Assembly: GCF_027484365.1 (NCBI RefSeq)
Contig: NZ_JAIXTC010000018.1
Location: 80,286 to 144,285, forward strand
DNA length: 64,000 bases
Direction: 5' to 3'
Source of the DNA: Brevundimonas sp.
GTDB taxonomy: Bacteria > Pseudomonadota > Alphaproteobacteria > Caulobacterales > Caulobacteraceae
Shown: positions 1 through 64,000 of the stretch, piece by piece
Layout: each line of letters begins with the position of its first letter
Numbering within the stretch: the first letter of the stretch is position 1
Position numbers and translations under genes: made by a program
Notes under the pieces: generated by a model
Told to the model about the DNA's origin: nothing
Seen by the model: the letters and a program-made list of their open reading frames with translations, nothing else
Database searches by the model: none

Positions 1-156
1 GCCGAACCGCAGACCGCGCACGTCGCCGGTCGCGCCGGCGGCCAGTCCGCGCGTTGAAATCAGCAGCACGACAGCGAGCACCAGCACGGCGAGCGCCGTC
101 ATGGCCCACTCGCGCGGGCCCCATCCGGACAGGTTGAAATACTTGCGACCGGTCAT
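1..156 (-). CDS. amiC: 5' part of a probable N-acetylmuramoyl-L-alanine amidase (AmiC-like), truncated by the window edge
   Basis: Manual translation from ATG at 156: MTGRKYFNLSGWGPREWAMTALAVLVLAVVLLISTRGLAAGATGDVRGLRFG (signal/TM segment, then AMIN-like start). Divergent from rne as in Caulobacter synteny. Confidence 0.55.
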   Translation of the reverse strand, partial: MTGRKYFNLSGWGPREWAMTALAVLVLAVVLLISTRGLAAGATGDVRGLRFG

Positions 157-679
157 TCTGACGGCGGACCCACCTTTATCGTTGGCCCCATGGTGGCAGA
201 GCCCGGTTTGGATTGGGTTAAGCGGCGGCGCTTTCCGCGCATTCGCTGCCTAAAGCGGCGCACTGCCTTTCCATTCCGGGACTTGATGCTTATGCTTGTA
301 TTCGTCCGCGAACGATCGCGCCGCCGCTTAGTCGGTTTGGCGAGGCCCCGGCGCGGCGCCGACTTCCCGCCTTCGCGGATCGTGTCGCCCCCCGTCTCTG
401 ACCGTGGTCACTGACTGACTGGCCCAACGATCGAACAAGCCGGGCCTGTTCAGAACCGGACCTTGCGACGCCTGTCGGCGCGGGTCCAGGACCGACCATA
501 ACCCATGGGCATTCCCGCCTGCCTCTCCCGTGAACCGACAGCCCCCTTCGGGCCGGTCGCAGTCGTCTTCGGCCATCGCCGCGACGACCGGATGACGCAC
601 GCGTCCGCCTCTTACCCCGTTCGGCGAGCCGCCGTTGCCTCCCCCGGCAACGGCCGAGCGCGCCAGAGAGATACCTTCA

Positions 680-3367
680 ATGTCAAAGACGATGCTTATC
701 GATGCAGCGCACGCGGAAGAAACCCGCGTCGCGATCGTGGACGGCCGCCAGGTTGAGGAATTCGACTTCGAGTCGAAAACCAAACGCCAGCTTCGCGGCA
801 ATATCTATCTCGCCAAGGTCACCCGCGTAGAGCCCAGCCTTCAGGCCGCCTTCGTCGAGTACGGCGGCAATCGCCACGGCTTCCTGGCCTTCAACGAAAT
901 CCACCCCGACTACTACCAGATCCCGGCCGCCGACCGCGACGCGATCATGGCCGAGGCCCATTCGGCCGAGGACGACCACGACGACGAGCACGCCCGTGAC
1001 TCCGACGACGGCGATTCCGAAGGCGGCATGGCCGAAGAGGAACGGCTGAAGCGGCGCCTGATGCGTCGCTACAAGATCCAGGACGTCATCAAGCGTCGCC
1101 AGATCCTGCTGATCCAGGTCGTCAAGGACGAGCGCGGCGGCAAGGGCGCGGCCCTGACCACCTGGCTGTCCCTGGCCGGCCGCTACTGCGTCCTGATGCC
1201 CAACACCGGCAAGGGCGGCGGCATCTCCCGCAAGATCACCCAGGCCAGCGACCGCAAGCGTCTGAAGGCCGCCGCGGCCGCCCTCGACGTGCCGCGCGGC
1301 ATGGGGCTGATCATCCGCACGGCCGGCGCCAAGCGCACCAAGGCCGAGATCAAGCGGGACTACGAATATCTGCTGCGCCTCTGGGAGACGATCCGCGAGA
1401 CCACCCTCGCCTCCCACGCCCCGTCCCTGATCTACGAAGAAGAGAACCTCGTCCGCCGCGCCGTACGCGATATGTTCGACAAGGATTTCGACGGCATCCA
1501 GGTCGAGGGCGTCGAGGGCTTCAAGGAGGCGCGCGACTTCATGCGGGTGCTCATGCCCTCGCAGGCGAAGAAGGTGCACCTCTACCAGGGCTCCCGCCCC
1601 CTGTTCGCGGCCAACGGCATCGAGGAGCTGCTGACGCAGATCCACCAGCCGGTCGTGCCGCTGAAGTCGGGCGGCTATCTGGTCATCAACCAGACCGAGG
1701 CCCTCGTCGCGATCGACGTCAACTCGGGTCGCGCCACCAAGGAACGCAACGTCGAGGCCACGGCCTTCAAGACCAACTGCGAAGCCGCCGTCGAGGCTGC
1801 CCGCCAGCTGCGCCTGCGCGACCTCGCCGGCCTGGTGGTCATCGACTTCATCGACATGGACGAGTCCAAGAACAACCGGACCGTCGAACGCATTCTGAAG
1901 GACGAGCTCAGCTTCGACCGGGCGCGCATCCAGATGGGCCGCATCTCCGGCTTCGGCCTGATGGAGATCAGCCGCCAGCGTCGCCGCCTCGGCGTGCTGG
2001 AAGGCGCCACGGAGGTCTGCCCCCACTGCCAGGGCGCCGGTCGCGTCCGCTCGGCCGAATCCGCCGCCCTGATGGTGCTGCGCGCCGTGGACATCGAAGC
2101 CGGCAAGAACGGCGCGGGCTCGATCAACCTCAAGGTCTCCTCGGCTGTCGCCCTCTACATCCTGAACCACAAGCGCGACTATCTGCAGCGACTGCTGGAG
2201 CGTCGCGGTCTGGCCGTCATCATCCAGATCGACGACCGCATGGGTCAGGGCGAGAGCGCCATCGAGCGCACCGAGACCAATGAGGACTTCGTCGCGCCCG
2301 AGGCGGTCGTGACCCTGGCCGATCTCGACGACGACTTCGACGACAACGCCTGGCAGGACGAAGACGACAACGACGACGAGGACGAGTTCATCTCGGACGA
2401 GGACGACGACGACGCCCTGGATCGCGAGGATGCCGACGACGACGAGCCCCGCGAACGCGCCGAACGTTCGGATGGTGATCGCGGTCGTGGGCGCGGCCGC
2501 CGCCGTCGCGGCGGTCGTCGCGACGAGGAGGCCGCGCCTGTGGCCGCCGACGCCGAAGCCGAAGGCCTCGCCGCCGAAGATGACGACAGCGAGGCCGGCC
2601 GCCGCCGCCGTCGTGGCCGTCGCGGCGGACGCCGCATCCGCGAGGACGGCGACACCGCCGGCGCCGGCGCGGGCGCAGGATCCTTCTTCTGGGTCCGGGG
2701 GCGCACGCCGTCGCTGGACGACCCCTATGTCTGGTTCGACCCGATCAACCCCGCCCCGCGGGCCGAACGTCCGGAAGCACCGGCGCGTGACGCGGCGGCC
2801 CCCGCTCGCGACGTCGAGGAGCGGATTGGCGAACGGCCCGAGGGCGAACTGGCCGCCGATCGCGAAGGCGGTCGCTCGCGTCGCCGCCGTCGCGGCCGGG
2901 GCCGCGGTGAACGCGCCACCCCGCAAGATCTGAAGGTCGAGGCCCGCGCCACCGGCGAGGGCATGCCGACCGACGGCAATCCCGATGCGCCCATGGCCGT
3001 GATCCTGCCGGACGCCGCCTCAGACGCGCCGGCTCCGGTGATCGCATCCGAACCCCAGCGTCGCCGCGTCCGTCGCAAGACGGCCGCCTCGGCGGTCGGG
3101 ACGGAGGCCGTCGCCGAGGACGCCGTCGAGGCTGCCGCCCCGCCGCTGGAGCCCGAGATCGCCTTGGTCGAGGCTGAAGCCGAAGCGGCTCCCTTGGTCG
3201 TCGAGCCGGAGGTCGAGCCGGAACCCGTCGCGCCGGAGACCCTGGTCGCCGCCGAGGACGTCGCTCCGCCCACGCCCGAGGCCGATCTTTCGGCGATCAT
3301 CGCCAACGATCCGGCCCAGATCACGGCGCCGCCCGCCAAGCCGAAACGCGGATGGTGGCGCTTGTGA
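680..3367 (+). CDS. rne: Ribonuclease E (Rne/Rng family) with long acidic/Arg-rich disordered C-terminus
   Basis: MSKTMLIDA..EETRVA start, S1 domain (GNIYLAKVTRVEPSLQAAFV), DVNSG and DFIDM catalytic motifs, CPHC zinc link, C-terminal GWWRL. Start set at ATG 680 rather than 635. Confidence 0.97.
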   Translation: MSKTMLIDAAHAEETRVAIVDGRQVEEFDFESKTKRQLRGNIYLAKVTRVEPSLQAAFVEYGGNRHGFLAFNEIHPDYYQIPAADRDAIMAEAHSAEDDHDDEHARDSDDGDSEGGMAEEERLKRRLMRRYKIQDVIKRRQILLIQVVKDERGGKGAALTTWLSLAGRYCVLMPNTGKGGGISRKITQASDRKRLKAAAAALDVPRGMGLIIRTAGAKRTKAEIKRDYEYLLRLWETIRETTLASHAPSLIYEEENLVRRAVRDMFDKDFDGIQVEGVEGFKEARDFMRVLMPSQAKKVHLYQGSRPLFAANGIEELLTQIHQPVVPLKSGGYLVINQTEALVAIDVNSGRATKERNVEATAFKTNCEAAVEAARQLRLRDLAGLVVIDFIDMDESKNNRTVERILKDELSFDRARIQMGRISGFGLMEISRQRRRLGVLEGATEVCPHCQGAGRVRSAESAALMVLRAVDIEAGKNGAGSINLKVSSAVALYILNHKRDYLQRLLERRGLAVIIQIDDRMGQGESAIERTETNEDFVAPEAVVTLADLDDDFDDNAWQDEDDNDDEDEFISDEDDDDALDREDADDDEPRERAERSDGDRGRGRGRRRRGGRRDEEAAPVAADAEAEGLAAEDDDSEAGRRRRRGRRGGRRIREDGDTAGAGAGAGSFFWVRGRTPSLDDPYVWFDPINPAPRAERPEAPARDAAAPARDVEERIGERPEGELAADREGGRSRRRRRGRGRGERATPQDLKVEARATGEGMPTDGNPDAPMAVILPDAASDAPAPVIASEPQRRRVRRKTAASAVGTEAVAEDAVEAAAPPLEPEIALVEAEAEAAPLVVEPEVEPEPVAPETLVAAEDVAPPTPEADLSAIIANDPAQITAPPAKPKRGWWRL

Positions 3368-3423
3368 CGATCAGCGCCTAGGTTAGGGCCATGGGGCGGG
3401 GGCGCCAGTCGAAGGAGTTCGCC

Positions 3424-4848
3424 ATGTTCCGGCCGACCCGCGTCGCGTCCTCCGTCCTCGGGTGGGTCGCCGCGTCCGCCGCCGTCCTCGTGATGGCGGC
3501 GGCCGGCCCCGCCTCCGCCCAGTCGACCATCCGCGACACCGAGGTCGAGGGCATCATCCGCGAATGGTCCGACCCGGTGTTCACGGCCATGGGGCTGGAG
3601 CCGTCCGAGGTCGAGGTCCTGCTGATCAACGACCCCGAGCTGAACGCCTTCGCCACGCGCGGGCGGATCATGGGCATCAACACCGGCACCATCCTTCGCG
3701 CGGATTCACCGGGCGAGCTGCTCGGCGTGATCGCTCACGAAGGCGGACACATCAAGAACCGCCACACCCTCCGCGACGGGGCCCAGGCCGCCGGCATGCA
3801 GCCCTTCCTCATGTCCATGGCCCTGGGCGCCCTGGCCATTGCGGCGGGCGAGCCCGGCGCCGGCATGGCCCTGGTCGGCTCCGGCCAGTATTTCGGCACC
3901 CTCGGCGCCCTGCGCTATATGCAGAGCCAGGAGGGCGAGGCCGATCTGACCGCCGCCCGCGGTCTGGAAGCCGCGGGCCAGTCCGGCCGCGGTCTGGTCG
4001 AGTTCTTCGAGAACATGCGGGCCCAGGAAGTTTTCTCGGACGCCCGTCGCTATCCCTATTTCCGCAGCCACCCCCTGTCCGGCCAGCGGATCGAGGCCCT
4101 GCGCCGCCCGGTCGAGGCCGCGGCCCACTACAACGTCGTCGACAGCCCCGAACGGATGGCCCAGCTGCAGCTGATTCAGGCCAAGATCCGGGCCTTCACC
4201 GACCCGCCGACCCAGACCCTGCGCACCTATCTGGACAGCGACACCTCCCTGCCCGCCCGCTATGCCCGCGCCATCGCCTGGTATCGCGACGGACAGACCC
4301 AGCGCGCCCTCGACGCCACCGACGTCCTGATCGCCGCCGACGTCGAAAACCCCTATCTGTGGGAACTCAAGGGCCAGATCCTGTTCGAGGAAGGCCGCCC
4401 GGGCGAGGCCATCGACGCCCACCGCGAGTCGGTCCGGCTCAGGCCCGACGCTCCCCTGCTGCGGATCAACCTGGCCCACGCCCTGATCGAGACCAACGAC
4501 AGCGCCAATCTCGAGGAGGCGGTCGACCAGCTGAAGCGCGCCGTCGCCCGCGAGGAGGACAACACCCTCGCCTGGCGTCTGCTGGGTCAGGCCTACGCCT
4601 CCCAGGGCAAGGAGGGCGAGGCGCGCCTGGCCTCGGCCGAATACTATTTCGCCGCCGGGGGCGAAGAACAGGCGACCCAGTTCGCCCTGCGCGCCCGCGA
4701 CATGCTCCCGCGCGGCTCCAACGAATGGCGGCGCGCCATGGACATCGTCCTGGCCTCCGGGGCCACGATGGACGACATCGACGACCTCGACCGTCGCCAG
4801 CAGCAACGCCGCGACCGCCAGACCGTTATCGCCCCGCCGGGCGCCTGA
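3424..4848 (+). CDS. M48 family zinc metalloprotease with TPR repeats (BepA/YfgC-like), exported
   Basis: Signal peptide (ASA-Q), LNAFA motif, HEGGH zinc motif, E.EAD, YFRSHP, C-terminal TPR-like helices. Confidence 0.9.
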   Translation: MFRPTRVASSVLGWVAASAAVLVMAAAGPASAQSTIRDTEVEGIIREWSDPVFTAMGLEPSEVEVLLINDPELNAFATRGRIMGINTGTILRADSPGELLGVIAHEGGHIKNRHTLRDGAQAAGMQPFLMSMALGALAIAAGEPGAGMALVGSGQYFGTLGALRYMQSQEGEADLTAARGLEAAGQSGRGLVEFFENMRAQEVFSDARRYPYFRSHPLSGQRIEALRRPVEAAAHYNVVDSPERMAQLQLIQAKIRAFTDPPTQTLRTYLDSDTSLPARYARAIAWYRDGQTQRALDATDVLIAADVENPYLWELKGQILFEEGRPGEAIDAHRESVRLRPDAPLLRINLAHALIETNDSANLEEAVDQLKRAVAREEDNTLAWRLLGQAYASQGKEGEARLASAEYYFAAGGEEQATQFALRARDMLPRGSNEWRRAMDIVLASGATMDDIDDLDRRQQQRRDRQTVIAPPGA

Positions 4849-4868
4849 TCCGCTCCTCCGAGACCTGA

Positions 4869-5666
4869 ATGACCGACGAAACCCCTGCCCCGTCCCCGGA
4901 CGCAAAGCCCACGCGCGATCCCCTGGCCTGGTTCGCCGGCGGCCGGGGCGGCGCCCTCGCCGTCGCCGTGTCGGTCGTGGCCCTGGGCCTGTCCGCCGCC
5001 CCCTATGTCACCGGCGGTGATTTCGGCGCCAAGGTCCGCGCCTATCTGCTCGCCAACCCCCAGGTCATGACCGAGGTCCAGGCCGCGTTCGAATCGCAGG
5101 CGGAAAACGCCCGTGTCGACACCATCAACGCCGCCGTCGCCGCCAATGCCGCCCTGATGGCCCCCGACCCGCGCGACCCCGCCTTCGGCCCCGCCGATGC
5201 GAAGGTCACGGTCGTCGAGTTCTTCGATTACCGCTGCCCGGGCTGCAAGGCGGTGTCGGAGGACTATCTGGCCCTGATCCGCGCCAACCCCGACGTCCGC
5301 TTCGTCTTCAAGGAATGGCCCATCCTTGACCGGGGCGACGACACCACCTCCAACTACGCCGCCCGCGCCGCCCTGGCCGCCCACCGCCAGGGCAAATACC
5401 TCGCCGTCCACCAGGCCCTGATGGCCGAGAACGGCCTGACCCGCGAGGGCGTCGACCGCATCCTCGCCGCCAACGGCGTCGACACGGCACAGGCCGCCGC
5501 CGTGATCGCCGACACCGGCACCGACCGCCTTCTGGCCGACATCCACACCACCGGCGCCACCCTCGGCCTCGTCGGTACCCCGACCTTCCTGATCAACGGC
5601 AAGACCACGGCGACCATCAACCCGCAGGAAGTCGCCGCAGCGATCGCGGCGACGAAGGCGGGATAG
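4869..5666 (+). CDS. scsC: DsbA/ScsC-like thioredoxin-fold disulfide oxidoreductase
   Basis: N-terminal TM segment and helical region, FFDYRCPGCK active site, KEWPIL, cis-Pro GTPTF. Position after rne-M48 matches the Caulobacter scsC locus. Confidence 0.8.
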   Translation: MTDETPAPSPDAKPTRDPLAWFAGGRGGALAVAVSVVALGLSAAPYVTGGDFGAKVRAYLLANPQVMTEVQAAFESQAENARVDTINAAVAANAALMAPDPRDPAFGPADAKVTVVEFFDYRCPGCKAVSEDYLALIRANPDVRFVFKEWPILDRGDDTTSNYAARAALAAHRQGKYLAVHQALMAENGLTREGVDRILAANGVDTAQAAAVIADTGTDRLLADIHTTGATLGLVGTPTFLINGKTTATINPQEVAAAIAATKAG

Positions 5667-5688
5667 GCTGACCGGCGTTCGGCGACCT

Positions 5689-6741
5689 CTAGCCGGAGGG
5701 CGGGAGGTCGCCGGGAGCGGCCACCCTTGCCGGCTGGACCTCGCGGGGGCTCTTGCCGGTCCACCGCTTGAAGGCGCGGGAGAAGGCTGCGGCTTCGGAG
5801 AAGCCGACGAGGTAGGCCGTCTCGTTGACCGAGGCCCGGGCGCCGGTGAGGTAGCGGAGCGCCATGCGGTGGCGCAGGGCGTCAAGCACCTGTTCGTAGG
5901 TGACGTCCTCGGCCTTGAGCTTGCGGAACAGGGTCTGGCGGCTGAAGCCCAGGGCGCGGGCGACGGCCTCGGCGCCGACCTCGCCGGTGTGCAGCAGCGG
6001 CAACAGCACGGCCTCGACGCGGCCGCGGACGGTCTTCTGGTCGTCGAGCTCCTGCAGCAGGTCGTCGGCGCGCCGGGTCAGGACGCCGAACACATAGCGC
6101 GGCTGAAGCGCCACGGGCCAGGTCGCGATGCGCGGGTCCAGCCGCATGGCGTTCCAGCCGCTGGAGAAGGATACCGGGCACTGGAAGATCCGGTCGTACT
6201 CGGCCCTCCAGGCCGGCTCCGGGTGCGAAAACTGCACCTCCAGCACATGCGGCTCGGGCAGGAAGCGGCGCGGGCCGCAGACCAGCCGCGCGAAGGCCCC
6301 TTCGCTCAGTTCGGGGAAGGCGTCCGGATCCGCGCGCGTGTCGACCATCCACAGCTGGCCGTCGCGCACGGTGAGCACAAAGCGCGGTCCGTCGCTGAGC
6401 CCCTCGGTTTCCAGCGTCAGCCGGCCGAAGCGCTGCATCTGGGCGAACGCCTCCCCCATGGTGGCCGAGGCGTTCATGATCAGCCCGACGATCGACACCT
6501 CCGCCAGGTCGACGGCCTCGCCGAAATGGAGCGCAAGCGCCGGGTCGCCGCAGAGGTCCTGGGCCCCGCGCATCAGGGCCACATAGGTCCCGAACGCCAG
6601 GCGGGCGTCGGGGTTCTCCAGGTCGGCGGGATGCAGGCCGGCCCGGGCCATGAGCGCCGCGCGATCCGCGCCGCGCTGGACGGCGAACGCGATCAGGCCG
6701 GCGGCGACTCCCGCGGACGTCGTCAGGTTCGACATCGACAC
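5689..6741 (-). CDS. AraC family transcriptional regulator (N-terminal ligand domain plus double HTH)
   Basis: C-terminal VARALGFSRQTLFRKL and ETAYLVGFSEAAAFSRAFKRWTGKSP. Alternative ATG at 6735. Confidence 0.93.
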   Translation of the reverse strand: MSMSNLTTSAGVAAGLIAFAVQRGADRAALMARAGLHPADLENPDARLAFGTYVALMRGAQDLCGDPALALHFGEAVDLAEVSIVGLIMNASATMGEAFAQMQRFGRLTLETEGLSDGPRFVLTVRDGQLWMVDTRADPDAFPELSEGAFARLVCGPRRFLPEPHVLEVQFSHPEPAWRAEYDRIFQCPVSFSSGWNAMRLDPRIATWPVALQPRYVFGVLTRRADDLLQELDDQKTVRGRVEAVLLPLLHTGEVGAEAVARALGFSRQTLFRKLKAEDVTYEQVLDALRHRMALRYLTGARASVNETAYLVGFSEAAAFSRAFKRWTGKSPREVQPARVAAPGDLPPSG

Positions 6742-6759
6742 GGCCCCCGGTGTTACGAA

Positions 6760-6788
6760 CGATCATGCGCACGGAACGCCCGATCATG
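6760..6788. promoter_or_regulatory. Direct repeat CGATCATG x2 with 21-bp period, candidate AraC-family operator
   Basis: CGATCATG at 6760-6767 and 6781-6788, in the gap between the divergent araC-like gene and the membrane-protein gene. Confidence 0.45.
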
Positions 6789-6822
6789 GCGCCCGCCGGA
6801 CCTATCGACAAGAAAGGGACCC

Positions 6823-7638
6823 ATGACCCTGCGAATTCGAATGCTGCCCGTCCTGTCTGCCGTCGTCGCCGTCGCGCTGCCGCCGTCCATCGCCCTGGCC
6901 GACACGCTGCAGGCCGGGCCTGGCGATCCGGCCTGGATGCATCTGGGCGCCAACGCCCTGCTGTGGGCGCACATCGGCGGCGGGGCGATCGGGATGGTCA
7001 CCGGCGTCGTCGCCCTGGCCTCGCGCAAGGGCCAGCGGGTCCACCGCGCGGCGGGCTCGATCTTCTTTCTGGCGATGTTCATGGCCTATGCCATCGGCGC
7101 CGGCGTCGCGCCCTTCCTTGAAACCGGACAGCGGCCCAATTTCGTTGCCGGGATCATGGCGCTCTACCTTCTGGTCAGCGGCGCCATGGCGGCTCGACGG
7201 CGGAACGCGAAGGCCGGCGCCCCGGAGGTCATCGGGCTGATCGTCGCCCTCTCCATCACCGCCGCCGGCGTGATCTTCATGCGGATGGGCGCAGCCAGCC
7301 CCAGCGGCACGGTGGACGGCTCGCCGCCGCCGGCCTTCCTGCTCTTCACCATCGCCGGGATCTTCGCGGCGGCGGGTGAGTTGCATGTGCTGATCCGCAA
7401 ACAGTTGTCCAACGTCTCGCGGATCGCCCGGCACCTGTGGCGGATGTGCTTTTCGCTGTTCATCGCCTCGGGCTCGTTCTTCCTCGGGCAGATGCAGGTG
7501 TTTCCCGAGGCCATACAGGACTCGGTTCTGCTGCCCATCCTCGCCCTGGCGCCTCTGCCGGTCATGCTGTTCTGGCTGGGCAAGGTCCGCTTCGACGCCT
7601 GGCGTCGCCGACGGATGAAGGCCGCGATCGCAGCCTAG
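6823..7638 (+). CDS. Multi-pass membrane protein (DUF2306-like)
   Basis: ATG 6823 after AAAGGGAC. Several TM helices with HIGGG..G, RKG.RVHR..G and RIARHLWRMC motifs. Confidence 0.7.
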   Translation: MTLRIRMLPVLSAVVAVALPPSIALADTLQAGPGDPAWMHLGANALLWAHIGGGAIGMVTGVVALASRKGQRVHRAAGSIFFLAMFMAYAIGAGVAPFLETGQRPNFVAGIMALYLLVSGAMAARRRNAKAGAPEVIGLIVALSITAAGVIFMRMGAASPSGTVDGSPPPAFLLFTIAGIFAAAGELHVLIRKQLSNVSRIARHLWRMCFSLFIASGSFFLGQMQVFPEAIQDSVLLPILALAPLPVMLFWLGKVRFDAWRRRRMKAAIAA

Positions 7639-7966
7639 CGGCAGGCCCTGCCCCAGTGAGCGCTGCGTCCGACTCCAAACAGAGCGGCATGGTCTCCGTT
7701 TGCAGCTTGTGTGCCGAATGTCCGCATCGGGGCGTCAGGCGAATGACCGACTGCCACGCCAGGGACGATTGCCCTGCAGGTCCTTTCTGATTGATATACA
7801 AGACGTTTTTCGCAGCAGGTTAACCGAACGCTAGGTACGGCCGAGGGCGTTGACCGACGTTCGCTCGAATGCGATTGAAGCTTTGAGCCGTGGGAAACCG
7901 CTTTATCGTCAACGGCGTGGGCGGGGGGAGTCTGGTTCCGTTCGCGCTTGAGAACTACGTCGGGGG

Positions 7967-8803
7967 ATGGAAATGCCGGGTATTGTTCGGGCCGCGTTGG
8001 CGGTTATCCTGGTCGTCATGGCCGGTCTGGTGCCGTCGTCGTCCTGGGCGCAGGTGGGCGGTCGTGTCGCCGTTCTTGGCGCCCCGAGTCTCACGGCGTG
8101 GAATGCCGAGGTGGTGTCGAAAATTCTGGCGGACGGTCGTTTCATCGCCGTCGACAACATCGACGTCGGGACAAGCACACCCAGTCTGGCGACGCTTCAG
8201 ACCTATCGCGCGGTCATCGTCTACAATGATGCTAGCGTTCTGAGCAGGGCGACACTGGGAGACAACCTTCACGCCTACCTCCTTGCCGGTGGTGGAGTCG
8301 TTAACGCCGAGTTCGACACCAGCACAGCTCACCTGGCTGGTGCATGGGCTACGAATACCGACACTGCCATCGCCGGGGGTGGACCCACGGTCGGCGAAGC
8401 TACGCTTGGAACAATTGCCCTGCTGGCCCACCCCACGGTCGCAGGCGTGACCACGTTCAACGGAGGCTTTGACAGTTATCGGTCAAGCGGAGCGATCACC
8501 CCGGGTTCGACCCTCGTTGCCAGCTGGTCCACCGGAGAACCGCTTGTGGCCTTCAAACAGGTAGGGGCGGGAACCGTCGTCTCCCTGAATTTCTTCCCTC
8601 CATCGAGCGACTCTCGGTCCGGCTTTTGGACGGCTTCGACAGATGGAGCAAAGCTGATGGCGAACGCGCTGGTCTTTGCCGGGGATGGCGCAGCGCCGCC
8701 GGCACCTGTCCCGACGCTCTCTGAATGGGCCATGATCCTGTTCGGCCTGATCCTGGCGGGTGGCGCAGCGCTCTACATCCAGCGGCGGCAGTCGATCGCA
8801 TAA
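7967..8803 (+). CDS. Exported protein with C-terminal IPTL-CTERM sorting signal
   Basis: Signal peptide (SWA-Q). C-terminus PVPTLSEWAMILFGLILAGGAALYIQRRQ = VPTL motif, TM helix, basic tail. AT-richer codons than neighbouring genes. Confidence 0.85.
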   Translation: MEMPGIVRAALAVILVVMAGLVPSSSWAQVGGRVAVLGAPSLTAWNAEVVSKILADGRFIAVDNIDVGTSTPSLATLQTYRAVIVYNDASVLSRATLGDNLHAYLLAGGGVVNAEFDTSTAHLAGAWATNTDTAIAGGGPTVGEATLGTIALLAHPTVAGVTTFNGGFDSYRSSGAITPGSTLVASWSTGEPLVAFKQVGAGTVVSLNFFPPSSDSRSGFWTASTDGAKLMANALVFAGDGAAPPAPVPTLSEWAMILFGLILAGGAALYIQRRQSIA

Positions 8804-8824
8804 GCAGCGTCTCCCCTGGTTTGG

Positions 8825-8854
8825 AACGGCCCCGCTGGCGACGGCGGGGCCGTT
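8825..8854 (+). terminator. Probable intrinsic terminator after the IPTL-CTERM gene
   Basis: Perfect 11-bp stem AACGGCCCCGC / GCGGGGCCGTT with an 8-nt loop; only a short T run follows. Confidence 0.6.
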
Positions 8855-9032
8855 TGCATATCTGGTATCCACCCCCAGCCGACCTTGAAAGCGTCCGCTC
8901 TCAGGCCAGCCAATGTATACGACAGCCCCGATGTGATCCGCACATCCTCCCCGGACCCCTTTGAATTCAACGCCCGGCTCTGACGAGAGCCTTTATCCGC
9001 GCCTACATAGGAAACGGGCGGACACTGTCGGC

Positions 9033-9605
9033 ATGACCGAGATCAAACACCGACCGCCCCGCCTCACCGCCGAAGCCTGGGCCCATGCCCGTGAGGATTT
9101 CATCGCCGGCGTCAGTTGCGCCGTCATCGCCGAACGCTACGGCACGACCGACCGCAGCGTCCGTCGTCGGGCCGCGATCGAGGGCTGGCGGCGGCCAGAC
9201 TTCCTGCCGTCGCGCCTCGCCCCGCCCCCGCCGTGGATGGCCGGGCCGCGCACCAAGGACGAGGAGATGGAGATCGATCCGGCGCTGGAGGAGGTCGACG
9301 AGGCCGAATCCGTCTCCCGCTTCGCCCTCCTGTTCAACCCGAACGCCCGATCCCTGCGGCGGTTCGCCTTCCGCCAGGCGGCAGAGAACGCCGCCGTCGA
9401 CCGGCCGCAATAGGCGGTCTCGTGGATGCGGCTGGTCCAGCTGGTGAACAACGCCGACTGCCGTCTGGAAAGCGATTCCTCGGCCTTCCGCGACATCGAC
9501 CACGTCCGCGCCGCCTATCTGCGCCGCCTCAACGAGGCCGTCGCCGAGGGCCGGGACGAAACCCTCGCCGAAGAGGCCGGGGCTGAGGCCGCGCCGGAGA
9601 CCTGA
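9033..9605 (+). pseudogene. HTH protein gene (N-terminus resembles phage terminase small-subunit HTH) interrupted by an in-frame TAG at 9411-9413
   Basis: ATG 9033 MTEIKH..AWAHAREDFIAGVSCAVIAERYGTTDRSVRRRAAIEGWRR. After the TAG the same frame continues for 63 codons with GC-rich coding-style codons (AVSWMRLVQLVNNADCRLE...) to TGA 9603-9605. Confidence 0.7.
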
Positions 9606-9610
9606 TCCCG

Positions 9611-9670
9611 GATTTCGTCCGTTTCGTCCGTTTCGTCAGGGTGTTTTCGTCCGGACCGACGGACAAAACC
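9611..9670. repeat. Dispersed ~60-bp element, copy A: triple 9-mer (GTTTCGTCC-type) plus GGGTG-T-run plus internal inverted repeat
   Basis: Differs from 40180-40240 by 1 indel and 2 substitutions. Confidence 0.92.
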
Positions 9671-9686
9671 GGACAGAGGCCTCGCC

Positions 9687-11396
9687 TCAGGCCAGCTTCA
9701 GGCTCATCTCCCCGCCGATCCATTCGACCCGCGCCTTGTCCCGCGCGGCCCCGGCGGCCGTGGTGTTGCCCAGAGCCTGTTCGGCCTCGGCGAGGACGAA
9801 ATAGCTGTAGGGGTCCATCGGCCAGTCGATCAGAAGTTCCTCGATCTTCGCCTTCGCCCCGGCCGCATCGCCGTTGGCCAGCATCGCGGCGGCGAGGCTC
9901 CTGCGGGTCGGGAACCAGATGATCGGCGGGTCGCCGCCCTCCTCCTCCATCCCCTGGATCTCGGCGGCCCGGGTGAAGGCGGCGACGGCGGCCGATGCAT
10001 TGCCCTCCAGCATGGCGGCCCGCCCTTCCAGCACCCGCTGGGAGACCTCGACGAACAGTTTCATGTCGTCGGCCTGGTCGCCCGTGAGGGAGTCACCCTC
10101 GCGGATCGCCTTGATGGCCCCGGCCTCGACCCGCACGGCCGCTGCATCTCCGGCCCGAGCCGCCGCCTCGCCCCGGCCGTAGTGCCAGCTCGCGCGGAGC
10201 AGGGGCTTGCTTTCAGGCGGCTCGGCCAGGGCCGCGACCTGGGCGGGTGAGCCGAAACGGCCGAAGATCGCATAGGCGTCATTGGCCATCAGCTGACGCC
10301 ACTGGTTGTCGGCCGGGATGTCGGGATAGGTGGCGAGGAAGCCCTCGGCCAGCTTCAGCCCCTCCTCCGCCCCGCCGGCCATCAGGGCCCCGCCCATGCC
10401 GAAATGGATGTTGTGGGCGTGCAGCGGCATCCCCGTGATCCCACCCGGAGGCGCGGCCAGTTCGTCGTAGCGCTTGTCGAGCGCCACGGCCTCGACATTG
10501 GACCTCATCGCGTCCCGATAGCGGCCCACCCGGTAGAAGGTGTGCGACGGCATATGCACCAGATGGCTGGCCGAGGGCGCCAGCCGAGCCAGTTTCTCAC
10601 CATAGGGAATGGCCTTGTGCGGGTCGTCGGACCACTCGGTCAGGTGGATGTAGAGGTGGATGGTGCCGGGGTCGTCGGGGGCCTTCGCCAGCGACGCCTC
10701 GAGGATCTCCATCGCCCGGCTGATGCCCCGGTCCTTGGGCGCGCCGTCTTCATCCCACCATTCGTCGGCCTGCAGCATCCAGGCATCGGCCGTGATGGCG
10801 GCGATCAGGGGGCTGTCGGGATTGCGTCGGGCGATCCGGTCCATGGCCCGGGCGAAGCGCACGCCCTGGCTGGCCTTGGCGCCGGAATAGCGCTGGATCA
10901 GGGCGTCGATCATCTGACGCTGGACCGGGGTCGCGCCCCGCGCCTCGCGCCGCGCCAGCTGGGCCAGCCTCAACCCGGCCCGCAGGGAGTCGTCATCCGT
11001 GCCGCCGCCGTTGAGGTTGGGACCGGTCGCCCAGGCCTCGCCCCAGGCGCACATCCCGCAGTCGGGATCGATGGCCCGTGCCCGGCGGAAGGCGCGCACC
11101 GATTCCTTGTGCTCGAAGGCCCAGCGCAGCCGCACCCCGTGGTCGAACCAGGCCTGGGCCTCCGGGTTCATCGTATCGACGGTCCAGCTCGCGACCTCGC
11201 CGAAGCCGGGCACCAGGACCATCGAGCCTTCCGGCGCGGCGTCCAGCGCCGACCCGACCCGGCCGCAGCCCCGCGGGTTCTGCAGCAGGGAGGCGCTCGC
11301 CTCCGCATCGGCGGAGGCCGAGGTCGCGTCGGCGACGGCGGCGGGTCCCGCCAGACAGAGGGCCAGGGCGGTGAACGTCAGCAGCTTCAGTCGCAT
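9687..11396 (-). CDS. Exported TPR-like helical protein with His-rich motifs, function unknown
   Basis: Signal peptide. Motifs AQAWFDHGV, DPDCGMCAWGEAW, HLYIH, SHLVHMPSH, HAHNIHF, plus C-terminal TPR-like helices. Confidence 0.8.
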   Translation of the reverse strand: MRLKLLTFTALALCLAGPAAVADATSASADAEASASLLQNPRGCGRVGSALDAAPEGSMVLVPGFGEVASWTVDTMNPEAQAWFDHGVRLRWAFEHKESVRAFRRARAIDPDCGMCAWGEAWATGPNLNGGGTDDDSLRAGLRLAQLARREARGATPVQRQMIDALIQRYSGAKASQGVRFARAMDRIARRNPDSPLIAAITADAWMLQADEWWDEDGAPKDRGISRAMEILEASLAKAPDDPGTIHLYIHLTEWSDDPHKAIPYGEKLARLAPSASHLVHMPSHTFYRVGRYRDAMRSNVEAVALDKRYDELAAPPGGITGMPLHAHNIHFGMGGALMAGGAEEGLKLAEGFLATYPDIPADNQWRQLMANDAYAIFGRFGSPAQVAALAEPPESKPLLRASWHYGRGEAAARAGDAAAVRVEAGAIKAIREGDSLTGDQADDMKLFVEVSQRVLEGRAAMLEGNASAAVAAFTRAAEIQGMEEEGGDPPIIWFPTRRSLAAAMLANGDAAGAKAKIEELLIDWPMDPYSYFVLAEAEQALGNTTAAGAARDKARVEWIGGEMSLKLA

Positions 11397-11465
11397 CGTC
11401 TTCCCCTCGATCCGAGGCGACGATCCTGCACCAGTCGAGGGGCGGTTCCAAGCGCCCCGACCGTC

Positions 11466-11966
11466 TCAGGGGTTGGGCAGGCTGTAGCCCAGGTCGTAGC
11501 GGTGCGCCCCGCCTTCGAGGATCAGGGCGAAGTCCCCGCGGATCCCCGCCAGCTCACCCGTCCCCGATCCCGGCACGACGGTGATCGACAGGGTGTATCC
11601 CCCCGCATTCATGTCGCCGCGATGGGCCAGCAGGAAGGCGCCCTCCCGGCCGTCGAGCGTGCCCACGAACCGCTCCAGCGCGACATAGGTCCCCTCCTCG
11701 GCCGAGACCCCGCCCGCCAGCATCTGGCCGGTCGCGCTGCCGGTCATTCCGCCGCTGAAGGTCTTGGCGAGCGTGTATCGGGACAGGCCCAGCCCCGCCT
11801 CGACCACCTCCGGATCGGCGGGCGTGACCGAGACTTCGAACATTCCTGTGGCGTGATGCACGACGGTCTCCTGGGCTTTGACGCTTCCGGCGACCATGAC
11901 CCCGAGCGCGATCAGCAGGCCGAGCACCGCCACGGCGACATAGCCTCGAACAGTCAGGGTCCGCAT
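11466..11966 (-). CDS. DUF3224 family protein with N-terminal signal/TM segment
   Basis: ATGMFEV..KTFSGGMTGS..YVALERFVGTLDGREGAF.L.H.G..ITVVPGSGTGELAGIRG pattern typical of DUF3224. Confidence 0.8.
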   Translation of the reverse strand: MRTLTVRGYVAVAVLGLLIALGVMVAGSVKAQETVVHHATGMFEVSVTPADPEVVEAGLGLSRYTLAKTFSGGMTGSATGQMLAGGVSAEEGTYVALERFVGTLDGREGAFLLAHRGDMNAGGYTLSITVVPGSGTGELAGIRGDFALILEGGAHRYDLGYSLPNP

Positions 11967-11977
11967 CGGTCGCTCCG

Positions 11978-11992
11978 GAACATTACAGGAAC
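11978..11992 (-). promoter_or_regulatory. Alphaproteobacterial LexA (SOS) box GTTC-N7-GTTC
   Basis: Plus strand GAAC ATTACAG GAAC (minus strand GTTCCTGTAATGTTC), 12-26 bp upstream of the DUF3224 start codon. Confidence 0.6.
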
Positions 11993-12023
11993 ATCCTGTC
12001 TCCGGGGCGCGGTTCCGTCAAGC

Positions 12024-12839
12024 TCAGATCAGGCCGGCCAGCGGCGAGGACGGGTCGGCGTACATCTTCTTCGCCATTCGCCCGGCCAGATAGGCCTCGC
12101 GCCCGGCGATGACCGCATGCTTCATCGCCCGCGCCATGCGGATAGGGTCTTTGGCCCCGGCGATGGCGGTGTTGGTCAGGACGGCGTCGCACCCCAGCTC
12201 CATGGCCACGGTCGCGTCCGAGGCCGTGCCCACGCCTGCGTCGACCAGCACAGGCACGCCGGCCTGTTCCACGATCAGCCGCACATTGACGGCGTTCTGC
12301 AGCCCCAGCCCCGATCCGATCGGCGCGGCCGCCGGCATGATCGCCGCCGCCCCTGCATCCTCCAGCCGCTTCGCCATCACGACGTCGTCGGTGCAGTAGA
12401 CCATGACGTCGAACCCGTCCTTGACCAGCAGGTCCAGTGCCCGGAGCGTCTCGATCATGTCGGGATACAGGTGCGCAGAGTTCGACAGCACCTCCAGCTT
12501 GACCAGATCCCAGCCGCCCGCCTCGCGCGCCAGTCGCAGGGTCCGCACCGCATCCTCGCCGGTGAAACAGCCGGCGGTGTTGGGCAGGAAGGTGAACCGG
12601 TCAGGCTTGAGATAGTCGACCAGCATGGGCTGGGACGGATCCGAGAGGTTCACCCGGCGCAGGGCCACGGTGACGATCTCGGCGCCCGCCGCCTCGGCTG
12701 CGGCCGCGTTCTGGGCGTAGTCGGCGTATTTGCCGGTGCCGACGATCAGGCGCGAGTTGAAGGTGCGGCCGGCGACGGTCCAGCTGTCGATCGGAGTGGC
12801 TACGGTCGGGGCGACGAAGGGAGCGTTCATCGCCTTCAT
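12024..12839 (-). CDS. thiG: Thiazole synthase ThiG
   Basis: [41 protein letters not shown] motifs. Confidence 0.97.
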
Positions 12840-12870
12840 CTAGGCTTGTGCGCCCGGAAACGGAACCCGT

Positions 12871-13068
12871 TCAGCCGCCGCCGACGAACTGGACCAGCTC
12901 GATCCGGTCGCCGTCTTCCAGCACAGTCCCGGCATGCAGCGACCGCGGTACGATGGCCAGGTTCCGCTCCACGGCGACCTTGCGGACGTCGAATCCCAGT
13001 TCCTCGACCAGGGCCAGGACGGTCCGCGCGGCCACCTCCCGCGTATCTCCGTTGACTTGGATGCGCAT
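12871..13068 (-). CDS. thiS: Sulfur carrier protein ThiS
   Basis: 65 aa ubiquitin-like protein with VAVERN motif, ending VGGG, directly upstream of thiG. Confidence 0.95.
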
Positions 13069-13108
13069 GTCGTTACGTCAACCTGACCTGTGCGGCGTAA
13101 CCTCGGCT

Positions 13109-13136
13109 TTGACGAGCGACGCCGTTCCGCTAAAAG
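13109..13136 (+). promoter_or_regulatory. Housekeeping sigma (sigma73-type) promoter for aroQ-accB-accC-aat
   Basis: TTGACG at 13109 and GCTAAAAG at 13129 match the Caulobacter housekeeping consensus TTGACGS...GCTANAWC. Confidence 0.55.
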
Positions 13137-13198
13137 GCCCGCCCACCGAAGCGGTGCCGACCACATCCATTGGCCCGCCGCCAACTCGTCCGGAGCGA

Positions 13199-13660
13199 AT
13201 GCCCGAAACCCCCGTCCTCTACGTCCTGAACGGCCCCAACCTCAACCTCCTGGGGGTGCGGGAGGCGCATATCTATGGGCGAGAGACCCTGGCCGACGTC
13301 CAGGCCCTCTGCGAGGCGGCCGCGGAAGGCGCGACTGTGGTCTTCCGTCAGTCGAATCACGAAGGCGAACTGGTCGACTGGATCCAGGAGGCCCGCACGG
13401 CGGCCGTGGCCCTCGTCATCAACCCGGCGGCCTACAGCCATACGTCGGTGGCCCTTCTGGACGCCCTGAAGGTCCTCACCATTCCGGTAGTCGAGTGCCA
13501 TCTTTCGAACCCGGCGGCGCGCGAGGAATTCCGGCGTCATTCCTACGTCTCTCTCGCCGCCACCGGCATCGTCTCGGGCTTCGGTGCCCATTCCTATGAA
13601 CTGGCCGTCAGGGCCGCCCTCCGGCTGGCGCGGGAACGCTCCGCAATGCCCGCCCGTTGA
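13199..13660 (+). CDS. aroQ: Type II 3-dehydroquinate dehydratase
   Basis: [13 protein letters not shown]...[32 protein letters not shown] at 13199. Confidence 0.97.
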
Positions 13661-13685
13661 AACCAGACCACAAGGCATAGCTCTC

Positions 13686-14198
13686 ATGGCGACCGACAAG
13701 AAACTGGATAACGAGCCCTCGGTGGAGATCGACACCACACTGGTTCGCCAGCTGGCCGACATCCTCAACGACACCTCGCTGACCGAGATCGAGGTCGAAC
13801 GCGGCGAACTGCGGATCCGTGTCGCCCGCGAGATCACCGCCGCCCCTGTGACGCAGTATGCGCCCGCGCCGGCCTATGCTCCGCAGGCGGCCCCGGCACC
13901 GGCCGCCGCGTCAGCGCCTGTGTCGATGCCCTCCGACCCCGCCACCATCGTCGCAAGGTCGGGCGAGACGGTGAAGTCGCCCATGGTCGGCACTGTGTAT
14001 CTGCAGGCCTCGCCCGAGGCCCCGCCCTTCGCCAAGGCCGGGGACAAGGTCAAGAAGGGCCAGACCCTCCTGATCGTCGAGGCCATGAAGACAATGAACC
14101 CGATCCAGGCTCCGCGCGACGGCGTCGTGCAGGAAATCCTCGTCGGCGACGCCCAGCCCGTCGAGTTCGGCGAAGCCCTCGTCGTTCTCGAGGCCTGA
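13686..14198 (+). CDS. accB: Acetyl-CoA carboxylase biotin carboxyl carrier protein
   Basis: Ala/Pro linker, KSPMVGT, EAMKTMN biotinylation motif. ATG at 13686. Confidence 0.97.
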
Positions 14199-14203
14199 GC
14201 CCA

Positions 14204-15556
14204 GTGTTTACCAAGGTCCTGATCGCCAACCGCGGCGAAATCGCGCTTCGCATTCACCGGGCGTGCAAGGAGATGGGCATCTCCACGGTCGCCGTGCACT
14301 CCGAGGCCGATCGCGGTGCCATGTGGGTGCGGCTGGCCGACGAAAGCGTCTGCATCGGCCCGGCGCCGGCCGCCAAATCCTATCTGAACATCCCCTCGAT
14401 CATCGCGGCGGCCGAGATCACCGGTGCCCAGGCGATCCACCCGGGGTACGGCTTCCTGTCGGAGAACGCCCGCTTCGCCGAGATCGTCGAAGCCCACGGC
14501 ATGACCTTCATCGGTCCCAAGGCCGAGCACATCCGGATCATGGGCGACAAGATCAGCGCCAAGCAGACGGTGCTGGAAGCCGGCATCCCCTGCGTCCCCG
14601 GCTCGGCCGGCGAGGTCGAGACCATCGAGGCCGCCATCGAGGCCTCAAAGGCCATCGGCTTCCCCCTGATCGTCAAGGCGGCGGCGGGCGGCGGCGGGCG
14701 CGGCATGAAGGTCGCCCTGACCGCCGACGACCTGGTTGAAGCGGTCCAGACCGCCCAGACCGAGGCCAAGGCCGCGTTCGGCAATGGCGCGGTCTATATG
14801 GAACGCTACCTCCAGAAGCCGCGCCACATCGAGATCCAGGTCGTCGCCGACAGCCACGGCAATGTCGTCCACCTCGGCGAGCGCGACTGCTCGCTCCAGC
14901 GTCGTCACCAGAAGGTGCTGGAAGAAGCCCCCTCGCCGGCCCTTTCGGCCGCGGAGCGCGTCGCCATCGGCGAGACGGTCAACAAGGCGATCGGCAAGAT
15001 CGGCTACCTCGGCGTCGGCACCATCGAGTTCCTGTGGGAGGACGGCGAGTTCTTCTTCATCGAGATGAACACCCGCCTGCAGGTCGAGCACCCGGTCACC
15101 GAGGCTGTCACCGGCGTCGATCTGGTCCGCGAACAGATCCGCATCGCGGCCGGCCTGCCGCTGTCCTTCACCCAGGACGACATCCACTTCGAAGGTCACG
15201 CCATCGAGGTCCGCATCAACGCCGAAAACTCCGAAACCTTTGCCCCGTCCCCGGGGACGGTCACCGACTTCCACGCCCCCGGCGGGCTGGGCGTGCGGCT
15301 TGATAGCGCCATCTACGCCGGCTATTCGATCCCGCCCTACTACGACAGCCTGATCGGCAAGCTGATCGTCCACGGCCGCGACCGCGCCGAGTGCGTGGCC
15401 CGGCTGAAGCGCAGTCTGAACGAGATGGTCATCGGCGGCATCGACACCACCATCCCGCTGTTCCAGAAACTCCTGCTTGAGCCGGATATCCTGTCGGGCG
15501 ACTACGACATCCACTGGCTGGAGAACTGGGCGAAGCGTCAGAAGTCCGACGGCTGA
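14204..15556 (+). CDS. accC: Acetyl-CoA carboxylase biotin carboxylase
   Basis: [49 protein letters not shown]. Confidence 0.98.
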
Positions 15557-15557
15557 C

Positions 15558-16253
15558 GTGACCGATCCAGCGGCCAGCGCCTTTTCGCCGCCGGACCCGT
15601 TCGACGCCCACGCCCTGTTGCAGTGCTACGCCCACGGGGTTTTTCCGATGGGCGAGGACCGGAACGACCCGCGCGTCTATCTGGTTGAACCTGAGCAACG
15701 GGGTGTCCTCCCGCTGGACGCCTTCCACATCCCCGCCCGCCTGCGCCGCACGATCCGGAACGAGCCGTTCGTCGTGCGTGTGGACACGGCGTTCGACGCC
15801 GTCCTGGACGCCTGCGCCGCCTCTGGTCCGGGTCGAGAGGCGACCTGGATCAACGCTCCGATCATGGGCCTGTATCGGGATCTTTACATGCGGGGTCAGG
15901 CCCACAGCATCGAATGCTGGCGGGACGAAGTGCTGGTCGGCGGCCTGTATGGCGTCACCCTCGGCGGCGCCTTCTTCGGAGAGAGCATGTTCAGCCGGGC
16001 GACCGATGCGTCCAAGGTCGCTCTCGTGCACCTGGTGGCCCGTCTGAGGCTCGGCGGCTGGCGCCTGCTCGACGCCCAGTTCCGCGCGCCGCATCTGGAC
16101 CAGTTCGGGCTGCTGGAAATCCCGCAGCGCGCCTATCTGACGCAGCTGGCGAGCGCGCTTGAATCGATACCCGACCAGGCCGTTCTCGCCCGCCCGCTGT
16201 CAGGCGCGGAAGCGGTGACCTACGCCTTGCAGCCCACGACCCAGGCGTCATAG
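15558..16253 (+). CDS. aat: Leucyl/phenylalanyl-tRNA-protein transferase
   Basis: AHSIECW..LVGGLYGV.LG.AFFGESMFS..DASKVAL. GTG start immediately after the accC stop. Confidence 0.95.
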   Translation: MTDPAASAFSPPDPFDAHALLQCYAHGVFPMGEDRNDPRVYLVEPEQRGVLPLDAFHIPARLRRTIRNEPFVVRVDTAFDAVLDACAASGPGREATWINAPIMGLYRDLYMRGQAHSIECWRDEVLVGGLYGVTLGGAFFGESMFSRATDASKVALVHLVARLRLGGWRLLDAQFRAPHLDQFGLLEIPQRAYLTQLASALESIPDQAVLARPLSGAEAVTYALQPTTQAS

Positions 16254-16888
16254 ATCGGGTGCTGGAGGCCGCTGAGCGCCGGAGTCGATGAGAACATCCA
16301 GCCCCGGAAGATCTGACGCGGCGAGGCGCCCGCCGCCTTCGGCTGCAGCGTCACATCGATATAGGCGATGGCGTCCTCGACCAGTTCGTTCTCGGCCGAG
16401 ACCTCGCAGGCACGTGCGGTGAAGATCAGCGCCTGGTTGAACCGCACCGGACGTCCGCCGACCTCGACCTCGAACCGCATGCTTTCCGCAGTGATCTTGT
16501 CGATCGCCTCGATGATGGCGACGCGACGACGCTGGCGCGGGACCGGCGTGTCAGCGGCGAGGCGTTTGGCCTTGTCCTCTTCGGATTCGCCGTCCTCATC
16601 GTCCTTGGCTTCATCGTCAGCCTCGGCGTCCGGGACCTCACCCTCCTCCAGCGCAGCGGTCTCGATGGCCGGTGTCGGAGGCGTGATAGCGATGGGCGTG
16701 GCCGGAGCCGGGTCGCCGGCCGGAGCAGCCTCCTGCATCGGCTCGGTCCTCAGGGCGTCGCCGATCGGGCCGGATGCCGGGGTCGCGTCCTGGGCCGGCG
16801 CGTTCTGCCAGCCTCCGGCGACGACGCCGCCCGAAAGGGCCAGCCCGACGACCGCCGTACTCACCAGCAGGATGCGGGCGCGGCTCAT
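16220..16888 (-). CDS. DUF2155 family exported protein
   Basis: Signal peptide, acidic linker, AIDKITA..ACEV..FRGWMFSSTPALSGLQHPIYDAWVVGCK. Confidence 0.85.
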   Translation of the reverse strand: MSRARILLVSTAVVGLALSGGVVAGGWQNAPAQDATPASGPIGDALRTEPMQEAAPAGDPAPATPIAITPPTPAIETAALEEGEVPDAEADDEAKDDEDGESEEDKAKRLAADTPVPRQRRRVAIIEAIDKITAESMRFEVEVGGRPVRFNQALIFTARACEVSAENELVEDAIAYIDVTLQPKAAGASPRQIFRGWMFSSTPALSGLQHPIYDAWVVGCKA

Positions 16889-17277
16889 TCGGGCTTCCAG
16901 GCCTCATAGTCGCCTGTCGCCGCTGGTCGCACGCCTTCGGACAGCAACGAGCCCTGCGGATGCCAGGCCAGCGGCGTGCCGGTCATGTTCGGACGGTGAT
17001 CCAGTTCCCAGCGACGGCGGGGCAGCGGCGCCTCGGTCGGCGGCTCATCGAAGGTGTAATGCAGCCAACCGTGCCAGTCCGGCGTCACCTTGGAGGCCTC
17101 GGCATAGCCCTCATAGACGACCCACCGGCGTTTGCGGCCGTCGTAGCTGATGTTGTCCCGCGACTGGTAGTAGCGGTTGCCGTGCTCGTCGGTCCCGATC
17201 AGGTCGGCGCGTTTGGCGATTGTGAAGAGGGTGCCGATCGTCGCGCCGGACGTCCAACCGAATATTCTGCCGAGCAC
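16885..17277 (-). CDS. NADH:ubiquinone oxidoreductase accessory subunit NDUFA12 (17.2 kDa) homologue
   Basis: [44 protein letters not shown]. Confidence 0.92.
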
Positions 17278-17380
17278 GAGGCGTTTCCAGTCCAGATTCG
17301 GATCGGCGGGAGGCCCGATCCAGTCGTCCGATCATAGAAACCGGCCGCGTCCACGTCCAGCGTCCAGCCCAAATCGACTT

Positions 17381-17428
17381 CAGCAACATCTTGGGGGTAA
17401 CCCCTGGATGGACCGCTACATCTATTGC
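17381..17428. promoter_or_regulatory. Tandem NrdR-box-like sites
   Basis: Cores CAACATCTTG (17384-17393, 8/10 to CWATATATWG) and CTACATCTAT (17416-17425, 7/10), 32 bp apart, directly upstream of the nrdJ-like gene. Confidence 0.6.
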
Positions 17429-17482
17429 GGCGATGGCCCGGAGCGCCCTAGGCTGTCGAAACGATCCTGTCCGGGCCTGCGT

Positions 17483-20251
17483 ATGCGCTTCACCCCCTTC
17501 CTGACCGACCTCTCCGCCTCCGTCGTGTGCGAAGCGCGCGAGATCGAGCGGGCGGACCGTGTGATCCGTGTGATGGCGCCGGCCGGCTGGAGCGATGCGC
17601 GCGTGGAGGCGTGGCTGGACTGGCACGACCAGTCCCCTGAGGACTGGCCTCGTCTCGAAGGCGCACCGTCGCGCACGGCGTCTGCTGGGCCGCCCGTGCT
17701 GGACGGGGCCCTCGATCGGTGGGCCGCCCGTCTCGCGGCCTGGGGACGCTCGACCGGGGTGTTTCCGTCCACATCGGACGCAGAGACCTTCGCCTCGGAA
17801 CTGGTCGCCAGCGTTCTTCTGGGTCTCGCCGCGCCGTCGTCAGTCTTGCTGGAAGGCGCCCGGACGCCGCCCGCTGCCGAAGACCAGCCCGGCCCCTCGC
17901 GCAACGCAACCGTCTTCGACCTCGGCGACGCGGGTGTCCGCGCCCGATTCGAAAGCGATACCGCGCGGCGCCGCACGGCGCGTGTGACCGCCCATGCCCT
18001 GTCGGGCGTCACCCGAACCCTGCGCGCAGTGACAGACGCCGTCAGGCGCTGTGAAGGCCCGGCCTCGGTGTGCGCCGACCCTGCCGCCAACCCGGCTCTG
18101 GGCCGCGCCGCCCTGGCCGCGCGTCGGGCCGGCGCGGATGACACCGCGATCCTGGACGCCATCGCCGGACGGGTCTTCTCCGCGCCGGAACCGGAGCCGC
18201 TGAAGCAGATTCGGGTGGTTGCCGTTGCCGATCCCGCCTCGCCGATGGACGCCCCTCTTCGGGCCGCCGCCGACGGATGCCTGGCCGACGACCTCATCGT
18301 CGCCTTTTCCGTGCGTGATGCCGAAGCCGCTGCGGATCTCGCCATCGCGCCCGGCTGCGCCATCGCCCTTCCGGCCGTGGCCGCCGCCCTGCCCGACATG
18401 GTCGAGGCCCTCGACCGCCTCGCCCGACTGTGGACGACGGCGCTGGAGATCGAGGTGGCCTGCGGCTTCGCCCCGGACGGACGGCTCGCGCGCCGGCGTC
18501 ACGCCGTGCGTCCGGTGGTTCTCACCCTGACAAACGGTCTCGACTGGCTGATCGCCGAAGCCGATGGCGCGATCAGCGAGACCGAATTCACAGCCGCATC
18601 CGGCCTCTTTGCTGCGGCGGCCTCTCTTGCGTCGAGCGAACTGGCCGAAACGCTGCGTCCTGCAGCCGACTGGCCCGTCGCAGCCGAAACCGTCCTGGCC
18701 GCGTTGGAGCGGCGCGAGGCTCGGCTCTCCGACCTGACCAGCGAGCTTGGGCAAGCGGCCGCACTGCGAACGGCACAGGCCCATGCCGCGGCGAGCACTT
18801 CGGGTCGACGGCAATGCCTGATCGCCACACTGGGGGCCGACGCCGAGCGGGACCTGCGACTCGGCGTTGCTCCGCTTTCCGGAATCGAGGTCTTCCAGAC
18901 CCGCGACGGCGATATGGTCCGCCGTCTGCACCCGAACCTCGCTGCCGCGATCACCGCCCAGGGCGGCGATGTGGAGGGCGCCGAACGCTGGCTTCTGGGC
19001 CGACGCACGTTGATCGACTCACCCGCGCTCGGTCATGCCGAACTCGCAGCGAAGGGCTTCACCGAGGTGGAGCTGGAGGCGGTCGAGGCGGCTCTGGCTC
19101 ATGTCGAAAGACTGGACGAGGCCTTCGCCCCGCCCGCCCTGGAGGCCGGATTCATCCGCGATGTCCTCGGCTTCGATCAGGAGACCGTGGGCCACGGCGG
19201 TTTGCTGGCGCTATTGGCCACCCCGGAAGAGATCGCCGCCGCGACGGACCATGTGTTCGGCCGCCGCGACCTGTCCGACTGGCCCAGCGCACCGGTCCGT
19301 CTGAAGGCCATTCTCACCGACCTGGACCTTGCCTCCGCAAACCTGGTCCGTGCCGCCGAGATGTTCAGCGACGTCGCGGACATGACCTCGGTCGAGCTGC
19401 CCAGCCGGGCGGGGATCGGCGCCGCGATGGCCCTGCTGGCCCAGGCCGCGTCTGAGGGTCGTCGGGCAATCCGGCTGTCTCGCCGTCAGGCCTCCAACCA
19501 GCCCCTGCTTCATCTACCGGACTTCGAACCCGCCCGTCGCGCGCCGGAGCCCCCGCCCCAGCCCAGGCCGGCACCGACAGAACGGGTTGTCGAACGGGTC
19601 ATCGAACGGGTCCGCACCCGCCGCAAACTGCCCGACCGCCGCAAGGGCTATATCCAGAAGGCCGCTGTCGGCGGCCACAAGGTCTATATCCACACGGGCG
19701 AGTACGAGGACGGCGAACTCGGCGAGATCTTCATCGACATGCACAAGGAAGGCGCCGCCTTCCGCAGCCTGATGAACAATTTCGCCATCGCGATCTCTAT
19801 CGGCCTGCAATACGGAGTGCCGCTGGACGAGTTCGTGGACGCCTTCCTGCTGACGCGTTTCGAGCCGGCGGGGCGGGTCACGGGCAACGACTCCATCGGA
19901 TCCGCGACCTCGATCCTAGACTACATCTTCCGCGAACTCGGCGTGTCCTACCTGGACCGCCACGAACTGGCCAACGCCGACGCGGAGCCGCTGGACGCCG
20001 ACGGTCTCGGTTCGGGCAAGGCCGACGAACTGGTCCCCGCCGCCCGCTTCATCTCCAAGGGATTTGCCCGGGGCGCAACGCCGGACAATCTCGTGGTCCT
20101 GCCGTTCGGTCGGAAGGCCGAAACGCCGGGCCGAAGCGGTGATCACGGCGAGGCTGACGCCTGCCCCGCCTGCGGTGACTTCACGCTTCAGCAACGCGGC
20201 GGGGCCTGGATCTGCGACACCTGCGGGATCGCGCCCCAGATGCGGGGATAA
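17483..20251 (+). CDS. Degenerate class II (B12-dependent) ribonucleotide reductase homologue with intact TSCPD domain and zinc ribbon
   Basis: C-terminus [58 protein letters not shown] and CPACG..CDTCG are NrdJ-typical. The N-terminal part matches NrdJ only loosely and has no NPCxE motif. Confidence 0.85.
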
Positions 20252-20257
20252 GGCCTG

Positions 20258-20659
20258 GTGACCGCCTTCAGCTGCCCCCTTCGCGTTCGTTGGGGCGAGG
20301 TCGACGCCCAGGGCGTGGTCTTCAACCCCAATTATTTCGTCTACGCCGATGTGGCCGCGACCGAGTTTTTCCGCGCCGCCGGTGTGATGAACGGCGACCA
20401 TCCCGACATGGGCCAGAGCTATGTCGTCGATGCGCGCGCCAGCTTTCGCGCATCGGCCCGCTTCGACGACCTCCTGGACATCCGGGTCTCCGTTTCGCGG
20501 ATCGGCCGCTCCAGCTACGACCTGCGCGTCGACATCCTGCGCGACGGCCAGCTCCTGACCGAGGTGTCGCTGACCTACGTCCGGGCTCTCGAAGGACGGT
20601 CCGAACCCCTGTCCGAGGGCTATCGCGCCATGCTCGCCCGCGTCGTCACACCCGACTGA
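20258..20659 (+). CDS. Hotdog-fold acyl-CoA thioesterase (YbgC/FadM-like)
   Basis: RVRWGEVDAQGVVFNPNY motif, GRSS turn. Confidence 0.9.
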   Translation: MTAFSCPLRVRWGEVDAQGVVFNPNYFVYADVAATEFFRAAGVMNGDHPDMGQSYVVDARASFRASARFDDLLDIRVSVSRIGRSSYDLRVDILRDGQLLTEVSLTYVRALEGRSEPLSEGYRAMLARVVTPD

Positions 20660-20745
20660 GCTGGGTTCAGCAGATCGTAAGCTCCTGTGCAGTAGAGATG
20701 AAGAGACGACTGCCGCCGGCCCGCCGGCTTCGGAGTACGACCGCC

Positions 20746-21228
20746 GTGAAACGCCTGATCCTCGCTGCCGCCCTTGTCCTTCTGGTCACCCCCGCCTTCG
20801 CCCAGAACGCCGGCCAGATCGCCCGCGTGCGCGGCGGCGCCAGCTGTTCCGGCTGCAACCTGTTCCAGGGCGATTTCTCGGGGCTGGAGGCGCGAGGCCT
20901 GAACCTGAGCGGGTCGCGCCTGCGTCAGGCCGATCTCAGTCTCTCGGTGATGAACCGGACCCGGTTCTCCGGCGCCGACCTGCGCGACGTCGAGGCCTAT
21001 GGCGGTGTCTTCTCCAGTTCGAATTTCAGCCGGGCCGACCTGACCAACGCGAGCTTCGTCGGCGCCTATCTCGAGGGTTCCAGCTTTTCCGGCGCGACCC
21101 TAACCGGGGCCAACTTCTCGGGAGCCCAGCTGTCGCGCGCAACGGGCCTGACCCAGAGTCAGCTCAACCGCGCCTGCGGCGACACGTCGACCATCCTGCC
21201 CGGAAGCCTGCGCATTCCCGCCTGCTGA
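20746..21228 (+). CDS. Exported pentapeptide-repeat protein 1
   Basis: GTG start, signal peptide (AFA-Q), CSGC, A(D/N)LxxA-type repeats, C-cap ACGD...PAC. Confidence 0.88.
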   Translation: MKRLILAAALVLLVTPAFAQNAGQIARVRGGASCSGCNLFQGDFSGLEARGLNLSGSRLRQADLSLSVMNRTRFSGADLRDVEAYGGVFSSSNFSRADLTNASFVGAYLEGSSFSGATLTGANFSGAQLSRATGLTQSQLNRACGDTSTILPGSLRIPAC

Positions 21229-21290
21229 AGACCTTCATTCTTACCGCGATTTAAGTAGGGTTTCGGTTGCCCAGGGATCATCTAGAGGGC

Positions 21291-22202
21291 GTGAAACAGA
21301 TCGTGTTCATTTCCCGCCGCCTCTCCGTCGCCCTGCCCGCGCTGGCGCTGTTCGCGGGCCTCTCGGCGCTCGCAGCGCCGGCTACGGCAGAGGTCAGCCT
21401 GTCGATCCAGGATCGCGACGTGACGCGGATGATCTCGCTGGGCGGATCCTGCAACCGCTGCGAACTGTCGGGCCGCAACCTCGCCGGCGCCACCTTCACC
21501 GGAGCCACCTTCACCAGCGCGACCCTGGTCGGCGCGGACCTGCGCGGCGCCGAACTGGTCGGCTCCAACTTCTCCGGAAGCGATTTCAGCCGCGCCAACA
21601 TGGCCGGCGCCGAACTCGTGGGATCGAACTTCACCGGGGCGGCTTTTCGCGACGCCAACATCAACGGCGCGGAAGCCCAGGGTGCGGTCTTCAGTCGCGC
21701 GGATCTCAGTCGGGCCAATCTGTCAGGTGCTGAACTGATGGGCGCCAACATGAACGGCGCGGTCCTTACCGGGGCCAATCTGTCCGGCGCCGAGTTGTTC
21801 GGCACGACCCTGGCGAACGTCAGCGCGCGCGGAGCCTCCTTCGCCAACGCCGAACTGAACGCCGCCAACATGGCCGGCGGCGACTTCGGCGCGGCCAACC
21901 TGAGCAGCGCCCAGCTGGACGGTGCCCGCCTGTCCCAGGCGAGCTTCGGGCGGGCCGTCTTCACCGACGCCTCGCTGCGCCGGACCGATATCCGGGGTGC
22001 CGACCTGTCCGGCGCCCGGGGCCTGACCCAGACCCAGATCTCGCAGGCCTGCGGCGATTCCTCGACCCGTCTGCCGCGCGGACTCAGCGTCCGCTCCTGC
22101 GGCTCACGGGGGATGGTCCGGATGCCGTCACCCCCGGCTCCGCCCGCGCCGCCGGCCGCACCCTCGCCGCGGCGGGACATCGCCAGCGCCGACCGCCACT
22201 GA
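21291..22202 (+). CDS. Exported pentapeptide-repeat protein 2
   Basis: GTG start, signal peptide (ATA-E), CNRC, long pentapeptide array, C-cap ACGD...RSC, Pro-rich tail. Confidence 0.88.
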   Translation: MKQIVFISRRLSVALPALALFAGLSALAAPATAEVSLSIQDRDVTRMISLGGSCNRCELSGRNLAGATFTGATFTSATLVGADLRGAELVGSNFSGSDFSRANMAGAELVGSNFTGAAFRDANINGAEAQGAVFSRADLSRANLSGAELMGANMNGAVLTGANLSGAELFGTTLANVSARGASFANAELNAANMAGGDFGAANLSSAQLDGARLSQASFGRAVFTDASLRRTDIRGADLSGARGLTQTQISQACGDSSTRLPRGLSVRSCGSRGMVRMPSPPAPPAPPAAPSPRRDIASADRH

Positions 22203-22260
22203 CCACGACGATCGGCCTTCCTGCCGCTCCTTGAACGGCAGGGTTACCTGAGCGGAAGGC

Positions 22261-24087
22261 TTACTTCAGAGGAAGACTGGGGCGGATGTGCAGTTCCTTG
22301 TACTGGCGCTCCAGCGCATCGGCGGGCGCGCTCATCAGCAGATCCTGACCCTGCTGGTTCAGCGGGAAGGCGATGACCTCGCGGATGGCGACCTGATTGG
22401 CCAGCAGCATGACGATGCGGTCGATTCCGGGAGCCAGGCCGCCGTGCGGCGGCGCGCCGTAGCGGAAGGCGTTCAGCATGCCGCCGAACTGGTCCTCAAC
22501 GACCGAGGCGTCGTAGCCGGCGATTTCGAAGGCCTTGAGCATGATCTCGGCCTTGTGGTTCCGGATCGCGCCCGAGCACAGCTCGTAGCCGTTGCAGACG
22601 ATGTCGTACTGATAGGCGCGGATGGTCAGGGGATCCTGGGTCTCCAGAGCCTCCAGCCCGCCCTGCGGCATCGAGAACGGGTTGTGGGAGAAGTCGACCT
22701 TCTTCTCTTCCTCCGACCATTCGAACATCGGGAAGTCGACGATCCAGCAGAACTTGAACTGCTCCTCGTCGACCAGTTTCAGCTCGGTGGCCACGCGGGT
22801 GCGCGCCAGGCCGGCGAACTTCGCGAAGACCGACGGCAGGCCGGCGGCGAAGAAGGCGGCGTCGCCTTTTCCGAGGCCGAGGGCGGCCATCAGGGCATCA
22901 GTGGCCTCGCCGAGGTTCTTGGCGATCGGCCCGCCCCAGGCGTTGTTATCGTCTGACCAGAAGATATAGCCGAGGCCCGGCTGGCCCTCGCCCTGGGCCC
23001 AGGAATTCATGCGGTCGCAGAAGGCGCGGCTTCCGCCGGTCGGGGCCGGAATGGCCCAGACGGCGTTCTTCGCATCGGCGCCGAGGATCTTGTTGAACAG
23101 GCCGAAGCCGCCGTCGCGGAAATGCTCCGAGACGTCCTGCATCTTGATCGGGTTGCGGGTGTCCGGCTTGTCGGTGCCGTACCACTTCATCGACTGTTCG
23201 TAGGTCAGACGCTCGAACCCGGTGTGTTCCAGGGTCTGGCCGAAGTCGTTGGTGAAGGTGTGGGTTCCCGCGATCGGCGACACAGGCTTGCCGTCGGCGA
23301 ACTCTTCGAACACGCCATGCATGACGGGTTCGATTGCGGCGAAAACATCCTCTTGCGTGACGAAGCTCATCTCGACGTCGAGCTGGTAGAATTCCAGCGA
23401 CCGGTCGGCGCGCAGGTCTTCGTCGCGGAAACAGGGGGCGATCTGGAAGTAGCGGTCGAAGCCCGAGACCATGAGCAGCTGTTTGAACTGCTGCGGGGCC
23501 TGCGGCAGGGCGTAGAACTTGCCCGGGTGCAGACGTGACGGCACCAGGAAGTCGCGCGCGCCTTCCGGCGACGAGGCCGTCAGGATCGGGGTCTGGTACT
23601 CCAGGAAGCCCTGGTCGACCATGCGGCGACGGATCGAGGAGATGACCTTCGAGCGCAGCACGATGTTCTTGTGCAGGGTCTCGCGGCGCAGATCGAGGTA
23701 GCGGTGCTTGAGGCGAATTTCCTCGGGGTATTCCGGCTCGCCGAAGACGGGCAGCGGCAGTTCGGCGGCCTCGGACAGGATCTCCACGCCGGTGACGCGC
23801 AGTTCGATCTCGCCGGTCGGCAGGTTCGGGTTCACGACGGAGGCGTCGCGGGCGACCACTTCGCCGTCGACGCGGATCACGCTCTCGGCGCGCACGCGCT
23901 CGACTGCGGCGAAGCCCGGGGTCTCCGGATGGAAGACCAGCTGGGTCAGGCCGTAGTGGTCGCGCAGGTCGATGAACAGCAGACCGCCGTGGTCGCGCTT
24001 GCGGTGCACCCAGCCAGACAGGCGCACATTGGAGCCTGCGTCCGAAGACCGGAGGGCGCCGCAGGTGTGGGAGCGATAGGCGTGCAT
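22261..24087 (-). CDS. aspS: Aspartate-tRNA ligase, probably non-discriminating Asp/Asn type
   Basis: [10 protein letters not shown] start (ATG 24087), [39 protein letters not shown]. Confidence 0.97.
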
Positions 24088-24180
24088 GGTGAAATCGTCT
24101 GAATCGGCCGCGAAACGGCGGGAATTGGAAGCGGCGTAAGGCGCATCCGCGCCCCGGAAAGTCAAGGTCGCGGCCGGATC

Positions 24181-24234
24181 GGCGGGGTCTGCGGACTCCA
24201 AAACCCAGTCCGAAGCGTCCGAAGCGTCCGAAGC
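24181..24234. repeat. Diverged inverted copy C of the triple-9-mer element: (GTCCGAAGC)x3 at 24208-24234
   Basis: Reverse complement (GCTTCGGAC)x3-TGGGTTTTGGAGTCCGCAGAC parallels copies A/B (GTTTCGTCC)x3-AGGGTGTTTTTCGTCCGGACAGAC. Confidence 0.6.
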
Positions 24235-24482
24235 GTTCGCACCGCCCTTGGGAAACACGCCGCCGCCTGGACGCCCCTCGAGTGTAGCGCCATGCGAAAC
24301 CCAGGCGCGTTCGGAACAGGTCGAGACCCGTCTGGCGGGTCGTGGAGACGTTTTCCAGGTCGAATGACTTTATTCGCTCGACGTCAGAAGCGGTCGCAGC
24401 GGTCCACAGGGCCGGTTCGTCTGTCCACGTCGGATCATGATCCCGTATCAGGACAATCCGGCCGATCTGCTATGGTGATCCC

Positions 24483-25157
24483 ATGTCGGCGCGCCGTCCC
24501 CTTCGCGAACAGCTCAGGCTGCCCCTGACCCGGGAAGCGCCCCAGGGCGCGGCGGCCTTCGTGCGCTCGGCCTCCAACGCCTATGCCGTCGACGCCCTCG
24601 CCGTCTGGCCGGACAGCGCGGGCCAGGTCATGGCGATCTGCGGGCCCGCCGGCTGCGGCAAGAGCCACCTCGCCGCCGTCTGGGCCGAACGGGTCGGGGC
24701 CATCCCCCTGAACGGGTCGGAGGCCGCCCTGGCCGATCCGCTGGAGCTGGAAGGTCGACCGGTCCTGCTCGACATCGCCCAGGAGGCCGACGACGAGACC
24801 CTGTTTCACCTGATCAACCTGGCCCAGCAGGACGGCGGCGCCCTTCTGTTGGTGTCGCGCCCCTCACCCCGGCGCTGGCAGGTCGCCGTGCCCGATCTGC
24901 GCTCGCGGCTCGACGCCGTCCGGGTCGTGGCCTTGGAGGCTCCGGACGACGCAGTCCTGTCGGCCATCCTCGCGGCCCGGTTCGCCGAGCGCAGCATCAC
25001 CCCGGGAGACGGAGTGATCGACTATCTGGTTCGCCGCATTGATCGGTCAGCGGAGGCTGTGGCGCGTATCGTCGAGCGGCTGGATGCCGAGCATCGACCG
25101 ATTTCGCGGGCGCTCGCCCGTCAGGTCCTGGACGCGACGGACGAGCTGTTCGAGTAA
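24483..25157 (+). CDS. hdaA: DnaA regulatory inactivator HdaA
   Basis: N-terminal beta-clamp motif QLRLPL, Walker A GPAGCGKSH, LFHLIN, PDLRSRL arginine finger. Confidence 0.9.
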   Translation: MSARRPLREQLRLPLTREAPQGAAAFVRSASNAYAVDALAVWPDSAGQVMAICGPAGCGKSHLAAVWAERVGAIPLNGSEAALADPLELEGRPVLLDIAQEADDETLFHLINLAQQDGGALLLVSRPSPRRWQVAVPDLRSRLDAVRVVALEAPDDAVLSAILAARFAERSITPGDGVIDYLVRRIDRSAEAVARIVERLDAEHRPISRALARQVLDATDELFE

Positions 25158-25168
25158 CCGCGTACGGA

Positions 25169-25954
25169 TCAGGCCGTCCTGACGACCTGTTTGCGCGATA
25201 TCTGCCAGGCTGCGGCGCCCGCCAGCGTCATCCCCAGCAGGATCATCGCCCATTCGGACAGGGTGGGAACCGGCGCAGGCGGAGACACGGCCACGACCGC
25301 CTGGACATTGCTGGCGCCTGCGACAGAATAGCCGTTCGCCACAGGAGCCAGGCCGCCCGAGCCAGGGGATTGCATCGCGTTGATGATCGCCAGCCGGATC
25401 GTCGTGCCCGCATAAGGAGCCACGGAGAAAGAGGCGATCGCGGCGGGAGTCAGAGCGGTGTTATTGGCGCCGCTGACAATGATGCGGTTGGTGCCCGACA
25501 GCGGGGCTTGCTGATAGTTCGGAACGGAGGTCGTTGGATAGACACCCACCCACATCGCACGGTCGCTTGTCGACACAACGCCTGCGCCACCCGCCCTTGT
25601 TCCAAAATCACCTGACAGTGTCAGGGTCGTCGCGCCGACCGGGATGGCGATGTCCTGATAAAGCACGCAACTGCGAGACCCTGCGCTGGTCAGGATGACG
25701 CTTCCGAGAGCGAGTTCTGCGTTCGCCGTTGTAAACCCCGCCGATCCCGATGCGGTTTCGGTTCCGGGTTGGGCGGCTCCGTTGAAGCTACAGGTGCCGG
25801 TTGCGACGTTGGTCGTCGCGGCGGCGGGCGTCCAGCCAGTGAGGCCGCCGGTAAAGCTTCCATTGGTAACCAGATTCTGGGCCTGGGCCGTCGAAGCGAG
25901 CACGCACACGCCGAACGACGCTGCAGTCAGCGCCGTCTTCAAGATCAATTTCAT
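25169..25954 (-). CDS. Exported protein with C-terminal IPTL-CTERM sorting signal; N-terminus resembles a carbohydrate-binding jelly-roll start
   Basis: ATG 25954, signal peptide (AQA-Q), QNLVTNGSF...GWT, C-terminus PVPTLSEWAMILLGMTLAGAAAWQISRKQ. AT-richer codons. Confidence 0.85.
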   Translation of the reverse strand: MKLILKTALTAASFGVCVLASTAQAQNLVTNGSFTGGLTGWTPAAATTNVATGTCSFNGAAQPGTETASGSAGFTTANAELALGSVILTSAGSRSCVLYQDIAIPVGATTLTLSGDFGTRAGGAGVVSTSDRAMWVGVYPTTSVPNYQQAPLSGTNRIIVSGANNTALTPAAIASFSVAPYAGTTIRLAIINAMQSPGSGGLAPVANGYSVAGASNVQAVVAVSPPAPVPTLSEWAMILLGMTLAGAAAWQISRKQVVRTA

Positions 25955-26082
25955 GGTCTGTCCCCACGGCGGCTCGAACACCCGCCCCTTGCCTTATCTT
26001 CGGGAGCGCAGTGCCGGAGTCAATACGGTGACGCTTGTCCTTCACGCTTGCAGCCGTAACAAACGCGTCCCACAACCGGCCC

Positions 26083-28299
26083 ATGTCCGACGCCGCCATA
26101 TCCGACGCCACCCGGGGTGAGGAAGTCCCCTCCTCCCGTGCGCCCCAGCTTCATCTGGACGAGGATCTGATGGCCTCGCCCACGCGGTTCTTCAATCGCG
26201 AGATCAGCTGGCTGGCCTTCAACGCCCGGGTTCTCGAAGAAGCCGCGAACCCCAGCCACCCCCTGCTGGAACGGCTGAGGTTCCTGTCGATCTCGGCCAA
26301 TAACCTCGACGAGTTCTTCATGACCCGGGTCGCCGGTCTGAAAGGCCAGGTGCGCGAGCGTGTCCGGGTCCTGTCCGCCGACGGCCTGACTGCCGCCGAA
26401 CAGCTGGAAAAGCTGAACATCGCCGCCGGCGAACTGATGGCCGAACAGCAGGGGCGCTGGCGCCAGCTGCGCAAGGAACTGGTCGGCGCGGGGATCGAGG
26501 TCGTCCACGCGGGGAAGATCACCAAGACCGACAAGGAACGGCTGGAGCCCGAGTTCCTGAACCAGCTGTTCGCCGTCCTGACCCCCCTGGCCATCGATCC
26601 GGCCCACCCCTTCCCCTTCCTGCCCAACCTCGGCTTCTCCCTCGCGCTGAAACTGCGCCGCGAGCGGGACAACAAGACCCTCTATGCCCTGGTCCCCGTC
26701 CCGACCCAGGTGCGGCGCTTCTGGGAGCTGACCGGCGACGGGCGCTCGGTGAAGGGGCGCAGGCGGTTCATCTCGCTCGAGAACGTCCTGCTGCTGTTCA
26801 TCGAGCACCTGTTCCCCGGTCACGAGGTGCTGGAGAAGGGCGTGCTGCGTCTGATCCGCGATTCGGACATCGAGATCGAGGAAGAGGCCGAGGACCTGGT
26901 CCTCGAGTTCGAGGAGGCGCTGAAGCAGCGTCGCCTGGGCTCGGTCGTGCGAGTCAAGATCGAGGCGTCCATGCCCGACGACCTGCGCGAGTTCATCGTC
27001 GGCGAACTGGAGGCCGCGCCCCAGGACGTGGTTCTGGTCGACGGCATGCTCGGCCTGGCGCAGCTGGGCGAACTCATCCCGTCGGGCCATCCGGACCTGA
27101 AATTCCCCGGCTATGAGCCCCGCTATCCCGAACGGGTGCGCGACCAGGGCGGGGACGTCTTCGCCGCAGTGCGCGAGAAGGACATCCTGATCCACCACCC
27201 GTTCGAGAGCTTCGACGTGGTGGTGCAGTTCCTGCGTCAGGCGGCCCGCGACCCGAACGTCATCGCCATCAAACAGACCCTGTATCGCACGTCCAAGGAC
27301 AGTCCGATCGTGGCCGCCCTGATCGAGGCGGCCGAGAACGGCAAGAACGTCGTCGCCCTCGTCGAGATCAAGGCCCGGTTCGACGAGGAGGCCAACCTGC
27401 GCTGGGCTCGCGCCATGGAGCGGGCCGGGGTCCACGTCGTCTTCGGCTTCGTCGAATACAAGACCCACGCCAAGCTCAGCGTCGTCGTGCGCCGCGAGGG
27501 CGACGGACTGAAGACCTACTGCCACTTCGGAACGGGCAATTATCACCCGATCACCGCCAAGATTTACACCGACCTGAGCCTGTTCTCCTCCGATCCCGTC
27601 CTGGCCCGGGATGCGTCGCGGGTGTTCAACTACATCACCGGCTACGCCCAGCCCGAAGATCTGGAGGCGCTGGTCGTCTCCCCCCTGAACATGAAGTCCA
27701 CCCTGATCGAACTGATCGGCAAGGAGATGTCGGCGGCGGCCAAGGGCAAGCCGGCGGCGATCTGGGTCAAGCTGAACGCCCTCGTCGATCCCGAGATCAT
27801 CGACGCCCTGTACCGGGCCAGCCAGTGGGGCGTGCGGATCGAACTGGTCGTGCGCGGCATCTGCTGTCTGCGACCCGGCGTGCCGGGTCTGTCGGAGAAC
27901 ATCCGGGTCAAGTCGATCGTCGGCCGTTTCCTCGAGCACAGCCGGATCATCTGTTTCGCCAACGGAAAAGATCTGCCGCACGACAAGGCCAAGGTCTTCA
28001 TCAGTTCCGCCGACTGGATGACCCGCAATCTGGATCGCCGGGTCGAGATCATGACCCCGGTCTTCAACGCCACCGTTCACGACCAGGTGCTGGATCAGAT
28101 CATGGTCGCCAACCTGAAGGACGACGCCCAGAGCTGGGTCCTGGGGGCCGACGGAGGCTACACGCGGGTCACGCCCGCCGATCCGGCACGGCCCTTCTCG
28201 GCCCACAAGTATTTCATGACCAACCCCAGCCTGTCCGGCCGGGGCCGCAAGGTGAAGACCCGGCCGGAAGCGCTGCGTTACGATCGGCCCGGTCAGTGA
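26083..28299 (+). CDS. ppk1: Polyphosphate kinase 1
   Basis: [59 protein letters not shown]. Confidence 0.97.
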
Positions 28300-29783
28300 A
28301 CGAACTCTACACGACGCCGCGCGAGGCCGCGGTGATCGACATCGGCTCCAACTCCGTCCGCATGGTGCTGTACCGGCTGGAAGGCCGCGCCATCTGGACC
28401 GTGTTCAACGAGAAAGTGCTGGCCGGGCTGGGCCGCGACCTGCCCGAAACCGGCAGGCTCTCGCCGTCGGGGGTGGAGATGGCGATGACGGCGCTTCGTC
28501 GTTTCGCCGCCGTGCTGGAAGGCGTTCGGCCGGCCTATACCTTCGTCGCCGCCACCGCCGCCGTGCGCGAAGCCCGGGACGGTCCGGATTTCTGCGACCG
28601 GGTCGCCGCCACCACGGGCCTGCGCGTCCGCGTCCTGACCGGGGAAGAAGAGGCCGGATACGCCGCGCTCGGCGTGCTGGCCGGAGAGCCGCGCTCGACA
28701 GGGGTCGCCGCCGACATGGGCGGATCGAGCCTGGAACTGATCAAGGTCGGGGAAAGGACGGCGTCATCCGGCATTACCCTGCCCCTCGGGCCGTTCAGCC
28801 TGGCGGACCCTTCGGGATTCGACGCGGGACGGTTGCGCGCCGCGATCGCAGACCGCCTGAAGCCGGCCGCCAGACGGTTCTCCGCCAGTGAACTGCACGC
28901 GGTCGGAGGCGGCTGGCGCTCGCTGGCCCAGCTGCACATGGCGATGAGCGACTATCCGCTGCACATCGTCCACCAGTACGCCATGAGCGCCGACGACGCC
29001 CGTGCGGTGTCCCGTCTGGTGGCGCAGCAGTCGAGGACATCCCTCGACCGTCTGCCCGGAGTGTCCAAACGCCGCGCGGAAACCCTGCCCTACGCCGCCC
29101 TCGTGCTCGAGGGGCTGATCGACACCCTCGGGCTGAAGACCATCACCTTCTCCGCCTGGGGTCTGCGCGAGGGCCTGCTCTACGAGACCCTCGACCGGGA
29201 TGAGCCGCCTGCGGATCCGCTGATCGCCGGGGCCGCCGCCCTGGGCGCGCGTCAGGGCATCTCGCCGTCCATGCCCGCCGCCCTGAACGCCTGGCTGGGC
29301 GATGTCATCGCCGCCCTGCCCGAGGCCTTCGGCCGCGAACGCGATGCGGTTCTCGCCGCCGCCGCCTGCCGGCTGGCCGACCTGGGCGCACGGTTGCATC
29401 CCGATCACCGGCTGGAACTGGTGTTCGACCAGGTTCTGCGCGCGCCGATCCCCGGCCAGACCCATGCCGAGCGGGTCTGGCTCGCGTGCGCACTGAACGG
29501 CCGCTACGGTGGCGGGTCGTCCACCCCTGCCCCCGCGGTCGTCGACCGGCTGCTGAGCGATGACGCCCGCGCCAGCGCCCGGGCCCTGGGTCTGGCCATG
29601 CGGCTGGGCTGCGACCTGTCGGGGCGTTCGCCGCAGTTGCTGGCGAACGCCTCGGTCACGGTGACGAACGGCATCCTGAAGCTGACGGCTTCGCCGGGCT
29701 ATGCCGACGTCCTGCTGGGCGAGCAGACGCGGCGCCGCGCCAAGGCCCTGGCCGAGGCGATGGGACTGAAGCTGGAAATCTGA
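28296..29783 (+). CDS. ppx: Ppx/GppA exopolyphosphatase
   Basis: [39 protein letters not shown] overlaps the ppk1 stop. Confidence 0.93.
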
Positions 29784-29823
29784 CACGACCGCGCCCATCG
29801 TGCGCCGTCACAGGGAGGCGACC

Positions 29824-30189
29824 ATGGCTGTCACCGGCATCGGCGGGTTCTTTTTCCGCTCAAGCGACCCCAAGGCCCTGGCGGCCTGGTATCTCGACCA
29901 TCTCGGCGTGGGCGCGCCCGAGGGGGTCTTTCTCTGGAATCAGCAGGCCGGGCCGACGGTCTTCTCGCCGTTCAGGGCGGACACCGACTATTTCGCGGCC
30001 GACAAGTCGTGGATGCTGAACCTGCGGGTCGACGATCTGGACGGGCTCAAGGCCAGCCTCGCCGCCGCCGGGATCGAGGTCATCACCAAACCGGAATGGG
30101 ACGCCAGCCCCGAGGTGGGCCGGTTCGCCCGCATCCACGACCCCGAGGGCAATCCGATCGAGCTGTGGCAGCCGGCGACGCCGGCCTGA
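29824..30189 (+). CDS. VOC/glyoxalase family protein
   Basis: VTGIGGFFFR...LAAWY, MLNLRVDDL, GRFA.I.DPEGNPIELW. Confidence 0.9.
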   Translation: MAVTGIGGFFFRSSDPKALAAWYLDHLGVGAPEGVFLWNQQAGPTVFSPFRADTDYFAADKSWMLNLRVDDLDGLKASLAAAGIEVITKPEWDASPEVGRFARIHDPEGNPIELWQPATPA

Positions 30190-30192
30190 GGC

Positions 30193-31341
30193 CTACTCGA
30201 TCTCGACGACCTCGACGCGGGCGCCGTTGAGGACAAGTGCGAGCTCGCCGCGCTTGAGCTTCAGGGCGTCCTCGCCGAACAGCTGCCGACGCCAGCCGGT
30301 CAGGGCCTCGACCGGGGCGTTGTCGTCGATGGCGATTCGCTCAAGGTCGGCGACGTTGGCGATCAGCTTGGAGGCAACGCCCGCATTGTCGCTCTTGGCC
30401 TTGAGCAGCACCTTCAGCAGCTCGACCACCGACGGCGGGGCCGGCTGGTTGTGGGCCGGACGGTCCATCTTGGGCGCATGCGCCTCCGGATCGGCCATGA
30501 CCCGCTTCAGTTCCTCGGTCAGTTCGAGGCCGAGGCGCGATCCGCCGAACCCCTTGGGCACGGACCGCAGGCGGTTGAAGGCCTCGACGTCCATCGGGGC
30601 CTGGGTCGCGATCTCGTCGATCGCCTCATCTTTCAGGATTCGGCCGCGCGGCTGGTCGCGTTCCTGGGCCGCCTTCTCGCGCCACACCGCCGTCGCCTTG
30701 AAGGCAGCGAGGTATTTCGCGTTGTACTTCTTGGGCTTCAGCCGCTTCCACGCTTTCTCCGGATCGGTGTCGTAGAGGGCCGGATCGACCAGGTCCTCCA
30801 TCTCCTGGGTGACCCAGTCCAGACGGCCTTCCTTTTTCAGCCGATCGCGCAGCTTCGGATAGAGGGCCGCCAGATGGGTCACGTCGCCGATGGCATAGGT
30901 CAGCTGGGCGTCCGAGAGGGGGCGGCGCGACCAGTCGGTGAACCGGCTGCCCTTGTCCAGGTCGATGCGCAGCATCTGGCGGACCAGCCCGTCATAGGCG
31001 ACCTGATCGCCGAATCCGGCCGCCATCGCAGCGACCTGGGTATCGAACATCGGCCTGGGCATGGCGCCCAGTTTGACGAAGATCTCCGTGTCCTGACGCG
31101 CGGCGTGGAAGACCTTCACGATCTTCGGATCGCGCAGGATGTCCAGGAACGGCTCAAGATCCAGCCCCTCGGCCTGGGGATCGATGATGGCCTCGTGCTC
31201 GGGCGTGGCGGCCTGGATCAGGCACAGCTTGGGCCAGTAAGTGGTCTCGCGCATGAACTCGGTGTCCACGGCGATGAACGGGGCGTCGGCGACAGCGGCG
31301 CAGAACGCGGCCAGAGCGTCATTTGTGGTGATCGGCGTCAT
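30193..31341 (-). CDS. rnd: Ribonuclease D
   Basis: AVDTEFMRE.TYWP.LCLIQ, KVFHAARQD, FDTQVAA, TDWSRRPL, HRDC domain. ATG 31341. Confidence 0.96.
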   Translation of the reverse strand: MTPITTNDALAAFCAAVADAPFIAVDTEFMRETTYWPKLCLIQAATPEHEAIIDPQAEGLDLEPFLDILRDPKIVKVFHAARQDTEIFVKLGAMPRPMFDTQVAAMAAGFGDQVAYDGLVRQMLRIDLDKGSRFTDWSRRPLSDAQLTYAIGDVTHLAALYPKLRDRLKKEGRLDWVTQEMEDLVDPALYDTDPEKAWKRLKPKKYNAKYLAAFKATAVWREKAAQERDQPRGRILKDEAIDEIATQAPMDVEAFNRLRSVPKGFGGSRLGLELTEELKRVMADPEAHAPKMDRPAHNQPAPPSVVELLKVLLKAKSDNAGVASKLIANVADLERIAIDDNAPVEALTGWRRQLFGEDALKLKRGELALVLNGARVEVVEIE

Positions 31342-31421
31342 TGAAATGCTATAGCCCCCCGCGACGCGGTCGTGGCAAGAGCCGCGACCATATTTCCGCA
31401 CCGATTCCAGGCCCGTGAGCG

Positions 31422-32453
<1,032 letters not shown>

Positions 32454-32462
32454 GGGATTGCG

Positions 32463-32613
32463 TCCTTCTCCCCTCGGGGGAGAAGGTGGCTCGCGAAGCG
32501 AGACGGATGAGGGGGCGCCTGAAGCGGACTCCATGTCGAACTGGGGATCTGGTGAACCAGTCCCCTCATCCGAGCGGCTCAGCCGCCCACCTTCTCCCCC
32601 AAGGGGAGAAGGA
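32463..32613. repeat. Palindromic intergenic element (CIR/RIME/REP-like, MITE-like architecture)
   Basis: Two identical 10-bp-stem hairpins CCTTCTCCCC-N3-GGGGAGAAGG (32464-32486, 32590-32612), inner inverted repeat CGGATGAGGGG/CCCCTCATCCG (32504-32514, 32562-32572), two small flanking hairpins. Confidence 0.9.
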
Positions 32614-32632
32614 TACATTGTTGGAGTCGTCC

Positions 32633-34009
32633 ATGCGCCTGATCGCCCTCGCCGCCCTGCTGGCCCTCCCGGCGCTGGCTCATGCCCAGACCCCGGCCGC
32701 CGTCGAACAGCCGCTGCTGCACGCCGTTGTGTCCCAGGTCGAGGCCGACCGGATGCGCGCCGACATCACCGCCCTGGTCGGGTTCGGCACGCGCCACACG
32801 ATGTCGGACACCGTTTCCGAGACGCGCGGCATCGGCACCGCCCGCCGCTGGACCGAGCGGGAGTTCCGCCGCATCTCGGCCGGGTGCGGGACCTGTCTCG
32901 AGATCGCCCTGCCCGCCGACACCGTGACCGGCGCCCGCGTCCCGACCCCGACCGAGGTCGTCAATGTGGTCGCCATCCAGCGCGGAAGCAGCGATCCGAA
33001 CCGCGTCATCATCATCTCGGGCCACATCGACAGCCGCGTCACCGACGTGATGAATTTCACTGCCGACGCGCCGGGCGCCAACGACGACGCCTCGGGCGTG
33101 GCCGCCGTGCTGGAAGCCGCCCGGGTTCTGTCGAAGCACCAATTCGACGCGACCCTGGTCTATGCCGTCCTGTCGGGAGAGGAGCAGGGCCTGCTGGGCG
33201 GCAAGATCCTGGCCGACTATGCGAAGGCCCAGGGCTGGGTGGTCGAGGCCAATCTGAACAACGACATCGTCGGCAACTCCGAAGGCCAGTCGGGCGTCCG
33301 CGACACGACCCGGGTCCGGGTCTTCTCCGAAGGCACCAAGACGGTCGAGACCGCGCTGCAGGCCGAGCGTCGGCGCTACAACGGCGGCGAGGTCGACTCG
33401 TCATCGCGCAACCTGGCCCGCTACGTCGACGGCATCGCCGACCGCTATCTGACCAATTTCGACGTCGACATGATCTATCGCACCGACCGGTTCGGCCGCG
33501 GTGGCGACCAGGTCGAGATGCTGCGTGCGGGCTTCCCCGCCGTCCGCATTTCCGAGGGGGCCGAGAACTACGACCGCCAGCACCAGGACCTGCGCACCGA
33601 GAACGGGGTCGAATACGGCGACACGATCGAGGGCGTCGACTTCGACTATCTGGCCCAGGTCGCGCGGCTGAACATCGCCACCATGGCGGCGCTCGCCTCC
33701 GCCCCCATGGTCCCCGCCGATGTGACCATCGAGGGCGCGGTCAAGCCCGACACCACCCTGCGCTGGTCCGCCGTGCCCGGTGCGGCCGGCTATCGCGTCT
33801 GGTGGCGTTCGACGACGGCCCCGCAATGGACCTTCAACCGCTCGGCCGGGACGGCGACGTCGCTGGTCCTGACCGGCGTGCCCATCGACGACTATTTCTT
33901 CGGCGTCTCGGCCATCTCGGACGACGGCTATGAAAGCCCGGTCGTCTATCCCGGCCCGGCCGGCGCCTTCGTCTCGGTCGGCGACCCGCCGGCGCCCGCC
34001 GCCCGATGA
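32633..34009 (+). CDS. Exported M28 family aminopeptidase with C-terminal Fn3-like domain
   Basis: Signal peptide, SGHIDSR, PGANDDASG, GEEQGL.G, NNDIVG, HQD. ATG 32633; the ORF-track extension upstream is the repeat. Confidence 0.9.
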   Translation: MRLIALAALLALPALAHAQTPAAVEQPLLHAVVSQVEADRMRADITALVGFGTRHTMSDTVSETRGIGTARRWTEREFRRISAGCGTCLEIALPADTVTGARVPTPTEVVNVVAIQRGSSDPNRVIIISGHIDSRVTDVMNFTADAPGANDDASGVAAVLEAARVLSKHQFDATLVYAVLSGEEQGLLGGKILADYAKAQGWVVEANLNNDIVGNSEGQSGVRDTTRVRVFSEGTKTVETALQAERRRYNGGEVDSSSRNLARYVDGIADRYLTNFDVDMIYRTDRFGRGGDQVEMLRAGFPAVRISEGAENYDRQHQDLRTENGVEYGDTIEGVDFDYLAQVARLNIATMAALASAPMVPADVTIEGAVKPDTTLRWSAVPGAAGYRVWWRSTTAPQWTFNRSAGTATSLVLTGVPIDDYFFGVSAISDDGYESPVVYPGPAGAFVSVGDPPAPAAR

Positions 34010-34608
34010 GCCTGCCCGGGGGCCGCGTGCGCGTGGCGGTCATGATCTCCGGGGCCGGATCCAACATGGCCGCGCTGATCGACGCGGGACAGGCGGCCGA
34101 TTCGGCGTTCGAGGTTGCGCTCGTCGTGTCCAACGATCCGGACGCCGGAGGACTGGCGATCGCCGCCGCCAAGGGCATCCCGACCCTCGCCGTCGATCAC
34201 CGCCCTTTCGGCAAGGACCGGCAGGCCCACGAAGCCGCCCTGCAGGCCGGGCTCGAAGCGCGAGGGATCGAGGTCATCGCCCTCGCCGGCTATATGCGTC
34301 TGCTGACGCCCTTCCTGGTGCAACGATGGGAGGGCCGGATGCTCAACATCCATCCCAGTCTGCTGCCGAGATACCCCGGGCTCGACACCCATGCCCGGGC
34401 CCTGGCCGCCGGTGACGTCGAGGCGGGCTGCACGGTCCATCTGGTGACCGAAGGCCTCGACGAGGGCCCCATCCTCGACCGGCAGGCCGTCCCGATACTG
34501 CCGGGCGACACGCCCGCGACCCTCGCCCAGCGGGTCCTCACGGCCGAACACGCCCTCTACCCCCGCGCCCTGGCCGACTTCTGCCGGGCGCGGATTATAA
34601 CTTCGTAA
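34006..34608 (+). CDS. purN: Phosphoribosylglycinamide formyltransferase
   Basis: ISG.GSNM.AL, LAGYMRLL, NIHPSLLP.Y.GL, GCTVH.V...LD.GPI. Confidence 0.97.
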   Translation: MSLPGGRVRVAVMISGAGSNMAALIDAGQAADSAFEVALVVSNDPDAGGLAIAAAKGIPTLAVDHRPFGKDRQAHEAALQAGLEARGIEVIALAGYMRLLTPFLVQRWEGRMLNIHPSLLPRYPGLDTHARALAAGDVEAGCTVHLVTEGLDEGPILDRQAVPILPGDTPATLAQRVLTAEHALYPRALADFCRARIITS

Positions 34609-34679
34609 TCATCGCGCTTTGCCCGCGACAACCGGGCGAGCCGGAGTCAGTGTCCGCGGAATTCAGACAGGGATCCTTC

Positions 34680-36740
34680 ATGTCCAGACTTCGCCTCATG
34701 GCCTGCGCCGCCGGCGCCGCCCTCATGCTCGCCTCGCCGGTTCTGGCCCAGACCGCGCCCCTCCCGGTCGAGATCCCGTCCGAGGATCAGGCCGAGATCG
34801 GCGTCTTCGGCTTCGACCTGAACGGCATGGACACCTCGATCCGCCCCGGTCAGGACTTCAACCGCTACGCCAGCGGGACCTATCTGGCCAACACGCCCAT
34901 CCCCGCCGACAAGGCCTCCTACGGCATGTTCACCGTGTTGCGGGACCGTTCCGACGCCAACCTGCGCACCATCATCGATGAGAGCGCGGCCAACCCGGGC
35001 GCCAGCGCCGACGCCGCGCGCATCGGCTCGATGTATTCCAGCTTCCTCGATGAGGCCGCGATCAACGCCCTGGGCGCCTCGCCGCTGCAGGCCGATCTGG
35101 CCGAGGTCCGGGCCGCCGACACCCGCGAGAAGCTGGCGACCCTGATGGGGCGGACCCAGTACGGCTTCGGCTCCAGCCTCTTCGGCGTCCAGACCTTCGA
35201 GGATCTGCGCACCCCGGATCGCACCTCGGCCTATGTGGTCCAGGGCGGCATCGGCATGCCCGATCGCGACTACTATCTGGAAGACCGGTTTGCGGCCCAG
35301 AAGGCCGCCTACCGCATCTATGTCGAGCAGGCCCTGACCCTGGCCGGCTGGCCCGAGCCGGCGGCCGCCGCCGACGCCATCCTCGCCTTCGAGACCGCGA
35401 TCGCCCAGGAACACTGGACCCAGGTCGAAAACCGCCAGATCGACAAGATCTACAATCCGATGACCGTGGCCGAACTGGCCACGGCCGCGCCCGGCTTCGA
35501 CTGGGCCGCCTGGGCGACCGCCGCGGGCCTCGGCACGGACCGCACCCTGATCGCGGCCAACAACACCGCCTTCCCCGCTATGGCCCGCATCTTCGCCGAG
35601 ACTCCGATCTCGACCCTGCAGTCATGGGAAGCCTTCCACGTCATCGACCAGGCCGCCCCCTATCTGTCGCAGCCCTTCGTCGAGGCCCGCTTCGAATTCT
35701 TCGGCAAGACCCTGAGCGGCCAGCAGGAGATCCAGCCCCGCTGGAAGCGCGGCGTCACCCTGGTCGAGGGATCGTTGGGCGAGTCTCTGGGTCGCGAATA
35801 TGTCGCCCGTCACTTCCCGGCCGAGTCCAAGGCCCAGATGGAGGACCTGGTCGCCAACCTGCGCGCCGCCATGACCGTCCGGATCCAGAACCTCGACTGG
35901 ATGAGCCCGGAGACCAAGGAGCAGGCCCTCTACAAGATGAGCCGTTTCGGGGTGAAGATCGGCTATCCTGACGAATGGCGCTCCTATGACGGGCTGAACC
36001 TCGTGGCCGGCGATCTGTACGGCAACGTCGAACGCTCGTCGGCCTTCGAGTGGGAGTTCGCCCTGTCCAAGCTGGACCGCCCGGTGAACCCGCTGGAATG
36101 GGGCATGACGCCCCAGACGGTGAACGCCTACTACAACCCGCCGCGCAACGAGATCGTCTTCCCGGCCGCCATCCTGCAGGCGCCCTTCTTCGATCCGCGC
36201 GCCGATCCGGCGGTCAACTACGGCGGCATCGGCGCCGTCATCGGCCACGAGATCACCCACGGCTTCGACGACCAGGGCCGCAAGACCGACGGCGACGGCG
36301 TTCTGCGGGACTGGTGGACCGCCGAGGACGCCGCCAAGTTCGAGGAGCGGGCCGCGGTCCTCGGCGCCCAGTATTCGGCCCTGTCGCCGGTGGAAGGCGC
36401 CAACGTCAACGGCGACCTGACCATGGGCGAGAACATCGCCGACCTCGGCGGCCTGCTGATGGCGCTGGACGCCTATCACATGTCGCTGAACGGCCAGCCG
36501 GCCCCGGTGATCAACGGCCTCACCGGCGACCAGCGCGTCTTCCTCGGCTGGGCCCAGGTGTGGCGGACCAACAGCCGCGACGCCTATTTGCGCCAGCAGG
36601 TCACGACGGACCCGCACGCCCCGGCCATGTACCGCGCCGCCGTTCCGCCCCGGAACATCGACGCCTGGTACGCCGCCTTCGGCGTGGAGCCCGGCGACGA
36701 ACAGTATCTGGCCCCCGAAGCCCGGGCCCGGATCTGGTAG
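34680..36740 (+). CDS. Exported M13 family metallopeptidase (neprilysin/PepO-like)
   Basis: Signal peptide, VNAYY, NYGGIG.VIGHEITHGFD, GENIAD, HAP. ATG 34680. Confidence 0.95.
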   Translation: MSRLRLMACAAGAALMLASPVLAQTAPLPVEIPSEDQAEIGVFGFDLNGMDTSIRPGQDFNRYASGTYLANTPIPADKASYGMFTVLRDRSDANLRTIIDESAANPGASADAARIGSMYSSFLDEAAINALGASPLQADLAEVRAADTREKLATLMGRTQYGFGSSLFGVQTFEDLRTPDRTSAYVVQGGIGMPDRDYYLEDRFAAQKAAYRIYVEQALTLAGWPEPAAAADAILAFETAIAQEHWTQVENRQIDKIYNPMTVAELATAAPGFDWAAWATAAGLGTDRTLIAANNTAFPAMARIFAETPISTLQSWEAFHVIDQAAPYLSQPFVEARFEFFGKTLSGQQEIQPRWKRGVTLVEGSLGESLGREYVARHFPAESKAQMEDLVANLRAAMTVRIQNLDWMSPETKEQALYKMSRFGVKIGYPDEWRSYDGLNLVAGDLYGNVERSSAFEWEFALSKLDRPVNPLEWGMTPQTVNAYYNPPRNEIVFPAAILQAPFFDPRADPAVNYGGIGAVIGHEITHGFDDQGRKTDGDGVLRDWWTAEDAAKFEERAAVLGAQYSALSPVEGANVNGDLTMGENIADLGGLLMALDAYHMSLNGQPAPVINGLTGDQRVFLGWAQVWRTNSRDAYLRQQVTTDPHAPAMYRAAVPPRNIDAWYAAFGVEPGDEQYLAPEARARIW

Positions 36741-36745
36741 GTACG

Positions 36746-36783
36746 AAAAAGGCCCCGGAGCGATCCGGGGCCTTTCTTCTTTG
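36746..36783. terminator. Bidirectional intrinsic terminator between the M13 peptidase gene and ndk
   Basis: AAAGGCCCCGGA-GCGA-TCCGGGGCCTTT (12-bp stem, GNRA loop) with A-tract before and T-rich tract after. Confidence 0.88.
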
Positions 36784-36824
36784 CGGCGCTACCGCGGACG
36801 ACGCGGTCGCGCGCGTCCTGAGCG

Positions 36825-37244
36825 TTAGCCGACGATGTCGGCGTCGGTGAAGAACTGGGCGATCTCGATCGCGGCGTTCTCTTCGGAGTCCGAACCGTGG
36901 ACCGAGTTCTCGCCGATCGACAGGGCGAACAGCTTGCGGATCGTGCCGTCAGCGGCCTGTTCCGGGTTCGTGGCGCCCATGACTTCGCGGTATTTGGCGA
37001 CGGCGCCTTCGGCTTCCAGCACCTGGACGACGACCGGCTCGGCGATCATCTGGCCGACCAGTTCGCCGTAGAAGGGACGCTCGGCGTGGACTTCGTAGAA
37101 TTTCTTCGCCTGGGCCTCGGTCAGCTTGATGCGGCGCTGGGCCACGATACGAAGGCCGGCGCCTTCGATCACGGCGTTGATGGCGCCGGTCAGGTTGCGG
37201 CGCGTGGCGTCGGGCTTGATGATCGAGAAGGTACGGTCGGTCAT
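36825..37244 (-). CDS. ndk: Nucleoside diphosphate kinase
   Basis: [29 protein letters not shown]. Confidence 0.98.
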
Positions 37245-37393
37245 GAGGAGACTTCTTGTTGGGAGTTTGAAGGTCGCGGGCTTATAGACGCCGCCTCCCC
37301 GGTTTCCAACATGATGTTGGCTCCTATCGCTCTCCGCGCGGCGACAAGCTGCTTGAGGAGCGGATTTTCGCCCTTCGGACGTTTGTCTTCGCC

Positions 37394-39307
37394 ATGCTCC
37401 AGATCACCAACCTGACGTTCAACGCCTGGGGTCGCCAGTTTCTGGACGACGCCTCGGTCAGCCTGCCGCCCGGCTCCAAGGTCGGGCTTGTCGGTCGCAA
37501 CGGCATCGGCAAATCGACCCTGTTCAAGATCATCCTCGGCGAGCTGGCCGGCAACGGCGACGAAGTGTCCCTGCCGAAGACGGCCCGCATCGGCTCGGTC
37601 GATCAGGAGCACCCGGCCACCCCCGTCAGCGTGGTCGAGACGATTCTGGAGGCCGACACCGAACGCCACGACCTGCTGGGCCGTCTTGAGACCGCAGAGC
37701 CCGAGGAGATGGGCGAGATCTGGTCGCGCCTGATCGAAATCGACGCCGACGGCGCCCCCGCCCGCGCCGCCGAAATTCTGGCCGGTCTCGGCTTCGACCA
37801 CGAGAACCAGCAGCGACCGATGTCGGAGTTCTCGGGCGGCTGGCGCATGCGGGTGGCCCTGGCCGCCGCCCTGTTCGCCCAGCCCGACATGCTGCTGCTC
37901 GACGAACCGACCAACTACCTCGACCTGGAAGGCGCTCTCTGGCTCGAGGCGCGGCTCAAGAAATACCCGGCGACGGCCCTGATCATCTCCCACGACCGGG
38001 AGATGCTGAACGAGGTCTGCACCCACATCCTGCACCTCGCGAACCGCAAGCTGGAAATCTACACCGGCAACTACGACCAGTTCGAAAAGGCGCGGGCCGA
38101 GAAGGCCCGCCTGCAATTGTCGGCCAAGGCCAAGCAGGACGCGGAGCGCGCCCACCTCCAGTCCTTCGTCGACAGGTTCAAGGCCAAGGCCTCCAAGGCC
38201 GCCCAGGCCCAGTCGCGCATGAAGCGTCTGGAGAAGATGCAGCCGGTCGCCACCACGATCGAGGAACGGGTCGCCCCCTTCACCCTGCCCTCGCCGCCGC
38301 GTCCCCTGGCGCCGCCGCTGATCCGGCTGGAGCGCGCCAATGTCGGCTATGAGCCGGGCCGGCCGATCCTGCGCAATCTGAACCTGCGGATGGACCTGGA
38401 CGACCGTATCGGCCTGCTGGGCGTCAACGGCGCGGGCAAGTCGACCTTCGCCAAGATGATCGCGGGCGCCCTGAACGTCTTCGAGGGCGTGCTGCATCGC
38501 GACAAGAAGATGCGGGTGGGCTGGTTCCACCAGCACCAGATCGAGGCGATGGACCCGACCGACACGCCGCTGGAGATCATCCGTCGCGCCATGCCGGATG
38601 CGCCCGAAAGCGCGCGCCGCTCCAAACTGGCCCAGTTCGGCCTGAACTACGAGAAGCAGGAAACCACGGTCGACAGCCTGTCCGGCGGCGAGCGCGCGCG
38701 CCTGCTGCTGAACATGGTGGCCATGGAGGCGCCCCACGTCCTGATCCTCGACGAACCGACCAACCACCTGGACATCGACAGCCGCCGGGCCCTGCTCGAC
38801 GCCCTGAACGACTACACGGGCGCGGTCATCCTGATCACCCACGACCGCTCGCTGATGGAGATGGTCGCCGACCGCCTGTGGCTGGCCGCCGACGGCACAG
38901 TGAAGCCCTTCGACGGCGATATGGACGACTACGCCCGGTTCGTCCTCGACCGCGCCAAACAGGCGGCGGTGAAGCCCACACAGGTGAAGAAGGAAGAGGC
39001 AGCGGTCGCCGCCGCGAACAACTCCGGCCCTCAAGCAGCGAGCGCCCGCGGCGCGAGCGATAGGGCCAACAAAAAGGGCGGGCCTTCGCCCTCCACGCTT
39101 CGCCATGCGGTCAAGAAGGCCGAGGAGCGCGTCACAGCCCTGACCGCCGAGATTTCCCGCATCGACGACGACCTGGCCAACGCCGCCGTCTCGAACCCGA
39201 GGGCGCTGGAAGGCCTGACCCGTGCGCGGGCGAAGTCCCAGTCCGATCTTGATGCCGCCGAAGCCGCCTGGATGGCCGCCGAGGAAGCGTTGGCCGAGAT
39301 CGCGTGA
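37394..39307 (+). CDS. ABC-F family ATPase (YheS-like)
   Basis: Two NBDs (GRNGIGKST / FSGGWRMR / LDEPTN and GVNGAGKST / LSGGE / LDEPTN), no TM domain, C-terminal coiled coil. Confidence 0.93.
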
Positions 39308-39354
39308 CAGCAGCCGAAGGGGTGCTAGTCTCCCGTCATACGGGAGACCGCCCC

Positions 39355-39732
39355 ATGCGCAACACGCTTTTCGTCCTTCTGGCCGCCCTTGCCTTGACGC
39401 CCTCGGGAGCCCGCGCCGAACCGGATCGAGCCTACACGATCGACTTTGTCCTGACGGAGGAAGGGTGTGAGCCGTTCTCGCCATCAGTCCGAATGCGTGT
39501 CGGCGGCATGGCCCAACTGACAGTCAATGGCGGATTTCGGATCGACGCAACCCTGACGTCGACCGATGACGGACGGCTTCTGCTGGAAACCGAGCTCTCC
39601 CGAGAGGACGGGCAACAACGGGTGGTCGAGTCGAGACCGAGCATCATTCTGTCTCGGGACAGCGAGGCCTCGATCCAGACGACGTCGGAAACCTGGGACA
39701 AGGTTCAGGTGTCGATCCGCCCCGCGACATGA
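39355..39732 (+). CDS. Small exported hypothetical protein
   Basis: ATG 39355 after GGGAGA, signal peptide (ARA-E), beta-rich mature part. Confidence 0.65.
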   Translation: MRNTLFVLLAALALTPSGARAEPDRAYTIDFVLTEEGCEPFSPSVRMRVGGMAQLTVNGGFRIDATLTSTDDGRLLLETELSREDGQQRVVESRPSIILSRDSEASIQTTSETWDKVQVSIRPAT

Positions 39733-39971
39733 AGCCGATCGTCTTCTCGAAGGAAGAGCAGCGCGACCTGATCCCGCGCATCAAGGCCTTCGTGCGCGAC
39801 GAACTGGATCAGGAGATCGGCGACCTGCAGGCATCGATGCTGATGGACTTTTTCGCCAACACCCTCGGCCACGCCGTCTACAATCGCGCGATCTACGACG
39901 CCCAGGCGTTGATCGCGGCCAAGGCCGACGAGATGGCGGAAGCCCTCTATGCGCTGGAGCAGAAGCCCTGA
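39729..39971 (+). CDS. DUF2164 family protein
   Basis: 80 aa, IK.F..ELD.EIG..A..L.DFF...LG..YN.A..DA pattern. Confidence 0.85.
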   Translation: MKPIVFSKEEQRDLIPRIKAFVRDELDQEIGDLQASMLMDFFANTLGHAVYNRAIYDAQALIAAKADEMAEALYALEQKP

Positions 39972-40179
39972 ATCCCGCGCCGTGCTCTCCGCCCTTCGCC
40001 AGGGTGCACGGAGGATAGAGCGGAGTCAGGGGCCGAATCAGGTCGCATAAATTTTTCTGTGCGACGCTGAAATCCCGATCTGGTCAATCACAGCGGGATC
40101 CGCACCGCGAATTGCGCGCCCTGGTTCGCCGCGGCCCTATAATTCCCAATCACGGTTCGCGGAGAGAGCGAACAGCGGC

Positions 40180-40240
40180 GATTTCGTCCGTTTCGTCCGT
40201 TTCGTCAGGGTGTTTTTCGTCCGGACAGACGGACGAAACC
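40180..40240. repeat. Dispersed ~60-bp element, copy B (triple 9-mer plus hairpin TTTCGTCC/GGACGAAA)
   Basis: Near-identical to 9611-9670; the flanks of the two copies are unrelated. Confidence 0.92.
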
Positions 40241-40259
40241 CCACTTTCACCGCGCGAGC

Positions 40260-41537
40260 CTAGTGCTCGAACACGACCCGCCCGCCGACGATCGTCATCT
40301 CCACCCGCCCCTGAAGTCTGCGGCCGTCGAATGGCGAGTTCTTGGACTTGGACCGAAGCGCCGCAGCATCGACGATCACCGGCGCGCCGGGATCGAACAC
40401 GATCAGGTCCGCCGGGGCTCCGGCCTCCAGCACGCCGGCCTCCAGCCCGAGCAGGGTCGCCGGGCCGTGGGTGAGGGGCCGCAGCACGTCGAGAATGTCC
40501 AGCCCCTCCTCGTGATGCAGGCCCAGGGCGGCGGGCAGCAGGGTCTCCAGACCCACGGCGCCCGGCGCGGCCTCGGCGAAGGGGCGGCGCTTGTCCTCGG
40601 CGGGGGCGGGCGTGTGGGCCGAGGTGATCGCCTCGATCAACCCATCGCGCACCGCCTCGATCAGGGCCCGACGGTCGCTCTCGGGCCGCAGCGGCGGCTC
40701 AAGCCGGAAGAAGGTGCGGTAGTCGCCGATGTCGATCTCGTTGAAGCACAGGTGGTTGATCGAGACCGAGGCCGCGACCTCAAGCCCCCTGCCCCGCGCC
40801 CGCGCCAGCACCTCCAGCGCCGCTTCGGTCGAGATTTGATCCACAAGGAACCGCACGCCCGTCTGTTCGACGAGGGCGAGGTCGCGCTCCAGCTGGATGC
40901 GTTCGGCGATGGCCGGCGCGCCCGACAGTCCCAGACGGGTCGCCAGCTCGCCCGAGGTGGCCACGGCGCCTTCGCTCAGCCACGGATCGGCCGGGCGGCA
41001 GGCGATCAAGGCATTGAAAGCCGTGGCATAGGCCATCACCCGCTGCAGCACACGACTGTCGGCGATGACATGGTCGCCATCGGTGAAATACAGGGCGCCG
41101 GCCTCATGCATCAGGCCGATCTCGGCCATCCGCTTGCCGTCGCGCGCCCTCGTGGCGGCGCCCGCCGCGCGGACGTTGACCAGGTTGAGGGCCGCGCCCC
41201 GCCTCTGGATAAAATCAACCATTGCCGGATCATCCACAGCCGGGTCGGTGTCGGGCTGGATGACCACGGTCGTGACCCCGCCCGCCGCTGCGGACAGGCT
41301 GGCCGACTTCAGCGTCTCCTTGGGCTCCGCGCCCGGCTCGCCGGTGCGGACGCGGATGTCGATCAGGCCAGGCGACAGGCACAGACCGCGCGCGTCGAGG
41401 ATCTCTGTGGCCGAAACCGCGACCGAACCCCGCTCGACCCGGGTGATGACACCGTCCTCGATGACCACCGAGCCGGGGCCGTCGTAGTCGGTCGCCGGGT
41501 CCAGCAGACGGGCGTTGATGATGGCCCTGGAACTCAT
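40260..41537 (-). CDS. pyrC: Dihydroorotase-like protein, probably non-catalytic PyrC' (PyrX type)
   Basis: Amidohydrolase fold ([32 protein letters not shown]). HxH metal motif reads RVR and the catalytic Asp motif reads TSAHTP. Confidence 0.88.
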
Positions 41538-42514
41538 GCCGCGCCCTCCAGACGGGCGGACAGCGAGGCCAGGACGGCCATGCGCGCCGCGACACCCATC
41601 TCGACCTGGTCCTGGATCAGGGACACGGACAGGTCGTCAGCCACGTCGGAATCGATCTCTACGCCCCGGTTCATCGGCCCGGGGTGCATGACCCTCGCGC
41701 CCGGTGCGGCCCAGGCCAGCTTCTCGCGGTCCAGACCCCAGAAGCGGAAATATTCGCGCGTCGACGGGACCAGGGCCCCGTCCATCCGCTCCAGCTGCAG
41801 CCTCAGCATCATGACCACGTCGCAGCCGGCCAGCCCCTCGCGCATGTCGTGGAAGACCTCGCAGCCCCAGCGGTCGGCGTCGCCGGGCACCAGGGTCGGA
41901 GGCCCGATCAGACGCACCCGCGCGCCCATCATCGACAGGAGGGCGACATTGGACCGCGCCACCCGGCTATGGGCGATGTCGCCGCAGATGGCGACGGTCA
42001 GCCCGCCCACCTCGCCGAAGGCGCGACGCAGGCTCAGCAGGTCCAGAAGGGCCTGGGTCGGGTGTTCGTGGCGGCCGTCACCGGCGTTGACCACCGCGCA
42101 GCCGACCTTCTGGGACAGAAGGGCCGCCGCCCCCGAGGCCCCGTGCCGCACCACCAGAATGTCGGGCTTCATCGCGTTCAGGGTGACCGCCGTGTCGATC
42201 AGGGTCTCGCCCTTCTTCACCGAACTGGCCTGCACCGGCATGGTCACCACATCGGCGCCCAGACGCTTGGCCGCGATCTCGAACGAGGAACTGGTCCGCG
42301 TCGAGTTCTCGAAGAACAGGTTCATGACCGTGCGGCCTCGCAGCAGGTCGAGCTGCTTCGTCGACTGCCGGTTCAGATCGACGAACCCGTCCGCCAGATC
42401 GAGCAGGCTCAGCACGAACGGCGGGTTCAGATCCGCCGAGGCCAGGAAATGGGGTTTCGGGAACGGGACCAGCCGGTCGGCGATCAGGTCGGCGGCTGCA
42501 TCAGTCTGGGTCAT
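41534..42514 (-). CDS. pyrB: Aspartate carbamoyltransferase catalytic subunit
   Basis: [53 protein letters not shown] 42514. Confidence 0.98.
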
Positions 42515-42537
42515 CAAAGCCCGGCTATACGTCCCGG

Positions 42538-43461
42538 TCACGCCAGATGGAAGAGGGCCAGAAGCAGGGGAATGCCCAGTGCGCTGCCGACCGTCGTCAG
42601 GGCCACGATTCCGGCCATCAGCGGCGCATCCCCGCCCATCTGACGCGCCAGGATGTAGGACGCCGCCGCGCCCGGAGCGGCGCCGCACAGCAGGGCGATT
42701 CCCTGGGCCGTCTCGTCCCCGCCGTACAGACGGCACAGCCCCCACATCAGGATCGGCGTGATGACCAGCTTGACGAAGGACACGCCCGTGATGGTGACCC
42801 GGCGGCGCGCGACCTCGGCGAAGCTCAGGCCGGCCCCGGCTACGATCAGCCCCAGCGGCAGGGCGGCGCCGCCCAGCAACTCCAGGGTCTGGGATATCCC
42901 GGGGATCCGCGGCACATGGGCGAGGTTCAACGCGAGGCCGATCAGACAGGCCAGCAGGATCGGGTTGGACAGGATCGCCTGGGCCAGAGACCACGGCGAG
43001 ATATCCCGCCGGTCGGCTCCCCAGTGTTCCAGAACGATCACGCACAGGATGTTCGTCACCGGGATCATGGCCGCGATCACGACCGCCGCCAGCGCCAGGC
43101 CGTCGGGGCCATAGACGGCCTGGATCACCGGAAGGAAGACGAAGCTGTTCCAGCGGATCACCCCCTGAAACACCGACGTATAGGCCGGCCCGTCAAGCTT
43201 CAGCAGAGGCCGGACCAGCAAGGTCGCCGCTGCGATGATCGCCACCGAACTGACCGCCGCCGCACCCGCCGCGCTGGCGCCGCCGCCGGAGATGTCCGCG
43301 TTCCAGATCGCCGGGACCAGGAAGCCCGGGTAGAGCAGATTGATCGACAGTTTCTCGATCGGCCGCCAGGTCGCATCCGGCAGGAAGTCGGACTTCCTCA
43401 GCACATAGCCCAGCGCGATCAGGATGAAGACCGGGACGACCCCGGCGAACAGGGCGGTCAT
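42538..43461 (-). CDS. AEC (auxin efflux carrier) family transporter
   Basis: About 10 TM helices, PVF.LIALG, RWNSF..LP, LSNPIL, PL.L...GA.L. Confidence 0.88.
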
Positions 43462-43937
43462 ATCCAGCTCTTCTGATCACGGACGCGGTCCAGCGCGCCC
43501 TGCAATATCCAGGCGGCCGCGGTCCGGTCGACCACGCCTGCCCGGCGCTTTCGCGAGAGATCCAGCTCGTCGATCAGGAACCGCTCGACCGCGCTGGTCG
43601 ACAACCGCTCGTCCCAGAAGGCGACGCTGGTGGGCCGAAGCCTGTCCAGATTCCTCGCAAAGGCACGGCACGACTGGGCGCGCGGCCCTTCCGTCCCGTC
43701 CATATTGACCGGCAGGCCGATCACGAGGCCCGTGACCTTGCGGGCGTCCATCAGCTTGAACAGGGCCTGGGCCTCCAGGGTGAATTTCGATTTCCGGATC
43801 AGCTGAAGCGGGCTGGCGATCAGCCGGGTCGTGTCCGAAACGGCCACGCCGATGGTGGCCTCTCCGAGGTCCAGCCCCATCCACGCCGTGTCCGGCGGGC
43901 AGGCTTCAGGCAGGTCGACGAGATCCACAACAGGCAT
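43458..43937 (-). CDS. ruvX: YqgF/RuvX family nuclease
   Basis: GLDLG..TIGVAVSD, VIGLP.NMDGTEG, WDERLST, VD..AA.WILQ. ATG 43937. Confidence 0.95.
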   Translation of the reverse strand: MPVVDLVDLPEACPPDTAWMGLDLGEATIGVAVSDTTRLIASPLQLIRKSKFTLEAQALFKLMDARKVTGLVIGLPVNMDGTEGPRAQSCRAFARNLDRLRPTSVAFWDERLSTSAVERFLIDELDLSRKRRAGVVDRTAAAWILQGALDRVRDQKSWI

Positions 43938-44010
43938 TCGTGGGCGGTAGGCGTTGCCATTGCGACTGTCAAAGGCGAGGGTGAGCAATCGCTGAATTGG
44001 GAGGCTCAGA

Positions 44011-44538
44011 ATGTCGGTGCGCGTTCAAATCCTGGCGGGTGTCGTGGCGGCAGGGCTTTCGCTCAGCGCCTGCGACGCCGTGTCGAAGGCGCCCGCTGCG
44101 GCCGATCCCGCGGCCGCTACGCCGCCCCAGGCGGAACCCCTGACCGCCTCGGGCCCAGCCGAGACGCTGACCGCAGAGCCGGAGACGGACGAAAGCCTGA
44201 TGTCCGCCGCCAGCGTGGTCCGGATCGACTGGGTGGCCGCGGGAGGGGCCAAATTGTTCGGGACGGCCGGCGGCGATCCGGCCGCGAACGGCCTGTACAC
44301 CTACATCGCGTTCTTCACCTCGCCGGGCGACGGCTGGGTGATCTACAATCTCGGCAACATCCTGGACTATACCGTCCTGGCCTCGGAGATCGGCAGGGTC
44401 GATCTGGACATTCACGAGACCACGTTCGACGAGGCCACGGGCGAGCTCGGCAGCCACCACCGCAAGGTGATCGTGACCTGGACGCCCGGGGACGACGGTT
44501 CGCCTCCGACCAATGTCGCCGTCACGCCCGCACGGTAA
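44011..44538 (+). CDS. Hypothetical lipoprotein
   Basis: Lipobox LSAC after a hydrophobic stretch, Ala/Pro/Glu linker, then a beta-rich domain. Confidence 0.8.
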   Translation: MSVRVQILAGVVAAGLSLSACDAVSKAPAAADPAAATPPQAEPLTASGPAETLTAEPETDESLMSAASVVRIDWVAAGGAKLFGTAGGDPAANGLYTYIAFFTSPGDGWVIYNLGNILDYTVLASEIGRVDLDIHETTFDEATGELGSHHRKVIVTWTPGDDGSPPTNVAVTPAR

Positions 44539-44612
44539 GCCCTGCGGTCCTTGTGCAGCGCGGCACGGGCGGCTAATCCCGCCCGCTTGCACTGAGACTA
44601 TCGGAGGGCCGG

Positions 44613-44900
44613 ATGGCCATCGACGCAGAGACGGTGAGGAAGGTCGCGCACCTCGCCCGCATCAAGACCGCCGAAGACCGGCTGGAGCCGCTGGCCGGTG
44701 AACTGAACGGCATCATGGCCTGGATCGACCAACTGAATGAGGTCGATGTGGCCGGTGTGGAGCCGATGACCTCGAACGTCGCCCAGCCCCTGCGTCTCCG
44801 TGACGACGTCGTCACCGATGGCGCCAGAGTCGAGGCTGTGCTGTCGAACGCGCCGCAGTCCGCGGACGGCTTCTACGTCGTGCCCAAGGTGGTCGAATAG
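44613..44900 (+). CDS. gatC: Asp/Glu-tRNA amidotransferase subunit C
   Basis: [29 protein letters not shown]. Confidence 0.97.
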
Positions 44901-44902
44901 TC

Positions 44903-46381
44903 ATGAGCGACCTGACCCAACTGACCCTGAAGGCCGCCGTCGACGGCCTCAAGGCCAAGGCCTTCTCTTCGGAAGAGATCACCCGCGCCTTCGTCTCGAA
45001 CATCGAGGCCGCCAACCCGACCCTGAACGCCTATGTCGTGACGACGCCGGAGAAGGCGATCGAGATGGCGAAAGCCTCAGACGCCCGTATCGCCGCCGGA
45101 ACCGCCGGCCCCCTCGAAGGCGCGCCCCTGGGCATCAAGGACCTGTTCTGCACCGAGGGTGTGCAGACGACCGCCGGCTCCAACATGCTGCGGGGCTTTG
45201 TCCCGCCCTATGAATCGACGGTGACCGCCAATCTTTGGCGCGACGGGGCGGTCATGCTGGGCAAGCTCAACATGGACGAGTTCGCCATGGGCTCGTCCAA
45301 CGAGACCTCGGCCTTCGGTCCGGTCGTGAACCCGTGGAAGTCGAAGACCTCCAACGCCGACCTGACGCCCGGCGGCTCCTCGGGTGGGTCCGCGTCGGCC
45401 GTCGCCGCCGACCTGTGCCTGGCTGCGACGGCATCCGACACCGGCGGCTCGATCCGCCAGCCCGCCGCCTTCACCGGCACGGTCGGAATCAAGCCCACCT
45501 ATGGCCGCGCCAGCCGGTTCGGCATGGTCGCCTTCGCCTCGTCGCTGGATCAGGCCGGGCCGATCACCAAGACGGTCGAGGACGCGGCCCTGATGCTGCA
45601 GTCCATGTGCAGCTTCGACGTCAAGGATTCGACCAGCCTCGACATCCCCACGCCCGACTGGTCGGCGTCCGTCGGCCAGTCGGTCAGGGGTCTGCGCATC
45701 GGCGTGCCGCGCGAATACGTCGTCGACGGCATGCCCGCCGAGATCCAGGCCCTGTGGGACCAGGGCGTGGCCTGGCTGCGTGACGCGGGCTGCGAGATCG
45801 TCGACATCTCCCTGCCCCACACGAAATACGCCCTGCCGACCTACTATATCGTGGCCCCGGCCGAGGCCTCGTCGAACCTGGCGCGCTACGACGGCATGCG
45901 GTTCGGCCATCGCGCCGAAAAGGCGACCAGCCTGACCGACCTCTATGAGACCAGCCGCGCCGAGGGCTTCGGTAAGGAGGTCCAGCGCCGCCTGGTCATC
46001 GGGGCCTATGTGCTGTCGGCCGGCTTCTACGATGCCTACTACGTCCGGGCCCTGAAGGTCCGCCGTCGCATCGCCGAGGATTTCGACAAGGTCTGGGGCC
46101 AGGTCGACGCCATCCTGACGCCGTCGACGCCTTCGGCCGCCTTCGCCCTGGGCGACAAGCAGATCGATCCGGTGACAATGTACCTCAACGACGTCTTCAC
46201 GGTGACCGCCAACCTCGCCGGCCTGCCCGGGATTTCGGTGCCTGCGGGCATCGATACCAACGGCTTGCCGCTGGGGCTTCAGGTCATCGGCAAGGCGCTG
46301 GATGAGGCGACCGTTCTTCAGGTCGGCGCGGCGCTGGAACAGGCGGCCGGCGGTGTGGGTCGAGCCGAGCGCTGGTGGTGA
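44903..46381 (+). CDS. gatA: Asp/Glu-tRNA amidotransferase subunit A
   Basis: [45 protein letters not shown]. Confidence 0.98.
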
Positions 46382-46404
46382 TCTAGGATGGACGGGAACG
46401 CGGA

Positions 46405-46899
46405 ATGAAATCGTTCACGCGTTCCCGATCCTTCAAGCGCGTGCTGACGGTGATCTACTGGATCGCCTTGCCGCTGGTCCTGCTGGCCATGGTCGGTTCG
46501 GTTCTCCCCGGCAATCAGTATGAGGGGCCGCTGCCGTCGTGGGTCTACGCCCTCGGCTTCGCGGCCTTCGCAGCCCTGATCGGCTGGAGACTATGGCTGA
46601 ATAGCCGAGCTCTCGGCTATGCCACGCCATCGGCGGGCCGGGTTCTGCGTGTGATTGCGCCACTCGGCCTGTTGGCGATTGCCGGTCTCGTTGTTGCTCT
46701 TCTCGGAGCGGCATGGATCGGCATCGGCCTTTGGTTGACGTTCGACCCCGAGGCGGGACCTGCTGGTCCTTGGCCGCTTGGAACGGCAATCGTTGGATTT
46801 CTGTCGCTCATCTTCGGGCTGGCTCTGACCCTGCCATTCATCCGCGTCGTGCGCCGTGCGCCCCCTGAAGAGGCGGATATAGTGGAGCCGAAATCTTGA
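46405..46899 (+). CDS. Hypothetical membrane protein (about 4-5 TM helices)
   Basis: Hydrophobic segments, clean ORF downstream of gatA, somewhat AT-richer codons. Confidence 0.7.
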   Translation: MKSFTRSRSFKRVLTVIYWIALPLVLLAMVGSVLPGNQYEGPLPSWVYALGFAAFAALIGWRLWLNSRALGYATPSAGRVLRVIAPLGLLAIAGLVVALLGAAWIGIGLWLTFDPEAGPAGPWPLGTAIVGFLSLIFGLALTLPFIRVVRRAPPEEADIVEPKS

Positions 46900-47117
46900 A
46901 CCGCGACGGCTGGCGCGTTCTGATCAAAGGCCTGTCGGTCGTGGCCGGCATTGCGGCCTTCGGCGCCAGCCTTGTCTGGGTCGTCTTCGCAAAGGTGCTG
47001 GAAGGCTATGCCACGAACGCCGCTGCCGCATGGCTGATCGCGGCGGTGTTCGCTCTGGCTGGAGCGGCGCTTTGTGCGTGGCCGTGGCTTCAGTGGAAGC
47101 CTCCCCCCAAGGCGTGA
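46896..47117 (+). CDS. Small hypothetical membrane protein (2 TM helices)
   Basis: TTG start overlaps the previous stop (TTGA); two hydrophobic helices. Confidence 0.55.
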   Translation: MNRDGWRVLIKGLSVVAGIAAFGASLVWVVFAKVLEGYATNAAAAWLIAAVFALAGAALCAWPWLQWKPPPKA

Positions 47118-47195
47118 CACCGACCATGAGCCCTCCCCTCGCAATCCCCTTCAGTGAACGCTACATCCGCTCCACGTCACCGTGAGAGCCTGTCC

Positions 47196-48377
47196 ATGTC
47201 CGATCCCGTCGTCATCGTCGCCTTCGCCCGCACGCCCATGGGCGGCTTCCAGGGGGCCTTCAACGGCGTGAAGGCGACCGAGCTCGGGGCCACAGCGGTC
47301 CGGGCGGCGGTCGAGCGATCGGGCGTGTCGCCGGACCGGATCGAGCAGATCTACATGGGTTGCGTCCTGCCCGCCGGCCTCGGTCAGGCGCCCGCGCGTC
47401 AGGCCGCCATCGGCGCGGGGCTCGGCCAGCATGTCGAGGCGACGACGGTCAACAAGATGTGCGGCTCGGGCCTTCAGGCCGTGATGATGGCGTCTGACAG
47501 CCTTGCGGCGGGCAGCGCCGACATCATCGTTGCGGGCGGCATGGAGTCGATGACCGGCGCCCCCTATCTGATGAACAAACACCGCGGCGGCGCCCGCATC
47601 GGCCACGATGTCATCGTCGACAGCATGTATATGGACGGACTCGAGGACGCCTATACGCCCGGCAAGCTGATGGGGAATTTCGCCGAGGACTCGGCCGCGA
47701 CCTATCAGTTTACGCGCGAGCAGCAGGACGCCTATGCCCTCGAAAGCCTCAGCCGCGCGCTGAAGGCCATCGAGAGCGGCGCCTTCAAGGCCGAGATCAC
47801 CCCGGTCGAGGTCGCGGGCCGCAAGGGGACCGTCTCGGTCACCGAGGACGAACAGCCCGGCAAGGCCATGCCGGAGAAGATCCCGACCCTGAAGCCCGCC
47901 TTCTCGAAGGACGGCACCATCACCGCTGCCAACGCCTCCTCGATCAGTGACGGCGCCGCCGCCCTGGTCATGACCCGCGAGAGCGTCGCCCGGGCGCTGA
48001 ACCTGCCGGTCGTCGCCCGGATCGTGTCCCACGCCGCCCACGCCCATGAGCCGGGCCTGTTCACCACGGCCCCGGTCCCCGCCATGCAGAAGGCGCTGAA
48101 GAAGGCCGGCTGGTCCGTGGACGACGTCGACCTGTGGGAGATCAACGAGGCCTTCGCCGTCGTGCCCATGATCGCGATGCAGGAGATGGGCATCGACCAC
48201 GCGAAGCTGAACGTGAACGGCGGTGCCACGGCCCTGGGCCACCCGATCGGGGCGTCCGGCGCGCGGGTCCTGACCACATTGATCTCGGCCCTGCAGACCC
48301 GGGGCCAGTCGAAAGGTGTCGCCAGCCTGTGCATCGGCGGCGGCGAGGCCGTGGCGCTCGCGGTCGAACTGGCCTGA
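47196..48377 (+). CDS. Acetyl-CoA C-acyltransferase (thiolase)
   Basis: RTPMG.FQG, NKMCGSG, GGMESM, INEAF, GHPIGASG, CIGGG. ATG 47196. Confidence 0.96.
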   Translation: MSDPVVIVAFARTPMGGFQGAFNGVKATELGATAVRAAVERSGVSPDRIEQIYMGCVLPAGLGQAPARQAAIGAGLGQHVEATTVNKMCGSGLQAVMMASDSLAAGSADIIVAGGMESMTGAPYLMNKHRGGARIGHDVIVDSMYMDGLEDAYTPGKLMGNFAEDSAATYQFTREQQDAYALESLSRALKAIESGAFKAEITPVEVAGRKGTVSVTEDEQPGKAMPEKIPTLKPAFSKDGTITAANASSISDGAAALVMTRESVARALNLPVVARIVSHAAHAHEPGLFTTAPVPAMQKALKKAGWSVDDVDLWEINEAFAVVPMIAMQEMGIDHAKLNVNGGATALGHPIGASGARVLTTLISALQTRGQSKGVASLCIGGGEAVALAVELA

Positions 48378-49366
48378 TGATCGATCTCAGCCGTCGTTCC
48401 CTACTCGGCGCGGCGGCTGTGACCGCCGCATCGGCCGGCGCTGTGAAGGCCCAGAACTCCGGAAATGGGGCCATCGCCCCGCCTGATCCGACGGAAGTCG
48501 TGCGTCTGTGGCCCAACGGCGCACCGGGGGGCGAAAACGTCACCGTCACCCCGATCGTGCCCGAACGCTCGACCGACCCGGCCTTCCACGACCGGTACGC
48601 CCAGTACACGACCGACCCGATCCTGACCGTCCTGCGGCCCGGGCGGCCGAACGGAGCGGCCCTGCTGCTGATCCCCGGCGGCGGCTATCGCTGGGCCGTG
48701 GTGGACAAGGAGGGACTGGACTGCGCCCGGGTCTTCGCGGCCGCCGGCGTCACCTGTTTCGTCCTACGCTACCGCCTGCCCGCCGACGGATGGGCCGCGG
48801 GGCCGAACGCACCGTTACAGGACGCCCAGAGGGCGCTTCGCCTGATCCGCGCCCACGCCGCCGACTACGGCGTCGATCCGGCCCGCATCGCCAGTCTGGG
48901 GGCCTCGGCCGGGGGCCATCTGGCCGGTCTGCTGGCGGCCCGGTCCGACGCGACCTACGAGGCCGTGGACGCGGCCGACGCGGTCTCGCACCGGCCCGAC
49001 CTGAACATCCTGCTCTACCCCGTCGCCACCCTGGCCGATCCGTTCGCCCATAAGGGATCGCGCGAGCATCTGCTAGGCCCCGCGCCCACGGCCGAGCAGA
49101 TCGCCGCCTGGTCGCTGGAGCGGATGGACTGGACCGGCGTCGGCCCCACCGTCCTGATCCACGCCCTGGACGACGCCAGCGTGCCGCCCGAAAACAGCCT
49201 GCAGCTGCTCGCCGCCCTGCGCGCCTCTGCCGTCGTGACGGAGGCCCATCTGTTTCAGGAAGGCGGCCACGGCTTCGGCATCCGCCTGATCACCGGGAAG
49301 CCCGCCGCCGTCTGGCCGGAACTGGTGCTGGCCTTCGGTCGACGGAACGGCTGGCTTACCGCTTGA
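48377..49366 (+). CDS. Tat-exported alpha/beta hydrolase (esterase)
   Basis: Twin-arginine SRRSLL, IPGGGY, GASAGGH nucleophile elbow, D..V and GGHGFG catalytic motifs. ATG overlaps the thiolase stop. Confidence 0.9.
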   Translation: MIDLSRRSLLGAAAVTAASAGAVKAQNSGNGAIAPPDPTEVVRLWPNGAPGGENVTVTPIVPERSTDPAFHDRYAQYTTDPILTVLRPGRPNGAALLLIPGGGYRWAVVDKEGLDCARVFAAAGVTCFVLRYRLPADGWAAGPNAPLQDAQRALRLIRAHAADYGVDPARIASLGASAGGHLAGLLAARSDATYEAVDAADAVSHRPDLNILLYPVATLADPFAHKGSREHLLGPAPTAEQIAAWSLERMDWTGVGPTVLIHALDDASVPPENSLQLLAALRASAVVTEAHLFQEGGHGFGIRLITGKPAAVWPELVLAFGRRNGWLTA

Positions 49367-49480
49367 CCGCCCGATCCGCAGGTTTCGGCGGTGTCAGCGC
49401 GGAACGCCTTTGCGGCTCCCGCATCAGGCGGATCAGGGCTTCAGGGCCTGTCGACAGAACGATCACCGTCACAACTGTTT

Positions 49481-49497
49481 TTGCGAGTCGTTCGCAA
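49481..49497. promoter_or_regulatory. Perfect palindrome TTGCGA-N5-TCGCAA, candidate alphaproteobacterial Fur box
   Basis: TTGCGA GTCGT TCGCAA. The same motif occurs with one mismatch twice upstream of bfd-bfr. Confidence 0.65.
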
Positions 49498-49525
49498 CAT
49501 TGCGCCATCTTCCGCGCCGTGGCAA

Positions 49526-49550
49526 GCCGATCCCCGGCGGCTTTTTCAAT
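49526..49550 (+). terminator. Terminator-like hairpin between the Fur-like box and the VOC gene
   Basis: AAGCCG-ATCCCCGG-CGGCTT followed by TTT (T5 run in total). Confidence 0.45.
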
Positions 49551-49562
49551 CGGATTACGACC

Positions 49563-49904
49563 ATGCGAAGCGACGGAAAACTCGACTATCTCGAGCTGCC
49601 CTCGACCGGCCTGCCGGAGACGAAGGCCTTCTACGAGGCCGCCTTCGGCTGGTCCTTCCAGGACTATGGCCCCACCTACGCCGCCTTTAACGAGGGCCTG
49701 GACGGCGGTTTCGACGCCGATCCCGAGCGGCCGCAAGCCCCCCTCCCCGTGCTTTACGCCACAGACCTACCGGCCATGCTGGCCCGGGTCGAGGCGGCCG
49801 GCGCCACCATCCTGAAGCCCATCTTCGACTTCCCAGGCGGCCGGCGCTTCCACTTCCGCGATCCGTCCGGCAACGAGCTGGCGGTCTGGTCCGAGGGCGG
49901 ATGA
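49563..49904 (+). CDS. VOC/glyoxalase family protein
   Basis: GKLDYLEL, KAFY..AFGWSF.DYGP.Y, FPGGRRFHF.DPSGNELAVWS. ATG 49563. Confidence 0.92.
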   Translation: MRSDGKLDYLELPSTGLPETKAFYEAAFGWSFQDYGPTYAAFNEGLDGGFDADPERPQAPLPVLYATDLPAMLARVEAAGATILKPIFDFPGGRRFHFRDPSGNELAVWSEGG

Positions 49905-50305
49905 AGGCCTGCGGCGACTGCGGCCTGTGCTGCAAGATCATGGGTGTCACCGCCCTTGAGAAGCCCGCGGGCCGCTGGTGCCGCCACTTCGGCAAGACGA
50001 CCGGCTGCGCCATCTACGAGGATCGCCCGAGCGACTGCCGCGTGTTCAACTGCCTGTGGCTGTTGACCGAGGCGCTGGACGACCGCTGGAAGCCGACGAC
50101 CTCCGGCTTCGTCCTTCATTCCGAGCTGGGCGGCGCGCGGCTGATCGTCGAATGCGACGCCGCTCGTCCTCACGACTGGCGGCGTGAGCCCTATGAGGCC
50201 CAACTTCGTCGCTGGGCCTCCGCCGAGGGGCAGGAAGTCCTCGTCTTCGCCGGCAAGCGCGGGGTCCGGCTAGGCGCGACCGATACGCCGGTCAGGCGGG
50301 CCTAG
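49901..50305 (+). CDS. YkgJ-family CxxCxxCC cysteine-cluster (zinc/iron-chelating) protein
   Basis: CGDCGLCC, WCRH, CAIYEDRP..CR.F.C. Confidence 0.88.
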   Translation: MKACGDCGLCCKIMGVTALEKPAGRWCRHFGKTTGCAIYEDRPSDCRVFNCLWLLTEALDDRWKPTTSGFVLHSELGGARLIVECDAARPHDWRREPYEAQLRRWASAEGQEVLVFAGKRGVRLGATDTPVRRA

Positions 50306-51312
50306 CGGACGTCGATAGACTGGCCGATCTGCTCGGCCAGGGTCCGGTCGGAACCTTCCACACTGGTGATCCAGACGTGAACCTCCTGCGGGGTGGTCGT
50401 GCGGGTGAACAGATGCTCCAGTGCGACCCGACGGCCGTCCTCGGTCGCCACAACCGAGGCGCGGGCCCCGACCTCGACCATCTCGCCCGAGTAGATGGGG
50501 AACTGCGACGCTGGACCGGCATAGACCATGACCAGCGGCTGCTGACCCCGGCGGATCGTCCAGATGTTGAAGTTCGGACCCGGCCGACCCGTCGTGATCG
50601 TGAACCCGGCCGGCAGGTCGACTGTGAATGGCAAGGCCCGGATCGCCGGAGCGTCCAGCACCGTCACCGGCGGCGGAGGCAGCGCGGCGGGTGCAGCGAC
50701 GGGCGCGGCCGCAACGGGAGGCGTAGCGCGCGGCGCCGGTATCGGCGCCGCCACTGCCGGGGCCGTCGGGCGCGCCGCAGGCGCTGCTGTCGCCGGCGCA
50801 GGGACCATGGCGCGAGGAGTCGGAACCGTCGCGGGTGCGACTGCTGCGGGACGAGGCATGGGCGCAGCGACGGCCGGCGAAGGCGTTGTCGGGCGCGGCG
50901 TCGGCGTCGGCGTCGCCGTAACGGGCGTCGAGACCCCGGGTGCGGCGGATACAGGCGGGGTCGTCGGCGCGGGGGCCCGGGTCGGGGCTACCGGCGCGGC
51001 CGTCACGGGCGCGGGCGTCACCAGAGGCTGTGTCCGGGGCGGGTTGGCGACCGCCGGCGGGGTCAGGGGCCCGGTCCTCGGGGGCGGCGAAACCGGGGCC
51101 GCAGGGATGGGCGCGACGCGGCCGGGAGGCGGTGCGGTGGTGATCGGGGGCGAGGTGGGCGAGATCGGGCGCGGCGCCAGGGCGCCCGCAGGCGGCGCCG
51201 AGTTCAGGCTGCGGGTCAGGGCGCTGCCGACCGACGGCGCGGACTGGGCCGGTGGCTGACTTTGCCCTGCTCCGGCGATCAGGAGGGCGGCGAGGACGAG
51301 CGCATGCGACAT
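50302..51312 (-). CDS. Exported protein with ~200-aa Pro/Ala/Thr-rich linker and small C-terminal globular domain
   Basis: ATG 51312, signal-like N-terminus, low-complexity PAT region, C-terminal ~95-aa domain starting LPFTVDLP. Confidence 0.75.
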   Translation of the reverse strand: MSHALVLAALLIAGAGQSQPPAQSAPSVGSALTRSLNSAPPAGALAPRPISPTSPPITTAPPPGRVAPIPAAPVSPPPRTGPLTPPAVANPPRTQPLVTPAPVTAAPVAPTRAPAPTTPPVSAAPGVSTPVTATPTPTPRPTTPSPAVAAPMPRPAAVAPATVPTPRAMVPAPATAAPAARPTAPAVAAPIPAPRATPPVAAAPVAAPAALPPPPVTVLDAPAIRALPFTVDLPAGFTITTGRPGPNFNIWTIRRGQQPLVMVYAGPASQFPIYSGEMVEVGARASVVATEDGRRVALEHLFTRTTTPQEVHVWITSVEGSDRTLAEQIGQSIDVR

Positions 51313-51454
51313 GGCCGGACCATCGCCTTTCAGCCCATGAACGGCAAGCGTCTCGGCGGCCGGACGGGCCGCCCGCCTGATCAAGAAGGCCGGCAAAGGA
51401 TGTAAACGGAGATCGAGAAGGCGAACTGCGGTCGCCGGAGACAGAGGGCGCCGG

Positions 51455-53140
51455 TCAGGCGGCGGGCAGTTCGATCCAGAAGGTCGCGCCTTCGCCCACC
51501 ACGGACTCCACGCCGATAGAGCCGCCCTGAAGCTCGATCAGGCGTTTGGCCAGGGCCAGGCCGATGCCGTGCCCCTCGATCGCCGACCGCTCCAGCCCGA
51601 GCCGGTTGAACGGTTCGAACAACTGCGCCTGCTTGTCGCTGGACAGGCCAGGCCCCTTGTCGCTGACCTCGATACGAACGCCGTCATAGACCCGGCGGGC
51701 GCGGAACAGGACCTCCCCCCCGGCAGCGCCGTACTTCACGGCGTTCGTGGCCAGATTGCCGACGACCTGTGAGAGCCGCTGGGAATCGGCCAGGGCCACC
51801 AGACCGTCGCCCTCGCAGATGACCTTGATCGACAGCGCCCGGGCTTCCGGCCGCATCGCCGTCGTTCGTCGCACATCCTCGAGGATGCCCGGGATGTCGG
51901 TCGGGCGCATCTCGACCTTGACCGCGCCCGACTCCGCACGGGCGACGTCCAGCAGATCGTGAGACAGGGTTTCGACCTGACGGGCCGTCCTGACCAGCAT
52001 GGCGGCCATCTCGGCCTGGGTTTCGGTTACGGGACCGAGCTGTCCGGTCGACCACAGGTCTCCGATGCCGATGACCCCGCCGATGGGGCTCTTGATTTCA
52101 TGGGCGACGTTGGCGAGCAGCCGCGACTTGGCGGCCGAGGCCTTCTCGGCGCGCACCTGTCCCGCCCTCGCCCGCGCCGACAGACGGTCACGTTCCTCCA
52201 GCAGCGAGGCGACCAGCACGATCGGCAGGTACCCGAACAGGATCGTCAATTGAAGCAGGACGGCACGCTCGGCCAGGTCGCCGACGGCCAGCCCCCATGA
52301 GCCCTGACCCAGCATCAGCGAGCTCAGCGCCATCACGGAAATGACCACGAGCGCTGCAGTCGCCCCGAGGACCCTCAAACGGGCCGCGATGACGATCAGC
52401 ATGGGCGCCATGACGAAGCCCAGCGGGATGTCGACCAGAAAATAGATCGTCACGCAGACGACGATCAGCAGACCGAACAACAGCACGGTCTCGAGCGCGC
52501 GCCACAGATTGAACATCGCCCGGACGGCCCGCATGTCGAGGGCCAGGATGAAGGATCCCACCACCGCCAGGCCCAGGGCATGGCCGAACCACCAGGTCTG
52601 GAAGGTCGGCAGGAAGGGCGTCCCGCGGGCCAGCAACAGGAAGGCCCCGGCGGCCAGTCCGGCGACGGCCGGCGCGAGGCCGGCGGTGCACAGGATGAAC
52701 CGGCAGGCGCCGTCCACCGTGGCCAGGTTCAGGGTGGGGGCGAAGCGCCGGGCCAGCCAAACGGCCAGCACGATCTCCAGCATGTTGAGCGCCGTGAACC
52801 CGACCGACAGGATCGGGCCGTTGCCGGCAAGGAACTCACCGGCAAGGACGCCGAAAGCGATCAGCCCGCCGAAGGCGAAATCATAGCCGACGCCCCGGCC
52901 GCTCCTCAGCCAGACGGCGACGGCAAGGCCGTTGGCCGCCCACAACGCCGCGATCATGTCGGCCGTGCGTGCGGTTGAAATCGCCAGGATCACCAGAACG
53001 GTGACGGCCAGGACCGTCAGCATCGGGGCCAGAGGCTGGGCGAACAGCGCGGCTGCGGTGGATGTTCGACCCGGACGCGCGGAGGCGGCGGGCTCGATAG
53101 CCTCCGCATCGGTCTCCGTTATCGCGCGGGATTGAGGCAT
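51455..53140 (-). CDS. Membrane sensor histidine kinase (MASE1-like input, HisKA, HATPase; DivJ/PleC-like core)
   Basis: Multi-TM N-terminus (WAANGLA.A, WWFGHALG), H-box ANVAHEIKSP, N-box NLATNAVKY, D.GPGL, GHGIGLA, G..F. Confidence 0.92.
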   Translation of the reverse strand: MPQSRAITETDAEAIEPAASARPGRTSTAAALFAQPLAPMLTVLAVTVLVILAISTARTADMIAALWAANGLAVAVWLRSGRGVGYDFAFGGLIAFGVLAGEFLAGNGPILSVGFTALNMLEIVLAVWLARRFAPTLNLATVDGACRFILCTAGLAPAVAGLAAGAFLLLARGTPFLPTFQTWWFGHALGLAVVGSFILALDMRAVRAMFNLWRALETVLLFGLLIVVCVTIYFLVDIPLGFVMAPMLIVIAARLRVLGATAALVVISVMALSSLMLGQGSWGLAVGDLAERAVLLQLTILFGYLPIVLVASLLEERDRLSARARAGQVRAEKASAAKSRLLANVAHEIKSPIGGVIGIGDLWSTGQLGPVTETQAEMAAMLVRTARQVETLSHDLLDVARAESGAVKVEMRPTDIPGILEDVRRTTAMRPEARALSIKVICEGDGLVALADSQRLSQVVGNLATNAVKYGAAGGEVLFRARRVYDGVRIEVSDKGPGLSSDKQAQLFEPFNRLGLERSAIEGHGIGLALAKRLIELQGGSIGVESVVGEGATFWIELPAA

Positions 53141-53211
53141 TGAAAGCAACTCTGGGCGGGGACACGGGATCGTCCCTTAACCACAGCTTCCTAATATCCC
53201 CTGAAGCAGGA

Positions 53212-53844
53212 CTATCCGGCCAGGATCGCGGTCAGCCTGCGGACGGCCTCGGCAGGGCCTCCGGGATAGGACCACACCCCGGCGCTCACCGCCAGGAAGT
53301 CGGCCCCTGCTGCCACGAGGGGGGCCGCGTTGTCGATGGTGATGCCGCCGATGGCCACCGACGGGATCTCCATTGTCTCCTGCCAGATGGTCAGGATTTC
53401 CGGGTCGGGCCGATGCACGGTCTGCTTGGTGGCGGTCGGATAGAAGGCGCCGAAGGCGACGTAGTCGGCACCCTGCTCGGCCGCTTCCATGCCCAGATGG
53501 CGGCTGTCATGGCAGGTCGCGCCGATCATCGCGGTCTTGCCCATGATCCGGCGCGCCGAGGCCACCGAGGCGTCGCCCTGCCCCACATGAACTCCGTCGC
53601 AACCGAGGGCCGAGGCCAGATCCGGCCGATCATTCAGGATGACCGCCACGCCGCGGCCCTGGGCGACCGGGGCGAGACGGCGCACAGCCGCCGCGATCTG
53701 CGCGTCGGACGCCGGCTTGATCCGGATCTGCAGCGCCGCGACCGGACCGGCGTCGATCGCGCTTTCCAGCAGGCGGGCGAAAGCCTCCAGGTCGTCGATG
53801 ACGGGCGGGGTGATCAGATAGAGCTGGCAGGCGGGCGCGGACAT
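53212..53844 (-). CDS. thiE: Thiamine phosphate synthase
   Basis: [54 protein letters not shown] 53844. Confidence 0.96.
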
Positions 53845-53888
53845 GATGCGCAGGTGCGACGCCGGGGCGCCTGCGTCAACCCGGACCA

Positions 53889-53940
53889 TTGCGAACGCGT
53901 TGCAATCGCCCCTGGTCCTGCTATAGCGAACCAATCGCAA
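53889..53940. promoter_or_regulatory. Two Fur-box-like sites upstream of bfd
   Basis: TTGCGA-ACGCG-TTGCAA (53889-53905) and TAGCGA-ACCAA-TCGCAA (53924-53940). Confidence 0.6.
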
Positions 53941-53963
53941 CTGATGCTTCGGGGCGGCCCACC

Positions 53964-54149
53964 TTGTACGTGTGTAACTGTAACGGCCTGAGACAGCGCG
54001 ACGTGGCGCGCGCGATCGAGGCGGGCGCGACCCGCCCACGCGAAGTTTTCCAGCGCAATCAATGCGAAGCCCAGTGCGCCAAATGCGTTTGCGAAATGCG
54101 CCAGATGATTTCGGAAAGCCGCGAGATCTACGCCCTCGCCGCCGAGTAG
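53964..54149 (+). CDS. bfd: Bacterioferritin-associated ferredoxin
   Basis: TTG start, (M)YVCNCNG...QCAKC [2Fe-2S] Cys pattern, directly upstream of bfr. Confidence 0.9.
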
Positions 54150-54293
54150 GCCTCAAGGTCTGCGGACCAAAATCATTCGCAATATCAATGTGCCGATAAG
54201 CGCTCGCAACTGAACACAGGCGTTTTCCTGTGCTATGTCACCCCGAATGAACGGCTCCGCCGGGGCCGCCCCTAGAGCAAGGACGACACAGCC

Positions 54294-54794
54294 ATGAAGG
54301 GCGATCCCGCGATCATCCGCACCCTCAACGCGGTGCTGACCAACGAGCTGACGGCGGTCAACCAGTATTTCCTGCATGCCCGGATGTTCGAAAGCTGGGG
54401 CCTGAAGCACCTCGGCCAGATCATCTATGACGAGTCGATCGGCGAGATGAAACACGCCGACAAGCTGATCAAACGGATCCTTTTCCTCGACGGCCTGCCC
54501 AATCTGCAGGACCTGCACAAGCTCAAGATCGGCGAGACCGCCATCGAATGTCTCGGCGCCGACCTGCAGCTGGAGCTCGGTGGTCGCGGCACCGTGGTCG
54601 CCGGCGTGGCCCAGGCCGAGGCGGCTTCCGACTTCGTCAGCCGCCAGATCCTGATGGAGATCCTGGCCGACACCGAGGAGCACATCGACTTCCTCGAGGC
54701 CCAGTTCAAGCTGATCGAACAGCTGGGCGAGCAGAACTATCTGCAGTCGGCCATGACCGAGATCGCCCCGGACAAGAGCGCGACGGGCAACTAG
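54294..54794 (+). CDS. bfr: Bacterioferritin
   Basis: MKGD, NELTAVNQYFLH, ESIGEMKHAD (haem Met), RILFL.G.PNLQ, EE.HIDFLE. Confidence 0.98.
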   Translation: MKGDPAIIRTLNAVLTNELTAVNQYFLHARMFESWGLKHLGQIIYDESIGEMKHADKLIKRILFLDGLPNLQDLHKLKIGETAIECLGADLQLELGGRGTVVAGVAQAEAASDFVSRQILMEILADTEEHIDFLEAQFKLIEQLGEQNYLQSAMTEIAPDKSATGN

Positions 54795-54796
54795 CC

Positions 54797-55682
54797 TTAG
54801 GCCAGCAAACCATTCGCGATGTCACTGCCCAGGTTCAGCATCGCGTGGGTCGCGGCAATGACTGTTATCGATCCCGTTCGCAACCAGAGCACGCCCAGAA
54901 GCAGGCCAAACACCGTCTGCATCAGGAACACTGGCGCGTATTCGAAAGCCACCTGCTGAAGGAACGCCCAATCGCCGTGCATGATCGGATCCGTCAGGGC
55001 CCCCGGGACGTGCATCAGCCCGAAGACGACGCTGGACAGGAACACGGCCTGAAAGCGTGAACCGGTCCGGTCGAGCAGCGCCGTCAAGAGCAGGACCCGG
55101 AACAGTATCTCTTCGAACGTCGCGCCGATGATGACTGCGCCAACAGTGACGATCAGCTCATGAGCCGGCGGCAGACCCGACGCCTCGGGCGACAGTGTAT
55201 ATGCGGCGTAACTCCATGCCGCTGCGAGGCAGATCGCGAGTCCGCCGAAGAGGAACAGCCTCAGCGGCCCCAGATACCTCAGTCGGGAGGGCCAGGTGAT
55301 GAGCTTGCACTTTAAAAAAAATTGCGGGAACCAGCGTGCCTGCCAGAAGATAGGTGACCATGGCCGAGGCGGGATCGGCGCGTCCTGATGCATGAAAGGC
55401 TGCGTCCCCGGCCTGCATGACCCCCAGAATCGCGAGAATGAGCCATCCGATCGGGAACAACTGATCTGTTCTCTTCGTGCTCCAGAAGGCGATCGAGCCG
55501 CCGGTCGCGAAACGTAAGGCGACGAACGCCAAGCCGAATACGACCGCCACGACCGCAGCAAATCCGGCGTGGATTTCCACAGCGAATTCGGGGTCCACGA
55601 CGCCCGGTCGCGAAACCATGACCCACCAGGTGAGCGTCGCCAGGGCAAGGGCGAGGAGTTGTGACAGTCTGCGCAAGGTCAA
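54797..55682 (-). pseudogene. CPBP/Abi (CAAX-like) intramembrane metalloprotease gene with a +1 frameshift in a T8 tract (55314-55321)
   Basis: N-terminal TM helices (LSQLLALALA...LVPAIF) lie in one frame and the FEEILFR / FGLMH motifs in another. Deleting one T joins them into a 294-aa ORF. TTG start at 55682 is tentative. Confidence 0.75.
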
Positions 55683-55765
55683 GGGCGTGTCCGGCGATGG
55701 ATGGCCCAGAAACGTGTGCGCACCCCGATCCACAACCCTATGTAAGCAGCCTCCGCAGCCGAAGG

Positions 55766-56491
55766 CTAGAGCACCTCGCGGCGGCTCAGATGGGCGACCG
55801 CGAGGGCCAGGACGACGAGGCCCAGACCGCAGCCCAGCCCCAGCGCCGTGTTCACGCGCCAGGCCTCTGTGGCCAGCATGTTGACCGGCATCTGCCAGGG
55901 GAAGAACACCCCCTGCTTCGCCGAGGTCGCCACGACCGAGAAGAAGGTCCCGCCGATCCCGACCACCAGCGCCGGCACGAAGCTGGCGAAGCGCAGCGCC
56001 GTCCATAGCTGGATGGCGACCATCAGGATGGCGGCCAGGAAGACCTTGCCCATGGTCGCGGCGTATCGGCCCAGCTCGAACGGCCCGGTGGGCGTCAGGT
56101 CCGGCTTGATCGTGGCGGCCAGCATGACCGCGCCCCAGGTCAGGACCAGGGTCAGGACGCTCATGATCGCGACCACGGCCAGGACCATCACGGCCTTGGC
56201 CGCATAGAGACGCCAGCGCGGCAGGGGCAGGCTGCGCAGGTGGTCCCACGACTTCGGGCCGTGCTCCATATGGGCGACGAGGGCCGTCAGGGCCGTCACG
56301 CTCATCGGCAGCATAAAGTAGGACCAGATGCCGATCGCACTGATCATCCACATCTCCCAGGGCCGGGGCTCCGTGCTGCGCAGAACCATGAAGAAGCCGA
56401 AGACGGCGATCAGCGACGGGGCGACGACGGCCAGGACGGCGGCCAGCGACCGGTTCAGCTTGCGGATTTCGACGGACAGGACGGCAAGCAT
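55766..56491 (-). CDS. ABC-2 type permease, lantibiotic/bacitracin immunity family-like
   Basis: About 6 TM helices; EIRKL.RS, ..EH....W..L.SLP..R..LY.AK, FFPW.MP patterns. Confidence 0.85.
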   Translation of the reverse strand: MLAVLSVEIRKLNRSLAAVLAVVAPSLIAVFGFFMVLRSTEPRPWEMWMISAIGIWSYFMLPMSVTALTALVAHMEHGPKSWDHLRSLPLPRWRLYAAKAVMVLAVVAIMSVLTLVLTWGAVMLAATIKPDLTPTGPFELGRYAATMGKVFLAAILMVAIQLWTALRFASFVPALVVGIGGTFFSVVATSAKQGVFFPWQMPVNMLATEAWRVNTALGLGCGLGLVVLALAVAHLSRREVL

Positions 56492-57435
56492 CAGACGGTC
56501 TCCGTTTGGCGTGGGGCCGCGTCGCGCGGCGCCGTGACATTGCGATAAATGCCCTCCAGCGAGGGGCTGCGCGGGCCGATGGCGAAGACCATGACCCCCG
56601 CATTGACGAGGTCGTTGTTCAGGGCCGCGGTCACCGCGTCATGGTCCGCCCCGGGCCTCAGCCGCGCGACCAGCCCGGCCGCGTCCGACGTCAGCGTCAG
56701 GTCGTGCGCCTTCAGCACCCTCCTCGCCCGGTCCGGATCGTCGACTCGCAGGCCGATCTCCGGCGCCAGGTCCGCCTTCAGCGCCGTCAGGTCGCCCTCG
56801 AGCACCAGTCGCCCGTCGTGGACGATGCCGATATGGGTCGCCGTCTGTTCGATCTCGCCCAGCAGGTGGCTGGACAAGAGCACCGTCGCCCCCGTCCGAT
56901 CCGGCAGGCTCCTGAGGAAGCGTCGCATGTCGGCGATGCCGTCGGGATCGAGACCGTTGGTCGGTTCGTCCAGGATTAGAACCGGCGGGGCGCCGAGCAT
57001 CGCCCTCGCCAGACCGAGCCTCTGACGCATGCCCAGCGAATAGTCCGCGACCTTCCGACCTCCGTTGCCCGTCATGTCGACGACCTCCAGCACCCGATCG
57101 ATCTCCGCCACCGGCAGGCCCAAAAGAACCCGCGTCAGGTCCAGGTTCTCCCGTCCGGTCAGATTGCCGTAGAAGCCGTGGGCCTCCAGCAGGGCCCCGA
57201 CCTTGCGCCCCGCGCCGATCCGGTCCCGGCCGACATCGATGCCGCAGATCCGCGCCGCGCCCGCCGTCGGTTGCAGCAACCCGAGAAGCATCTTCAGGGT
57301 CGTAGTCTTGCCCGCCCCGTTGCGCCCGAGGAAGCCATACACCGCCCTCTCCGGCACCGTCATGGACACCGCATCGACCGCCAGATGTTTGCCGAACCGT
57401 CGTGTCAGCCCCTCGGTTTCGATCGCCGCCATCAT
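56491..57435 (-). CDS. ABC transporter ATP-binding protein (BcrA/LanF-like)
   Basis: GRNGAGKTT, FYGNLTGRENL, YSLGMRQRLGLA, LDEPTNGLDP, SSHLL.E. Confidence 0.92.
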   Translation of the reverse strand: MMAAIETEGLTRRFGKHLAVDAVSMTVPERAVYGFLGRNGAGKTTTLKMLLGLLQPTAGAARICGIDVGRDRIGAGRKVGALLEAHGFYGNLTGRENLDLTRVLLGLPVAEIDRVLEVVDMTGNGGRKVADYSLGMRQRLGLARAMLGAPPVLILDEPTNGLDPDGIADMRRFLRSLPDRTGATVLLSSHLLGEIEQTATHIGIVHDGRLVLEGDLTALKADLAPEIGLRVDDPDRARRVLKAHDLTLTSDAAGLVARLRPGADHDAVTAALNNDLVNAGVMVFAIGPRSPSLEGIYRNVTAPRDAAPRQTETV

Positions 57436-57452
57436 CCGTCCGCCCCGTTTCG

Positions 57453-57504
57453 TTTAAGTCTTATATAAAGTTGCAAAGATCGCTTCTTTAAGTCAAGATT
57501 AAAG
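57453..57504. promoter_or_regulatory. Twin related operator-like sites in the divergent promoter
   Basis: TTTAAGTCTTATATAAAG (57453-57470) and TTTAAGTCAAGATTAAAG (57487-57504), 34 bp apart. The second is the palindrome CTTTAA-N7-TTAAAG. Confidence 0.65.
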
Positions 57505-57527
57505 ATGAGACAGGAAACCCGCGATCC

Positions 57528-58025
57528 ATGACGACCCAGGACTTCACCCGTTTCCGCCGCATGTGCGGCCAGTTTCGCTGGCTCGCCGTCTTCATGGTGT
57601 GCAGCGTGGGGGCCATCCTGGCGCTGATGCACCTCATTGCGCCGGCAGTCCTGACCGCGCGGGGCGACACCCGGATCGACCCCGCCGTCTGGCTGGAACA
57701 GGCTGTCTGGGCGACGCCCACCCTGTTCTATCTCTTCGCGGTCTGGTCGATCGGGTCCGCCATGGGTCAGCTCGCCAGAGGCCGTCTGATCCAGCCGATT
57801 CTGGGCAGGGCCTTGCGTCATGTCGGGATCGCCCTGGGTCTCGGCGGTTTGCTGAGCGTGTTCGGCGTTGCGAACATCTCGAGACTGCTGGGTGGCCAGG
57901 GCAGCTTCGCCTATTTCGACGTCGCCGGGATGACCCTCGGCATGATCGGCGGTGCCCTGTTCCTGCTCGGCCGGGTGGTGGATCAGGCCGATCGCATCCA
58001 GTCCGAGCTGGATGAGATGATCTGA
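57528..58025 (+). CDS. DUF2975 family membrane protein
   Basis: 4 TM helices, C-terminal GR..DQA..IQSELDEMI, translationally coupled to an HTH gene. Confidence 0.85.
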   Translation: MTTQDFTRFRRMCGQFRWLAVFMVCSVGAILALMHLIAPAVLTARGDTRIDPAVWLEQAVWATPTLFYLFAVWSIGSAMGQLARGRLIQPILGRALRHVGIALGLGGLLSVFGVANISRLLGGQGSFAYFDVAGMTLGMIGGALFLLGRVVDQADRIQSELDEMI

Positions 58026-58267
58026 TGCCGGTCCGTGTCACCCTTGACGGGCTGATCGTCGCAAGAGGACTCAAGGCGCGGGACCTCGCCGCCGAGGTCG
58101 GGCTCAGCGAGACCCAGCTGTCCCTGTTTCGCTCCGGAAAGGTGAAGGGCATCCGCTTTTCGACCCTCGCCCGCATCTGCGCCGCCCTGAACTGCCGGCC
58201 CGGCGACCTGCTCGACTACGACCACGACCCGGCCGATCTCGCGCGCGACGATGACGAGGCCACCTGA
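58025..58267 (+). CDS. XRE/Cro-C1 family (YozG-like) transcriptional regulator
   Basis: LAAEVGLSETQLS....GKVKGIRFSTL..IC.AL.C.PGDLL. Confidence 0.92.
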   Translation: MPVRVTLDGLIVARGLKARDLAAEVGLSETQLSLFRSGKVKGIRFSTLARICAALNCRPGDLLDYDHDPADLARDDDEAT

Positions 58268-58333
58268 GCCGGAACCGCCCCCGGAACCGCAAGGCGCGCC
58301 GGCCATTCCGCTCCGGACTGCAGGAGCGAGGCC

Positions 58334-58891
58334 ATGGCCGACATCGACGAGACCCTGGACGACGTGCGCGAGGCCGCCGCTGATTTCCTCAACGCCGGTC
58401 AGCGCAGCCCGGCCCACGTGGCCTTGGGGGTCGCGGCGACCGTGGGGTTCGCCCTCCTCGCCACAGCCCTGGCCAGCGGCGCAGTCCAACCTCCGCGCCG
58501 CACAGTCGCCCAGTTGCGGGACGGCGACGCCCCTGTGGCCGAGCGCCCGCGCGGAGCCTTTAGCCTGATCCTGCCCGCGGTCTTCTCGGCGACCACGCTT
58601 TCGGCGGTCCGGGTCTGGAACGCGCCGTCCACCAGGACCCGCAACAGCGCCTTGATCCTTTGGGCCGGGGCGCAGGCCATCAACGCCCTGTGGATCGCCC
58701 TTCGACCGGCCGGCCGGGGCATGCAGATCGCCGCCGCGATGACCTCCGCAGGCCTCGCCGCCGCCTTTGCCCACGAGGCGCGCAAGCTGGATTCGACCGC
58801 AGGCAAGCTCGCCAATCCCACCGCGCGCGGGGTCGCCTTCGCCAACGCCGTCGACCGCAAGGCCGGGGTCCGTGAGACGACCGTCCACTGA
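58334..58891 (+). CDS. Divergent TspO/MBR-like membrane protein
   Basis: AGGAG RBS; TM segments with SAVRVW and Q.INALW patterns resembling TspO; several Trp/Pro motifs degenerate. Confidence 0.55.
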   Translation: MADIDETLDDVREAAADFLNAGQRSPAHVALGVAATVGFALLATALASGAVQPPRRTVAQLRDGDAPVAERPRGAFSLILPAVFSATTLSAVRVWNAPSTRTRNSALILWAGAQAINALWIALRPAGRGMQIAAAMTSAGLAAAFAHEARKLDSTAGKLANPTARGVAFANAVDRKAGVRETTVH

Positions 58892-58976
58892 ACTTGCCCT
58901 GACGACCTGCTTCCTCTAGGGATCGCGCCCGATTTCGCGCGTCGTACCGGCTGCGCCCCAACCCCCTGTGATTCCC

Positions 58977-59546
58977 ATGGCGAAAATCAACGGCAACACC
59001 ATCAAGCCGGGCATGGTCCTGCAACACAACAACGGCCTGTGGGTCGTGACCAAGGCCAGCCACGTCAAGCCCGGCAAGGGCGGCGCCTTCGCCAACGTCG
59101 AGGCCAAGAACCTCGAGACCGGCAACAAGCTCAACGAACGCTTCCGCTCGGAAGACAAGGTCGAGCGCGTCACGTTGGAACAGAAGGATTTCTCCTACCT
59201 GTATGAACAGGGCGACGCCCTGGTCTTCATGGACGACGCCACCTACGAGCAGATCGAACTGCAGAAGGACTGGGTCGGCGAGGATTCGATCCCCTACCTG
59301 CAGGACGGCATGAAGGTCGTCATCGAGATGCACGAGGACCGTCCAATCGGCCTGAGCCTGCCCGATCAGGTCACCGTGACGGTCGCCGAGACCGAGCCGA
59401 CGGTGAAGGGCCAGACCGCCTCGTCGTCCTACAAGCCCGCCATCGCCGACAACGGCGTGCGCATCATGATCCCGCCGTATATGTCGGCCGGCGAGCGCAT
59501 CATCGTCGATACCACGACCGGCGAATACGTCCGCCGCGCCGAATAG
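58977..59546 (+). CDS. efp: Elongation factor P
   Basis: [44 protein letters not shown]. Confidence 0.98.
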
Positions 59547-59651
59547 GCCGACGCACAACCGACGACCGGAGGCGCATGTCGCGCCCCTGTGAACTTCTCC
59601 GTCTGCCCGGGCGCCAAAGCCTTTTCAGGACACACGGACCAGGAGATCCCC

Positions 59652-60458
59652 ATGGCCCTCGCCTCCGCCCTCGTTTCCGTCATCATCGACGCCGTCCGCA
59701 AGACGGCCCGCCCCATGCTGCGTGACTTCGGCGAGGTCGCCCATCTGCAGGTGTCGCGCAAAGGCCCCGGCGATTTCGTCACCGCCGCCGACATCAAGGC
59801 CGAGGACACCCTGTTCGAGCTGCTGATGAAGGCCCGCCCCGGCTACGGCTTCCTCGGCGAGGAACGCGGCATGATCGAGGGCACCGACAAGTCCCACACC
59901 TGGGTGGTCGATCCGATCGACGGCACGACCAATTTCATGCACGCCATGCCCCATTTCGCCATCACCGTGGGCCTGCAGCGCTATGCGCCGGACGGGTCCT
60001 CCGAGATCGTCGCGGGCGTCACCTACAATCCGATCATGAACGAGCTGTTCTGGGCCGAGAAGGGCAAGGGCTGCTACCTGAACGACCAGCGCATCCGCGT
60101 CGCCGGCCGCCGAGACCTGTCGGAAAGCCTGATCTCCACCGGCCTGCCCTTCATCGGCAAGTCGGGCCACGCCCAGTCGATCAAGGACATCCACGCCATT
60201 GGCCAGCGCACGGCGGGCATCCGTCGCCTGGGCTCGGCGGCGCTGGACTTCGCCTGGGTCGCCTGCGGCCGTTATGACGCCTTCTTCGAGCGCAATCTGA
60301 AGCCTTGGGACGTGGCGGCGGGCATCCTGTTCGTCACCGAAGCCGGCGGTCTGGTCACGACGATCGAACAGGACGGCGACCCGAAGACGGGCGTCTCGGT
60401 GCTGGCGTCCAACCCCGAACTGCATCCGCAGCTGCGCAAGGTGCTCCAGGCCGCCTAG
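59652..60458 (+). CDS. suhB: Inositol monophosphatase family protein (SuhB)
   Basis: DFVT.AD, GEE, WVVDPIDGTTNF, RRLGSAALD, PWDVAAG. ATG 59652. Confidence 0.93.
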   Translation: MALASALVSVIIDAVRKTARPMLRDFGEVAHLQVSRKGPGDFVTAADIKAEDTLFELLMKARPGYGFLGEERGMIEGTDKSHTWVVDPIDGTTNFMHAMPHFAITVGLQRYAPDGSSEIVAGVTYNPIMNELFWAEKGKGCYLNDQRIRVAGRRDLSESLISTGLPFIGKSGHAQSIKDIHAIGQRTAGIRRLGSAALDFAWVACGRYDAFFERNLKPWDVAAGILFVTEAGGLVTTIEQDGDPKTGVSVLASNPELHPQLRKVLQAA

Positions 60459-60498
60459 GGTTCACAGGGGCGTCACGCCCCTCCCCTACCGCTGGGGC

Positions 60499-61509
60499 AT
60501 GATCCGCATCATCCTCGCCGCCCTGCTCATCGCCAGCCCGGTCACGGCCCAGACCATGCCGCACCCCCTCGTCATCGCCCACCGCGGCGCGTCCGGCGAG
60601 CGGCCGGAACACACCCGCGCGGCCTATGACCTGGCCATCGAACAGGGCGCCGATTTCATCGAGCCGGATCTGGTCATGTCGAAGGACGGCCAGCTGATCG
60701 TCCGGCACGAGAACGAGATCGGCGGTACGACGAACGTGGCCGACCTTCCCGAATTCGCGGAGCGTCGCACGACGAAAACGATCGACGGCGTCCCGACCAC
60801 TGGCTGGTTCACCGAGGACTTCACCCTGGCTGAACTACGGTCCCTGCGCGCCCGCGAACGCCTGCCAAGCCTGCGCCCGGGCAATACGGCCTGGGCCGAC
60901 GAGACGATCCTGACCTTCCAGGGGGTCATCGACATCGCCCGCGCGGCCACGGCCCGCACCGGCCGGGTCATCGGCGTCGCGCCCGAGCTCAAGCATCCGA
61001 GCTATTTCGTCGGTCTGGGCCTGCCGATGGAGCCGCCGTTCATCGAGGTCCTGCGCGCCAACGACCTGATGAGCGCGGACAGCCCGATCATGATCCAGTG
61101 TTTCGAGATCGACTGCCTGCAATCCCTGAATCAGCAGACCGAGGCCCCGCTGCTCCAGCTGATGTCGCCGTCCGGCGGCCCGGCCGATCACCCGGACATG
61201 ACCTATGCCGCCATGGCAACCCCGGAAGGACTCGCCGGGATCGCCGCCTATGCCGATGCCGTCGGGGTCGAGACCGCCCTGATCCTTCCCCGTACGCCCG
61301 CCGGCGCCGCCGGAACGCCGACGACCCTGGTCGAGGACGCCCATGTGGCGGGGCTGAAGGTCGTCGTCTGGACCTTCCGCACCGAGGACCTGTTCCTGCC
61401 CGCAGACTACCGCGGCGACCTTCCCGGATGGATCCGGCGCTTCTACGACCTCAACGTCGACGCCGTGTTCAGCGACTTCCCGGGCGTGGCGGTCAAGGCG
61501 CGGGACTAA
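60499..61509 (+). CDS. Exported glycerophosphodiester phosphodiesterase
   Basis: Signal peptide, IAHRGASG.RPEHT, IEPDLV.SKDG, ELKHP, DAVFSDFP. Confidence 0.95.
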   Translation: MIRIILAALLIASPVTAQTMPHPLVIAHRGASGERPEHTRAAYDLAIEQGADFIEPDLVMSKDGQLIVRHENEIGGTTNVADLPEFAERRTTKTIDGVPTTGWFTEDFTLAELRSLRARERLPSLRPGNTAWADETILTFQGVIDIARAATARTGRVIGVAPELKHPSYFVGLGLPMEPPFIEVLRANDLMSADSPIMIQCFEIDCLQSLNQQTEAPLLQLMSPSGGPADHPDMTYAAMATPEGLAGIAAYADAVGVETALILPRTPAGAAGTPTTLVEDAHVAGLKVVVWTFRTEDLFLPADYRGDLPGWIRRFYDLNVDAVFSDFPGVAVKARD

Positions 61510-63362
61510 GCCTCACGGAACTGCAGCTCCGCCAGACGGGCGTAGAGACCGCCGCGGGCCACCAGTTCGTGGTGGGTGCCCTCCTCGACCGCGATGCCGT
61601 CCTCCATGACCACGATCCGGTCAGCGCGCAGGACGGTGGCCAGACGGTGGGCGATCACAAGCGTCGTGCGTCCCTCCATCGCCTGATCCAGCGCCGCCTG
61701 CACCAGCCGCTCATTCTCCGCGTCCAGGGCGCTGGTCGCCTCGTCCAGCAGCAGGATCGGCGCATCACGGACCAGGGCCCGGGCGATGGCGAGCCTCTGG
61801 CGCTGACCGCCCGACAGGCTCTTGCCGCGCTCGCCCAGCGGCGTGGCGAACCCTTCCGGCAAGGCGTCGATGAACTGCAGCGCCTGGGCCTCCTCGGCCG
61901 CCTTGCGCACCTCGTCTTCCGAAGCCGCCTCGCGGCCGAAACGGATGTTTTCCAGCGATGAGCCCGAGAACAGGGGCGCCTCCTGCGACACCCAGGCAAA
62001 CCGCCCGCGCACCTCGGCGGGATCGGCTGCGCGCACATCGACGCCGTCCACGCTGACCGCGCCTTCCTGCGGGTCGTAGAAGCGCAGCAACAGGCGGAAG
62101 ACCGTCGACTTGCCGGCTCCCGAAGGCCCGACCAGGGCCACGGTCTCGCCCGGGCGCACCGTCAGGTCGAACCCCTTCAGCGCGGGCAGGTCGGGTCGGC
62201 CCGGATAGGCGAACCTGACTCCGGCCATGGCCACCCGGCCCTCCGGCGGGCTCGGCAGGGCCACGGGCGAGGCGGGCGCCATGATCGAGGGCACGGCCTT
62301 CATCAGTTCGTCGATCCGCTGCATGGCGCCGGACGCCTTCTGGACGTCGCCCCAGCTCTCGCCGAGCGCGCCGACGGCGCCGGCCGTGAACACCGACAGC
62401 AGAACGAACTGCAGCAAGGCGCCGGGGGTCATGGCGCCGCGCACCACGTCCTGGGCCCCCAGCCAGAGCACAAGGGTCACGCCGCCGAAGATCACGACGA
62501 TGACCACCGCGGTCATCCAGGCCCGTGCCCGCATCCGCACGATGGAGACGCCGAACGCCTCCTCCACCACCGCCCCGAACCGGTCCGCCGCGCTGCGCAC
62601 CCGGCCGAAGGCCTGCACCGTCTCGATGGCGTCGACGCTCTCGCCGGCGAAGCCGACGGCGTTGGCGAATCGGTCCTGCGACCGGACGGTCAGCTTCCGG
62701 ACGCTGCGCCCGAACAGGAAGATCGGCGCCATCAGCAAGGGGGCGGTCAGCAGGACCAGGCCGGTCAGCTTGGGGCTGACCACGAACAACAGGGCGACGC
62801 CGCCCAGCAGGGTCAGGAAATTCCTCAGGGCAAACGACACCGAGGTGGTCAGCAGGGTCTCGACCAGGGCGATGTCGGTCGTGAGCCGGCTCAGCACCTC
62901 ACCGGTCCGCATCCGCGCAAAGAAGGCAGGGTCCAGCGTCAGGATGCGGTCGAACAGGGCCTTCCGGAGGTCCGCGATCATCCGTTCGCCGGTCTTTGTG
63001 ACGTAGAAATACCGGACCGCCGTCGCGACCCCCAGGATCACCGCGTTCAGACCCAGGAACAGGAACCAGCGATTGATGTCGGCGCCGCCGTTCTCGAACC
63101 CGTGGTCGATCGCGCCGCGGGCCGTCGCCGTCAGTGCCAGCGACGCCGCCGTCGAGCCCAGCAGCCAGAAGCCCGCGATCAGGGCGTCCAGACGGTGCTG
63201 CATCAGATAGGGCCAGAGCCGCAGCAGGGGCCGCACATCCTTGCGCTTCTCGCGCCGGGCGCCGGCCTCGCCCATCTGCTCGATCAGGACCGCACCGGCG
63301 CCGGGACGTCCAACCGCCTCCGTGCTGGAATAGGCGTCAGGGGTCGGCGAGGGCATGCTCAT
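61506..63362 (-). CDS. Fused permease/ATPase ABC exporter (MsbA-like family)
   Basis: 6-TM domain, [40 protein letters not shown]. Confidence 0.94.
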
Positions 63363-63495
63363 GCGCGGCTCTTGCCCCGGAACGCCCTGCGGTGTAAACG
63401 CCGCCGCTCATTCCCGCTGGACAACTGGCGGGATTTGTCATTTCGCGCACCGACGGTCGGCATCGTCACCGCGCCCAAGAGACCGGAACACGACC

Positions 63496-63720
63496 ATGAA
63501 GGCCGATACCCACCCCGACTATCACTTCATCACCGTCACCCTGACGAACGGCGACACGTACCAGACACGTTCGACCTACGGCAAAGAGGGCGACACGCTG
63601 AACCTGGACATCGACCCCTCGACCCACCCTGCCTGGACCGGCGGCAACCAGCAGATGCTGGACCGCGGCGGTCGCGTTTCGCGCTTCAACAACAAGTTCG
63701 GCGGCTTCATCAAGAAGTAG
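63496..63720 (+). CDS. rpmE: 50S ribosomal protein L31 (cysteine-free type)
   Basis: [37 protein letters not shown] 63496. Confidence 0.97.
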
Positions 63721-63758
63721 TTCTCCGCACCACAGGGTGCGACAAAGACGACACGAAG

Positions 63759-63790
63759 AGCGCCGGTCGCCCGACCGGCGCTTTTTGTTT
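63759..63790 (+). terminator. Intrinsic terminator after rpmE
   Basis: AGCGCCGGTC-GCCC-GACCGGCGCT stem-loop followed by TTTTGTTT. Confidence 0.88.
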
Positions 63791-63875
63791 GTCCGGAACG
63801 TCGATAACATCACCCCGTCCGGCGCACGGGCGTGGACACGGGGCTCCACCAGGCGTCGAACCAAGGCAAGAGACC

Positions 63876-64000
63876 ATGAATCGACGCGAACTCACCCTCG
63901 GCGCCGCCGTTTCGGCTCTCGCCGGCCCGGCTGCGGCCCAGACGGTGCCGATGGGCGCCCCGCCCCAGGCGGCCGTCGCCGCGCCGACCAGCCCCTATTA
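63876..64000 (+). CDS. 5' end of a Tat-signal exported protein, truncated by the window edge
   Basis: ATG 63876 MNRRELTLGAAVSALAGPAAAQ...: twin-arginine motif and AxA cleavage site. Confidence 0.7.
   Translation, partial: MNRRELTLGAAVSALAGPAAAQTVPMGAPPQAAVAAPTSPY

Follow-up and report, generated by a model that had tools for sequence, protein, structure and literature searches.

Cis-acting sites that lie beside the gene for their binding protein are known from phages and plasmids, where they include the cosB R-sites of lambda with gpNu1, the hexamer repeats of P1 pac, and the sopC and parS sites of F and P1, located downstream of sopB and parB, respectively. Non-coding transcription units led by a boxA are known from the rrn leaders and from CRISPR arrays preceded by a boxA. 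The dispersed repeats of bacteria are mostly orphans without a known partner. They include MITEs with promoters or IHF sites, of which the Correia element is an example, and the Caulobacter CIR, both of which are cited in PMC10969869. Here, we describe three repeat families in one Brevundimonas genome, each of which is tied to a paralogous gene that bears an array of the family on its 3' side.

The window refers to the whole 64-kb stretch of DNA that was analysed, which belongs to a Brevundimonas genome of 3.41 Mb (G000; 67.5% GC, 31 contigs, 100% complete). It contains 2 closely similar arrays on the plus strand, copy A at positions 9611 to 9670 and copy B at positions 40180 to 40240. The first-pass annotation had located both correctly and had described their flanks as unrelated and their differences as 1 indel and 2 substitutions, which was confirmed, the indel being a T in the T-run. 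In copy A, the direct units (9613-9637) are followed by CAGGGTG (9637-9643), a T-run (9644-9647), CGTCCGGAC (9648-9656) and the inverted unit CGGACAAAA (9660-9668). The order is the same in copy B: direct units (40182-40206), CAGGGTG (40206-40212), T-run (40213-40217), CGTCCGGAC (40218-40226) and, last, the inverted unit CGGACGAAA (40230-40238). Both arrays are followed by a convergent gene on the minus strand, with 16 nt between copy A and the stop codon of its neighbour (9687-11396, no Pfam match) and 19 nt between copy B and that of its own (40260-41537, amidohydrolase gene), in agreement with the gap of 16 to 19 bp reported earlier. The 16-mer TTTCGTCCGTTTCGTC, which spans two units, occurs 4 times in the window without mismatches, and with up to 3 mismatches it was matched 5 times against 0.54 expected, a number that none of 100 shuffles reached.

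Three copies had been counted in the 64 kb, and the possibility had been raised that no others exist in the genome. This turned out to be an under-count, as BLAST and pattern scans identified about 19 copies of this family, here called family 1, in the genome. The core of the family is (TTTCGTCCG)x2-4, that is 2 to 4 direct units per copy, followed by CAGGGTG, a T-run and CGTCCGGAC, and thereafter by a degenerate inverted unit. When 45 distinct copies from five genomes were aligned, the last two units, CAGGGTG and the T-run (columns 1 to 28) were invariant or at least 90% conserved, save for two centre columns at 70% to 90%, and conservation of CGTCCGGAC was at least 70%. The inverted unit CGGACGAAA was variable and represented the least conserved zone; copies A and B do contain the hairpin that had been proposed, in which the right arm corresponds to the unit in reverse complement, but this arm is the part that is least maintained across the family. 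The element is one family of iteron-type array, consisting of 2 to 5 head-to-tail units of 9 bp, a G/T-rich centre of CAGGGTG and T4-6, and one or two inverted units. We noted that the centre heptamer is either CAGGGTG or its reverse complement CACCCTG, depending on copy and lineage (e.g. L029, L031, L032 and G000:C2:700). It was also noted that many family-1 arrays in G050 (e.g. C1:1258064/1258106) are symmetric with at least 2 units on both arms, whereas those in G000 and the sister species G004 are asymmetric.

The 9-mer unit occurs 80 times in the genome, 38 times as an isolated singleton compared to a mean of 29 for shuffled 9-mers, and a seed-type small RNA with many targets was rejected since the isolated 9-mers are at background frequency. 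A CsrA sponge based on ANGGA motifs on the minus strand was rejected because the genome has no CsrA gene. A literature search on the 9-mer sequences returned chance matches only.

By scanning for any tandem 9-mer, we detected a second family, family 2, with the structure (CGGACGCTT)n-CGGACG-GTGTTTT-GGAGTCCGG and about 22 copies in G000. A third, GANTC-rich family, (GGACTnnnn)x3-ATTT-CCGGAGTCC, is present in about 16 copies in the same genome. In families 1, 2, and 3 alike, direct 9-mers are followed by a T-rich centre and then by an inverted unit. The segment at 24181-24234, which had been taken for a diverged and inverted copy of A and B, is instead a member of family 2; this array, copy C, covers positions 24185-24240 on the minus strand as (CGCTTCGGA)x3, CTGGGTTTT, GGAGTCC, and is located about 100 nt upstream of the likely start of aspS in the same orientation as this gene. 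A large palindromic RIME-like element with CCTTCTCCCC..GGGGAGAAGG arms was observed after a gene end at 32455-32612. It is unrelated to the 9-mer families; the first-pass annotation had set the arrays apart from the CIR/RIME type at 32463.

Copy A follows a gene of 190 codons on the plus strand (9033-9605) for a small helix-turn-helix (HTH) protein, the stop codon of which is located 6 nt before the array. The gene has a promoter-type head at 8962-9032 on the same strand, which reads GAATTCAA .. CCCGGCTC .. GAGCC-TTTATC .. GACACT, and then the ATG; copy A itself is gene-linked and has no promoter head of its own. In G000, the gene contains an in-frame amber codon (TAG, 9411-9413) after residue 126; G004 and relatives that are 95% to 98% identical have an intact gene. 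An IPTL-CTERM gene (7967-8803) precedes the HTH cassette in the window and likewise at about 171400-172000 on contig C7, where the HTH ORF is deleted, and the 2 regions look like a segmental duplication of the IPTL gene plus the cassette. Furthermore, a contig of 1,017 bp in G004 (contig 44) contains the 3' end of the HTH gene in a divergent copy together with an array, at a coverage of about 3x, the remainder of the assembly being at about 270x, and probably represents a minor strain or a contaminant.

Full-length homologues of the HTH gene were present at 12 loci from the genus and 4 metagenomic or isolate loci. An array with a common layout was located at or just after the stop codon in 16 of the 16 loci and in three paralogues in G000, with 2 to 3 direct units of 8 to 10 nt, a T- or AT-rich centre and one or more inverted units. 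In the 16 loci, the arrays began 0 to 30 nt from the stop codon, in one locus with a palindromic repeat in between. The unit sequence was specific to species and paralogue and wholly different between lineages, as illustrated by the direct and inverted units GTCATGGC / TGACA, TTGGCACTG / CAGTGCCAA, GTGTCC / GGACAC and TTTGGCGG / CCGCCA, and by the units GGCGCCTTT and GTCCGTTAT, while at least 2 direct units persisted in nearly all lineages. The link was maintained over three syntenic contexts, represented by nrdB, parC and others.

The four paralogues in G000 each have an array of their own, which belongs to family 1 for the HTH gene in the window, to family 2 for C5:84855, and to family 3 for C22:544, and consists of the TGGACTCTCTG pair for C2:237. 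Another genome, G017, contains its own dispersed family with the same unit as that beside its HTH gene. The promoter region of the HTH gene recurs in the genome on elements without the ORF, which have a boxA and arrays in its place, and at C7:171197, ahead of nrdB, a family-1 array is joined to the upstream region and about 20 codons of the gene. A small GIY-YIG-type gene was observed directly upstream of the family-2 HTH paralogue (G000:C5:85146-85346); it is followed by a palindromic repeat, GTCATCC..GGATGAC, which is also present in a composite insertion specific to G004. The association between array and gene that had been hypothesised for an iteron-like element was thus borne out, in that the units adjoin the gene for the candidate binding protein and diverge with it in all 16 loci and in the paralogues. 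Arrays of this type are a conserved appendage on the 3' side of the genes for a family of small HTH proteins specific to Brevundimonas, and their presence across the genus with different units provides a testable hypothesis about protein and site.

Members of the HTH family were found in Brevundimonas only and are annotated as 'hypothetical'. The protein had no sequence match in Pfam, NCBIfam or PDB, and its match to the terminase small subunit family phrog_1206 was weak and confined to the HTH (E 0.003). An AlphaFold model (pLDDT 81) predicts an N-terminal three-helix HTH and long C-terminal helices, and a Foldseek search with the model gave nothing at E <= 0.001. The DNA-binding domain resembles that of GcrA over a fold of 47 residues (target-normalised TM 0.79, with a non-significant E-value). 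Membership of the GcrA family (PF07750) was rejected, as the true GcrA is encoded elsewhere in the genome and the hhalign probability was 0.7%. The protein was not identified as a terminase small subunit either, given the weak match to the HTH only and neighbours that are nrdB, parC or housekeeping genes. In the putative recognition helix, R41, R45, and R46 are invariant, R44 is at least 90% conserved, and only positions 38 to 43 vary.

We tentatively favour the explanation that the arrays are cognate sites of terminase-small-subunit-like HTH proteins and were spread as cassettes that lost the ORF, although we give it somewhat less than an even chance. Sequence-specific recognition by the linked protein, which is a modified version of the iteron hypothesis, is favoured because the direct units are persistent, the conservation is asymmetric, no significant covariation was detected, and the families are specific to paralogues. 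The persistence of direct units in nearly all lineages speaks for a protein, since a simple hairpin needs none. The HTH protein would oligomerise on the units of its own family, and the cassette of promoter, gene, and array would have been duplicated and thereafter have lost the ORF. The leftovers would be mini-cassettes of promoter or boxA plus array, as well as solo arrays, lodged at convergent gene ends. The putative binding could serve as a roadblock to transcription or as insulation at gene ends, or it could resemble the recognition of sites in packaging or partition. A small gene cassette might in this manner seed regulatory or structural sites around the chromosome.

However, several observations count against recognition by the protein. 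The predicted recognition helix is largely invariant while the units vary, and the family-1 gene is truncated by the amber codon in G000, where the arrays are intact. A period of 9 bp is unusual for HTH sites, and there is no fold or profile match to a known family of site-binding proteins. All genomes with family 1 contain an HTH orthologue that is at least 72% identical, and family 1 was seen only in such genomes, but this co-distribution is confounded by phylogeny. Finally, the promoter-like and boxA-like signals that lie upstream of most of the dispersed copies, in the same orientation, would rather fit a role as RNA.

The heads that carry these signals belong to different classes. The class-I head is about 140 bp long and common to seven copies in G000, including copy B, and to their counterparts in G004, G050, and DC300-4. 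It combines an AT-rich palindrome with a conserved TGCGCC block, a TAnAnT box and a GGTTCGC..GCGAAC hairpin; in copy B it covers positions 40042-40179 on the plus strand, where the palindrome is at about 40042-40065, the box reads TATAAT (40138-40143) and the hairpin occupies 40154-40173. A sigma-70 promoter at copy B was not called by a simple scanner, and the -35 region is non-canonical. A tandem glycine riboswitch with two aptamers (61.6 and 39.9 bits; L004:1150-1361, on contig C12 of G000) was observed beside a class-I copy, on the strand opposite to the head. The class-II head, identified in five copies in G000 and nine in G004, contains an AT-rich box and then CTTGCG-N14-CCCCAnnT. The motif GGTCTTTGA(A/C)A, in the form GGTCTTTGACA, is located 95 to 121 nt upstream of the units in these heads (89 to 121 nt in G004), and a second, degenerate copy of this boxA-like motif, which had been considered as an IHF site, is located closer to the units.

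The motif GGTCTTTGA(A/C)A was identified at 20 sites in the genome compared to 1 for a reversed control, and these sites include both 16S leaders, the region upstream of rpsJ and many intergenic elements. In four other Brevundimonas genomes, it likewise follows the rrn promoter at a distance of about 55 nt, and a 16S gene immediately downstream was confirmed in the three loci scanned with Rfam. Because the 16S leaders contain the same motif at this distance from the rrn promoter, we consider that it is, as judged from its sequence, the boxA of the genus and recurs on many non-coding elements between genes. Promoters of rrn in the genus have the form CTTGAC(A/C/G)-N17-TA(A/C/G)AT(C/A) with an AT-rich upstream box (G000:C25:34797, C30:117), and the 16S leader contains two boxA-like motifs. 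BoxA is an RNA signal sufficient for the recruitment of Nus factors (PMC10250234), and there is a precedent for a boxA upstream of rpsJ (PMC5725501). In G000, the boxA of the rRNA leader, GGTCTTTGAAA, is located about 70 nt upstream of the start of rpsJ (S10/NusE) outside the window (C22:5184), which suggests a possible Nus-factor autoregulation like that described in gammaproteobacteria. Among the heads, the boxA motif of the genome's own 16S leader was found downstream of a promoter-like site in the class-II and type-X heads only, and copies A and B have none. The motifs suggest promoter and boxA functions for the heads.

A possible but on the whole doubtful alternative is that the array acts at the RNA level, as the 3' stem-loop of short non-coding units that would comprise a promoter, a 5' hairpin or boxA, the 9-mers, a U-rich apex and the inverted unit. 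The same structure would serve as a 3'-end hairpin for the HTH gene and for convergent neighbours, and may terminate or stabilise transcripts in a genome that is poor in canonical terminators. Such a 3' module is favoured by the co-oriented heads, the boxA, the pattern of wobble pairs and the position at gene ends. In the 5' hairpin of class I, 8 of 8 transitions remain pairable on the plus strand only (G.U-compatible), and 11 of the 19 family-1 tails abut the stop codon of a convergent gene. It is consistent with this that canonical terminators were not enriched in this DNA and that a long hairpin is predicted for the array (z = -3.2). However, the proportion of paired positions in the tail hairpin was 68.9%, compared to 67.6% in shuffled controls, of which 56 in 500 attained the observed proportion, and no significant covariation of pairs was detected in the 45-copy alignment, where the inner hairpin lacked double changes and the 3' arm was least conserved. 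In 13 of 14 gene-linked arrays, the antisense strand equalled or surpassed the sense strand in folding, and strand asymmetry in folding was rejected as evidence for a sense RNA. An intrinsic, Rho-independent terminator was not recognised either, since the T-run is placed within the hairpin or on its 5' side, no U-tract follows the hairpin, and the scanner called none at copies A or B; a terminator built on the T-run was rejected for want of an adequate stem upstream. Rfam gave no match at the gathering threshold in the window, and none at E <= 1 on six element loci. The extra direct units are superfluous for a hairpin, and the missing boxA in copies A and B also weighs against a function as RNA.

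Recognition by a protein and a function in RNA are not mutually exclusive. We regard it as rather unlikely, but worth stating, that the 2 are united in a chromosomal protein-plus-site system of a new kind, in which paralogous HTH proteins would each recognise their own approximately 20 dispersed arrays, with the gene-linked array as the master copy. The copies without ORF would be driven by promoter and boxA, so that the arrays would be transcribed too, and they might mark insulation or termination at gene ends or be pac-like entry sites for a protein resembling a terminase, the whole being a gene-site cassette that copies itself.

It is unlikely that the arrays are inert mosaic repeats of the BIME, RIME, or CIR kind, with modules shuffled by recombination and slippage and with the HTH gene marking a repeat-prone spot, although the distribution of the elements offers arguments for it. 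The elements are strictly intergenic, modular and restricted to lineages, and only 5 of the 151 Caulobacteraceae genomes had arrays of CGGACG-N3. Family 1 was detected in a small clade (G000, G004, G050, and G209) and not in the other genomes of the genus that were searched, including G203, G079, and G147. The promoter-like heads, boxA-like box and GANTC module are combined with the 9-mer tails in several ways, the number of units varies, and the genes next to the copies showed no functional theme. The comparison of filled and empty sites indicated that two copies specific to G004 are parts of composite insertions of 190 to 380 bp without target duplications. Against an inert mosaic stand the link to the gene in all 16 homologue loci and three syntenic contexts, and the family that each paralogue has of its own. 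Furthermore, the units and the centre are nearly invariant among paralogues and orthologues of the array, in contrast to the inverted arm and the class-II heads of the same elements, which are divergent.

The sites themselves have been stable. Orthologous sites in the sister species G004 were identified for 14 of the 19 family-1 copies in G000; an orthologue of copy A follows the intact HTH gene in G004 and G050, and copy B has orthologues in the same 2 genomes. The synteny around copy B was not kept in other species, so no clean empty sites were found there. The tails at orthologous sites in G000 and G004 were usually 88% to 100% identical, like the flanking coding DNA, and between these species the class-II heads had diverged more than the tails, whereas the class-I heads were kept about as well as the tails. 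The dispersal to about 20 intergenic sites per genome is mostly old. Mobility, as proposed in the first-pass annotation, is therefore weakly supported, given the orthologous sites in the sister species and the lack of terminal inverted repeats and target duplications. The head and tail ends of the element are unrelated, with no terminal inverted repeats, and together with the two comparisons of filled and empty sites this did not agree with a MITE. No match to a RAYT gene (Y1 transposase, PF01797) was obtained in the 100%-complete genome, in which the controls matched, and a REP/BIME system with RAYT was rejected for a genome without the Y1 transposase.

It is highly improbable that the arrays are coding remnants, that is the C-terminal xSS/xSD repeats of decaying HTH genes, as the annotation had alternatively proposed: the open frame runs into the array in the paralogues C5:84855 and C22:544 and copy A is in frame with the HTH ORF, but in the latter case only past its TGA stop, and the array is not a coding tail of the HTH gene because the intact orthologues end with a TGA before it, an alignment of 28 proteins has variable acidic C-termini and no xSS/xSD-type tail, distances and frames vary between copies, and tblastn found no further coding remnants beside arrays. 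What stands of that proposal is that the array is a conserved 3' appendage at the DNA level, which the ORF enters in two paralogues.

Returning to the favoured explanation, recognition by the linked HTH protein, the closest likeness is to lambda cosB, P1 pac and sopC/parS, with which the Brevundimonas loci share short direct and inverted units directly beside the gene for a small HTH protein, divergence of the units between relatives and, here as a weak match, the HTH of a terminase small subunit. They differ in that they have no prophage, large terminase, ParA or plasmid context, and in that the units are contiguous 9-mers with about 20 extra copies in the chromosome, to which binding is putative. 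The class-II and type-X heads resemble the boxA-led units of rrn leaders and CRISPR arrays, since the boxA of the genus is placed 3' of a promoter-like site and 5' of untranslated repeats; here the units are 9 nt long and without spacers, copies A and B have no boxA, and transcription is putative. As in MITEs of the Correia type, the elements may be viewed as short non-coding derivatives in which the ends or the regulatory portions of a larger unit are retained, and they have outward promoter-like motifs, but they are without terminal inverted repeats, target duplication and transposase, and 14 of 19 sites are stable between species.

The elements are similar to BIME/REP of E. coli, RIME of Rhizobium and CIR of Caulobacter in being intergenic, modular, lineage-specific and often located between convergent genes. 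Family 3 is rich in GANTC, as is CIR with its CcrM GANTC sites in inverted repeats, whereas family 1 contains no GANTC site and in this respect does not agree with CIR. The Brevundimonas elements are further distinguished from all of these by the lack of a RAYT gene and of a GTAG-type REP palindrome, and by their constitution as tandem 9-mers linked to a family of protein-coding genes.

Follow-up and report, generated by a model that had tools for sequence, protein, structure and literature searches.

What has become of a gene whose product closely matches the class II ribonucleotide reductase (RNR) NrdJ in its tail and only loosely elsewhere? The question arose in a Brevundimonas sp. DNA stretch of 64,000 nucleotides (the window), where an earlier note, made from the letters alone, had proposed a catalytically dead NrdJ derivative kept under NrdR control. 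The open reading frame, which we call the nrdJ relic, runs from the ATG at 17483 to the stop at 20249-20251, 922 codons without interruption, as the note had read it. Pfam found a sole family in the protein, TSCPD (PF12637, residues 728-819, 40.3 bits with a cut-off of 22.8), and the curated NCBIfam model of the NrdJ enzyme (NF005736/PRK07562) gave 327 bits in six separate stretches, not reaching its cut-off of 1737. Profile-profile alignment (HHalign) joined the relic to real NrdJ with a probability of 100% and an E-value of 4e-109, relic residues 1-918 being collinear with real NrdJ residues 1-1225. The note's contrast between the first ~700 residues, loosely NrdJ-like, and the last ~210, close to the NrdJ tail, holds up in the identities: 24% real-relic for the N-part (residues 1-690; 64% real-real, 23% relic-relic) against 81% for the C-terminal module (82% real-real, 86% relic-relic), which has the TSCPD match and keeps four ribbon Cys. 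The NDUFA12-like neighbour (Table 1) also adjoins real nrdJ in other families of the Alphaproteobacteria (loci L017, L018, L023, L024 and L025). Judged by full-length collinear homology and a gene neighbourhood in common with real nrdJ, the relic is of common descent with the NrdJ lineage and has arisen in place, as a positional orthologue, from the long alphaproteobacterial class II RNR NrdJ.

None of the catalytic apparatus survived this descent. Both MAFFT and HHalign alignments show a deletion of ~170 residues that takes out the first active-site Cys together with the GSGTG/specificity-site block, namely the stretch with 'PHACFIQS' and 'GSGTGSNFSxLRG' in real NrdJ (MAFFT), and the specificity-site/dimer-interface block (GSGTG...LRG, loops 1 and 2) is deleted in all relics. 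The NPCxE radical finger loop of real NrdJ, ASNPCSEYMFLDD, falls opposite a gap in both alignments, and no NPC or NxCxE motif occurs in the 79 related proteins that we extracted. Opposite the NrdJ 'TACNLASLNL', MAFFT places a relic segment whose Cys is not conserved in relatives; the APTGT motif of real NrdJ is absent from the aligned relic, as is the terminal GCS. Tail Cys number six in all active proteins and four in all relics (zero in Asticcacaulis), the two missing ones corresponding to C933 and C945 of S. nassauensis NrdJd, which have been proposed as an electron shuttle, with the other four as zinc ligands (PMC5704485). Thus every point that the earlier note had made about the active site (no NPCxE motif, the first active-site Cys/GSGTG segment deleted, a TACNLAS-like site reduced to PGCAIAL, and an end GIAPQMRG without the GCS cysteine) was confirmed, and mapping of the catalytic residues left every catalytic element absent, with no conserved barrel Cys. 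Because the first-Cys strand, specificity block, finger loop, second Cys and tail redox pair are all gone, the alignments show a protein that should be unable to reduce ribonucleotides by the RNR mechanism.

Table 1. Features of the nrdJ-relic locus, in window positions
Feature	Position	Strand	Evidence or remark
NDUFA12-like gene, divergent	16885..17277	-	Pfam; marks positional orthology
NrdR box 1, CAGCAACATCTTGGGG	17381..17396	.	6/6 key positions (C4, A6, A8, T9, T11, G13)
NrdR box 2, CCGCTACATCTATTGC	17413..17428	.	5/6 key positions (T at position 13)
Possible promoter: TTGCGG overlapping box 2, then conserved CCTAGGCT (17447-17454)	17425..17454	+	Inferred only
nrdJ-relic CDS, 922 aa + stop	17483..20251	+	ORF call, family profiles, HHalign
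Residues 1-120, NrdJ N-terminal domain remnant	17483..17842	+	Invariant residues, weak Pfam PF08471 match, pLDDT ~90
Residues 121-690, remodelled RNR body; active site, specificity site and finger loop missing	17843..19552	+	Alignments, AF2, Foldseek
Residues 691-712, Pro/Arg-rich linker with 11-residue repeat	19553..19618	+	Alignment
Residues 713-830, TSCPD (IscU-like) module, nearly invariant	19619..19972	+	Pfam, identity, dN/dS
Residues 851-876, conserved FISKGFxRG..PDN motif	20033..20110	+	Nearly invariant in homologues
Residues 894-914, zinc ribbon CxxC-x13-CxxC	20162..20224	+	Four ligand Cys kept, both redox Cys absent
YbgC/FadM-type 4HBT thioesterase gene	20258..20659	+	7 nt (6-bp gap) after relic stop

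For the N-part, prediction gives a compact, well-folded, remodelled RNR-like body: the AF2 model reaches a pLDDT of ~90 over the N-part (mostly >90 in the body), and the best PDB match found by Foldseek was R. sphaeroides NrdJ (7b9p, E 8e-23, TM 0.47-0.50). Nine of its residues (R19, E22, R23, P33, E42, A43, W44, D46 and W47) do not vary among 70 homologues. The body carries a conserved RCEG-x5-CADP motif, whose C190 (18050-18052) and C197 (18071-18073) are the only invariant Cys of the N-part; they fall within a helical insertion found only in long NrdJ, and the pair is not universal outside Caulobacteraceae.

The C-terminal module is by comparison nearly constant. Its fold name is taken from PMC9669993, according to which an IscU-like domain and a zinc finger make up NrdJb, the role of the domain in class II RNR tails being an open question. 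The TSCPD module itself contains no Cys, the FISKGFxRG..PDN motif also occurs in active NrdJ of the same order, and in the ribbon, where ligand and redox Cys were assigned after PMC5704485, the Asticcacaulis relics are wholly deficient. Structure prediction was of low confidence over this module in the full-length AF2 model; modelled alone it gave three strands and then helices (pLDDT 64), for which Foldseek found no significant PDB match, IscU (1q48) standing at rank 2 with E 0.28. In one relative (G169) the N-part is fully deleted and a ~270-aa module-only gene stands beside the NDUFA12-like gene. Two further candidates for module-only genes, P0153 and P0163, were rejected as probable frameshift artefacts: they come from long-read assemblies in which the N-part is split over several frames, and in L127 the neighbouring aspS is split too, so that G169 alone is clean.

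Among 81 genomes, one per alphaproteobacterial family, 47 had a real NrdJ above the cut-off; among 61 Caulobacteraceae genomes none did, and 54 had a relic-strength match (E <= 1e-50). Named relic loci include Brevundimonas, Caulobacter (with a C. vibrioides MAG), Asticcacaulis and Phenylobacterium, and relics also occur in two sister families (f81 and f82) and in one genus of f84. No genome of the order sample combined a long real NrdJ with a relic. The only real RNR of the genome under study is class I, and class I RNR was present in every relic-bearing genome sampled. Two complete Brevundimonas genomes and several other Caulobacteraceae genomes lack the relic cleanly; some lineages do without the gene. 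A tree of the module did not reject a single relic clade (p-AU 0.09), with low support, and is compatible with one origin or several. The thioesterase gene downstream adjoins the relic in the closest relatives only; we found no terminator-like site between the two genes, which are probably co-transcribed.

Where it is kept, the relic evolves under constraint. Per-domain dN/dS was in the purifying range in every segment (0.08-0.21 for the N-part and 0-0.07 for the module, at dS of 0.2-0.8), compared with 0.03-0.09 for neighbouring genes. Between families the N-part is 14-38% identical, and largely unalignable in f81, against 79-91% for the module. Frequently broken, neutrally evolving orthologues, which the earlier note had named as the mark of simple decay, were not seen: frames are intact in 54 of the 61 family genomes and in the sister families. 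The orthologue annotated as NrdJ in C. crescentus, CCNA_01966, has a ribosome profiling value of ~1020, against ~3730 for NrdB (supplement of PMC6538847). Intactness in most Caulobacteraceae and two sister families, purifying selection and the predicted compact fold of the N-part together show what should be a functional protein rather than a decaying pseudogene.

The NrdR boxes too have been retained. We took as criteria for NrdR sites two 16-bp boxes with C4, A6, A8, T9, T11 and G13, a linker of 15-16 bp and a gene downstream (PMC13584703). The two NrdR-box-like cores noticed earlier, 32 bp apart, conform to these in 11 of the 12 key positions; the 32 bp between box starts correspond to a 16-bp linker, and the boxes lie 55-102 nt before the ATG. 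Box 1 is kept as CAACATnTTGKGG in other genera and box 2 as ACATCTATTGC across Caulobacteraceae, equivalent tandem boxes standing upstream of 53 of 57 related loci, with no match in 220 kb of other sequence. Genome-wide, at least 11 of 12 positions at the same spacing were found at five loci, where our estimate from base composition predicts ~2.3. The five include the class I nrdA/E promoter, a site before an 816-aa ORF of unknown function, and one (C14:185467) that is intragenic and probably due to chance. The genome encodes NrdR itself (TIGR00244, 167.6 bits with a cut-off of 124.65). A possible promoter 3' of and overlapping box 2 was not called by a sigma-70 consensus scan, and its CCTAGnCT motif recurs 3' of box 2 in other genera. 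Since the ancestral tandem NrdR boxes have been kept, the relic should still be repressed at high dATP and co-expressed with class I RNR.

Several explanations of this locus have to be weighed. That it is a still-active RNR with a variant radical site, as full-length NrdJ homology and NrdR control might suggest, we regard as virtually inconceivable, given that there is no conserved barrel Cys (C190 and C197 sit in the long-NrdJ helical insertion) and that the segments for substrate, effector and finger loop are missing outright. Slow neutral decay of a functionless gene, its frame intact by chance, would account for the clean losses in some genomes and for the high variability of the N-part between families; it is hardly credible in the face of dN/dS far below 1 in all segments, which contradicts it, intact frames through most of the family and in its sister families, conserved promoter boxes, and a Caulobacter orthologue that is translated (ribosome profiling, PMC6538847).

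More attention is due to two readings in which the protein has a definite task. By analogy with NrdJb, the tail might supply redox equivalents or zinc in trans to the class I RNR found in all relic-bearing genomes sampled: the equivalent module is a separate chain in split NrdJa/NrdJb (PMC9669993), and inter-subunit electron transfer has been reported for NrdJd (PMC5704485). This appears very unlikely, because both proposed shuttle Cys are missing from all relics of four lineages, the TSCPD module has no Cys and the Asticcacaulis relics have no ribbon; that is, of the roles that the earlier note had suggested, redox donor is disfavoured by the loss of both shuttle Cys in every relic, where four zinc ligands are kept. 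Alternatively, the N-part may have gained a new activity, be it the binding of a ligand or some other chemistry, that the C-terminal module merely assists. The N-part barely exceeds the neighbouring genes in dN/dS, has a fold predicted with very high confidence, and contains invariant clusters (R19, E22, R23, W44, D46, W47 and the C190/C197 pair of RCEG-x5-CADP), yet it is the N-part that differs so widely between families and was deleted in G169, with the module highly conserved, and its Cys pair is not universal beyond Caulobacteraceae; we think this unlikely.

The reading that we hold with good confidence is that of a dead in-place NrdJ descendant that has kept its NrdR boxes and has the C-terminal module as its non-catalytic working part. 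Purifying selection here acts on a homologue without catalytic residues, by which the relic would count as a pseudoenzyme; with the catalytic elements absent and the relic kept across a bacterial order, this central proposal of the earlier note is supported, as is, at the level of sequence, upkeep under NrdR control (tandem boxes at 53 of 57 related loci versus 0 in 220 kb). Catalysis is lost, yet the gene is under selection, so it would now have another job. The working part is probably the C-terminal module (linker, IscU-like/TSCPD domain, FISKGF motif and zinc ribbon), since it has undergone no evolutionary speed-up after the loss of catalysis and is the sole remnant of the gene in G169. 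Given the loss of the electron-shuttle Cys, the module would most likely work through binding. In active NrdJd the C-terminal region drives oligomerisation and meets the reductant. The relic module might then serve, without catalysis, as a scaffold or regulator linked to the supply of dNTPs, and the N-part as a lineage-specific carrier; the latter may nonetheless have a function of its own in this lineage, where its dN/dS is ~0.1 and its pLDDT >90.

Among known systems the relic is most like long dimeric alphaproteobacterial NrdJ (NrdJd type; NF005736/PRK07562; 7b9p), which is collinear over its full length, is the best structural match, and has in common with it the divergent NDUFA12-like neighbour, tandem NrdR boxes, zinc-ligand spacing and a module ~81% identical. 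Unlike long NrdJ, the relic is ~300 residues shorter, scores 327 bits against the cut-off of 1737, and is without the first Cys, specificity block, NPCxE, CNL Cys, APTGT and tail redox pair. Its C-terminal module corresponds to NrdJb of split class II RNRs (Pseudomonas aeruginosa type), a chain made up of an IscU-like domain and a zinc finger (PMC9669993). NrdJb is a case, like the G169 gene, of this module occurring as a polypeptide in its own right. NrdJb is said, by Crona et al. in 2015, to serve an active NrdJa and to mediate dithiol exchange; this genome, in contrast, has no active NrdJa-type partner, and the relic has lost its redox Cys. RNR-derived proteins retained without catalytic residues are otherwise familiar from the betaherpesvirus R1 homologues (M45/UL45) and yeast Rnr4, whose catalytic or cofactor residues have gone and which are maintained for a role other than catalysis; these are class I-derived, viral or eukaryotic, and have unrelated new functions, whereas the relic is a bacterial class II derivative that seems to keep RNR-type transcriptional control. 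In our search of the open literature on TSCPD, RNR pseudoenzymes and Caulobacter class II RNR we found no description of an NrdJ relic, which would be a rare bacterial RNR-derived pseudoenzyme still in the NrdR regulon.

It is possible, and we put it forward tentatively, that the IscU-like/zinc-ribbon module of long NrdJ has a function independent of catalysis, of which the Caulobacterales relics would be natural separation-of-function versions; such a function would be, for example, that of a dNTP-linked regulator or of an assembly or partner-binding factor in trans. A lineage with a domain ~81% identical inside a dismantled enzyme would allow clean genetic study of what the IscU-like domain does. 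Caulobacter metabolic models and papers count the orthologue as a B12-dependent dNTP route (PMC6538847; bioRxiv 2024.08.20.608768). If our reading is true, a corollary is that the C. crescentus 'NrdJ' (CCNA_01966) is not a B12-dependent reductase; if the relic is dead, Brevundimonas and many of its relatives would have no RNR but class I to rely on, and the use of B12 across the family would call for reinterpretation.

The nrdJ-derived gene, termed here the relic, runs through 922 codons without interruption, as an earlier note on this DNA, made by a model from the sequence alone, had claimed. TSCPD (residues 728–819) is the only domain recognised in it by Pfam, PRK07562, the NCBIfam model of long alphaproteobacterial NrdJ, matches it in six segments at 327 bits (curated cut-off 1737), and a PDB sequence search returned Rhodobacter sphaeroides NrdJ (7b9p) as sole match, at E = 3e-6. 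Profile–profile comparison of 70 relic homologues (alignment A1) with eight real NrdJ proteins, i.e., active long class II ribonucleotide reductases (RNRs), gave a whole-length alignment (residues 1–918 against 1–1225, probability 100%, E = 4e-109); this end-to-end match marks the relic as a true NrdJ descendant and rules out reading it as a chimera. The NDUFA12-like gene from which it is divergently transcribed also adjoins real nrdJ in five other alphaproteobacterial families, and this common neighbour makes the relic the positional orthologue of nrdJ. After the relic come a YbgC-type thioesterase gene, two pentapeptide-repeat genes and aspS. The thioesterase gene, with no terminator-like site found between it and the relic, occurs only in the closest relatives, which indicates a recent insertion into the operon. 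For the promoter-like site facing the NDUFA12-like gene, a counterpart motif, GACTATAGG...GTCCAGC, is conserved in other genera.

Coordinates of the relic, associated sites and related loci (window positions unless stated)
Feature	Position	Strand	Remark
Promoter-like TGGACG-17-TATGAT	17331–17359	(-)	faces NDUFA12-like gene
Predicted NrdR box 1	17381–17396		key-position match
Predicted NrdR box 2	17413–17428		key-position match
Relic frame	17483–20251	(+)	922 codons
YbgC/FadM-type 4HBT thioesterase	20258–20659	(+)	start 7 nt past relic stop (6-bp gap)
Dispersed repeat element	9611–9670		recorded in the earlier note
Copy of the same element	G000:C7 ~171140–171180		same genome, outside window
Perfect NrdR-type box pair	L028:1042–1089 (G000:C28:144041–144088)		same genome, outside window
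Short class II RNR	L129:563–2821	(-)	complete genome G001, same genus

Motif alignment of the relic protein and its relatives with real NrdJ from eight other alphaproteobacterial families, a check that the note had suggested, bore out the catalytic losses it had described. In the relic and every own-family relative, a deletion of ~170 residues removes the first active-site cysteine (..PHACFIQS..), the GSGTGSNFSxLRG motif and the specificity-site helices and loops; the finger-loop segment of real NrdJ, ASNPCSEYMFLDD, falls in an alignment gap, in keeping with the claimed absence of the NPCxE thiyl-radical motif; TACNLASLNL, already described as reduced, is replaced by a non-conserved stretch; and APTGTIGL, CANPCGR and the terminal GCS are missing. 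The only invariant cysteines of residues 1–690 (the N-part), C190 and C197 (RCEG-x5-CADP), belong to a helical insert that is characteristic of long NrdJ and lies outside the barrel. Judged from these motifs, the protein appears to be catalytically dead. An AlphaFold2 model built with the 70-sequence alignment, also proposed in the note, has pLDDT mostly >90 over residues 1–680 and as its best PDB match R. sphaeroides NrdJ (E = 8e-23, TM 0.47–0.50), with T. maritima NrdJ and class I R1 ranking next; the confident model and this best match suggest that the body is a folded, remodelled RNR-like scaffold. The TSCPD module (residues 713–830) was poorly predicted, and no PDB entry matched its model significantly (IscU reached only E = 0.28); the IscU-like fold is assigned to it after Burnim et al. 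(PMC9669993).

Per-domain dN/dS, another of the suggested analyses, was calculated for the relic against five close orthologues (79–93% protein identity) and came to 0.08–0.21 for the N-part and 0–0.07 for the module, at dS of 0.2–0.8; the NDUFA12-like and thioesterase neighbours gave 0.03–0.09 in the same pairs. Across families, module identity is 82% between real proteins, 86% between relics and 81% between real and relic, and N-part identity 64%, 23% and 24%. These values indicate that the relic protein is under selection, that the module has evolved no faster since loss of catalysis, and that the RNR body has changed greatly between families yet is constrained inside each lineage. Missing catalytic segments with low dN/dS support the pseudoenzyme reading put forward in the note. 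In a relative (locus L128, on a contig of 1.6 Mb), the N-part is broken into several short frames and a C-terminal 377-aa frame is intact; the body may be truly decaying there, or indel errors of long-read sequencing may have split it.

The tandem NrdR-box-like cores reported upstream also hold up. Together they match 11 of the 12 NrdR key positions, with the canonical 16-bp linker, and other genera have them ahead of the relic too, with spacing unchanged; they are present in 53 of the 57 named loci with full upstream flank and in none of the 220 kb of remaining locus sequence. Tandem boxes at this level occur at five loci genome-wide, one being the class I alpha promoter, against ~2.3 expected by our base-composition estimate. 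NrdR control of the gene is strongly indicated by these matches, and its protein is probably NrdR-controlled. For nrdB we found one strong NrdR-type box (CAACATCTTGTG) and no high-scoring second box upstream; the dispersed GACGAAACG-repeat has a copy between nrdB and the upstream region. Elsewhere, the perfect box pair at L028 (6/6 and 6/6 key positions, 32 bp apart) starts 17 nt before an open frame of 636 aa that contains a SIR2_2 domain and runs divergently from a HEPN/nucleotidyltransferase ORF; the frame is possibly a defence-like gene controlled through dNTP sensing.

The 3.4-Mb assembly (100% complete) has one class I alpha subunit (PRK09102, 1015 bits; cut-off 620), one NrdB and one NrdR; no class III RNR was found in the genome, nor any TSCPD or RNR-barrel gene besides the relic and class I alpha, leaving class I as the sole real RNR. 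Among 81 genomes, each representing one alphaproteobacterial family, 47 have real NrdJ above the cut-off; a match of this strength occurs in none of 61 genomes (27 genera) of the own family, Caulobacteraceae (named loci: Brevundimonas, Caulobacter including a C. vibrioides MAG, Asticcacaulis and Phenylobacterium), 54 of which have a relic-strength match (E ≤ 1e-50). At order level, relics occur in all 12 sampled genomes of each of two more families and in a single genus of a third, the real enzyme is retained in two other families, and no sampled genome was found with both. Since 60 of the 61 genomes of the order sample have class I NrdB, the likely history is an ancestor with class I plus class II RNR, with class II catalysis lost afterwards; the module tree is compatible with one or several origins of this loss.

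The tail bears on the redox-donor role, one of those envisaged in the note. In NrdJd, C920, C923, C936 and C939 are proposed to hold zinc and C933 and C945 to shuttle electrons (Loderer et al., PMC5704485). The active NrdJ proteins in our alignments have all six cysteines at the same spacing; every relic of four lineages keeps exactly the four zinc-ligand positions and lacks both shuttle positions, Asticcacaulis relics lack the ribbon altogether, and the relic's TSCPD module has zero cysteines. Loss of the shuttle cysteines argues against the redox-donor role, and most likely the conserved C-terminal module works by binding rather than redox chemistry. In a sister-family genome the gene beside NDUFA12 (L124, G169:C11) encodes linker, TSCPD module and zinc ribbon alone (~270 aa), the whole RNR body being deleted and the space insufficient for an N-part; this module-only gene suggests that the functional core shared throughout is the C-terminal module.

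Within the genus, the relic is absent from two complete genomes; in one of them (G001) the pentapeptide gene comes immediately after the NDUFA12-like gene. G001 encodes a 752-aa protein with NCFV, GGGVG, NPCGE and a six-cysteine tail, by its motifs a bona fide short class II RNR; such ORFs occur in ~12 of the 61 family genomes and not in the window's genome. CCNA_01966 of C. crescentus is listed as B12-dependent NrdJ (PMC6538847; bioRxiv 2024.08.20.608768; PMC5869019), and ribosome profiling shows it translated, at ~1020 vs ~3730 for NrdB (PMC6538847). Because the C. vibrioides control genome has only a sub-threshold NrdJ match, and given the C. vibrioides MAG locus, we infer that CCNA_01966 is the equivalent of the relic; in literature outside subscription journals we found no description of the protein as non-catalytic. 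The true B12 enzyme of Caulobacter, if any, may be the short class II gene, not the gene called NrdJ.
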